Shown here piece by piece: positions 1 to 64,000 of a DNA stretch of 64,000 nt. Both the position numbers and the translations under genes were made by a program. The stretch is from the human T2T-CHM13v2.0 reference genome, Homo sapiens, in assembly GCF_009914755.1 (NCBI RefSeq), contig NC_060928.1. One strand, written 5' to 3'. The notes under the pieces were generated by a model. It was not told the origin of the DNA, searched no databases, and saw only the letters and a list, made by a program, of their open reading frames with translations. Each line of letters begins with the position of its first letter. Within the stretch, counting starts at the first letter, position 1.

Positions 1-795
1 TTAGATCTCTCAGAAAACTGAGGCCACAGGGCAAACTACCACCCCAAAATCCAGCAGATGAGTGAATCTTGAGAGTCACTGCTGAAATATGTTTATCTGA
101 AGCAGTAGCAGCTGAAGTCAAAAACTGGTAGAAAAAAATGGTAAATTGGTAAATTGGGAGGCTGAGCATGCAGTAGCATAAGAATGAGAAACAGACAACT
201 GTTGACAGAAGTCTTGAAGAACACACTTTAATGGGATTTATCTCTAGAAAATCCATCAGGTTCTCATGATGAAGATGTGAGAAACAGCCCCTCCTGGCCC
301 TGGCAGGATGAGGGAAAGCATAGCCTTTGAAACATGCACAGAGCATTCTCCAAAACAAAGGCCTCCTCTCCACAAGAAATACTTTACCAGAGCCTTATCC
401 CACCTGATGGAAGGATGTTATCCTACGCCAGCTCCCTCTAGTCCTCTTTACTCATTAGAAGGAGAAAAAAAGCTAAGAAATACCCGTGAAGTTTGCAGCC
501 TAGGAAAACAGACTTACTAAAAGACATTATGCATAAGATTTTTGACAAAAAGAATTCTGTAAAATATTTAAAGAAGTTTATTCTGAGCCAGTATTAGTGA
601 CCATGGCCCAGGGAACGGTCTTATGAGAAACTGTGTCCAAGGCAATTCAGTTACAGTTTGAGTTTATATATTTTAGGGAGACAGGAATCATAGATAAAAT
701 CACAAATCAGCATATGGAAGGTATACATTTGTTCAGCCTAAAGAGGAGGGGTATCTTGAAGTGAGGAGGGGGATTGGGAGGAGCACTTACAGATC

Positions 796-3557
<2,762 letters not shown>

Positions 3558-6089
3558 AGGTCATAAGTGGATTCAAATATTTTCTGATTGGCAATTGGTT
3601 GAAAGAGTTAAATTTTGTCTAAGGACTTGGAGTAGAAAGAAATGCTTGAGTAAGATAAGGGGGCTTGTGGAGACCGAGGTTCTTGCTGTGAGATGAAACC
3701 TAATAGGTAGCAGTCTTCAGAGATAATAGATAGCAAATATCTCCTTTTGGACATTAAAAGATATGAGACTCAATTTATCTCTCCTAGATCAGAGAAAGAA
3801 CTGGCTGCATTAATGGAGATTCTCTACTGATGCAAATTTTCCCCATAAAAGATTGCTTTGCAGGGCTACTTCAAAATATGTAAAAAATATATTTTAGGAT
3901 AAAATATTTTTATTTCCTTCAGGGTCTGCTATCTTTCATGTGATGCTATACCTGAGTCAGGTTAGAATTTGATATTGCCACAAAGAGTCTGTCAATCTTA
4001 TGATCTCTGTTTTAATGTTAATGCTGGTCAGTTGTGCCTAAATTCCCAAAGGGATGGGGTTTAATGAGGCACTTCTGACCTCCCTTCCCAACATGGCCAG
4101 GAATTTAGTTTTTCAGTTTTCTCTGGGATCCCCTAGGCCCACAGAGGATCTCTTTAGTGGGTTGGGGTGGCTTAAAATTTTATTTTTTGTTTTACAGATT
4201 ATAGGACATTTCCCTTTTTATATCCCTCACTGGTACATCAGTGGTTCTCCAGTATGGTAACAGTGGAATACAGCTAAAAGAGCAGCTGGAAGGTGTACAG
4301 ACTGTCTCCACGGAGGAATACTTAGGAAAGTCCAAAGTAATGATGAGAAACAAAAATGCAAAACAAACAAACCAACCCCCCCAAAAAAAATTCTAGAGGA
4401 ATTTAAAAGCCTATATACCCAACTTTCTGTTACCTGATATATCATGCCCTCCTACTTTCAACAAAAAAATTACAAGGCATGCCTACAGGCAAGAAAGAGC
4501 ACTATATGAAGAGATAAAACAAGCATAAGAACTCAGATATGACAAAGATATTGGAATTATGAGATAAGGAATTAAAAATAACTGATTATTATGTTAAAGA
4601 TTCTAATAGGAAAAGCAGACAATATGAAAGACTTGATGGTAAACATAAACATAGAGATGGAAACTCTAAGAAATATCTAAAAGGAAACACTAGAAACCAT
4701 AATACTATAACAGACTTGAAGATTACTTTTGATGGGCTCCAAGAGTAGACAGGACATAAGTCAGGACAAGTGATAAGCAAATCAGTGGACTTGAAGATAA
4801 ATCAATAGAAACTGCTAAAAACTGAAATTCAATGAAAAAAATAGAATACACAAAAACAGAACAAAGCATCCAAGCATATGGAAAAATTTCAAAAGTGTAG
4901 CATTTACATAATGGGAATATTATAAGGAAAGGAAAGAGAAAACAGGGCAGAAGGAGTATGTAAAGTAATAGTGGTTAAGAATTTTCCCAAATTTATGACA
5001 GACAACAAAATTCAGATTCAGGAAGCTCAGAGAATACAAAGCAAGGTAAATAACAAAACAAACTAGGACTAGGCATATCATATTCAAACTGCAGATAACC
5101 AAAGACAAAAGAAGAATATTGAAATAAACTAGAGCAGAACATTCCCATAGAGAGCTAAGAATAAGAACTGTAATAAACTTCCAGTCAGAAACCATGCAAA
5201 CAATAACAAAGGGAAGTGACATAATTAAAAGAAAGAAGGACAGAACACAACCACCTAGAATCCAATATGCAGCGGCATCACCCTTCACATGTGAAGGAGA
5301 AATAAAGACTTTCTGAGACAAAAACTGGTGGAAGTCATTACCAGCAGACTTGCACTGTGAGAAATGTTAAAGATAGCTCTTTAGGGAGAATAAAAATAAA
5401 ACTTGAATCTACATAAAGAAGGAAGAACATCAAAGAAAGAATATGTGAAGGTAAATAAAACCTTTCATTTCTGATCTGGAAGATAACTGATACATAATGA
5501 TAAAGGGGTTAATTCTAAGAAGATAGAGCAATCCTAAGTTTGTATACACCTAGTACATAGAGACAAGCAATGCGAGGCAAAATTGGTAGATGTGAAAGGA
5601 GAAACCGACAAACTGCCATAATATTTGGAGACTTTAACACCCCTTATTAAGTAGTTAATATATCAAGCAGGCAGAAAATCAGTAAGGATATAAATGACCT
5701 GAAGAGCACTATCAATCAATATGATCTAATTGACATAGAATATGTCCAACAACAGCAAAAATCACGTTCTTTTGAAGCTCACAGGGAACATTCATCAAGA
5801 TAGTGTACATTCTGGCCCTTATAACACATCTCAACACAACCTCAAGTTTAAAAGAATAACAATTATACAATAAGATTTTAGAGCACTCAAAATCAATATT
5901 GGAATTAAACTTGAAGTCAACAACAGAAAGATAGCTGGAAAATTCCCAAATATTTTGTAATGAAACAACACACTTCTAAATACTACATGAGTTAAGGAAG
6001 TCACAAGTGAAATTTAAACATATTTTAGACTAAATGAAAATAAAAATACAACTTACCAAAATTTGCAGGATACGGACAAAGCAGTGTCA

Positions 6090-6458
6090 ATGCAGACCTG
6101 GGAAGTTCTGCTGGTTTTAGGTGGGTTTCCCCATGAGTCTGGGATTTGGCTGGAGGTAGGCTAATCTAGACTGGTTTTATCTGGGGGCTTAGCTCTGCTC
6201 TACAGGACTCTCTCCTTCCCCTGAGACCTGTGACTATCCCAGGCATTAGTTTTGCCAGTGCTGTCAAAGGTGTGAGAAAGCAAGCCCATCCATGCAAATA
6301 CTTCTCAAGCCTCTTGCTTGCATCATATCTGCCTACAACCCGTTGGCTCAAGCAAATCATATGGCCAAAACCAGAATCAAGAAGTAGGGAAGTACCTTCC
6401 ACACATGGATGGAAGTGGGGCTAAAAGAGTGAATATCTCAGAATAATAATCTATTACA
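6090..6458 (-). mobile_element. MLT1-type MaLR LTR fragment
   Basis: Motifs TTGGCTCAAGCAAATCATATGGCCAAAACCAGAATCAA typical of MLT1 LTRs. Confidence 0.55.
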
Positions 6459-6798
6459 ATAATATTGCCAACTTCAAATGGTTATTGTAAGTATTGAATT
6501 AAGATATTAAGTTATGTATTTATGTAAATTCAGCATAGTAGTTGGCACATAGTAAAAGCACCACCATTTTTAGCCATTTCTATTACTTTATTAGCCTCTG
6601 GAAATAAAACACGCATACTTCTTGTCCTCGTAGTGCTTATTAGTAAAACAGATGTTGCATATGTAAAGATAAGAAATGCCAGGTGTTGTGGGCAATATTT
6701 GGGAACTTTCTCCAGAATGAAGACTGATCTTGCATACAAGCCTAAAAGTACTGGCAATTCAAGTTCAAGCCTAAGTAAAATTACAAATATTCCAAATT

Positions 6799-7162
6799 AA
6801 AAAATGATGAGTTCATGTCCTTTGTAGGGACATGGATGAAATTGGAAACCATCATTCTCAGTAAACTATCGCAAGAACAAAAAACCAAACACTGCATATT
6901 CTCACTCCTAGGTGGGAATTGAACAATGAGATCACATGGACACAGGAAGGGGAACATCACACTGTGGGGACTGTTGTGGGGTGGGGGAGGGGGGAGGGAT
7001 AGCATTGGGAGACATACCTAATGCTAGATGACGAGTTAGTGGGTGCAGCACACCAGCATGGCACATGTATACGTATGTAACTAACCTGCACAATGTGCAC
7101 ATGTACCCTAAAACTTAAAGTATAATAATAAAAATAAATAAATAGAAAAAAAATAAAATAAA
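6799..7162 (+). mobile_element. 5'-truncated young L1PA (L1PA2/3-like) 3' end
   Basis: ORF2 end/3'UTR, G-rich tract, GAG (not ACA) diagnostic, A-rich tail. Confidence 0.9.
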
Positions 7163-7339
7163 ATCTTTAGAAATGACAATAAAAAGTCAAATTTTAGTAT
7201 TAAACTCTTGAATGTCATGAGTTTACTGTATTGCATTAGTCTTTAATCCAATCTTGGTCATTTTAAAAACAGTAAAAACCTTGTATGATTTATAGTTTCC
7301 AAGTTAGTTTACAGTTTCAAAGTTCAAAATGGCTAAACT

Positions 7340-7530
7340 TTACTGAACTCTTACCATGGGCCAGGCACAGTTTTAAATATTTTGTGCCTATTTAAGACCC
7401 ACAACATTTTAGGAGATAGTGATCCTATTATTTCTGTTATACAAGGGAAGAAAATCAGGCACAGAAATATTAAATGACTTGCCCAAAGTCACACAACTAG
7501 TAAATGGGGTAGTCAGGATTTGAACCCAGC
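7340..7530 (-). mobile_element. MIR
   Basis: Core TTGCCCAAAGTCACACAACTAGTAAATGG...GATTTGAACCCAG. Confidence 0.7.
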
Positions 7531-10500
7531 TGGCACCAAGTTCATGTCTTTAGTTCCCACCCCCTTCAATGCTTTCCCATATATCATTCCATTTAACATC
7601 ACTTCGCTCATTCATTTAAAAAATATTAATAGAACACAATAATGTTCCATGTATAGAGCCAGGCACTGGAGAATATGCAAAAAAGTACAAGACATAGGGC
7701 ATGGTTTGCCATCCAGAAAAGGAAAGAATTTAAAAAGTGTTCCTCAGGCCATTCTAGCATGGCCTAGAGAAATACATCTTCCCTCCCCAAGTCTTTATTT
7801 AATCTAGAAGAGAGAAGAGTCTTTTGGGAAACTCCACACACCAGAATTCTCCAGGTTATCAGTAGGATCCCAGGTACAACAGACCTCCATAGATGGGCTT
7901 GCTTTCTTGTGCCTTTGATCTATATTTCCCTTGAAAAAAAAATTCTTGATTGTTTTCTTTCATATGGTTTTAAAAACAAGGAGATATCCCTTTTTCCTCA
8001 ACAGCATTATATTCTGTTGTCATATCACAAAGAAACTGTGCCCCTACATCCTCAGTTTTCTATAGAACCAGACACTACAGCTTTTCAATTGGTTTACTCA
8101 ATATTCTGGCCTTTTCTGTTCATCCTCTGGCTAGGAAACATTCTGGGTTGCTTGCCTTTCATGTATCCACTCAGCCCAGTATCCACTCAGCCCCAACTAG
8201 TGATGCTCACTTCAAGCTAATACTGCCCAACCATCCTCCCATTTGGGTGACCCTCCTCTCTATCTGATAGACGATTTAGGTTAGGAAAAGATGTTATTTT
8301 TGGCTCTGCAGGCCTCTGAGAGTGGAGGCCAATTGTCAGCCTCAAATAGTCTACTTGTTTAGACTTCTCAGCCAGCTCCTGTAATTCTCATGCAAATGAT
8401 CCTCAAATCCTGGACCTAATGCTTCCTCACCAGAGCATGGGTTACTGTGAGATGAAGTGTCTGCATGTGTTCTCTACTTTTGGAGTCCCGTTTAAGCTAA
8501 GGAGATGTGACTTTCTTGGAGGAGGGGGTTTATAAAGTTGGCCTGTGATATGGCTTTAAACTAAGAGGCTTATTAACCCAACGTAGTTTGATGCTGTGTA
8601 GTCAAAAGGTAAAGCCAAACTGGGATCAAGCAGAAACTAAGCTAAAAGTGAGTTGAAGAGTGCTGACAGTCTGAAGGGTGAGACAGTCTCCAAAGGAGGA
8701 GGAAGAGCCACAAAGGGATTGGTGACTAGAGGACTGAATTGATGGAGAACAGTGTGTAATATTCAGACCATGATCAGTGAGAAAAGCTGGTGCTTGGGCA
8801 GTAGTTAGGAGGTCAACTCTATGGCAGAAGTAGACCAGTCTTGCGATGTAAATGGAACACCAGAAAGGCCAGGGATTTGAAATCTAATAATCCTAGTTTC
8901 AAATCCCAGCTTCATCACTGCCTGATATTGAATATGTTATTTAACTTTCAGGTTTTCATTAATAAATTGGAGATTATTATACCAAGTCCATGAATCGTTT
9001 TGAAGATTAAAAGAAGGAACATGTCTAATGTACCTAGCTTAATTTTTCACACAATCTGAACATTCAATAAATACAAATTTTCTCTTTCTTTGCTTCCTAG
9101 TCTTCTACCCCTCCCCTAACTGCACCATAATCTTGATTCATCTTTATAAACTGGTTTTGTTTACCTGTCTCAAACTGAGCGATTTTAAGAAGTTCTGATA
9201 ACCGTTTTCAATTCTTTCTAATTAGTTTAAAACTGTGGAATGCTATCTTTGTGCTTGAAATATCACACATTTCTCTAGGAACAATATGGCCCATTCTGAC
9301 GAACTGATAAAGTCTAATTTTCCTTTCGACTAAAGTGAAATGTTCTTTATCCAAAAAGCCATGAAGAGTAAAGCAATAAATAAAGTATCTTGGCCTTAAG
9401 AAGGTAAAATTTATTCCCTTACCAGAAACAAAACAATGAGCACTCAAAACTTAGCATTAAATTCTGAGCAAATTCTGAGCAAAACTTAACATTGAATTCA
9501 TGATTAAAATACAAGCAAATCATTTAAACAAATTCACACAAGCCTGTAATATTAATTCCAAAATTAATGATGCTATATTTAAAAAATGTAAGGGAAATTG
9601 CATTATTAGAAACTCTAAGGGCCCAGACAAGTTTTACTGTACTTGTACCTAGAGTATTCCTTGAAATGGAAAAATCATATGAGAAATCTTTTTTTACAGT
9701 AATTTTAGATGTAGTAGTTTTTGTCATACAGGATTTAACCTATAAGTTAGGGAAATTATAATGTACAGAGGTAACTGTCAAACTTTTTAAACCAATAATA
9801 TGTTTCTTTAAATGAAATGTTATGTGGAAGACCTATATACATAATAAAAAATAGCAATAGTGAGAGTGAGAACCTGGAATTTATCTTCTTCAGAAACACA
9901 TATTCTCTCTCCAATGTCTGACCCCTACAGAGACTCTTAGCCCCCAGCTCCCTCAGAAAGCTCCTAAGGCTTCAGGATCCACAAGATAGTCACGGTTCTA
10001 AAGCACCATCAAACCACTTTTTTTCTAAATTGCTTATTGTAACCAATTAATGTGTCATTAAATAAATTTTAATAAATCTCAGCTATATTTTAGCTTTCAA
10101 ATGAAATTTAAAAAGATGAAAGTGGCTTCTCAACAATTTCTTTTTAAATATTTATTTCAGATATAAATGAATATATATTCCTGGGTATGCTGCATCATAA
10201 TTTAAAAAGGATTTTAGGTCTAGAAGACCACATACTACTTCATGAGGTTGAGAAAACCTCATGAAAATGGTAACATTTTGGTAAGGTGATTTTTAAATGA
10301 CAAACTTCCAACTCTAATAAAATATAATGAAAGCGTATTTAGAAGAAAAGTTATAACTAAACACACGTATAGACCAATCAATGAAGAAGTTGGAAGCAAG
10401 AATTTTGTTAGCAATAAAAAAAGTAGCTGGATATTTTTAGCAGTTTATTTATTTATAACATTATAAGTTCCATGCTATTTTTGTATCTATCTAAAAAGTG

Positions 10501-11252
10501 CTTTGGTTTCAAACCTAAGATTATTGAATAACTTGGCCTGTCTCTTACACTCTAAGTCCTTTATAGAGAAACATATGTGAAAATATTTCAAATGCTTTAA
10601 GTGCAAAAAGTGGGCATAGCAAATAACTTGGTAAATCCATGGAATTGGGTGATGTGTCTTCTCCTCATAGCACTGCAGATGTATTTGTCTTTTAGGTTCC
10701 AGCATCATTCCTGTATTAATTTTCAAATAAACATCCAAAAGAGATCAGTTTCTTTTTATGTGGAGCACAAAGATATTGTGTTGGTTAGACTCCAATTGCT
10801 GAGTTGCCAATAGGAGTCCCTTGGCTCCTTAAGCTACACAGTATTTTTTCCAAAATGATGCATCTTATTTCTGACCAGCTTTTCTTAACATGATTCGAGA
10901 TGTCATAAAGTCTTCAAAAAGCAGCATATTCTGAAGATTTCTTAAAGTATTTCTTCTGCTCAACAGCCTCCACCAAACGCATTATATGACATTGTGACTT
11001 GTGAGTGATACTGATCAATGTTGAGAAGTAATCTTATGTGGACTGGTTAATGGGCAACCCTTCCTTACCATTGGCCCTAAATTTGAATCGTAGGTCTCTA
11101 ACAAAACTGGTCTGGGAGCTAGTTGAGATAACATACACATCATTAATGTAACAGGAATCACAGTTGCAATAATTATTAATATTGTAGTGTTTGATTACTA
11201 TCAGATATAGAATGACCTAGTTCCAATGTAATTTTCATCTCTTCCTATAACC

Positions 11253-11896
11253 TGTAAAACCAAATAAAATGACTGAGGTGCATTCCAATCAATTTAGAAG
11301 GTTTTCTTTTTCCTTTTTGCCAAGGTTGAGGATATGCCCCGGATAAAGAAACACAAGCCAGAGCAGAATCTGTAGCCTGCACTTTCTTCAAAGAGGATTT
11401 TGAGGGCTTTGATATTTAAAGGGGAAAAAGTGGGCAGGAAGGGAAAGGGGAAAGAAAAGAAAGATGGAGGGTATGATCACATTGTTATGACAGTTTGATT
11501 AGCCTTACTGAATCCACATGTTGCACGTAAAAAGAAGGGGTGGAGGAAACAATTATATATTTATCTCGTGCTCAGTACACCTGCAATTTACATAAATCAA
11601 CATCGAGTAGAGGAAGAAGTCAAGTATACATTTGGCTCAGGATGGGCAGGGTGCAGGGGACAATTTCTGGTTTTTCTTGTCCTGTACCCTGAAGATAAGC
11701 AGTTTATATATGAATACATAGTCAGGGTGAGGGAGGCCACCGCAAAGACATGTGGCATTCTACATGTATATCTATCAGTTAAGTAACAAAAGGAAAGGCA
11801 GTTTTGTGTGTGTGTGTGTGTGATTCAGCTTCCACACTTCACTTTTCTCTTTTGGCATAGTGAATTTGGGGTCTGGATATTTATTTTCCTTTTACA
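11253..11896 (-). mobile_element. MER41-family ERV1 solo LTR
   Basis: TG...CA termini, near-TSD AACC/AATC, MER41-like ends (TTTGCCAAGGTTGAGGA; TTATTTTCCTTTTACA). Confidence 0.65.
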
Positions 11897-12906
11897 AATC
11901 TATCAAATGGAATTCAGCTTTGGTAATCAAAAAATTCATTCAACAACCATATATTTACTGTCTACTACATGCAAAAAAATACACTAGAGACAGCAGGGTA
12001 TCCAAACACAAGGAAGGCGTCATTGTGGCTTCAAGAATATTCAAACCTGGCATTGAAGAGGACGCAACTTTTAAATCAGCACTAAGAAGAGCAATAGCTA
12101 GTACTTATTGAGTAACTTATATGTGCCAGGCAATGTTCTAAAATTTTTTACTTTAGTACTTTCATTTTCACAACTGTCTTATCATCTCATTTTATATATG
12201 AGAAACTTGCTCAATATCACACAATTACTTAACAGTGGAGCCTGTATTCAAAGGTGGACATCTAAGAACCTTCACTTACTTCTAGTGTGCCATGCAGCCT
12301 TTCTGATACAAAACAAACTATATATGTAAAACATTATGGGGATTTTTAAAGATGTAAAAATACACACCGAACTGCAAAATCACGACTTCTTAAATGGGAT
12401 GGTTTTGCAAATAAAAGTTGAACTATAATTGGGATTTTAACATCTAAACACAGGGATGATGGTAACCAGTTTAGAATGAGAAGGGGAACAAAATCTGGAA
12501 GTCAACAGAGTGGAGAAAATGTTTTCGCTATGATTTTTAGAAAGTCAATTATAACCTGTCTTTCGAGATATTTAACAATGACGAAAAGGTGAAACTGTTA
12601 AAGGTTGTGATAAGGTGGAAGACTTTGTGAGGGCTCGGGGAAGATGGGACTTAAGTATGGTGAGAAAGAAAAGAAAGTAGTAGAATAAGAGATTGGTAAA
12701 GATTTAAGGGAGAATAATAACCAGACAAGACTCAGAAGGAGGTAAGAAGCAAGTCAATAAAGAATACATGAAGAGGGACCAGGAAGAAGGAGTCTTCTTT
12801 TTAAGAAATGGCAATGAAGAACAATGTGGTAAATGAGTTAATATAAAAAGTCAGAGGATATAGAAAAAAGCTACTATATTTAACAACATCTTAAGTTCTG
12901 ATTTAA

Positions 12907-13326
<420 letters not shown>

Positions 13327-16300
13327 TGATCAGTGAGGTCAATAGACATTTACCAATTAATTTATTTACCAAATATTTATTGAGCATGTATTGTGTGTCA
13401 GATACCATGTTAAGTACCAAGAATATAAAATAAATAAAAAAAAGAATTATCTCTTTCTTCTAGAGCTTTCCTTTTAATGGGAGAAGCAAAGAAATAGATA
13501 TATGAAGAAGTGATAAGTGTTCTGATAGAATAAGTCCAAAATGTAATGCAAGGTTATCAGTCAAGTAACCTAACATGGTCCAGGAAGATCAGGGAAGACT
13601 TCTGAAGGAAGTGGTATTTAAGTAGAGACTAATTTGAGAGTTGACCAGGACAAGAAATAAGCAAAAGTACCAATTAACTTGATCTCAAGTGTCATATAAA
13701 ATATTTTGAATTCAAAAGTCACAAAAGTGGAAATGTTATATAACCCCAAGGCTTCAACCCTCAAATTTACCCTCTAACATTAAAAAAAAATCCTACCTTG
13801 TTGTTGTACTATTGATTTGATTTAGTTTTTTCCTTCTAAATATATTTTATTGACCTGTGATTCTGGAGGGTCAGGGTTTCTCAGAGCTTCCAGAGACCTT
13901 TGTACAGCAGATGTGTTAACAAAGAGCAGAAAGTTTCATCTTTGAGTGCTCTAATGTTCACGAGACTGGCGTTACAGGTAGCTATATAGAGAAGGGTAGC
14001 TATAAATGAACAACCATTTGTTTTGGAGACCCACGGTACATGGGATATATGTTTTCCAAGTCCAAAGACACACCTTGTCATCTAGGTAGGACACAGATGG
14101 CCTCTAGGGAATTGGCTTAAACTTTACATAAAACTTAGATATTCTGTTGGTGAGATTTGGAGTTTCATTTAACTTCATTTTTTTCATATACTCTTAAGAA
14201 TACAGTTGCACTGAGTCAGAAAGAACGGATCTAAAGTATTATTTCTTCTGGTACAAAGGTGGAAAGTTAACTGGATGTTATATGTAAGTGAGTTTTGGAA
14301 GATGTCTTTAAAGGAAGGAAAATTAATGGTGTTCCAGGAAGTTTGTGGGGTTGACTGGTGAGATGTCAAGCATTTTGAGGGATTCTGAGGCTGGATTTAT
14401 AGTCTGAGAGAGACATAGACACTTGAAAGTAGAGTCTAGAAGCCTTAAGAATGATTTTCTTTCATTTCATCATTTTTCTGATATGCCATTCTGAGATTCA
14501 AATCAGTTCAAGTTCCATAGCACCATGTTAACACTGAGCACGTTGACTCATATTTGTTTCTCAGTCTCACCTTTTAGCCCTCACTGAAGATAAAAGTTTT
14601 TCCCCCAAAATTGAGGTAGATTGGAAAGGAATAAGAAGAGAGACCAATAAATTTAAATAAGGATTGAATGTAATATTAAGTATAGAATCTTAGAGAATCA
14701 CGTTGTTCCTAATCTCATTATTGCAATGTGCAAGAATATTTTTCTTAAGTAGAAATAATGTTTATAATTGCTATGTAGTATTAGAGAAAATTATTTTTGA
14801 TGTTTCTTTCAAATTAAATAGAAAAATGTAAGTATGCATGTCATAGTAAGATTTACAATAAGTAGCTTTTCTATCCCATTCATCTGAATATATCGTAGGT
14901 TAGACAAAGGCCCACATGGAAGAATGATTTATCTCTACTACCTGATTTTTACACTTACACTTTGACAACTTACAAGAGGCCCAGGCCATAAATGTCTTCA
15001 TTCTGAAGCTCACTCATATCCATCCTCACTTACGGATTATTTGGAATTAGAAGAAATACATGATTTTATACGTCTGTAATTTGACTTATATCCTCTCTAT
15101 GCTTCTGAACTTTCTCCTGAAAGGTTACCGGTGATCTCATTACTGCCACATCTTTTCCTCCATTCCTATTGTTTTGACGTCATTGTTCCACCTGCTATTG
15201 GTGCCTATGCTTCCTCTTGGGAACACCCACCTCCTTCTCCTTTGAGAATCCAGCGCTATCATGACTACTCTTACTATTTTTAACTCTTTTGTATCTCCTG
15301 GCCCTAAACAAATATCTGATATGTATTATTGTCAATGATTATATCTTATAGTTTTGTCTCACTCTTTCATTAAACATAATCTTATTTGAGTCCCATGAAG
15401 GACAGAAGCAACTATCTGCAAGGTGTAGAGATGAGGCTAATATAGTTTCAATGTCATAAGGCCAAGGGACTCAGAAATGGTGAGAGACAGGATTCAAACC
15501 TAGGACTTCTGACTATTAATTTGGTGTCTTTTTGGCTTGACTGATTATTTTCTTTTCTGGTATTTAGAATATTCAATTTATATACTTTTCTCCCATCAGA
15601 AAAATTGAAACTTTCTTTATGAATGTGGTTTGGGTCATACAACAAGATTGACTTCTTAATCCTCAGCAGGATCTGGATTTTCTAGCTCCTAAATCCTCAT
15701 ATTGTGTTCTGTGGAGTTCATGATTCATATGTTTTAAGCAAAGGGAGGAACATAAAAAAAGGAAAAAAAAAAAGCCTGAGCAAAAATCTTAGGAGAGATG
15801 AAGTCAAGATTTTAGAAAACCGGAGAAACCTGTTTATAAGATGTATAATTTTTCCATATCCTGAGGACATTATCTGTGCTATCACTCTAGAATATTTTAG
15901 CCAATACCTTTGCACACTTGCCTAAGGTTGCCTAATGTTTAAAGGCACATACAGGTCAAGAAATAATGAAGTTGTGGTTCTATATTCTTAATGTGGTACC
16001 AAGTAAGCTATGTGATTAGAGATCATGTAGTTCAAGCCTACATTTTAAGGATAAGAAAAGTCTGATTCAGAGAGGTTAAATAACCTATGCAAGATCAGGT
16101 AACAATTTATTTTCAGAGTCAGGACGAGAGCTTGAATCTAGAATGTATAGTTCAATATTCTTTATCTTTCCGTGTTTTAGTTAAGACTAAAGCTGTTTGC
16201 TTGTAAAGCTGCATTGATTTGGGATTCTTTCTGGACCAAATGAATTAGAATCCTGGAAAGGTAAGGCCCAGATATAATTATATATTTTTGAAGCTGACCA

Positions 16301-17789
16301 AATGATTTAAAAATGTATCCACAGGTGAGAACCAGAGTCCAATAAATCTTACAATAAAATTTTAATAATTTACACAAATAATCCCTTACAGAGTAAGATG
16401 CCCTAGAAGACATAATCTTACTTAAGTGTAATTTTATTGGGGGCTATTTAAGTTCAAATATATATTACAAGTAATAAAGACTTTAATGGCTATTGTTTCA
16501 TTGCATTCACTAGCAATGTTTTACTGTCTGTTGGTGGTAGTGATAAACAGAGAAAAACATACTAATCATGAAAAAATTCTTGGAGTTTTTTTGGCATTGC
16601 ACTCAGTCATCTGCGTATTTTACCTCCAGAGTCTGCATAAATTAGGTACTGCTTATTGAATCTTAGATATAGGAAGTAATTCAGATATCTTTAAGGAGAT
16701 TGAAAGACAAGAAGATTTCAAGTTTAAATGTCTACTATGTATGTTTTATCCTTTTTCTACATCTGAGAAGAACATTAACATTAATATTTGTAAAAACCAC
16801 ATAAATCCACATATGATTATGAAATAATCATGTAAATGATTGACAAGTAAAATGCAAAGTTCCTCGAATTAAATATATGCATTTAAATGGCTGTCTTGTG
16901 GTTGCATGAGACATAAAATGTTGAATGAATGGCTTTTTGAAAGTTAGCATTTTAACTGTTAAATGTTGCTTAAGGAGAAGGAAACATACAATTATATGCA
17001 ACTAGGTGTTAGCTAAACATAAAACATGAAAAAGCAGTCCTTTAAGTAGGTATAGCTGCATTCCTAATTCATCATCAGTATGTGTATAAATTACTGCTGT
17101 GTGGGTTTGCATAAGTGGCTGAAGGGGAGGTTCTTCTATTATTAGGGCGCAACTCATGGCAAGTATAACAAGCAGCAGCTTCAGAATCATCTAGGTTCCT
17201 AAAATCAAATACTATCTGGCCTTTTAATATTTTGTGATTACTGGGTAATTTTCAAGAGAATTATGTTGATGAAATTCACGGATGTCATTTTCGCTGTGAC
17301 ATTTTTAGAATAAAATGGTTTTCATAAACACAATGAGCAATAAAAAAGTGTAATTAGCAAATGCTTTAGCGATGGAAACTGAAAGATTGGCAAACATGAT
17401 TTTCTTCTTGATAAAAAGACAACAACATATAAATTTCTTTTTCAGAAAAAATTAAAAACTATCTGCAAAGGAATATGAATGTTCTTTGCAATTAATCTGA
17501 GACTAAAAAACTCCAGAAACACAGATTTTAACTTAAAAAATGAGAGGATCATATGTGTAACAAACTTTGAACTTTAGGTGCACTTAATGCTACACGCTAA
17601 AGAAATATAATATGATAGCAAAGAGTATAGATGCTGTAGTCAGGCTGCCTGGTTTGAATCCCATCTCTGCGATTTATGAGCTAAAGAACCTTGGGTGAAT
17701 TTCTTAATCCTTTTTGCTTTAATCTAAAAAATGAAATAAAAGAGTACTGACTTCATAGGGCTATTTTGAGGAATAAATAAGCAGATATA

Positions 17790-18102
17790 TTTATATTTTA
17801 TTTTATTTTACTTTTTTGAGACAGGGTCTTACTCTGTTGTCCAGGCTAGAGTGTAGTAGTATAATCATGGCTCACTGTAGCCTTGACCTCCTGGGCTCAA
17901 GTGATCTTCCCACCTCAGCCTCGGAGTAGCTGGGACTACAGGCATGTGCTACTTTGCCTGGCTAATTTTTTTTATTTTCATTTTTGTAGAGACAAAGTCT
18001 CACTGTTTCCCAGGCTAGTATCAAACTCCTGAGCTCAAGTAATCCCCCTGCCTCAGCCTCCCAAATTGCTGAGATTACAGTCATGAGCCACAGTGGCTGG
18101 CC
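17790..18102 (-). mobile_element. AluJ inserted within a MIR (~17610-18170)
   Basis: Diverged reverse Alu; MIR core on the left flank. Confidence 0.85.
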
Positions 18103-18702
18103 ACCAAATATATTTTGAACCACTTAGTGAGTTATAAGTATCATGTAGAAATATTTGCTGCTATTATTCTTATTATTTGTTATATCTCATTTAGATTTAA
18201 GAACAAGTATCCATTACTTTCATGTTCCTTTCCACTTATAGTTTTGAATAAATAGAATAAATTGTATTTTAATGAATCCTCTCATCTAATCAGCTATTGG
18301 CTAATCAGCCATCCATATCAGTCACTCAATACTCAAATGGTATGTAAATTTTTAAATGCGTTGGAGTCATTTTTCATTTCAGAAAAACTCTCAAATTATC
18401 AAGATAATCAATAAGAAAATATAATTTAGATTTCAGTAAACTTTAAAACTTTCTTAGTTCTTGTTTTCTTCTACATCTAATTTTCTATTGAAAGAAAAAC
18501 AAGAGAATTTACTTTTTGAGTTCTTAAACCAATTCAAGAATGGATTAGTCCACAGGAAAAATATTTTAAAAAAAATCTATGATAAAAGCTATTTAAGTAA
18601 AATAGAGTATTACTACATTCAATATATGTTTCTTCCTTTTCTCTATTTTGTCTCTAACTGGATTGTTTTTGGGGTTCAGAATTGCAACTTTCTCTATATC
18701 TA

Positions 18703-19049
<347 letters not shown>

Positions 19050-19780
19050 TCATTTACATGGAGCTTGCTAAAAATATCCTGTATGATTAACATGCAATTA
19101 AATTTATAATGTTAATTAAAAATTAGCATCTGCTAGAACAGAATTCATATTTAAGGTCTTTTTTATATTAAATGTAACAATTTGGTCTTGAACACGTTCC
19201 TAAATTTTTCAAGTTCTTAATTGTAAAAAGGCAACCCAATACCATTTTATCTCAGTGGTTTTTGCTAAGGACTAAAAAACAACTTAAAACATTTTGTGTT
19301 ATGTAAAAACTAATTCACTCAAGTAGCTATGCTCATTTTTTTAGTTAGAAAAGCAGTAATTTCATAATAAATAAGTGCCAGTTATAGTCAGAAGAAACAA
19401 TAACCTGAGGGAAAGAGGAAGAGATGGAAGAATTGTAACGTGTTCTATGTCCTTGTCTGTTGCTAAATGCTGGTTCTATGGGTAGGGCCCAGGGCTTCAT
19501 CTGAGTGCAGGCTACAATAGGTTTAATACTGATATCAGTTTGGGGCCTGTGTGTGTATGTTCCCAGTCTAGGATTTCCTAATTCTTCTCATGAGAGGACT
19601 CCCTTTTAATTTAAAAGGATTATTTTTTGCAAGACTCTTCTTCCCCATTTAACGGCGCTTATATGTTTGTTATATATCAATGAAAAAACACATGCCACAA
19701 AGCGTTTATGAATTCAGTATCAATTTAAAATGAATACATGTTACTAATTACAATAGAGACTTAATGTATGTTTAAAATAG

Positions 19781-19788
<8 letters not shown>

Positions 19789-19820
<32 letters not shown>
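19789..19820. repeat. (TG)16 microsatellite
   Basis: Direct reading. Confidence 0.95.
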
Positions 19821-19822
<2 letters not shown>

Positions 19823-21126
19823 TGCGCTTTAGTCTATAGATAATTCGATTTACCAACCCCTTGGAAAGGAATCCCAGTACATCTCAAACTGGGAATTGCT
19901 GACATTGCTGATGTATTAAAGTGACTTCCTAATTGGAAAATTCTAAATGACCCGGTTATTTTCTTCCCAAACCATTCTATCTTTAAATAAGCTTTGTGCC
20001 TTTAAGAGGAATTATGATTATACCGCATACTATGTATATATATTTAAATGAACAATTAATGAAAATTGTTCCCAATTATTTAAAAAAAAAAAGAAGAAGA
20101 AGAATACTATTTTGCGGAGGCAGTGCGTGCAAATCCTCTGATGTGTCATGGTGGAGTCATTCTCAAAATCTAATGGCTAGAAAATTGAGTAAACATAGAA
20201 CTAATAAAGAAAAGATTTCTTCACATCATATAAAATCAGCCTACAAAAGAGTACATTGCTGTGGAAAATTTTGAGACAAGCACAAGGATTTTTTTTCACA
20301 GTGATGATATCTCATGCTTGCAGGCATTAGTTACAAAGTTAAAAAATTCCTCTTCACATATCAATACCATAGAAGTGACTGTTGCCAATTATTGTCAGCA
20401 TGACCCCATTCTCCCCATCACATCCCCACCATCTTTCTTTTCAGCATAAAACACACTATATTTAAAGAAACAAGCCATTAATCAGGATTAAAAACTCTTC
20501 CTCTCACTCTTTGCAAGTACCTGATAGAAAATGCTCCCAGTTGACATTCCATTCGTTTGAATTCTGCTTCCATTCCTCAAAAACACTGGGACTATTTTTT
20601 TTTCCAGATCCAATTTGTAGGACAAAAGCCATTATATAACCATAAAAGTCACTTTACCTCTTTCTAATTTATGAAACTTGTGATCTCTACCAATGCTCCA
20701 TAAAACTATAACCCATTTCTAATATCATTTTCCTTGGTTCCATTTCTTCTTTTCCAAAATAAGCTATTAAGTGAGAAGTCACTCAATGCCTGCTTTCTTG
20801 ATAGATTTGGAAGCTAGACTTAGGAACCCAGCCTACCTCTATCCTACTGTTCATTGATTCATTTAACTTACAAATATTGACCAACTACCAAGTACCACCA
20901 TCTTAAGCATCAACGTTTGCATATAATGGTAGGTATTTTTAGTGAGCACTAACTCGGTACTAGGCACTCTACTAAGCACTTTCATTATTTTCCTATGCGC
21001 TGGATACTATTATTATCCCTGTTTTACGTATGAGGAAATTGAGACAGATTAAATAACTTGTCCAGGAATTCACACACAGACAGTTTAAATCTTAACCCCT
21101 GATAACATGATGAAGTATTTGTTTCT

Positions 21127-21432
21127 TTTTTTTTTTTTTTTTTTTTTTTTTTTGAGACGGAGTTTCGCTCTGTCGCCCAGGCTGGAGTGCAGTGGCGCGA
21201 TCTCGACTCACTGCAAGCTCCGCCTCCGGGTTCACGCCATTCTCCTGCCTCAGCCTCCCGTGTAGCTGGGACTACAGGCGCGTGCCACCATGCCCGGCTA
21301 ATTTTTGTATTTTTAGTAGAGACGGGGTTTCACCGTGTTAGCCAGGATGGTCTCGATCTCCTGACCTCGTGATCCGCTCGTCTCGGCCTCCCAAAGTGCT
21401 GGGATTACAGGCGTGAGCCACCGCGCCCGGCC
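21127..21432 (-). mobile_element. Young AluY (AluYg6-like)
   Basis: CpG-rich, pure poly(T) tail, perfect 15-bp TSD GAAGTATTTGTTTCT (21112-21126, 21433-21447); Yg6-type diagnostic bases. Confidence 0.9.
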
Positions 21433-22539
21433 GAAGTATTTGTTTCTAACAAGAGCATTCTGGACATTAAAGGGCCTTAGAGTATGAGAGAAAAAAGCCA
21501 GAAAAAAAAAAGGAATAGTAATAATAATTTTTTAAAAAGTAGAAATAAAAAGGTAAGGAGTTAACATCCATTAGATTCCATTTTCTATTCAAATATGTAT
21601 ATTTACATACAGTACTGCTGAATTGACTCACAGTTCTTAGGTCCTATAGAGGAGTGCAGTGAAAAGGAAGACAATTTACACAGTACAGAGCTGAACATAG
21701 GACTTACAAACAAAAAAAAAGTCAAGGAATACAAAGTAGCTTTCCCAGGTGTAAAGTACCGGGTCTAGAATTCTATGAGGCTAGGGAGAAGATAAACGAC
21801 AAAAGCTATAAGAGATCAGAATGAAAAGAGATCCACAAGCCTAAGAAGCCCAGGCCCTTGAGGAGAACCATGAATTTGAGCAGGATTTCACTAATTCCTT
21901 TAAAAAGTAGCCATTGCCTCAAAGTACGACTCCATCAGCATAGGCAGGAAAGTGGGAGTGAGGAAAGGCTTAGAGTTTTCCAGCCTGGCTGGGGTCAGAC
22001 AATTTGCCTGGGGAAATAGTGGGAGCTGAGGTTGAAAAGACCGATTGGCTTCACGTTTGTGGCAGGCCTTGTCCAAAAAGCAATAGGAAGTCGTTGAAAG
22101 GTTTTGTGCAGGGGAGCGACAGGATTAAGGCACTACTTAGTAGGAAGTCATATCAAAAGCAGCAACCTGACAAATGGCAAATACGACAGAAGGAAAAAAA
22201 ATAACAGGAATTTTCTTCACAATGACTCGACTTTGAGGTAATAAATGCCTGAGCCACATTGGAAGCAGGGGTCTCAGAAGGAAGGCGCAGATGGGAAAGG
22301 CTTTTCTGGGCGGTGGCGTTTCAATGCAAGGAGGGCGCTTGAATCACTGACAGACTTCAAGTTAAGGGAGTTTTCGTGGCTGAGGTTAGTAAGTCACACG
22401 CACAGCTCTCCAAAGGCATGTATGGGGAACGCCAGCCTTGGCTAAAAGACTGATTCAAGTTATGTCCGTCACCCTGAGCAACCAAAACCACCCACTACAG
22501 GGCAGGTGACCCCACAAAGCAAACCAAGCCATCTGGTCC

Positions 22540-22795
22540 ACGCTCCCCACCTCCCGGAGGGAGATGGAAAAGTTTCGGGAGTAGTCCCCGGCCAATCGGA
22601 AAGACATTTTTTCATTCCTCAACCACTACTCTCAGGTGCTCCAGGGAGGGAGGATGACTTCCTGACGGTCCTCCTGCCGCTCCTCCCTCGGGCCAATTAT
22701 GAAACTCTGGGCACTCTTGACCTCACCCCGTTAGGGCCCGGGAGGGGCTCCCTAGTATAAAGTTCGCAGCACCAGACAGTTGAGCTCACTTGCCT
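22540..22795 (+). promoter_or_regulatory. EREG: EREG core/proximal promoter
   Basis: TATAAAG 22756-22762, Inr-like TCACTT 22786-22791, CCAAT at 22592 and 22693, ETS-like ACTTCCTG abutting TGACG near 22658, GC-rich boxes; start of the CpG-rich zone that covers exon 1. Confidence 0.8.
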
Positions 22796-22951
22796 GATAT
22801 TTCCAGTGTCAGAGGGACACAGCCAACGTGGGGTCCCTTCTAGGCTGACAGCCGCTCTCCAGCCACTGCCGCGAGCCCGTCTGCTCCCGCCCTGCCCGTG
22901 CACTCTCCGCAGCCGCCCTCCGCCAAGCCCCAGCGCCCGCTCCCATCGCCG
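22788..22951 (+). other. EREG: EREG 5'UTR (approximate TSS), GC-rich, no upstream ATG
   Basis: Lies between the Inr and the first ATG; no ATG found on reading. Confidence 0.75.
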
Positions 22952-23018
22952 ATGACCGCGGGGAGGAGGATGGAGATGCTCTGTGCCGGCAGGGTCCCTG
23001 CGCTGCTGCTCTGCCTGG
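22952..23018 (+). CDS. EREG: Epiregulin coding exon 1 (signal peptide start, MTAGRRMEMLCAGRVPALLLCL-G)
   Basis: ATG at 22952, 67 nt, followed by GTAAGT donor at 23019; peptide recognised as the proepiregulin N-terminus. Confidence 0.97.
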
Positions 23019-26000
23019 GTAAGTTCTCCCCCTCTGGCTTCCGGCCGCCCCAAAGAGGAGACAAATAAGGAAGGCTCCTGTGCATTTGTCATTCGACAAG
23101 TACGGAGTTGTCTCCAGGTTCAAGTGTGCTCTATTTAAAATTACGTCTTGTTTTGTGAGTCTGTCTTCCGCTATGGTGGGACTGGGGTGGGGGGGACTGG
23201 GGATCGATGTTAAAATGCTTTTTATTGGTGAATTAATTATTGGCATATATGTTATGCATGGATTGAAATATCTCCTTATTAAACAAAATAAAAAGTTGTT
23301 GAAAAAGCTTTTTTTTTTTTTTTTGAAAAGTTGCCAGTCCTAGAAATCTAAAGGCCTGGAACGCACTGTTAACATTTCATGTCTTGTTCCTTTTTGTTGG
23401 AGAGTGGGGAATAGAAACTAGCGTAAGAAATTTTTTGGAGGGGGGAAAAAGCTTTTCTCCTCTGTCTTGCGCTCAGTTTTCTAAAACCTAGCCTGGTTTA
23501 GCTTTCCCGGAGGAGCTGGTATGCGCCAGTGCCAGTTGGCTGAGCTCCAGACACAAGAGAAATAAAACACTGGTCGAGGGTATCTGGAGCAGAAGGGCCC
23601 TGGGCAGGTCCTGGCGCTCCCCACCGCCCTTCGCCCCTACACCTGCTGCTTGCGTTTTTCCCTGCAGCCTCCCAAGCAGCCTCTGGAGCAAGCGTTCTGC
23701 ACTTGCTGCTAATTGCACTCCATAGCCTGTGATCGCTGAGGGTATTTAAATGCCAGTCTTCCTATTTGAGATGATTTAGTTCAAGGGGAAAATTTTTCTA
23801 AATAGCCTTTCTGTTAAAAAAAAATTACTTCTTTCCAATTCCTTAAACTTCAGTTTAAGGAATTTGAAAGAGTTTGAAGTCGTATATGAATATCTTAATA
23901 AAAAAATAAAAGTTACCACCAGTCTCATATTCTCCCTGGAGTTGGAATGAGGCTGATTCCCCAGACACTCTAACTCTACCTGTGAAGGATGTGACTGTTA
24001 AATTATTATTTTGGCACACCTTATCTCAGGGGTTGAGAGACCTAATGAAATGCATACTATGCATAATTGAAACTTACAAGTCTAAGTCCAGGAACACAAG
24101 TGGAAACTAGATATGTGGTTTCTGCCAAAACTGAGCTAAGAAAGACTTGCTAGAAGATTCTCAGTAAACAATGTGGCTTTGCTGTCTTTGTTTTGAAAAG
24201 AATTAAATTAGAAAGGTGACAGTCTTCCTAGAGTTAGAAATTAACCTCGAGGTCAGAATAACTTAGCACTTATTATTTTCCCCACATGTAAGGTTGCATC
24301 TGAACAATGCACATGTCTGTTCTGGGTGTTTCATTGAATATTCTAATTTGAGACAGCAAGAGCCTGTGAATAACCTGGTTACTACCCACTAGTGTGTGTG
24401 TTGTGTGTGTGTTTGTTGTCATGAAAGTGCTTACCTCCTTCATTGCATTACTTAATTATAGTTCATCTATTTCGTCAGCTGCCAAGCCCATTTCCAAATG
24501 AGTTAGGTCAGTTTCTGTTTTCCCAGTTTGTTTGGATATTTCTCTGCCACTAGGAAAGTTCCTGTTTCAAGTTCTGTATTATATCTCTAAACTCTATTCA
24601 GTTATGCAGAGCCCATAGCCTTATTTTGGCAAGACCACCTGTTATTTCTGAAATTGCCTTCTTTCCCCCAAACAAAATATTTCCTAAAAATACTTTTCCC
24701 AAATCTTGTCCTTCCCCCAGCAAAAAAGAGCGAGACATTTATTTTAAATTTTAGCATACATGTTATAACTGCTTTATGTAGTTATGACTAGGGAATAAAG
24801 TTCCAGCCTCCACCCTTAACACATACAGATTTAAATTGCTATGCACAATCATTTGGTTACTTTTAAATTTTACACTTGTTTAATATTGAGGCTCTTGTTT
24901 TATAAATTGGGGAACTGTGACCCAAGTTCACATAGAAAAATAGTGACAAAGTGAGAGTCCACACTTGGGCTTGCTAGCATTTTTGGCCTACTGAACATTA
25001 AGTAGAAGAGTTGAAATACCGGATAACATTTTTTTAAATAATCTATAATTTTAGAGCAGAATTTTGTCTTTTTTATCTTGTGATTTTTCTAAAGAGAGGA
25101 GGATAAATTTTTATGTTGAATTCTGCAGTTATGTTCAGGGGCTTTCTATTTAACATCAAACATTTTTATTCATGCCTACATGGGTTTTTGAATATGTTCC
25201 TGAATGACATCTCCAAGATAATTTAGTCGTACTTCATCAATGAGAGAGAATTAAGCAGAAGAAATATTCTTTTTTGAAAATATGAGGAGCATAAATCTCA
25301 ATGAGACAATAGGCTTGTCTTTGATCATTTCTGTTGACTCTGAGAGTTTATGAGTTACCTGAGTCTTGGCACAACCTGAGATGACAAATCTTGTCAGAAA
25401 ACGTGATGACAGGCCTTTCCTGTCTGGATTTTGACCAGGTACCCTCACCACCTTCTGCACAGTCTTGCCATGTGAGCAGCTTGGGTAATTGGGGTGTCTG
25501 ATTCAGCACTAAGACCCAAATCCAGGAGTTGAGAAGAAAACTAACAGTTACTAAATGCCTACTGTGTGGCAGCCATGTTGTGTATTAGGTGCTTTAAATA
25601 CATCATCACCTCTACTTCTTAAAATAACTGTGTGAGGTAGATTTGATTAGCCCAGTGAAGTCAAGTACCTTACAAAGACTCAGAGATAGTAAATGGCCAG
25701 GTCACTCTGTGATAATGAGGAAAGAGCCAATGAGATTCAGGGTTAGCAGGAGCATAATAAACATAGCAGATTCTAATAGAGAAGTTCCAGAGTAGCTGGG
25801 GCTGCTCCAGGGTTCAGACCCTCTCATAGGCACAGCACATGTACAAATGGACTTTCTGACTCTGTGCAAAATCAGGCAAATAAAAGGTGACTATTCTCTT
25901 AAGCTGTGCTAAAATATGTTGAATTTTTACTTAATGTTCATAATTTCTAATCAACACAGTTCCCCTAAGATATGATTTTTATTATGAAGCAGTCATTGAA

Positions 26001-26794
26001 GTCAGTTGACTGGGGCCCTTATTTTTATATTTTCCAAGGTTTACATTAAGTAAAGCAATAAAGAGGGTAACTTATGTCTGTTTTATTCCTTGTATTCTTT
26101 GTATATTATTGTGAATTGGATATAGCATTGATAAGGGATCAACTTGGGATCTATAGCCCATTCCTGTTAACTGTGAGAACGTAAATGTATTTCCTTGGTT
26201 TAAAAAAAATAACAATACTCATATAATCACTTCGGAGAAACTGAATTTGAATGTTTTCTGTCTATTTTTGCAAAAGAATCTCCCATTTCCTGGTTAATGT
26301 TCACGTGAAAGATGCAAATGTCAAGTAAGAAATCCTCTTCAAAGAGAATGTAAATTAAGGTGGGGTTTCCTCATCTGTCAATCTTTACTTTGAGTGTAGG
26401 CCTGTACAAATCATCTAATTAATATGGCTGTAACTGCTGCTGGGAACATTCCATCGGGAGACAATGAGAACACTTCCCAGTGGTGTAATAGAAGAGATCC
26501 TCAGGGAGGAGTAGTCTGACAGCCATTGCCTTGACATGGCAATTCTGGAACCTTTGAAAAAATGAAGTAATGCCACATACTCAGCGTCTTCTGGAGATGC
26601 AGTTTACCTAAGACTGGGTGTTTAGTTATAGGGCACATAAAGGTTGAGTGGCCTTCTAGGTTAAAGTAATGATTTAACTTACTAGGATACTATTTATAAT
26701 ACTCAGGATGATTTGATAATTGTCCAGAAAAAAATGGATTTTTTAATATATCTCATAAGACTCTTAATATATAGGTTTATCCTCCATCTCCTTT

Positions 26795-27190
26795 TTTAAA
26801 AATTTCAGTAGCATTTGGGGTACAATTGGTTTTTTGTTACGTGGGTGAATTCTATAGTGGTGAATTGTGAGATTTTAGTGCGCCTATCACCTGAGTAGTG
26901 TACATTGTACCTAATGTGTAGTTTTTTTTCAATCCCTAGCCCACCTTCCACCCTTCCCCTTCTGAGTCTCTAAAGTCCATTATATCACTCTGTATGCCTT
27001 TGTGTACTCATAGTACATAGTACATAGTACATAGTACTCATAGTACACATAGTACATGTATAAGTGAGAACATATGGTTTTTTGGTTTTCCACTCCTGTG
27101 TTACTTCACTTGGAATAATGGCCTCCAGCTCCATCCAATTTGCTGCGAAAGACATTATTTCATTCCTTTTAATGGCTGAGTAGTATTCCA
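26795..27190 (-). mobile_element. L1MA-type 3' fragment in intron 1
   Basis: Minus-strand ORF2 C-terminal remnant (MEYYSAIKRNEIMSFAANWMELE) and L1 3'UTR. Confidence 0.85.
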
Positions 27191-28254
27191 TAGATATATG
27201 GATGTATTCCATGGAGATATATGTAATATTCAGAAAGAAAAGTATTAAACATTAATCTTTTAGGTTAAAAATTCTCAATTTTAAATTTGAGGCATGAAAG
27301 TGATTGATACGTGCACACACACACACATCTTTATATATGTAAGTTTTATAGTCTTGAACTAAGAGGCATAGTGTATAGTGTATAAAATACAGATTTCATG
27401 CACCAGTTTTTTCTTTCATACTTTCAGAAAGAGTGATTTATCTCTGAGCCACAGTTTTCTCATCCGAAAAAAAAAAGGTTGTCCACAATAACCTTGTCAG
27501 GTAATTGTATGTAGATTTAATGGATAAGATGATACATGAATTCATAGAAAGCACTTTTAAAATTAGAGCTGTCATCATAAAAATGGTTTCTTACAAAAAA
27601 AAAAGCCTCATTTAGTTCTTAGGATGCCTTTTTAGCCCAGAAAGTTGTTATTGTTCCCGTTTTACAAATGAGGAAACAGGAGTACACAGCATGTAAGGCT
27701 TTGGGTTTGAATACGTTTGTATCCTTTACTGTCAATGCCCTCAAGTCACTCTTTACTTTTGGTGAAAGTACTCATCCTTTAAGACTGAAAAAGGAGCCAC
27801 TTCCTTAGGCACTTCTCTGATAAGCCCTGACCCTCCTCCATTGCACCTTTCCCATTCCTTTTGTCCTATGGCCCTGTCACACCACACATCACACTGTAAG
27901 TGTGTGTATAACTCTATCCCTCCTTGCTGGTGCTATAGTCATCTTTTATCATTTCTATTGTGATAGGCTTATATTAAACACAATTAATATTTGCTAGATG
28001 GATGATCACATTGATACTTTATTTGGAGTTATCACCACTATGTTATAGACTCAATTAGCTGCACTTTAAAAATGTATTTAAAAATATTAAAAAAGATATT
28101 TTGAGAAGCAAAATACCTAGAGGTTAAGTAACAGTTTTGGAAAATTCAATTCTGTTGTTGTTTCTGATGAAGTCTAATAAGTTTTCTTCTCTCTCTTTCA
28201 CATTTTTATCTCTTATTATATTATTATATTATTCAGTATTAACTGAAGATATTT

Positions 28255-28325
28255 GTGTGTGTGTGTGTGAGAGAGAGAGAGATAGAGAGAGAGAGACAGA
28301 AAGAGAGGAAGAGAGGAAGAGAGAG
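28255..28325. repeat. Compound (TG)n(AG)n microsatellite
   Basis: Direct reading. Confidence 0.9.
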
Positions 28326-28564
28326 GGGTTACTGAGCTATGATATGACTGAATAAAGTGGCAGTGATATGACTGCCAGTGGCAGAAAGAGAAGCATTGTT
28401 TTAGAAATTAAAGAAACCTTAGAGAAATCTAATCCAAACTTCATTTCACCCTCTACCCCACCTCATTCCTTGTTCTCTGTTTTCAGAGATAAGGCAGCTC
28501 AGTTGCAGGGAAACAAAATAAGTATGTGAGCTAGAACTGGATTCCATTTCTCATGAGTCTAATG

Positions 28565-28826
28565 CAGGGTTTTTCAACCTTGTCTCAGTTGACATTAGGG
28601 ACTAAATAATTCTTTGTTGCAGGGAGGCTGTCCTATGCATTGCAGGGTGTTTAGCAGCAACCCTGGTCTCTACCCACTAGATGTCAGTAGCATCCCCAGT
28701 CGTGACAACCATCATAGTCTCCAGACATTACCATATGGTAGCAATGGTCCCCAGGAGCAATTTTGCCAATGAGGGATACAATTTTGCCAACCTTGGTTGG
28801 CAATTTTGCTCCTGGTTTAGAACCAA
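28565..28826 (+). mobile_element. MER20 hAT-type DNA transposon
   Basis: TGTCCTATGCATTGCAGGGTGTTTAGCAGCA..CTCTACCCACTAGATG core, degenerate TIRs. Confidence 0.8.
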
Positions 28827-30356
28827 TAACATAAAATATACTTTTTTTTAATTGCTGTTACACATTGCCACCCATACTTCACAGTTTGGAAAATTAGTGC
28901 TTGAGTTACCAAGACAAAATTAATTTTAATGATAATCTGGATACAAATATAAAGCCCATTCTCATGTTTAAAAAATCAGCTTGGCAATATTTATTGCTGA
29001 TTTTAGCACCGTTCACATCTAATAATGATGAGTCTTATTTACGATGGAATCATGAATACTGTCTCTGATTATTCCTTTGATAACCACCCTTTACTTCCTT
29101 TTACAACTCTACTCTCTTAGCTCTCAGCAAACTTAATTTTCTTTTTTCTCTAATTTCTTTTTCTCTTTTCTTTGCCACTTCTGTCTGCTCTCTACCACCT
29201 GTTTCTCAAAGTTCTGTTATTTTCCAGTTCATACTGTTTTCCTTGGAACATATAAATGTCTTCCATTCCTTTAAAGGCAGTATCTCCTCATATGACTTTC
29301 AAATAGACTTCTCCTAATCTCCAAATAAATTCTTATTCCTTTACTGTATTCCCAACAGCCTCAAAAATATAAATAGGTAATACCTATAGATAAACATTAA
29401 ACTCAAATATGTTCACTCCCTTCATGCCTTCATGCCCAAATGCCACCACAAGCCTGCTGTCCTGCCTATGTCTCCTCCTTTTTTAATGGCAGCATTCTCT
29501 GTTTTTTTTTTTTCTGACTAGAAACTTGGCATCATCTATAAATTCTCTCCTTTCCTTACCACCCTTAGGTGTCCAACTTCTTTAAGTCTATTTAGGGCAG
29601 GAACAATGTCTTTTGTACCAGTTTTCTTTCCAGTGTTTTGTTCAATATCTTGCATGTAGACAACGCTCAATAGATATTTATTGAGTAAACATTATTTGAC
29701 AAATGTAGTTACTAAAAGCAAGGATGGGGTAAGCTGCCCTCCTTTTTGATGATTGGATTGTAACTAAGCCCATCCCACCAGCTATCATGCTATGGAGGCA
29801 TATGTAGCTCTCACTGAAGTCAAGGTCGCCAATGTCAACTCAAACTATATTTTCATAAACTATATTATCTGAAAGTAGAATTCCTTAGCAGCCTGCAGTG
29901 TGTGAGTTGTATTATGTGGGTTCTCTGAATAAAAAGTAATTAATTTCGAGTCTTTTGAAATCATCTTTAATGGATTCCCTTTCTCTTGTTTTGTGTGCTC
30001 TCACTGATTAAAACTTTATCCTTGCAGATTCATGTTTGGCCATAGGCATCTACAGAGAATACAATATAGTCAATATGCTTCTCAAGATGCCATTAAATAT
30101 CCAGGCTTCCTGCCACAATGTGGCCATAATGAAAAGAAGGCAAATTGCAGACACTTATAGTCCAAACTGTTGCGCCTTCAGGAGATGTTTCTTTTGGAAT
30201 AATAATGTAAGAATAATTTAAGTTGGATTTATAGAAGTGAGAAGCCCGATGGAAGGGAGTCAAGGTAGAAAAGGTTATAAAAAAGCTCTTCTTATGTAAG
30301 ATTGTCTTGAGAAAAAAATATGTTTCCAACAGAAAATTTGAAACAATACTCTATAA

Positions 30357-30725
<369 letters not shown>

Positions 30726-31227
30726 TTGTACTCTTTACATAAGAGTTGGTATGTATTCTCCTGCATTCTGGAAATACTTCCGTTATGAACAAGATATACA
30801 TCTTTAAATTCATATTTAGTGCAAAATAGATAATTCCCTTATATTTTGACTCACTGATTCTTTATTTGACTAGCTTTAAGTATAGCATTGTATGATAATA
30901 TGTAAGCGAAATATATTAGCATTTGAAGTATGATTTAGAAATGACTACCTAAATTGGAAAGTATAACTTAATGCTTATGACTAGAAACACATGGCATATT
31001 AATATTTTTGCTACTTGTCAAGGAAGATTCTATGGCTATTTTTCAAAACTCAAAATTAAAATAATTACTTATTTTTAACCTGTTATATTAACCTTGGGTT
31101 TCATATGTTTTATCTCAAATTGCTATAGACCGTTTTTACCTTAGGTCTTAATGAAGTACAGTTACAAAGCTAACATTAAAAATATATAGGAATAGAATTA
31201 TTACTGGCAGAAGGCAAGGTTAGTTTT

Positions 31228-31401
31228 CTATAGATTTATATATATGTGTGTATATATGTGAGTGTATATATATATTTATATATAAGTAATATATGTATAT
31301 ATGTGTATATATGTGTTCATATATATTTATATATAAGTAATATTTATAAGTATATATGTATGTATATATATAAGTATATACGTGTGCGTATATATATCTA
31401 T

Positions 31402-31432
<31 letters not shown>
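31228..31432. repeat. Degenerate (TA)n/(TG)n/(CA)n low-complexity tract
   Basis: Direct reading. Confidence 0.9.
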
Positions 31433-32042
31433 CTCTCTGAAAAGTAGGTTGCTACTAGAAGGTGCTGACAGTCTTTTCAGTATCTGATGTGATAATGAGT
31501 TTTAGAGTTATTTTGACCAAGGTGAAGCAAGAGCTTATCAAATAGTGGAATTAAATTTAAAACAAAAAGACATCCAAAAACAGTGAAGGCATATTCACTC
31601 CTTAAAAGCACACAAGATCCAACAAGCCTATTACGTTATAGACAAATTCTAAAATCACAGACTGCCATGGAAGATGGTAGAAAATGAACAGTCTGAGTAG
31701 GTTGGCATGTGACCACAGCAAAAGTGTGAACAAAGAGGATTTTGCTATGTGTTTGGGCTGGACAAATGCTATGATTCTGCACAAGTTTGCTTTTCTGGTC
31801 TAAATAGCCTAAAAGGTTAAACTGGGAAAATGAGATGCATTTCTTTTATTCTGTAATCTATCTGATTTTAATTTGGATCATTTTTATTTTCTTGATTGTT
31901 TTCCAGAATAGTCATTTTACCCTAAGATTTGCAATTATTTTGCTGACTTGGCTTGGTCATCCAGTCACCAAATCCTAGCCTCCTCTGTACTGGCCTCCTT
32001 CTGGATGAGCCCTCAGTGCAATCCTTAGGAAGCAAGGTAAAT

Positions 32043-32208
32043 CCAGGCACAATGGCTCAAGCCTGTAATCCTAGCATTTTTGGAGGCCAACATGGGAGGA
32101 TCATTGAGCCCAGGGATTCGAGGCTGCAGTGAGCAGTGATTGCACCACTGCACTCCAGTCTGGGCAAATGAGTAAGAGCCTCGAAAAACAAAATAAATAT
32201 AAATAAAA
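32043..32208 (+). mobile_element. Alu monomer (FRAM/FLAM-like)
   Basis: Single Alu arm with A-rich tail. Confidence 0.75.
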
Positions 32209-32946
32209 ATGAAGCAAGGTCAAAATAAACCGTATGCAATAGGAAGTACATTTTCTACATCTGGCATTTTGTCTGACTGTTGGGCAACCACTTCTTAGTG
32301 CTCCAGGGCCCACGACATTTACTGCTATTGCCATTCCTATGATGGCACTCAACCTCTCCCACGCGCGGTCCCCAATATTGTGTAAGGGTGTAGGCTCGGT
32401 CCTGACTCACAGGGAAGAGGCGATTTGTATCCTCTGAGTCACTGGCACCACTTCCTGCTGGCACATCTGAGATTTCACTGAAACATAATCTGAAAAATGA
32501 AGGCAGAGAGATATATAGGTGAGGTTCACATTCCTAAAACCCATTTGGAAATTTGATAGAAACAATGACCTCTGAATGCATTTCCATTTTTGCAGCTGTA
32601 TTGTAAAAGAAGCGCCAACTGCCAATTTTGAGTTTACAGATCATCTGTGTTATATCACCTGGCAAGAAATTCCTCTGTATCTTAGTTACCAATGCCACCA
32701 GACAAGAAATGCCACCAGATCTGTTTTTTTGACATAGATACTATCTAAAATATTTAGTATCGTAGTGAATTATTTGCTTAGGAAGAATCTACTGTCAAGA
32801 ATGAAAAAGCCAAATATAGTATTTGAGGTCCAATCATAGAGAAATTATGTTCAAACAACACTAAGGTCATGAAAAGCCTGACATTAAGGAAATATATGCA
32901 TGCTTTAGCATTTATTCCCTCCCTGTATGACTCATTAAAGTAATGA

Positions 32947-33273
<327 letters not shown>

Positions 33274-35222
33274 TGACCAGCGATTCTTAAGGTTAACAGG
33301 ATAGTGGATGTAATATTTCTCTGGAGATAGATTTTTTATTCATTGGATCGCATTCACTCTTCTACCCTAGTTTGCAAGTGTTTGGGAGCAGACGCATATT
33401 GCAGGAACATTTGAGAACCACTATTTTAAAGCAATAGTGCTGTGCAGATGGACATGACTTAGAATTAATTTTGCTGTTTTCTTGGCCACATCCATCCATG
33501 ATGGAATTGCAGTTATACACTTTAATTTGAAAGGAACATTTAAAATTATATACGATTCCACCTGTAAAATATCCTGCTGTAGGATTAATGCAGCAAGTCT
33601 CACAGAAACTATCCTGAGCGATGGACTGTGTCCAAGGGAGCGTCACGAGTAAGGAAAGTCCAGTCTTTGTGGAGGCACACCCTGGGCTGAACATTCTTTA
33701 ATTAACAAAGACAAACATTTCACCTGTGGCCTGAACAACTGGAACAAAGTTTCCAACGGTGGAAAAACTAACAACTACTAAAAACCTTTAAAAAAGAAGA
33801 CTAACAGCAACACTCCAAAGTAAGTTGGATTCTATAATAGTTGCAGGTTGCAATTGGAGGCAATTCCAAGCAGGAAAGGTTAGGCTTTAGTTTATGCAAA
33901 GGATAGAGAAACTAGCTTCAAATGTGCATTTTTTTCCCCCTGGCTAGCATTTTCCTGGAGGGAGAATTGGTAATGTCTCCTCCAAAGCTTTCCTCAGTTG
34001 AAGAAATATGTAGGAATAGGAATGTCAAGGATGTAAGCACGTGCAACTAAAACTCCAATTTGTACCGAGGAAACTGTATTAGTTAAAGGATTTCATTCTT
34101 CAGTAGTGAAAGTATGGTGAAATTATTATTGGGATATAAAACAAAATTGACTTGAATGAGAATCTAGCTTATCCTCCATAAAAAGCTTAGTGAAATAGTT
34201 TTCAACTCTGTTCAACTGACAATGAAATCTAGGCTTTAGCTATTTCTTTGTCATTCAACAAAAATATATTTTTTGTAGTTCCACAAGAGCAATTGAAGCA
34301 GCATTTATATTGTAGAAAAAGCATGGAGTGGGGAGGGGATAATTCTGAACTTTAAAGACAACAGAATTTTCAAATTGTTGAAGAACAGGAGACTTGATTT
34401 CAAAAGATAAATTTGTAACTCTTCTCTTCTGTGGTCACAAGTGATCTTAGACAAGACATTTAATTTAAATACACTGAGGGTATTTGAGACTAATAACTAC
34501 TTCACAGAATTAAGTGTGAAATTTGATATATGAAGTTATACATTATGATGCTGATGCCGATGTGTAATTTACTTTTCAGAACCCAAAAATATACAATCGG
34601 CTTAACAGATACAAGCCTTCTCTAACTGAGAAAAAATAAAATTCTTGTATTACACGAATTAAATCTTTCTTTACAGTACCAAATTACAGAGATAGACAAA
34701 CTTGTTATAAACCAGAAGAGGGCACTGTCCACATACACTGCTAAAACCAGAGGCTAGAAGTTGAGAGTCAAGGAACATTTATGGGCTGTGACAGCCATTT
34801 CAGAAAAAAAAAAAAAAAAACATTAGTTTATTTCACTGTATTCTCCCCAAAAATCTATAAGATAGGAAAAATTAACACCCAGAAAAGTAAATTAATTTTT
34901 TTTCAAGATCACGTAGCTCAAGTTTTCCTCACAAGACTGCCTTTCCACCATAATTTGTGGCCTCTATGTTGGGTTAAATACTCTACTTCAATTACAGCTA
35001 TCATAATTTGTTCTCTGTGATGTCCATTATACTCTAGTATTATTGCCTATTTCCAAATTCTATAAAGTGGCCCATTTAACAATATGTATCCTTGGGAAAA
35101 GTTATTTAAACTCTTTATGCCTTAGTTTTCTCTAATGGGGATAATAATAGTATCTTCCTCAAATTGGCCCTGAGAGGACTAAATAATATAATACAGATAA
35201 GGTGAATAGGACCATACCTGGT

Positions 35223-35609
35223 TGTATTAGTTTGTTTTCACACTATTATAAAGGACTTCCCTGAGACTGGGTAATTTATAAAGGAAAGAACTTTAATTGA
35301 CTCACAGTTCTATATGGCTGGGGAAGTCTCAGGAAACTTATCATGGCCGAAGGCGAAGGGGAAGCAAGCCCCTTTTTCACAAGGTGGCAGGAGAGAGAGG
35401 CGGGAAGGAGGAACTTCCAAACACTTATAAAACCATCAGATCTCATGAGAACTCACTCACTATCCTGAGAACAGCATGCAGGAAACCACCCCCATTGATT
35501 CAATCACCTCCCTCCTTGGACACATGGGGATTACGGGTCCCTCTCTCAATACATGGGGATTGCAATTCCAGATGAGATGTGGGTGGGGACACAGAGCCAA
35601 ACTATATCA
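35223..35609 (-). mobile_element. THE1/MST-type MaLR solo LTR inserted in a MIR
   Basis: TG...CA ends; perfect 5-bp TSD CTGGT (35218-35222, 35610-35614); MIR sequence on both sides. Confidence 0.88.
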
Positions 35610-35635
35610 CTGGTACATAGTACATGTTCGAGAGA

Positions 35636-36202
35636 TGGATCGTCCTCTGTCTGAACTGTGAAAGAAATGGAAAGTTGAATATATTTTGTTGCCTTTATGG
35701 AGGCATTAATCATCCTTTCATAACAGTTACCACTTACTTAGCTACTTCAACGAAACAGGTTGATTCAAACTCTTCCTGTGCTTACAGAAACTGGATTCTC
35801 AGTGTGGTTCATCTGGCATGCCTATTCCTTCTCATATTAGATAGGATATATTCTGATTTTACCTAGATTACATTTACCTAGCTGCCTATCAGTCAAGGAG
35901 AATTTTCAGGAGTAGGAAGTCATTCTAGTTATCACGCACCCTAGGCCAATAAGCACCGGAATCCAAACGAAAATGTCCAACCGACTAAACAAAATCACAT
36001 AGGAGGTATTTATTCTCAAAAGACAACCTTTAGGGTGTAGAAAAAGCAAGCTTAACACACATGTCATTATCCCCCACGGTAGGTATTATTCATTTCTTCA
36101 AACAAAATATGTCTAATTTTTTTCAAATCTCAGTTCTGAAATTCGTTATTCCCCAAAGCAATTGCAAGCTGAAGCCATTAATTAATTTAGTGGAGCTTAA
36201 TT
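35636..36202 (-). repeat. Inverted copy of 38225-38679 (intron 2 end + first 20 nt of exon 3), interrupted by a direct copy of 36449-36570
   Basis: Manual alignment: 35636-35734 vs revcomp 38581-38679 = 84/99 ungapped; 35883-35994 vs 38439-38554; 36012-36202 vs 38225-38416. Confidence 0.93.
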
Positions 36203-37092
36203 GCTGCTACTACTACTACTACCACCACCATTAGTATTTACTATATAACAGTTACTTAAATAAATTGGAAAGAGTGTTTGAAGTGCAAATACCTAAAGCT
36301 TAAACAGAAGCAGCTAAAGCTCTTAACTAAACATCTGTGAAATTACAAGGGTTCTTCTTATGATGATTCCTACACAATTCAGAAAGTACTTGAGTCATTC
36401 TTGATATCTATGTTCCAAAATTTTATCTTTTCACTGAATACACATGATGAAACAGCTGATTCAGACTCTTCCTATGCTGATAGAAACTGGATTCTAGGGC
36501 TCAGTATGGTTCATTTGGGATGCCTGTTCCTCCTCATATTAGACAAGATATATTCTGATTTTACCTAGCTTTCACTGTATTAATTAAAATCTATACTCAT
36601 GTGTAATGCAATGCAAAGAGTAACTTAGGTACATAAATCAATAATGAATGTTTCTTAGGTTGAGTTTCTTGTTGTTACTGTAAGTGGAAACCGATTTTTT
36701 ATTTAGAGTCTTTTTTTGTGATGGGGTCTGATTAGGAGCATTTCTCTGAACACATGATGGAATAAAACAGTGGAAATTCTCCAACTGATGTGCGTCTTAA
36801 GAAATCAAACTTCAAAATCAAATCTTTGAAAATGTTACTGTGAAATATTTAGAGCAGGTCAAATCTGTAACCGTGAATGTAATGCCAAGGCTTTTATCCT
36901 TCCACAGAATAGCTGGGGGAGTTTGTATTTTCTGTTACATGCCTGTTTCCATGAATTATTTTGTTTTATGGTTTTGATGGACCAAATCTGTGAAACAAAA
37001 CAACTCTATAAGTACTGCAGTTATGTAGAAATTTGATCAAGATTTCTTTCCTTAACACATTAGTTATATATTCGATTTTTCTTCATAAATAG

Positions 37093-37179
37093 GTTTCCAT
37101 CTTCTACAGGCAGTCCTCAGTACAACTGTGATTCCATCATGTATCCCAGGAGAGTCCAGTGATAACTGCACAGCTTTAG
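37093..37179 (+). CDS. EREG: Epiregulin exon 2 (GFHLLQAVLSTTVIPSCIPGESSDNCTAL)
   Basis: AG at 37091-37092, GTAAGC donor at 37180; 87 nt, phase 1-1, in frame with exon 1; contains NCT sequon (N47). Confidence 0.96.
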
Positions 37180-38659
37180 GTAAGCCCAAGTTTGTCAATG
37201 TGGCATCAAGAGACTACATATTTTTAAACAGAAATATAAACTCAAAGACTATAAGTATGTGATAATTTTTAAAAAAAGGGTAAGAATAGCTGCTATATTA
37301 CTTTTTAAATCACCATATAAACTAATGTTCTGAAAAAATTATATAAAGGAATAACTGGTAGGAGAGGGACCGGATAAATTATATACACAGATTTGATTGT
37401 GAAGAGATAGGGAACAACAACAACAAAAAATTGCATTCCCTTTGGCCGTCTCCTGGCACTTTACTGCGAAACATCCTCAGAGACCACACTGACTGGATTC
37501 CAGGCAAAACAGCAAAACAGGAAAACTTTGTACAGAATAGGTTCTCTATCTCTCTCTTTCTACCCCTCTCTCTCTCTTTGTAAGAAGAACAAATGATAGT
37601 CGTTTCTTTCTAGGCACAGTGTTCATTCAGAAAACATTTATCGAGTATGTAGTATGCACCAAACGCTGTGCTAAGGCATACAGATACAAAGATAAGTAAT
37701 ACAGTTTTTTCCCCTCGAGGACTGTGGACTCCAGATATGGTCCAAGGGGGATCAGCTTTATCTTCATTCTGAGTTATTGAATCAAGATAACTGAGTTATT
37801 TTGAGGAAGCAGGATATTTTCCATAACAACTTTATCTTTTGTCCCTCACCATCAGGTTCTCTGGAGGTTTGGTCAGCCTCCTCCGCAGGTTTGGTCAGCC
37901 TCCTCCGCATCATCTTTTTTTTTTTTCCTTCTTTGGTTATTTGGGCAAGAGTATTACAATCAAATTGCTATTTTAAAAGTAATTTTATAAGCATCTTTCA
38001 CATTTTGGTATCTAAAGCTTTCTAAAGTGAATTTTACACAAAGGCTCCTATTTTCATTGCTGTTATTTGTCTACCAGAGGCCTTTCTCACTCAGGGTTTG
38101 TCTAGTTTGGATTCAGGCCTCATTATCAGAGATATTGGGAGACTGGTTAATTTCATTAATGGTAACCTCAGCAACTTGAAAACATACACCAAAGCCAGCC
38201 TTACTGATTAAAAATCCACTGTAGAATTAAGCTCCTTTGAATTAATTAATGGTATGAGCTTGCAACTGCTTTGGGGAGTAATAGATTTCAGAAATGTTTT
38301 GGGACTTGAGAAAAATTAGACAAATTTTGCTTGAAGAAATAACACCCACTTGGAGGATAATGACACCTGTGTGTTAAATTTGCCTTCTCTACCCTTACAG
38401 GTTGTCTTTTGAGAATGAAATCCTTTCATGTTATCTTCTTTTGTTTAGTCTGTTGGACATTTTCCTTTGGATTCAAGTGTTTATTGATTGGTCTAGGGGG
38501 TGTGACAACTAGAGTGACTTCCTACTTCTCAAAATTCTCCTTGACTGATTGGCATCTGACTTGTTGTGTAGAAGTAGTTCAGTGGTTACTGTTATGAAAG
38601 AGTGAGAAATTCTTCCATGAAGGCTGCAGAATATATTCAACTTTCCACTTCTTTTACAG

Positions 38660-38783
38660 TTCAGACAGAAGACAATCCACGTGTGGCTCAAGTGTCAATA
38701 ACAAAGTGTAGCTCTGACATGAATGGCTATTGTTTGCATGGACAGTGCATCTATCTGGTGGACATGAGTCAAAACTACTGCAG
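38660..38783 (+). CDS. EREG: Epiregulin exon 3 (VQTEDNPRVAQVSITKCSSDMNGYCLHGQCIYLVDMSQNYCR; first four Cys of the EGF domain)
   Basis: Polypyrimidine tract + CAG ending 38659, GTAAT donor at 38784; 124 nt; EGF cysteine spacing. Confidence 0.97.
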
Positions 38784-38814
38784 GTAATATGTCAGAAATA
38801 AACAAACACAGTTT

Positions 38815-39057
38815 GTAAAATTTTGTTTTATAGATTTAGGGGTACAAGTGCAGATTTGCTAGTGGATATATTCAGTAGTGGTGAAGTCTGAGCTTTTAGA
38901 GTACCTACCCCTCAAATAGTGTGCATGGAACCCATTAGGTAATTTTTCATCCCTTAACCCCCCCAAAACTCTTCTACCTTTTGAAGTCTCCAGAGTCTAT
39001 TACTCCACTCTCTATGACAATGTGTACACATTATTTAGCTCCCACTTGTGAGAACAT
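38815..39057 (-). mobile_element. L1MA-type 3'UTR fragment just after the exon 3 donor
   Basis: GGGGTACAAGTGCAGATT...TTTAGCTCCCACTT..GAGAACATG L1 3' end motifs. Confidence 0.8.
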
Positions 39058-39340
39058 GTGATAAACAAATGCAGTTTTACTCTTTGTATTTCTATTTTTA
39101 TAATTTGAAATTACCCTATATTTCCATGGGCTGTTAAATGCAGTATATATATTATTAGAAACTTTTCTGAGTTTTTAAAAATTAGGTAGTAAATAGTAGC
39201 TTTTAAATTGCACACATATGTCAGAGGTGCAGAGCAGGGAGGACTTCTGATGCTTCTCACACTTGCCAAGATGGTGTCTCTCTGCTTTGGATCTTTTCCT
39301 TCAATTTCTATATCAGGTATTGTTTTAAGAATTGATTCCA

Positions 39341-39981
<641 letters not shown>

Positions 39982-40294
39982 AAGAATTGATTCCACTGAT
40001 TTAGACAAAAGGAATCTCAAACCTGTACAACTTACAAAACACCACTGTGGACTGTCAGCCACCATGACAGCTGAACACAACCGTCATTTTAATACTACAA
40101 TTTAGTCCAAGAGCTACGTGGAGCCCTTTTATCATTACTGGTCTAACTCAATCTTTGAAATCCTCTTTACAATCTTTAGCAAATTTTGTTGATTTCTTGC
40201 ATTACAGTGTGATGTTAGTCCTTATAAAACTAATTCATAACCATGATTTCCTTTTTAAGTAACTGATCTTTCTTTCTTCCGTATTTTCCTTCAG

Positions 40295-40444
40295 GTGTGA
40301 AGTGGGTTATACTGGTGTCCGATGTGAACACTTCTTTTTAACCGTCCACCAACCTTTAAGCAAAGAGTATGTGGCTTTGACCGTGATTCTTATTATTTTG
40401 TTTCTTATCACAGTCGTCGGTTCCACATATTATTTCTTCAGATG
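40295..40444 (+). CDS. EREG: Epiregulin exon 4 (CEVGYTGVRCEHFFL, stalk, transmembrane helix, ...STYYFFRW)
   Basis: TTTTCCTTCAG acceptor ending 40294, GTAAGT donor at 40445; 150 nt, phase 2-2; CxxGYxGxRC EGF signature plus hydrophobic helix. Confidence 0.97.
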
Positions 40445-40574
40445 GTAAGTCAGTGTGGTTTTATACTCTGCTTTTATAAATTACTTTTACATAATGCAGA
40501 CCTATAAACTGGGTAAAAATATGGATAAAGTATTAGAGAGATAAGATCAAACCTGTACAAATGATATTTACAAG

Positions 40575-40720
40575 AGTTGAGAAACTATTAAGTATTATGC
40601 CCAACACCTGAGTGATGAGATCAGCTGTACCCCTAATCTCAGCATCATACAATATATCCTGTTAAGAAACCTGCATGTGTACCCCCGAATCTGAAATAAC
40701 TTGAAATTATTTTTTAAAAA
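40575..40720 (+). mobile_element. Old L1 3' end fragment in intron 4
   Basis: AAACCTGCATGTGTACCCCCGAATCTGAAATAA terminal motif. Confidence 0.65.
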
Positions 40721-42375
40721 TATGTTTTTGCTGCAGAACATCTGGATTGAACTTTATTATCAGCTCTGATACTTATTACCTATGTGACCTTACATAAGTC
40801 AAATTGAGAGTATCAATTCCCTTCTTTATCAAATATGGACAGAAATTATTATCTTACATTAGTTATAGGGTGGTTGCTTTTAGTATGTAATATGATATTT
40901 CATGTGAAAGTAAATCATAGGATAGGTGCTACTGTTATAGTTAACCACCTGAATTTAATTCCTCAAGTCACATTTTTTATTTTATAAAAAACAACCTTGT
41001 AAATTAATAACCTTAGAAGCTTGGGTTATCTTACAGTTTAAGGCAGACTGGTGGAACTATTTCTAGACAATTATAAAAAATGGTTGTTAAAAAATAGTTT
41101 GTGTCAGTCCCCCAAAACAGTCGTACCTCATCCTCATGTGCATTATTGTCACAAGCTGAAAACAGAAAAATAGAAAGTGAACATTGAAAGTATAGTTTGG
41201 CATTTTTTTAAGGGTTAGGAGCAAAGGATGGGAACAGTGTGAATTAATTAATAACAGTTCCCTTTAAAATGTCTCCATGAAACATATTTTGAAACAGGTA
41301 CAAATTACTCAAGGTGAATTTACGTTTTTATTTTTCTGTGAAAGTAGTGCACTTCCAATTTTGAAGGTCTGAAAGTGTGCTACTTTCATAATATTAAATT
41401 TATTTTGTCCACATTTGATTCTAAGTATCCATCAAATAATAATGCCTTCCTAATAAGTTGCCATGACAGAACTAAATATTATTAAAACTGAAATATGCCT
41501 GCAAATCTTTGACCACAATCCTTTCCTTTATAGATGGGGCACTGAGGTTTAGAGAGGTTCATTCAAATATCCCAGCTCATATAGTTGACAAATGCCAGAG
41601 TGAAGAACAAATTCTTTCTAATTCATATTCTTACAGTAAACATAGACATGATGTGGTTTCCTCAAAGCTACATGTCTTATTTCCAAAATAGGGACAAAAT
41701 AAACTCAAAAATATTAGGAAAATAGCTTAATGAATAAATGAAAGAAGATTCTAAATTACGATAAATCTATGAATCCTAGCTATGAGACCTTGGACCTTGG
41801 GCACATTATATACAACCCATTTGTATTTCACTTTCTTCATCTGTAAGATGAGGATGGTAACAGCAAATGTGAGAGTAAAATAAATAATGCATGTATAGCA
41901 CTTAGAAAATTGTAGGTCACCAAATTAGTGCCTGATAAATATTATTTTTATTTTGATTAGTGATAGCATTATATCAATGTGATGGAAAGAGTGTATTAAT
42001 GTAGCATGATTTGTAAATATTCATTCCTTAGAAGGGAGGAAGGAAAAAGAAAGAGAGACAGAAAAAGAAAACCTAAAACTCAGACTTAAATGTGGCCACA
42101 CGCCTCTTGGAATTTCACAATATTCATGATCACGTTAAAGACTTTGAGAAACTCTTTAAGTGTATTTTATCATTTCATTCCAAAATTGTTTGACTACAGC
42201 ACATCACCTCTTCATCCCTCTTTTTTTTTTTTTTTTAACATTGTCCAACCTAAATCTGTTCAACTTTGTCATTTTGGAAACACTATGCTAATGTGCCTTT
42301 GGAGTCCATATATAACACACTTGTTCCTTTGCTATTAACTGCAGTGCTAACAGTTTCGTTTGTGAATATTTCCAG

Positions 42376-42457
42376 GTACAGAAATCGAAAAAGTAAAGAA
42401 CCAAAGAAGGAATATGAGAGAGTTACCTCAGGGGATCCAGAGTTGCCGCAAGTCTGA
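42376..42457 (+). CDS. EREG: Epiregulin exon 5 coding part (cytoplasmic tail YRNRKSKEPKKEYERVTSGDPELPQV*)
   Basis: TTTCCAG acceptor ending 42375, TGA at 42455-42457; exon lengths 67+87+124+150+82 = 510 nt = 169 aa + stop. Confidence 0.97.
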
Positions 42458-44328
42458 ATGGCGCCATCAAACTTATGGGCAGGGATAACAGTGTGCCTGG
42501 TTAATATTAATATTCCCATTTTATTAATAATATTTATGTTGGGTCAAGTGTTAGGTCAATAACACTGTATTTTAATGTACTTGAAAAATGTTTTTATTTT
42601 TGTTTTATTTTTGACAGACTATTTGCTAATGTATAATGTGCAGAAAATATTTAATATCAAAAGAAAATTGATATTTTTATACAAGTAATTTCCTGAGCTA
42701 AATGCTTCATTGAAAGCTTCAAAGTTTATATGCCTGGTGCACAGTGCTTAGAAGTAAGCAATTCCCAGGTCATAGCTCAAGAATTGTTAGCAAATGACAG
42801 ATTTCTGTAAGCCTATATATATAGTCAAATCGATTTAGTAAGTATGTTTTTTATGTTCCTCAAATCAGTGATAATTGGTTTGACTGTACCATGGTTTGAT
42901 ATGTAGTTGGCACCATGGTATCATATATTAAAACAATAATGCAATTAGAATTTGGGAGAAGCAAATATAGGTCCTGTGTTAAACACTACACATTTGAAAC
43001 AAGCTAACCCTGGGGAGTCTATGGTCTCTTCACTCAGGTCTCAGCTATAATTCTGTTATATGAGGGGCAGTGGACAGTTCCCTATGCCAACTCACGACTC
43101 CTACAGGTACTAGTCACTCATCTACCAGATTCTGCCTATGTAAAATGAATTGAAAAACAATTTTCTGTAATCTTTTATTTAAGTAGTGGGCATTTCATAG
43201 CTTCACAATGTTCCTTTTTTGTATATTACAACATTTATGTGAGGTAATTATTGCTCAACAGACAATTAGAAAAAAGTCCACACTTGAAGCCTAAATTTGT
43301 GCTTTTTAAGAATATTTTTAGACTATTTCTTTTTATAGGGGCTTTGCTGAATTCTAACATTAAATCACAGCCCAAAATTTGATGGACTAATTATTATTTT
43401 AAAATATATGAAGACAATAATTCTACATGTTGTCTTAAGATGGAAATACAGTTATTTCATCTTTTATTCAAGGAAGTTTTAACTTTAATACAGCTCAGTA
43501 AATGGCTTCTTCTAGAATGTAAAGTTATGTATTTAAAGTTGTATCTTGACACAGGAAATGGGAAAAAACTTAAAAATTAATATGGTGTATTTTTCCAAAT
43601 GAAAAATCTCAATTGAAAGCTTTTAAAATGTAGAAACTTAAACACACCTTCCTGTGGAGGCTGAGATGAAAACTAGGGCTCATTTTCCTGACATTTGTTT
43701 ATTTTTTGGAAGAGACAAAGATTTCTTCTGCACTCTGAGCCCATAGGTCTCAGAGAGTTAATAGGAGTATTTTTGGGCTATTGCATAAGGAGCCACTGCT
43801 GCCACCACTTTTGGATTTTATGGGAGGCTCCTTCATCGAATGCTAAACCTTTGAGTAGAGTCTCCCTGGATCACATACCAGGTCAGGGAGGATCTGTTCT
43901 TCCTCTACGTTTATCCTGGCATGTGCTAGGGTAAACGAAGGCATAATAAGCCATGGCTGACCTCTGGAGCACCAGGTGCCAGGACTTGTCTCCATGTGTA
44001 TCCATGCATTATATACCCTGGTGCAATCACACGACTGTCATCTAAAGTCCTGGCCCTGGCCCTTACTATTAGGAAAATAAACAGACAAAAACAAGTAAAT
44101 ATATATGGTCCTATACATATTGTATATATATTCATATACAAACATGTATGTATACATGACCTTAATGGATCATAGAATTGCAGTCATTTGGTGCTCTGCT
44201 AACCATTTATATAAAACTTAAAAACAAGAGAAAAGAAAAATCAATTAGATCTAAACAGTTATTTCTGTTTCCTATTTAATATAGCTGAAGTCAAAATATG
44301 TAAGAACACATTTTAAATACTCTACTTA

Positions 44329-44915
44329 CAGTTGGCCCTCTGTGGTTAGTTCCACATCTGTGGATTCAACCAACCAAGGACGGAAAATGCTTAAAAAATA
44401 ATACAACAACAACAAAAAATACATTATAACAACTATTTACTTTTTTTTTTTTCTTTTTGAGATGGAGTCTCGCTCTGTTGCCCAGGTTGGAGTGCAGTGG
44501 CACGATCTCGGCTCACTGCAACCTCACCTCCCGGGTTCAAGAGATCCTCCTGCCTCAGCCTCCTGAGCAGCTGGGACTACAGGCGCATGCCACCATGCCC
44601 AGCTAATTTTTGTATTTTTAGTAGAGGCGGGGTTTCACCATGTTGGCCAGGATGGTCTCAATCTCCTAACCTTGAGATCCACCCTCCACAGCCTCCCAAA
44701 CTGCTGGGATTACAGGCGTGAGCCACCACACGTAGCATTTACATTAGGTATTACAAGTAATGTAAAGATGATTTAAGTATACAGGAGGATGTGAATAGGT
44801 TATATGCAAGCACTATGCCCTTTTATATAAGTGACTTGAACATCTGTGCCCGATTTTAGTATGTGCAGGGGGGCGATCTGGGAATCAGTCCCCTGTGGAT
44901 ACCAAGGTACAACTG
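44329..44915 (-). mobile_element. MER2 (Tigger-family) DNA transposon in the 3'UTR, interrupted by an Alu
   Basis: TA TSDs, CAGTTG.../...CAACTG termini, TGGATTCAACCAACC and GACTTGAACATC motifs. Confidence 0.8.
44441..44731 (-). mobile_element. Antisense AluS in the EREG 3'UTR
   Basis: Reverse Alu dimer. Confidence 0.93.
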
Positions 44916-46361
44916 TATTTATTAACGCTTACTAGATGTGAGGAGAGTCTGAATATTTTCAGTGATCTTGGCTGTTTCAAAAAAATCTATTGACTTTTCA
45001 ATAAATCAGCTGCAATCCATTTATTTCATTTACAAAAGATTTATTGTAAGCCTCTCAATCTTGGTTTTTCAGTTGATCTTAAGCATGTCAATTCATAAAA
45101 ACAAGTCATTTTTGTATTTTTCATCTTTAAGAATGCTTAAAAAAGCTAATCCCTAAAATAGTTAGATCTTTGTAAATGCATATTAAATAATAAAGTATGA
45201 CCCACATTACTTTTTATGGGTGAAAATAAGACAAAAATAATAGTTTTAGTGAGGATGGTGCTGAGTAAACATAAAAACTGATTTGCTCTCAGCTGATGTG
45301 TCCTGTACACAGTGGGAAGATTTTAGTTCACACTTAGTCTAACTCCCCCATTTTACAGATTTCTCACTATATATATTTCTAGAAGGGGCTATGCATATTC
45401 AATGTATTGAGAACCAAAGCAACCACAAATGCATAAATGCATAATTTATGGTCTTCAACCAAGGCCACATAATAACCCAGTTAACTTACTCTTTAACCAG
45501 GAATATTAAGTTCTATAACTAGTACTCAAGGTTTAACCTTAAAATTAAGATTTCCTTAACCTTAACCTTAAAATTGATATTATATTAAACATACATAATA
45601 CAATGTAACTCCACTGTTCTCCTGAATATTTTTTGCTCTAATCTCTCTGCCGAAAGTCAAAGTGATGGGAGAATTGGTATACTGGTATGACTACGTCTTA
45701 AGTCAGATTTTTATTTATGAGTCTTTGAGACTAAATTCAATCACCACCAGGTATCAAATCAACTTTTATGCAGCAAATATATGATTCTAGTGTCTGACTT
45801 TTGTTAAATTCAGTAATGCAGTTTTTAAAAACCTGTATCTGACCCACTTTGTAATTTTTGCTCCAATATCCATTCTGTAGACTTTTGAAAAAAAAGTTTT
45901 TAATTTGATGCCCAATATATTCTGACCGTTAAAAAATTCTTGTTCATATGGGAGAAGGGGGAGTAATGACTTGTACAAACAGTATTTCTGGTGTATATTT
46001 TAATGTTTTTAAAAAGAGTAATTTCATTTAAATATCTGTTATTCAAATTTGATGATGTTAAATGTAATATAATGTATTTTCTTTTTATTTTGCACTCTGT
46101 AATTGCACTTTTTAAGTTTGAAGAGCCATTTTGGTAAACGGTTTTTATTAAAGATGCTATGGAACATAAAGTTGTATTGCATGCAATTTAAAGTAACTTA
46201 TTTGACTATGAATATTATCGGATTACTGAATTGTATCAATTTGTTTGTGTTCAATATCAGCTTTGATAATTGTGTACCTTAAGATATTGAAGGAGAAAAT
46301 AGATAATTTACAAGATATTATTAATTTTTATTTATTTTTCTTGGGAATTGAAAAAAATTGA

Positions 46362-46371
46362 AATAAATAAA
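46362..46371 (+). terminator. Distal polyadenylation signal (overlapping AATAAA x2)
   Basis: AATAAATAAA with U-rich sequence upstream and a T-rich tract at ~46423-46448. Confidence 0.7.
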
Positions 46372-46651
46372 AATGCATTGAACATCTTGCATTCAAAATC
46401 TTCACTGACAATGCAGCCTCATTCTTTTTTTTTCTTTTGCAATTTTTTCCCCACAATACATTAAAGGGTTTAAAAGCAGTGACAGGGATATAATGTGTGT
46501 AGATATAATGACTCAATGGTGTTAATTTGGGAAAACATTCTATAAATGTATCACGTTTTATAGCCAGCATAGTGAAGAATTTCTTGTAATAGAAGGAGCC
46601 ACATTAGTTATAAAATTCTAGGTGTTGGTATTTAAGAATCCTAGGAGTTAG

Positions 46652-46965
<314 letters not shown>

Positions 46966-49712
46966 TGGGGTTAGTATTTTTTAAAATAATATTTTAAAGA
47001 GTATTTTAAAAGAGTATTTCTAAAAAGAATAGATATCCTATTGGGAAGTAGCATTTGAAAAGATTCATCAGCCAGAATGGTGTCTTATGATTCTCTCAGC
47101 CTCTGCAAAGAGGCTTGGCTCCCCTGAGCCTTTAGAGCAGACAAGCTTGATTCTTCCCACCCTTCATCACAGTGATGGATGGCTTCCTTGGTATACTGCT
47201 TCAGCAGCCTACAGAGTACTTGCTCCATTCCTTAGCTCCTTGGATCCTTCATTAGCTTGCAGCTGGGGAAGGGACCTATGGCTTCAACCCTTTGACAGGG
47301 AGGTTAAGCAATTGTCCTGGGTCACACCACTGGCAATAGGTGGAGGTGTCATGAGAATTCAGGTCTTCTGACTCCTAATTCCACTGATGTTCGGGCCATG
47401 TCAGAGGCAGAGGAAGATTATAAGGAGTTAGTCTCAGATCTAGTTTAGAGTTTTCTTGGGAGAAATAGAAATTCTTGTAAAATAGAATCTTTGAATTGTC
47501 ATAGAATCATTACACTGATTTTGTTCAAGGTCTGAGAATCCAGAAGATTAAGGAAGAGAACTCTTAGAAACACTTTTTTTTCTCTTGGTTTCCAGGATAT
47601 CACACTCATCTGCTTTTCTACCTGCTTCTCAGTCTTTAGCTAGATCTTCCTCAATATTTCCCTATTCTCTACCATGGACCTATCAAAAATAGAGTGCCCC
47701 AGAGCTCAATATTGTAATTTTTCTCTCCATATAGCCACTCCCTACTTCATTTCATACAGTTTCATATCTTTAATTGCTGTCTATATACTGATTTCTCCCA
47801 ATCTAGATATTTGCCATGAGTTCCAGATATCTGTGTCCGATTACCTAACATCTCCACTTACATATTCACTAGGCATTCAAAGGTGACACGATCAATAACT
47901 AATATTCCCCTATAAACGTTTCTTCAATATAGTTACTATTTCAATAAAATTCAACTCAATCTTTCTTTTATCTCAGACCAAAAACCTGCTATCTCTCTCT
48001 CTGGGAATTGCTAAATTACTCATCTTCAAGTGATTTCAGAGAGAAATAACCTAAACTTTTACAATGATGGCAGAATTGGTCATTTTGAAGAGATTATGCA
48101 GAGGGAGGAAAAAGATTCCAAGAAACTGGAGTTAAACAGAATATCAGAGTCTTCAAAAGGACAAAATTATAAGCACTGAATTTGACTCTGATCAATTCTA
48201 GAACATATTTTTCCCTAAACAGTCATAAAACATGAAATATATGTGCTGTTCATTAAGTTCCAACATGAATTCATTAAGAAAAGACATAAAACATGGATCA
48301 CTTTTAAATATCCTGTCTGGTCACCCACTAATGCTAACTATCTGTCATACAAAATCAAACACAGATACTCTGCTCAGTTTATCTAAATTTCAGAGAAATA
48401 CTTGGGAAAAGACTTCCATAATTTTCTTATTAGCTTGTAGGGCAAAGTACCTATTAAGAAAATAAGCAAAACTTACGCTCATTTAATGCAGATAATGTAC
48501 GTGGATCCATTACATGCTAAATGAATGGAGAACATGTGACTAAGTGACTAAGTGATACAGAACAGATAAGGGATTGGTTATACTAGCAGATGTTATGAAA
48601 TATACATAAAAATACAATCATATATTGTTGACCAATGATGACCTTTCCAATTAATCTATGAATCAATGATTTTTCTATTATTCTCAGCACCATCCCTTCT
48701 TCTGGGGATGGCAGGATGTGTTCCAAAGAAGTATGTGTCATGTTTCTGACCTTCAAGTTACTATCAGAAACAATCTGCATTCTTAAAAAATAATAAAAAC
48801 AGTGCTTTATGAATTAATCAATATTTATTGAAAAGCTTTTCTGTGTCTAGTAATTTGCAAACGGTTGTGGAATATTCAAAAGAGTATAAAATATACTATC
48901 ATTTGCAAAAAACTTAGAAGAGAGATTCAAAGTTATGAGAACATTTAAAGAACAGTGGAGGCTTTAATAGTTAGGGTTTCTTGATTTTTAGGGGAAAAAA
49001 CCAATTCTGGTGAAACTAAAACATTTATAGGAAAGATATGAGACAGTCAATAGAATTAGAGTAAAAGCTAAAAAACAGGACAGTTCTAGTGATTTAGGTA
49101 GCAGTGTGTTGTTTCTAGAAGTTGTGTATTCCAACCATTTTACTTCTTGGGAGCTCATGGTCTAAGAAGACAGCATATGACTGTCTAACTGAGAATATGA
49201 GTACACCCCTGGCCAAAGAAGGGCACTTTAGCTGAGAAAAGCAAAAGTCTGTATCTAATAAGAAAAAAAAATCCCCCAAAGAAAAATAAAATGCTATTAC
49301 CAGAAGAATGAATAAATTCTGAAAAGACAAATAGCAGAAGTCCACCATATGTAGTAGATAGTATCATACAAAATAATTTAGAGAAAGGTAACTTCGAGAG
49401 GGGAAGTTTCACTGAAGAGGTAGGACTTTAATTGGACTTTGAAAAAATGACAGGACTTTGATATAAGCAAAGGAGAGATTGTAGGACATTTCAAATGGGA
49501 GAATAATCAGCAAAAACACTAACAAAAAGCATAGCATGTTTACGATGTGTCAGGGAGACTATCCTGACAGTAGCAGAGGATCTATATTTGAGAATAGTTA
49601 CAAATTTAGTTTGAAGGCTCAGTAAAGATGTAAGAAAAAGATAAGCTTTACATTTATGGACCATTGAGAATCATTTATAGTTTTTAATCAGAGGAATGAC
49701 ACCATAAATTGG

Positions 49713-50217
49713 TGTGGTAGGCAGAACAATACCCCTCACCTCAAAAGATATCTGTGTTCTAATCCTCAGAACCTATGAATATGTTACCTTCCATGGTAAA
49801 AGGGACATGACTGATGATTAAGGTTACAGATCTTGAGATGAGGAGGTGATTGTGGATTAAATGGGTAGGCCCAATCTAATCACATGAGTTCTCAAAAGTA
49901 CAGAGTCATTCCAAGTTGTCATCAGAGAGATGTGATGTGAAAAGGAAGGACTTGACTCACAGTTGCTGACAAAGGAAGAGGGTCCCAAGCCAAGAAACAC
50001 TGGTGGCCTATGAAAGTTTGTAAAGACAAGAAAATAGACTCTCCCCTATATTATTCAGAACAGAATGTAGCCCTGCCAACACCTCGATTTTCACCCAGTG
50101 TCAACACCTTCCTTTAGCCCAGGTATCTATTAGACTTCTGAATTGTAAGATAATAAATTCTATTGTTTTAAGTCACTGAAATCATAGCAATTTGTTGATA
50201 TTAAAAGAAATCTAATA
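49713..50217 (+). mobile_element. MLT1 (MLT1D-like) solo LTR
   Basis: TGTGGTAGGCAGAA..CTAATCC..GAACCTATGAATATGTTACCTT start; GTAAGATAATAAATT..TGTTTTAAG end. Confidence 0.8.
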
Positions 50218-51627
50218 TGGTTAATTTTTTGGAAAGATTGAAATGAGATTATTTGAGAACACTACTTGAGAGAGGCAGGAGGCAGAGAGACCTACTAATG
50301 GAGTGTTGTAATGACCTAGATGTAAACTGAAGAAAGTTGAGACTAGGATTATGTCTGGGAAAACAGAGCAGGAGGAGCATTTTAGATATGTCACAGAGGG
50401 AAAATCAGGTGTTTAGTAATTGGATATGAGAAATGAGAGAAAGCAAAGTTGGAAAGAATTGAGTTTAGGAAGGAAGAAAAATGGTTTCCATATGTTGACT
50501 CTAAGATAACAGCAGGGTATATAGTAGAAATAGCATATTTGAGGTACCTGACAACACTTCAAAATTACTTACTGTTTTACAATTTACAAAATACTTTCAC
50601 ATCTATTAAATCTGTTTCGACACACACTTTGATATAGAAGGTAAGATTCATAATTATTACCTAAAAAAGAATATGGTCTCCAGAGAAGTTGTGATTTGCA
50701 CCAGATCACAAAGCAAGTAAAGTCACAGAACTCATACACTATCCTAGTGCAGCCTCTAAGCCCCAGGCCAAATTTCCCTCCCCTTAGATGAACCCCCAAT
50801 GCAGAAGTTGGGTATGTGGTCTGGACTAAAGCTGTGATGTTGAGAACCCCCATCACAGAAACCATGGCTGAAGCCAAAGAATCACTTCAAGTTAAACACT
50901 CCAAAGGTATGAGGGTAGAGGAAAAATGCCAAGAAAACCAGTGACTGAGTCTCAGTAAAGTGATAAAAGAAACTTTATCTAAGGAATGGGTAAAAGAAAA
51001 GATTTTGCAGACAAAACAAATAATTAAACGTTTAATTTCTTCATTCAATCATTCAAATACTTATTGAGGGCTTATTATGTGTCTTACTGTTTACATCTTG
51101 AGAATAAGTGATAAATGACAAACAAAACTTGAAATTTATATTCTAGCAGGAAAAGAAAGAAAATAAATACTAATAACAACAACAGTTGCAAACGTGTATA
51201 GGGCTATTTGTTGTTAAGCTTTTCAAATACAATAACTTATGAAATCCTTCTAACCACTTGATGAGGTATGTAACTATTTATTTAAAATGCATTTTTCAGA
51301 TGGGGAAATTGAGACACAGGGTAACATGTCCAAAGTCTCATGGTTAGTGATAAAATAAGGTAGTAAAACATAACATGCTACAATTTCAGGGTGTCTTTAG
51401 CTAGGGTGGTCAAGGAGGCATCCCTACAGTTTGTGGAGGCAAACTATCCTTGGCTTGGAGCAATAAATGCAAGGACTCTAATGTTCAGAAGACAGTAAGA
51501 CCAGCCTGGCCCAGGGCATACTCAATGGACAGTTGCAAGAGAAGTCAGAGAGGTAGTCAAGGGTAGAAACTTTAGGGGCTATAAGATTTGGTAAGGTCTT
51601 TGCCTTTTCTTAACAATGCAATAAGAA

Positions 51628-51878
51628 CATAGGTGGGAATTGAACAATGAGAACACATGAACACAGGAAGGGGAACATCACACACCGGGGACTGTTGTGG
51701 GATGGGGGGAGGGGGGAGGGATAGCGTTAGGAGATATACCTAATGCTAAATGACGAGTTAATGGGTGCAGCACACCAACATGGCACATGTATACATATGT
51801 AACAAACCTGCACGTTGTGCACATGTACCCTAAAACTTAAAGTATAATCAAAATAAATAAATAAATAAATAAATAAAA
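51628..51878 (+). mobile_element. L1PA 3'UTR fragment with (TAAA)n tail
   Basis: AGGTGGGAATTGAACAATGAGAACAC...CCCTAAAACTTAAAGTATAAT. Confidence 0.9.
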
Positions 51879-53961
51879 GAAACTATCAGAGGGCTGGAGG
51901 TAGGGTGATGAAATAATTCAAAAAGATCAGTCTATCTGCTCTGCCGAAAGTAGACTAAAAAGGACAAGACTGAAAGATAAGGTGGGGAGTATTTTAATAA
52001 CCCACCTAAATGGTTAGGGGAAAGATAGCAGTAGTGGAAGTAATGAGAAAGTGTTGAATTAGGAGTATAAGTAGACTATACTTAAATCAATAGGATTTGC
52101 TGATGGTTATAACCAGGACATCTAGGAGAACATAATGGCATGAAACTCAGAAGAAAGAAAAAAAAATCCAAGATTTACAGTGATAGTCAACACGGTCTAA
52201 CAAAAAAAAATCTAGAAAACAATGGGAAAGAAGAAAAACGCCCCTGGTTTTGACCTCTGAATGTCATGAAGCTTGAAAGAGAGTGCTTTTAGTGAGTGAT
52301 GAAAGTGGAGGCAGAATTGCACTAGATTAAGGGAGTTGGTGGCGGCTGTTGGTAGAGAGTACTTATTTAGAATATTAGCCATGAAAGAAAATGGAAGTGA
52401 CAAGCCCTCAATTGTTCAGTTGTTGATTATATAGTTTTAGAATTAGCAGGCCTTGTCCTTTTTTCTTGGGCCCTTTCTGTGTTCATTACAATCTTTAGTA
52501 AAGGAGAGTTGACATCAGGGAGGAGGTTAAGATTATCAGTTAAAACGGAAGTTGGGAATACCAGTGGTTTTCGCTTCTTCCAGTCACCTCTGTCACTCCA
52601 ACCACAGATAGCTGAGAGTTGGCTCTCACCCTGAGTTTCAGGAAAGGGACCAATGTGAGTGAGTCATGTGCTTACATTAGATGCAGTCTTGATTAGAGTG
52701 GGAGAATCTGGCTGTGGGAATATGAATATGTCCCTTATCAGTGGGTAGGGCCTTTTTATACATGGGTGGGGCTATGGAACAGAAATCTGAATTGAAGAAC
52801 ATACACATTAGCTATATTGAAAATTCATTCTTCCGCAATGCACACGATGTCTCCTGGACCTGTCGATAATGTTGTATAATTTAGAAATCATGAGTAGGAG
52901 GTTTTGGGCTAATGGATACAAATCTTAGCTGACGTTTCAGGGGTAACAATTTGTTATCCTTAATATGAGAATCTCCACTGTGGTATTCGTTAGGTTGGGG
53001 GCAATCTCCAGTAGTTAGTATGTGTTTGTTTTCTGGTCCTTTGTTATTCTTTGGTAGTTAATAGAAGAATTCAATGTTTATTATTAATACACTAATAGCA
53101 ATTCGTCATTCCTCCTTAGCACCAACCTAGGTTGTAAAAAGGCTTAAAACAAAGACTGTAACAGAAAGAGTTTCTGAATCTAGGCCCACCCTGTAAAATT
53201 TAGGTCATAAAATACATGTAAGGAATTAACCTTGGAAATTAAATTATAAAATAAGTAATTGAATTATTTTGAAAGCTTTTACATAGAGAAAATGCAAATT
53301 TAGCATATAAGAACTGCACCTCTTCCACAGATTCTAATCAACCTTATTACATTTTCTTTTGAGAATGTGCAGCACTTGGTTTCAGGCTTGGGATACTTTC
53401 CCAGGAAACAAATCCACGAGGTCATGGCCCTTTAAAACAGTCATGCATCTGTTTACAACTATGGAAAAGAGATTTCCTGGGTGTACGTTCCACCAAAGGA
53501 CAAGTTTAGGGGTCAGGCTTCAATGTCATTCACCAACCTCAGTAGCAGGATCTTGTGTCACTGGAAGCCAGTTATAGCATGTAATAAAGGTGTGGGTGTT
53601 TACATATGTGCACACATCTAATAAGAAGCTCACAGTTTCATTTAAATTTATGGCTACTTATACCTCTTTAAGTCATACGCTAGACTACAGAAAATTATTT
53701 GTTTTAATTACAAAATAATAAGTTTGTTTTAGCAAATTTTCAAAGTAGTGTTAAGTAAGTTTAAGTTACCTTTTTTCCCTTACATGTTAAAATTACCACT
53801 ATGAACATTTTCATTTATAGTTTTGCAATCTTTCATGCGTGTGACTGTGGGTATGTATACACAGTAATGGGGTCATTCTGTGGGTACCATTGTGTATCTT
53901 GTCTTTATCACTTAACAATGACATTTTCCATGCCATTAAATATTATTCTGCAGCATTTTAA

Positions 53962-54361
<400 letters not shown>

Positions 54362-55991
54362 ATGACTGCATAATCCTAAAACAACACTCTATTATTGGAT
54401 GTGTGAGTTGTTTTCAGTTTTCCGCAGTTGCATATAAGTTTTGATGAATACCCTTGTAACAAAATTGTGCCTCTTTTATATTATTTCCTTAGAATAAGTC
54501 CCTAAAGTGAAATTACTAAACCAAAGCTAAGAATAAGCAAATTTTGTGTTTGATATAACTCCCAGCAATTATTTTTTAAGTTTAAGTAACAAAATAAAAA
54601 ATATATCTATATTAATATCTACAGGATAACTTGGCAAATGATTCAATCATAAGTTATCCTATGAGCTTTTCACCCTACTTGCTTCATCATTCCTTCTCCC
54701 TCTCTGAACAATTTGAGAAAAGTTACAGATATTGCAAAGCTCTGCCTCTGAATACTTCAGTGATTATTTCCTAAGAATAAGGATATTCTCTTATAAAACC
54801 ATAGTCAAGTTGTCAAAATCAGGAAATTAAACATTGAATACTTTTATCTGACATTGATTCCATATTAACTCAAATTTAAATTATCCTAATAATGTCCTTT
54901 ATGATTATTTCTTTTTTTTTTTTCATTCAGAATTCAATCCAAGATCACAGGTTGCATTTTGTTGTCAATCTCTTTAATTTCCTTTTTCATTGAACAGCTC
55001 CTCAGCATTTCTTTGGACTTCTTGATCTAGATATTTGTAAAGATTACAACTCTGTTCCAAATTGTCCCACATTTTGTATTTCTCTGATGTTGGTTAATAA
55101 TTAAAATCAGATTATGTATCTTTGGAGGGAACATATTGGAAGTAATAGTGTGTCCCTCAGAATACTTTATATTGTGAACCCCAGGATATCAATTTATCCT
55201 AATGTTTATGATATTAAGATTGATCATTTTGTTAAGATGACATTTATTAGATTTATCCACTATAAATTTACTATTTTGCCCTTTATAATTAATAACTAAT
55301 TTGTGGGGAGATATTTTTGGACCATGTAAATATACTGTTTCTCATTTAAATTTCACCCACTAGTTTCCATATTGATGTTTTTCCTATTTGATCATTTCTT
55401 CTACATTTGTTATTTGGGGTTCTACTGTAAGGAAGAGCTTTTCCTAAAGGTTTATTTATTTTTATCACTATGAACTATCAATATTTGTTCTATCATTGTT
55501 TATAAATTAAACAGAAGAGACCTTTCATGCCAGTTCAGGAGAGGGACTAAGCACCTTGAGCATGTTACCTAACCTCTCTGTGCCACCATTTCCTCATCTC
55601 TATAGCAACTCTGCCTTACAGGGCTACTATAAGAATTCACTGAATCAATACATATAAAATGCTAAGAACAGCATTTGGCAGATACTGAATGTTCAATAAG
55701 TACCATCTGTTATTACTACTTCGAAAGAAGTTCCTCACAACTGGTGGTTACTTGGGAGAAATAAAAAATTTAAATAATTTGTTCAAATCACTTCTAGTTA
55801 TTTCTAAATTACATCTGGGGTGATTGTATTTCTCCTTACAGAATTACACCAGTTGTGCTTTTACAGTTTTGGTTTCGTTTTTGGTAAGAATTCAGGAACA
55901 CATTCTTAATGTTTTATCAGAAGTATTCCTGGGCAATAGAAACTAGGGAAACACACAGCTTCCTGCATCTTCCATGGAAGGTGGAAGGTAG

Positions 55992-57272
55992 TGTGTCCGG
56001 AATTGGTGGGTTCTTGGTCTCACTGACTTCAAGAATGAAGCCGCGGACCCTCGCAGTGTTACAGTTCTTAAAGGCGGCGTGTCTGGAGTTTGTTCCTTCT
56101 GATGTTTGGATGTGTTCGGAGTTTCTTCCTTCTGGTGGGTTCGTGGTCTCGCTGGCTCAGGAGTGAAGCTGCAGACCTTGGCGGTAAGTGTTGTAGCTCA
56201 TAAAGGCAGTGTGGACCCAAAGAGCGAGCAGCAGCAAGATTTATTGCAAACAGTGAAAGAACAATGCTTCCACAGCGTGGGAGGGGACCTGAGCGGGTTG
56301 CCACTGCGGGCTCCAGCAGCCTGCTTTTATTCTCTTATCTGGCCCCACCCACATCCTGCTGATTGGTCCATTTTACAGAGACCCAAGTGGTCTGTTTTGA
56401 CAGGGTGCTGACTGGTGGGTTTACAATCCCTGAGCTAGACACAAAGGTTCTCCACGTCCCCACTAGAGTAGCTAGATACAGAGTGTTGATTGGTGCATTC
56501 ACAAACCGTGAGATAGACACAGGGTGCTGATTGGTGTGTTTACAAACCTTGAGCTAGATACAGAGTGCCAATTGCTGTATTTACAATCCCTTAGCTAGAC
56601 ATAAAGGTTCTCCAAGTCCCCACCAGTCAGGAGTCCAGCTGGCTTCACCCAGTGGATCCCCCACCGGGCCGCAGGTGGAGCTGCCTGCCAGTCCCATGCA
56701 GTGCACCCGCATTCCTCAGCACTTGGGTGGTCCATGGGACTGGGCGCCATGGAGCAGGGGGCGGCGCTCTTTGGGGAGGCTCCGGCCGCACGGGAACCCA
56801 CAGAGGGTGGGGGAGGCTCAGGCATGGCAGGCTGCAGGTCCTGAGCCCTGCCCCGCGGGGAGGCAGCTAAGGCCCGGGGAGAAATCGAGCGCAGCACCCG
56901 TGGGCTGGCACTGCTGAGGGACCCAGCACACCCTCCGCAGCCGCTGGCCCGGGTGCTAAGCCCCCTATTGCTCAGGGCAGGCAGGGTTGGCCAGCCACTC
57001 TGAGTGCGGGGCTGCCAAGCCCACGCCCACCCGGAACTTGTGCTGGCCAGCAAGCACCACCCGCAGCCCGGGTTCCGCCCGGGCCTCTCCCTCCACACCT
57101 CCCCACAAACTGAGGGAGCCAGCTCCGGCCTCGGCCAGCCCAGGAAGGGGCTCCCACAGTGCAGCGGTGGGCTGAAGGGCTTGTCAAGTGCCGCCAAAGT
57201 GGGAGCCCAGGCAGAGGAGGCGCTGAGACCGAGCGAGGGCTGTGAGGGCTGCCAGCACCCTGTCACCTCTCA
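55992..57272 (-). mobile_element. ERV9 solo LTR (LTR12, LTR12C-like)
   Basis: Minus strand begins TGAGAGGTGACAG and ends ACCAATTCCGGACACA; tandem CCAAT-bearing repeats; 4-bp near-TSD GTAG/ATAG. Confidence 0.93.
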
Positions 57273-57951
57273 ATAGCATCATGAGAAGATGGTATTATAG
57301 CTGAAGCATTTCCTTTCAGTGGGACATTTGGTTTCCTTGGCATCTGTATAGTTGCGGAAGACAAGGAAGCATATTCAGGTCTTTCTCCAGCTTGCTGTCA
57401 TCAGGTGCCCGTAAAGAAGACTCAGAGCCACCTCTGAGGGGCTGCTGATTCTGTTTTAGAGGCTATAGTGCAGGAGTGGGGAAGAGGTAGCACAGTGTTT
57501 TATGCATGTCTGAAGAAATCCCACAGAGCTGGAGGGACTTGATAATCAGGGATGTGAACAAAGATTTACCAATGAAGATATTAATTAAAATGGCATTTTT
57601 AAGAGCAAATACTTAGGCACCACATAAAAGGTCAGTGAGTAGGGAATACATTTCTGGTTAGAACATAAGTTGGTACTTTTTTAAAAAAAACTGTTTTTCA
57701 AAATGTAGCAAGAATCTTAAGCTGGTAATTACACTTTGAGAAATCCATTCTGAAAAAAATATTCTGAAATTCATGTAAAGAATCTGAACAAATATGTCCA
57801 TCATAATATTATTTGTAATGGCAAGAGTTGGGAACATCTCATACATCTGTAAAACAAATCCATAAAATGAAAATAATGTTTATGAAAATATTTTAATACC
57901 ATTGGGAAATGCTCACCACTTAATGGTAAATGAGAAAATCAAAATATAAAA

Positions 57952-58405
57952 CTGTTTTAGTTGGGTCCTCTGGGAAGCAAACCATTTTGGGCAGGATAAT
58001 GCCTGTGACAGATAAAGGAGGCGATAAAACAGGAGAATAGACTTCACAAGACAGTGTAGGTCTGACACCTGTAGAAGGACAGAGGGAAGAAAAAGGATGG
58101 GGTAAGAGGAGACTGGCTGTAGTTCAATCCCAAGAAAATCTCGGCCAACAGGAGCTCTGGCACAGAGAGTGCTGACGATGGTGCATTGGGCAGAAAGGGC
58201 CGGGCCCTAATACCCGGGGCTGTGCTCAGTCACGTGTTAGAGCTTCCCACGAGAACGCAGAGAAGCCAGAGAACACCGCAAGCAGGGCTCCTCAAACACT
58301 ATGGCAGATTTTTAAAGTGCCTGCTGGCTGACGACTGTTAGCTAACTCACTCTTCACAGTTGATTGGCACATTCTTTCTGGATGGGAGATCTGATTGGTG
58401 ACCCT
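57952..58405. mobile_element. Old ERVL LTR (LTR16-like)
   Basis: CTGGGAAGCA..., GGTCTGACACCTGT..AAGGA.AGAGGGAAG motifs. Confidence 0.45.
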
Positions 58406-58561
58406 TCAGGCTGTGGCAAAAACTATTCCATGCGTTCCTAGCTTTGAGAAAGAAAGGAAAAGATAAATGAGAGAAAGAGAATGAATAAAATAAATATTTA
58501 TTATCTCTGCATAATCTGTGTGAATATGAATTTTGAAAAAGTCATTTGTGTATTTCACTAA

Positions 58562-58701
58562 TTTTCCCTTCCTTCCTTCCCTTCCTTCCTTCCCTCCCTC
58601 CCTTCTTTCCTTCCTTCCTTCCTTCCTTCTTTCTTCCTTTCTTTCTTTTTCTCTTTCTTTCTTTCCTTCTTTCTCTCTTTCTGTCTTTCTCTTTCTCTCT
58701 T

Positions 58702-58737
<36 letters not shown>

Positions 58738-58750
58738 CTTTTTTGTTTTT
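58562..58750. repeat. Polypyrimidine (CCTT/CTTT/CT)n compound repeat, expanded Alu tail
   Basis: Direct reading; abuts a reverse Alu. Confidence 0.92.
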
Positions 58751-58752
58751 TT

Positions 58753-59341
<589 letters not shown>

Positions 59342-61818
59342 ATTATTTTACAAATTTCTACAATAATCATGTATTGTTTTTACAATAAAAAAATTGACAA
59401 AAAAGGACTCACATGAAAATGAGTTTGAAAAGGAATAAAATATGTTCTCACTCCCATCTTAAATTAAATAATCATTTTTAAAACTTGTGTAGATTCCTGT
59501 GTCACAGAGATACCCAGTTACTTTTGCTGTTAGATCAATACACAATTCTTCAATGATTTGCAGAGAAATATGTTTTCAGTGAATGTTTCCCTGTGAACTC
59601 AAGAGGATTTTCCAGCACTGTTTTCAGAATGAGCTCTAAAGTTGATATTTTAAAACCAAAATTTAAGAATATAAAGTTAACATTTATTACAGCCAAATAG
59701 CAAGTCCTAAGTTTCCTTTTCACAATTAGTAAAAGAACAATATGTTACAATCTTCTTGTACCTGTCTGCAAAATCACTTTGAGAAGGTTTGTTTCTTTCT
59801 ATCTTAAAAGTAAATATGGAATTTGGAAAATATAAATAGAAGAAAAAAATTTTCCTAAGGTTTCATGCCTAAGACAATGACTATCTGTGTTTCTGGTATT
59901 ACTTTCTGTACATTGATTTTATATATACAATTTTATATTTTCTTTTTGCATTTAATACAAGACTTTCATATAAATTTAATAGCTATATAATATATTTCAT
60001 TATATATGGACCATGGTTTAGTTCCTCATTCCTCTGTTTCTGGACATTTATTTTCCAATTTTTGCATCTTTAATTTTTTTGTGAAAAATTGAAGGCTATG
60101 ACAATGACTATAACACTTAAAAACAGAAACAATTCTATATTTGTAACTCTGCCTTCACAAACTGTGAGTGCAACACAGGTGTTGCCTGTTTTAAAAGGTG
60201 TTAAAAATGATTACATCAATAACCAAGGAAGAATAATCCAAAAGCTGCTTTATTTATGAACGAGTTAAGTTCTGAAAGAATGTTCCAAAATTCTTTCTTC
60301 TTATGTTGAAGTCAGTTTATAGGTATTTTATTACATTGAAAGGAGTTAATCCTTCAAACCATTAAAAATTTGCTATATTTGTCTCTTTCTTGGTCATATA
60401 TATCCTACAAAGCATTTTTTTTTTAAACAAACCACTATCATCTCCACTGACAGTTGGCTGGGCCATAACATCCTCCTTCGTTATCTTTGTCAGGATTATA
60501 GAGAGCTGCCAGGGAAGCATGGGTTATGTTCCACGTAACTGCTCTCTTTGATGTTGCTTCGAAGCCAACAGTTCCCAGACCTATGAGCCATGTGCGAATT
60601 GCTAGAAAAGTTTCCACAGACATACTTTCAATCTTTGTTTAAACTTTAAGTTTCCTGACTTGTTATTTTCTATTCCTAGTCTTTGCTTGAATTCTTGAAT
60701 TAATATAACTAACAGCATTCAACAATGATATGTATTCTCTAACCATAATCTGAAGTTCTTCCACTTTTGTCTGTAATGTTTTCTGTTTTTAACTACTGTG
60801 GATGGCATATAAACAGTACTCTTAACCTATTAATAAGTATCTTACTGTACAATGATCTATGTTTCTGAAACACCTAAAAACTATGCAAAACAGCCAATAA
60901 AACACTCTGCCCAAAAGCAGAAGTGGTCCCTCACAATTTCATATGCCACTTTTTAATGGTGAGCAGAGCTGATCTACATTTGCATTGTACTTCTCTTTTG
61001 TATCTATAAAGTGTATATAAGTTTACAAGTTGAAAGTTCCTGAGTAGCGATGCTTCTATAATAGAAAATAATTATGTAGGTATCACTATTTGTACATTTA
61101 CCAGATTCTATTTGTATGAAATAACTGGCTTATGCTGAAATCTTTTTCATTCCAGATCTCTGCTACTAAACCATAAATGTTCTTCCCAATATTAACATCA
61201 ATCTTTGGATTAAGACAAATGATTCCTTTTAAAAGGCCAATGTAATAGAGGAGGTATAACCCATTAATCTATTAGCACCTTTAACTACATCAGCACACAT
61301 TCATAAATCATATTAATGGAAAAAGGTGCCCCACCAGGAGAGGGATTTTAATGTGAAGAGAATGAAGGAAAAATGGAAAGTTATTGAAGATGATAATCCT
61401 GGCTAAGAAGCAAGAGTGTGAACAGTGAGAATTGAGGGGACAGAAGGAAGTCTTTAAAGGCCAGGGGGAAGCAATAAATAAAGAAAGGGATGCTGCCCAG
61501 AGATATGGAAGACATCAATATACAGCCTTCGGCTTTTTACCAGGTTTCTCAAATATAAGAAAATTCTGTAACTCATGTAATGAAGTTTATAAAGCTAGCC
61601 ATATCATTTGTGTCTATCTATATTTCATCTTTTCTCTTCCTGGTAATAATGCTGCTTTCCCAAAGAGTAACAATATAAGTAGGGAGTAGCTTTGTGTTTG
61701 TTTGCTTGCTTTTTAAGTCAATGCTCAAGATATGTTGGTTAAAAGGGGCAAATGTTCACATGGTAAACTAAATTCATTAATATATCATTCAACGGGTCAG
61801 GAGTAGGGTAATTCAGTA

Positions 61819-62654
61819 CCGCAGGTCCTCTAATAGCATCATCATTTTGTTATAAAATTGATGAAAAAAATAATTCCTGGCAGAGGCCACTGTCTGTGTG
61901 GAGTGTGCATGTTCTCCCCAGGACTCTGTGGGTATTCTCTGGATACTCCAGGTTCCTTCTAGCTCCCAAACTAGAGCATGGTAGGTGAATTGGGTGCCTA
62001 CATTGTCCCAGTCTGAGTGTGTGTATATGTGTGTGTGTGTGTATGTGTGCCCTGCATGGAATGACCAAGGCGGGATCCTGCCTTGCCCCTGAGCTGCTGA
62101 GAGAGGCTCCAGCCACCTGCTACCCTGAACTGGAATAAGTGGGTTGGGAAATGAATGAACACAACGTATTGTCAAATAAAAATTTGTAAAGTAGGCGGCG
62201 ATCATACAAATACTCAGCAATAAACATTGCAGTAAGGAAGTAGAAGCACTCAGAGGGCCGGCCGCATTGGTGATTGTTTTTGAACCATGTGGTGGTAGGA
62301 GATGCTCCGGACAATTTTCTCTTTGCAAATAAGTATTGCTTAATTTAACTCTCCACCACTACGGCCTCTGTCACTCACTGATTCACCACAAATTTAGTAA
62401 ATAATTATCTTACTTGCTTTTATTAATCTTTATTTTAAACATGTGTATAGCTCACATTTATTTCAATATTTAATATTAGAAGTGCTTTGTTTCTTACTTA
62501 GAAGTATGGTGATGTTTTTATGACCAGAAATATGCCATAGGAACTTAACTCTTGTTTCTATCAATTAGCCAATGGTAATATTGTTTTCATTATAAATCAT
62601 TTTGCCTAAAGTCACAGTTTTCAATAACTCATCAACCACATTGAGGACTTACTG
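61819..62654 (+). mobile_element. MER6 (Tigger-family) DNA transposon, near full length
   Basis: GCAGGTCCTC.../...GAGGACTTACTG termini, TA/TG flanks, CTGTGTGGAG..TGCA.GTTCTCCCC core. Confidence 0.85.
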
Positions 62655-63818
62655 TGTATAGCATGTTGTAAAATTGATCTGCATAAACTACTAATAAGAA
62701 TATTAACACTTTAATGGGCAGAAGATTAATTCACTTAATTTTCTGAAGTTAAATTTACTTAACCACAACTTTGTTAAATAAGCACACATTTGCTCTGTCA
62801 ATGTTCACCATTGAAAGTCCAGAAACACACATGTAGTCAAAAAAAATCCATGTGTATCAACAGTGCTGCTGTGGTAACAAGAAATAACCACAGGGCATTT
62901 TTGGTAAGATGGAGTAGGAAAGGGCGCATCATAGAGTTCGGTTCTGTGCTGGATGATTTTGCAGGAGATTAAGGAAGTAAGGCTTTGTTCTGGATTGAGT
63001 ACTGTCAGAAGGCATGGGAAGTTCAATAATTAGGTATTTAAAAAATTTTTATTTAAGAGGCATTAGGAAGGATTAGGAGCTCAGGTGTCATCAGTAAAGA
63101 AACAACAGCCACTCATGTTTGCTGGGAGAGGAGGGTATTTGGTTATTTTAGCGATTGTGTTGCATCCCTGTCTCTGTGCTTGCAATTATTGGGCAGTGGT
63201 TTTGTTTTTAAGTTCTACTGTGGTGGTGAAGTGGCCCTGTTTGGCCCTTCTTGGTATTCTGTGAGTATAGTTTTTATTCAGTGGGGAATACTATGGTCTA
63301 GCTGTCAGTTTCAAGAGCTGTTTTATTTTGTTTTTTCTTTCTCAGATCATTTATTTCCACATTCAACAAATATAAGTTTCTGGATGCGTCTGGCATTGTG
63401 TGACATTCAAGAAATAGATTGGAAAACAAGACAGCCAGGTGCAGCTCAACTAGCATAAAATGATCAAGGGTATGACTTTGTACTTCAAGTGCCCAGATTT
63501 AACTCCTGGCTTTATCACTTACTGTCTCCCTGTGTCAGTTATTAAATAATACTAATTTTCAGTTACCCATCTGTAAATGGAAATAATAATAGTACCTCCC
63601 TCAGGAAATTGTTACTGATATTAAATAGGTGTTAATTATAATCATCATCATCACTAGGGAAGACAGCTATTAGATAACAAATCATAAAGCCATTAAATGT
63701 TACGAAAGAGAAACCACAGACTGATATGGTAGTATATATATATATCAGAGGGACCTAAACACCTCTAGAGGAATCAGGGAAATATTCCCCAAAAAGAATG
63801 CTTAAAGCCCTGAGTACA

Positions 63819-64000
63819 GGCCGGGCACGGTGGCTCACACCTGTAATCCCAGCACTTTGGGAAGTAGAGGTGGGTGGATCACGAGATCAGGAGTTCGAGA
63901 CCAGCCTGACCAAAATGGTGAAATCCTATCTTTACCAAAAATATAAAAAAATTAGCTGCGCGTGGTGGTGGGTGCCTGCAATACCAGCTACTTGCGAGGC
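63819..64000 (+). mobile_element. Alu, cut by the window end
   Basis: GGCCGGGCACGGTGGCTCACACCTGTAATCCC... Confidence 0.93.

What the first reader, a model, noticed from the sequence alone, without database searches (positions are those of the whole stretch)
35636..38679. Intron-1 inverted copy complementary to the EREG exon-3 3' splice site, bracketing in-frame-skippable exon 2
Seen: three collinear blocks in intron 1 match the reverse complement of intron 2's last ~435 nt plus the first 20 nt of exon 3. These are 35636-35734/38581-38679 (84/99 identical, no gaps), 35883-35994/38439-38554 (13 mismatches + one 4-nt gap) and 36012-36202/38225-38416 (~80% by eye). In RNA, 6 of the 15 mismatches in the first block are G-U wobbles, so 90/99 positions can pair, covering the branch-point region, polypyrimidine tract and AG of exon 3. 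I do not recognise it as a transposon, and it includes coding sequence, so it looks like a local duplication. Exon 2 (87 nt, phase 1-1) sits in the ~2-kb loop. Established: long intronic duplexes can mask splice sites, loop out exons and drive back-splicing. Inference: this could be a built-in cis-antisense splicing switch. Possible outcomes are in-frame exon-2 skipping (losing the end of the signal peptide and the N47 propeptide), exon-3 skipping (frameshift) or intron-2 detention. I know of no description of it, but cannot check.
Basis: partly seen in the sequence, partly recalled or inferred. Interest (0 to 1): 0.8.

Follow-up and report, generated by a model that had tools for sequence, protein, structure and literature searches.

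The report
Old inverted duplication inside EREG introns
Part of the human epiregulin gene was once copied backwards into an earlier intron, so the unspliced RNA could fold back over one splice site, but nothing here shows that the cell uses this.

Summary
Window 35636-36202 (EREG intron 1) is an inverted copy of 38225-38679, which is the last 435 nt of intron 2 plus the first 20 nt of exon 3. Identity is 83-85%.

It is not a transposon. A search of the whole assembly finds only these two copies. The flanking stretch 35300-35612, used as a control, gave 7019 first-look candidates.

The intron-1 copy is a mosaic. It is interrupted by a direct copy of 36449-36574, which points to a complex local rearrangement.

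The RNA duplex is very favourable in silico. Block 1 forms 90 bp at -131 kcal/mol, and 398 arm-to-arm pairs appear in the 3.1-kb minimum-energy fold.

Nothing indicates selection for pairing:
- G-U-preserving versus A-C-creating transitions are 27 vs 17 (p=0.17).
- The arms carry 8 indel events.
- Their divergence matches neutral yardsticks in the same window.

RefSeq lists one EREG transcript, and I found no circEREG or EREG isoform literature. A published catalogue figure shows a complementary pair in EREG whose position I could not read.

The most likely reading is a decaying relic with incidental duplex potential. The "switch" remains untested.

The parts
35636..35760 (+). Arm A, segment 1. 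Inverted copy of 38559-38679, which is the first 20 nt of exon 3, the acceptor AG, the polypyrimidine tract and the last ~100 nt of intron 2.
   Evidence: 100/121 identical (82.6%), one 4-nt gap, K2P 0.20. The gap-free core 35636-35734 is 84/99 identical.
35752..35872 (+). Direct (same-orientation) copy of 36449-36574 that interrupts arm A and is absent from arm B. It would form a ~119-nt bulge in the predicted duplex.
   Evidence: 106/120 identical (88%), K2P 0.13. The genome search finds only these two copies. The two alignments overlap by 9 nt at 35752-35760.
35880..36202 (+). Arm A, segment 3. Inverted copy of 38225-38557 (intron 2).
   Evidence: 269/317 identical (84.9%), 7 gap events, K2P 0.17.
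36203..36230 (+). Breakpoint on the right of arm A, occupied by a short CTA/CCA trinucleotide run.
   Evidence: homology to arm B stops at 36202/38225, and the sequence read there is the trinucleotide run.
36449..36574 (+). Partner (probable donor) of the direct copy inserted in arm A.
37093..37179 (+). EREG exon 2 (87 nt, phase 1-1), lying in the ~2-kb loop between the arms.
   Evidence: Hub annotation. One search confirms the length, and that skipping is in frame and removes residues 23-51.
38225..38679 (+). Arm B, the source copy. It is the last 435 nt of intron 2, the acceptor AG (38658-38659) and the first 20 nt of exon 3.
   Evidence: The exon continues normally beyond 38679, so this arm is the original.
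35223..35609 (-). Solo LTR-type dispersed repeat with the 5-bp direct repeat CTGGT at 35218-35222 and 35610-35614. It is a neighbour of arm A and not part of the duplication.
   Evidence: 7019 first-look candidates, and 39 of 39 scored non-self matches at 81-87% identity; the repeat starts near 35223; termini and flanking repeats read directly; no homology to exon 3 continues on the far side.
33000..33290 (+). Intron-1 Alu-type repeat, inverted relative to two copies in intron 3 (39339-39613 and 39671-39934). It is a competing and stronger inverted pair flanking exons 2-3.
   Evidence: 89-91% and 78-80% identity; cofold -543 kcal/mol with 269 intermolecular bp.

Best explanation
This is a single-locus, non-transposon inverted duplication.

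Shown: a ~455-nt piece spanning the end of EREG intron 2 and the first 20 nt of exon 3 was copied in reverse orientation into intron 1, 2.0-2.9 kb upstream. Either in the same event or later, a ~120-nt direct copy of nearby intron-1 sequence was inserted into it.

Inferred: this mosaic is the signature of replication or repair template switching. It is not retrotransposition.

Inferred: the copy has since decayed at about the neutral rate. Arm divergence is 17-20%. With a recalled primate rate this gives roughly 45-60 million years, so I predict the copy is primate-specific.

Shown in silico only: because both arms lie in one pre-mRNA, they can form a long imperfect duplex of about 400 bp in two blocks, with helices of 23 bp or less. 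This duplex buries the exon-3 acceptor and loops out exon 2.

Inferred: I judge this an incidental by-product. Like the many inverted Alu pairs in human introns, it is probably tolerated and resolved by the normal RNA-handling machinery. At most it has a small effect on splicing efficiency, editing or circle formation, and it is not an evolved switch.
For: Existence and extent of the duplication.

Not a repeat family:
- Arm B matches only itself and arm A in the whole assembly (2 candidates, both scored).
- 36420-36620 matches only itself and the insert.
- The same tool on the adjacent 35300-35612 gave 7019 candidates, and all 40 scored ones matched.
- The hub's list of masked stretches does not include either arm.

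Mosaic structure.

The left boundary is a true breakpoint. It was not created by the LTR insertion. With the LTR computationally removed, the far flank shows no homology to the rest of exon 3 (score 12 vs shuffle mean 10.9; 70 of 300 shuffles reach it).

Neutral-looking decay:
- K2P is 0.20 and 0.17 for the inverted arms and 0.13 for the direct duplicate, which cannot pair.
- The local LTR is 81-87% identical to other family copies.
- Alu pairs in the gene are 78-91% identical.
- Wobble-preserving vs A-C-creating transitions are 27 vs 17, binomial p=0.17.
- The arms carry 8 gap events.
- The longest Watson-Crick helix is 18-19 bp.

Duplex potential:
- Cofold energies are -131, -150 and -385 kcal/mol, against -41, -51 and -132 for shuffled partners.
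- The MFE of 35600-38720 contains 398 arm A-arm B pairs, 89 of them in block 1.

No sign of use:
- RefSeq lists one transcript (hub table).
- 0 papers were found for circEREG, circ-EREG, EREG isoform or epiregulin splice variant.
- No Rfam family matches 35000-39200.
- No analogous repeat exists in AREG or EPGN.
Against: - The configuration is unusual. Passages read in PMC8052449 say complementary regions are depleted at actively used splice sites and avoid branch points. A long duplex over a constitutive acceptor might therefore be expected to be either harmful or used.
- The duplex is thermodynamically dominant in the fold of the whole 3.1-kb region.
- The same paper's Supplementary Fig. S6C is captioned as a structural alignment for a complementary pair in Epiregulin. 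It sits in a figure that the main text cites, naming only the QRICH2 and MRPL42 genes, for pairs strongly supported by covariation. If that pair lies inside these arms, it would count against pure neutrality. Neither the coordinates nor the letters were readable.
- The wobble-vs-A-C count leans the 'right' way (27 vs 17), although the difference is not significant.
- I could not examine other species, RNA-seq junctions, editing databases or proximity-ligation data.
Confidence: 0.6

Rival explanations
1. One reading: an evolved cis-antisense splicing switch. Pairing of arm A with the exon-3 acceptor region tunes EREG output through exon-2 skipping, exon-3 skipping or intron-2 detention. A helicase, ADAR or transcription speed releases it.
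For: - The duplex covers the AG, the polypyrimidine tract and the usual branch-point zone and is very stable.
- Exon 2 lies in the loop and can be skipped in frame.
- Looped-out exons are on average less included, and splice sites inside duplexes are obstructed (passages of PMC8052449).
- A complementary pair in EREG appears in that paper's Supplementary Fig. S6C, at a position unknown to me.
Against: - There is no excess of pairing-preserving substitutions.
- Indels and a 119-nt insertion break the duplex.
- Divergence equals the neutral yardsticks.
- RefSeq lists one transcript.
- No EREG isoform or circle is in the searched literature.
- The paralogues lack the structure.
Confidence: 0.1
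2. An incidental but measurable RNA-level by-product. The arms act like an inverted Alu pair. They would be an ADAR editing substrate, with arm A serving as an editing-complementary sequence for the first 20 nt of exon 3 and for the acceptor. They might also be a weak promoter of exon-2 back-splicing. No selection is involved.
For: - The double-stranded potential is long, with helices up to 22-23 bp when G-U is counted.
- The arms flank exon 2 at 890 and 1045 nt.
- PMC8052449 passages report strong enrichment of editing sites in very stable complementary pairs.
- The abstract listing of PMC6724681 says editing-competent stems often form between exons and introns.
Against: - An 87-nt single-exon circle would be very small (recalled: single-exon circles are usually longer).
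- A stronger inverted Alu pair spans exons 2-3 and competes.
- No EREG editing or circle report was found. One search gave 0 papers, and the 'EREG' hits were an unrelated stemness index.
Confidence: 0.2
3. Both arms are independent insertions of one transposable-element family.
For: None found here. Very old families below about 70% identity could escape the word-based first look of the genome search (caveat).
Against: - There are only two copies genome-wide, against thousands of candidates for the control repeat.
- The homology runs collinearly across the intron 2/exon 3 boundary into coding sequence.
- 83-85% mutual identity would require a young, abundant family.
Confidence: 0.02
4. A DNA-level duplicate of a regulatory element. 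The end of intron 2 carries an enhancer or silencer, and the intron-1 copy is retained for transcriptional reasons. The RNA complementarity is a side effect.
For: - Arm A keeps 8 CpGs (observed/expected 0.42) while arm B has none. This could reflect different germline methylation.
- The PMC8052449 discussion notes that oppositely oriented binding sites can mimic complementary pairs.
Against: - Only 3 of the 8 CpGs align with TG or CA in arm B, so the asymmetry is weak evidence.
- The RefSeq enhancer in intron 1 lies at 31828-33023, not here (hub table).
- Divergence looks neutral.
Confidence: 0.05

Closest known systems
Inverted intronic repeat pairs, mostly Alu, that loop out exons and promote exon skipping or exon circularization (recalled: Jeck 2013, Zhang 2014, Liang & Wilusz 2014, Lev-Maor 2008; none read here)
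   Same: Two reverse-complementary stretches sit in the introns on either side of an exon. They form a long imperfect duplex with the exon in the loop. An Alu pair of exactly this kind also exists in EREG.
   Different: The arms are not a dispersed repeat. They are a one-off local duplication. One arm is not purely intronic, because it contains the acceptor and 20 nt of exon 3.
[quoted passage not shown]
   Same: Both are long-range complementarity (<10 kb) within a gene. That paper associates it with lower inclusion of looped-out exons and with obstruction of splice sites. Its Supplementary Fig. S6C shows a pair in Epiregulin.
   Different: PCCRs are short and defined by cross-species conservation. 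They are reported as depleted at active splice sites and as avoiding branch points. Here ~430 nt of decayed duplicate overlaps a constitutive acceptor. Whether the catalogued EREG pair lies in these arms is unknown, because the large tables could not be read.
Template-switch mutations that create reverse-complement copies and RNA hairpins (PMC5453318, PMC10710096, bioRxiv 10.1101/2021.04.15.439925; search listing and abstract starts only)
   Same: A local reverse-complement copy gives instant complementarity without stepwise compensatory evolution. A second templated piece sits inside the copy. The alignments overlap by 9 nt at one junction.
   Different: The scale differs. As I recall, the described events are tens of bases over short distances. 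This copy is 455 nt, placed 2-2.9 kb away. After ~17% divergence, microhomology at the junctions cannot be proven.
Exon-intron editing duplexes (editing complementary sequences of ADAR targets; abstract start of PMC6724681, the rest recalled)
   Same: Exon sequence is paired with an intronic complement in the unspliced transcript.
   Different: The complement lies two introns' worth upstream, in intron 1. No editing evidence for EREG was found.

Membership tests
Transposon-derived inverted repeat pair (Alu-like) | Both arms belong to a dispersed, multi-copy repeat family. | tested here: not met
   arm B matches only itself and arm A in the 3.1-Gb assembly. Control: the adjacent repeat gave 7019 candidates. 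The hub's masked list omits the arms.
Intronic complementary sequences flanking an exon | Reverse-complementary stretches lie in the upstream and downstream introns of the same exon. | tested here: met
   arm A lies 890 nt upstream and arm B 1045 nt downstream of exon 2.
Intronic complementary sequences flanking an exon | The predicted duplex is stable relative to local folding and to shuffled controls. | tested here: met
   -131, -150 and -385 kcal/mol against shuffled -41, -51 and -132; 398 arm-arm pairs in the 3.1-kb MFE.
Intronic complementary sequences flanking an exon | An observed back-spliced circle or skipping of the looped exon. | not testable with these tools
   No RNA-seq or circle database is available here. 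Literature searches found none for EREG. RefSeq lists one transcript.
Conserved complementary region pair (PCCR) | Both arms lie in cross-species conserved intronic elements and show compensatory substitutions. | not testable with these tools
   No other vertebrate genome is available here. The position of the catalogue's EREG pair could not be read.
Template-switch or replication-based inverted duplication | A reverse-complement copy of nearby unique sequence that is single-locus. | tested here: met
Template-switch or replication-based inverted duplication | Additional templated pieces or microhomology at the junctions. | tested here: inconclusive
   A second templated piece (a direct copy of 36449-36574) is present. 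There is a 9-nt alignment overlap at 35752-35760, but ~17% divergence prevents proof of microhomology. A two-step origin is equally possible.
Regulatory splice-site-masking RNA structure | Pairing is maintained by selection, seen as an excess of pairing-preserving changes or as covariation. | tested here: not met
   Within human only: wobble 27 vs A-C 17, p=0.17. There are 8 gap events. Arm divergence is not lower than that of the non-pairing direct duplicate. Cross-species covariation was not testable.
Regulatory splice-site-masking RNA structure | The splicing outcome depends on the structure. | not testable with these tools
   This needs a minigene, CRISPR or antisense-oligonucleotide experiment.

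The most novel reading that the evidence does not exclude
A probably primate-specific template-switch duplication gave EREG a ready-made antisense clamp over its exon-3 acceptor. The clamp is long enough to recruit ADAR or to require helicase release. It would set how fast or how completely intron 2 is removed, so this EGFR-ligand gene would have a lineage-specific post-transcriptional brake. It could also edit the acceptor AG or the propeptide codons at the start of exon 3.
Probability: 0.08. Interest if true: 0.7.

Novelty: new member of a known kind. Interest (0 to 1): 0.35.

Why it matters
EREG is an EGFR ligand, and the papers listed use its expression level to predict response to anti-EGFR therapy in colorectal cancer. 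A duplex over a constitutive acceptor runs against the genome-wide trend reported in PMC8052449. That makes this locus a clean natural test of whether such a duplex matters in vivo: it is not a repeat family, it occurs once in the genome, and antisense oligonucleotides could target it uniquely. It also illustrates how one rearrangement can create ~400 bp of RNA complementarity in a single step. If it has no effect, it is simply one more decaying intragenic duplicate.

Tried and rejected
- Transposon origin is rejected: two copies genome-wide, against thousands of candidates for the control repeat.
- I tested whether the duplication once included more of exon 3 and was split by the LTR insertion. 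It did not. With the LTR removed computationally, the far flank shows no homology (70 of 300 shuffles reach the observed score).
- No known RNA family matches 35000-39200 on either strand.
- The architecture is not shared with the paralogues. The AREG locus (L006) and EPGN locus (L007) show no inverted pair around their exons and no match to the EREG arms.
- Literature on an EREG circle, isoform, exon skipping or intron retention:
  - One search found 0 papers.
  - None of the titles and abstract starts listed concerns EREG splicing.
  - One search listed 12 of 30 papers, none containing EREG.
- EREG RNA editing: the single paper with hits (PMC8990463) uses 'EREG' for a stemness index and not for the gene.
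- Locating the published EREG complementary pair failed:
  - The caption is found in supplementary file 1 of PMC8052449, but panels B and C gave no letters or coordinates.
  - One species list (human to panda) cannot be assigned to panel B or C.
  - Three large tables are unreadable here.
  - The preprint text adds nothing.
  - The PHRIC paper's held supplement has no EREG entry.
- The CpG asymmetry between the arms was followed only as far as and is not decisive.
Full report
**1. Observation**

The inverted-repeat scan of 35000-39500 returns as its top pairs 35636-35734/38581-38679 (99 nt, 85%), 35880-35950/38487-38557, 36131-36202/38225-38296 and several collinear pieces between them. BLAST of intron 1 against intron 2-exon 3 joins these into two inverted alignments:
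- 35636-35760 vs 38559-38679, E 3.9e-25.
- 35880-36202 vs 38225-38557, E 2.7e-73.

- Block 1: 84/99 identical, no gap, with 6 of 15 mismatches giving G-U, so 90/99 positions can pair.
- Block 2: 13 mismatches plus one 4-nt gap.
- Block 3: 158 matches, 27 mismatches and 5 gap events.

The paired part of arm B includes the acceptor AG (38658-38659), the pyrimidine tract and exon-3 bases 38660-38679.

**2. What it is**

Arm B searched against the whole assembly (3.1 Gb) gives two first-look candidates, itself and arm A. As a control for the tool's ability to see repeat families, the stretch just left of arm A (35300-35612) gave 7019 candidates, and all 40 scored ones matched, with the 39 non-self ones at 81-87% identity. 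The arms are therefore a one-off local duplication and not a transposon. Because arm B runs on into the functional exon, it is the source and arm A is the copy.

Arm A is a mosaic. The ~119 nt between its two inverted segments (35752-35872) is a direct copy of 36449-36574, which lies 250 nt beyond arm A. It is 106/120 identical and again occurs only twice in the genome. The inverted homology resumes in arm B within two bases of where it left off (38559 then 38557). There are two possible origins:
- one event with serial template switches;
- an inverted duplication followed by a small templated insertion.

The alignments overlap by 9 nt at 35752-35760. After this much divergence, microhomology can be neither proven nor excluded.

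The right breakpoint (36202/38225) is followed by a CTA/CCA trinucleotide run.

The left breakpoint lies between 35615 and 35636. The dispersed repeat to its left is a solo LTR-type element at 35223-35609, bounded by the direct repeat CTGGT on both sides. From recall only, its terminal sequence looks like the THE1/MST group of MaLR LTRs. With that element removed in silico, the far flank has no similarity to the rest of exon 3. The duplication therefore captured only about 20 nt of the exon.

**3. Age and mode of evolution (inference)**

K2P distances are 0.20 (segment 1), 0.17 (segment 3) and 0.13 (direct duplicate). Yardsticks from the same window are similar:
- The local LTR is 81-87% identical to its relatives.
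- Alu copies in the gene are 78-91% identical to one another.

This gives about 8.5-10% change per arm. With a recalled primate-lineage rate of roughly 0.17-0.2% per million years, the event dates to about 45-60 million years ago. That predicts presence in anthropoid primates and absence outside primates. I could not check this, because no other mammalian genome is available here.

**4. Selection for pairing**

Half of all transitions between the arms keep a pair as G-U and half create an A-C mismatch, so neutrality predicts equal numbers. Observed counts are 6 vs 4 in block 1 and 27 vs 17 over both segments (p=0.17). Other observations point the same way:
- The arms carry 8 gap events plus the 119-nt insert.
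- The longest uninterrupted helix is 18-19 bp Watson-Crick, or 22-23 bp when G-U is counted.
- The inverted arms are no better conserved than the direct duplicate, which cannot pair.

The slightly higher identity next to the exon (53/60) is what purifying selection on the real acceptor alone would give. None of this shows selection for the duplex. It does not exclude such selection, because only one genome was available.

**5. Duplex potential**

| Pair | Cofold energy (kcal/mol) | Intermolecular bp | Shuffled partner (kcal/mol) |
|---|---|---|---|
| Block 1 | -131 | 90 | -41 |
| Segment 1 | -150 | 109 | -51 |
| Segment 3 | -385 | 289 | -132 |

The minimum-energy fold of the whole 35600-38720 transcript segment contains 398 arm A-arm B pairs, 89 of them in block 1. 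If both arms coexist in the pre-mRNA, pairing is strongly favoured.

A still stronger inverted Alu pair lies in intron 1 (33000-33290, +) and intron 3 (39339-39613, -). It brackets exons 2-3 at -543 kcal/mol and would compete.

**6. Evidence of use**

- RefSeq lists one EREG transcript (hub table).
- Full-text searches found no circEREG, EREG isoform or splice-variant paper (0 papers). The listings contain nothing relevant.
- No Rfam family matches the region.
- AREG and EPGN, which are neighbouring paralogues, have no comparable inverted pair.

Passages read in PMC8052449 state four things:
- complementary regions are depleted at active splice sites and avoid branch points;
- looped-out exons are less included;
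- splice sites inside duplexes are obstructed;
- very stable pairs are strongly enriched in editing sites.

Against that background this locus is atypical, and that is the main reason it is worth a bench test.

The same paper's Supplementary Fig. S6C is captioned as a structural alignment of a complementary pair in Epiregulin. The text held gives no coordinates or letters for that panel. One species list (human to panda) cannot be assigned to panel B or C. The main text cites the figure only for QRICH2 and MRPL42, and the full tables were too large to read. A complementary pair in EREG is therefore already in print, but whether it is this one remains open.

**7. Mechanism and verdict**

What is shown:
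- a unique inverted duplicate that includes the exon-3 acceptor;
- its mosaic structure;
- strong predicted pairing.

What is inferred:
- an origin by template switching;
- a primate age;
- neutral decay.

The most likely reading (0.6) is a relic whose duplex is incidental and is handled like the many inverted Alu pairs in human introns.

A measurable but unselected RNA effect, such as editing, weak circularization or slower intron-2 removal, is plausible (0.2).

By kind, this is a new member of a known class, intronic complementary sequences. Its unusual features are its non-transposon origin and its overlap with a constitutive acceptor.

Noticed in passing
window 35223-35609 (- strand), flanks 35218-35222 and 35610-35614: A solo LTR-type dispersed repeat with TG...CA ends and an intact 5-bp direct repeat (CTGGT) on both sides. 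It has thousands of relatives in the genome at 81-87% identity. NCBI's mask (35347-35537) covers only part of it.
   Followed up: partly
window 30490-30725 and 33000-33290 (+) vs 39339-39613 and 39671-39934 (-): Inverted Alu-type repeats in intron 1 and intron 3 bracket EREG exons 2-3. The best pair is 89-91% identical with a predicted duplex of -543 kcal/mol, which is the classical geometry for exon circularization. No EREG circle was found in the searched literature.
   Followed up: partly
window 35636-36202 vs 38225-38679: The two copies differ in CpG content. Arm A has 8 CpGs (observed/expected 0.42) and arm B has none. Only 3 of the 8 align with TG or CA in arm B. This is unexplained; it could be chance or a difference in germline methylation.
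   Followed up: partly
window 36203-36230: A short CTA/CCA trinucleotide run sits exactly at the right breakpoint of the inverted copy.
   Followed up: no
L006 (AREG locus) 3731-3852: A 122-nt stretch matches its own reverse complement at 78% (E 7e-22), so it is a local palindrome in the AREG region. A smaller one lies at 964-1019.
   Followed up: no
L007 (EPGN locus) 1800-2104 and 7290-7595: A direct repeat pair of ~305 nt at 86% identity. It is probably a pair of common interspersed repeats, but this was not checked.
   Followed up: no
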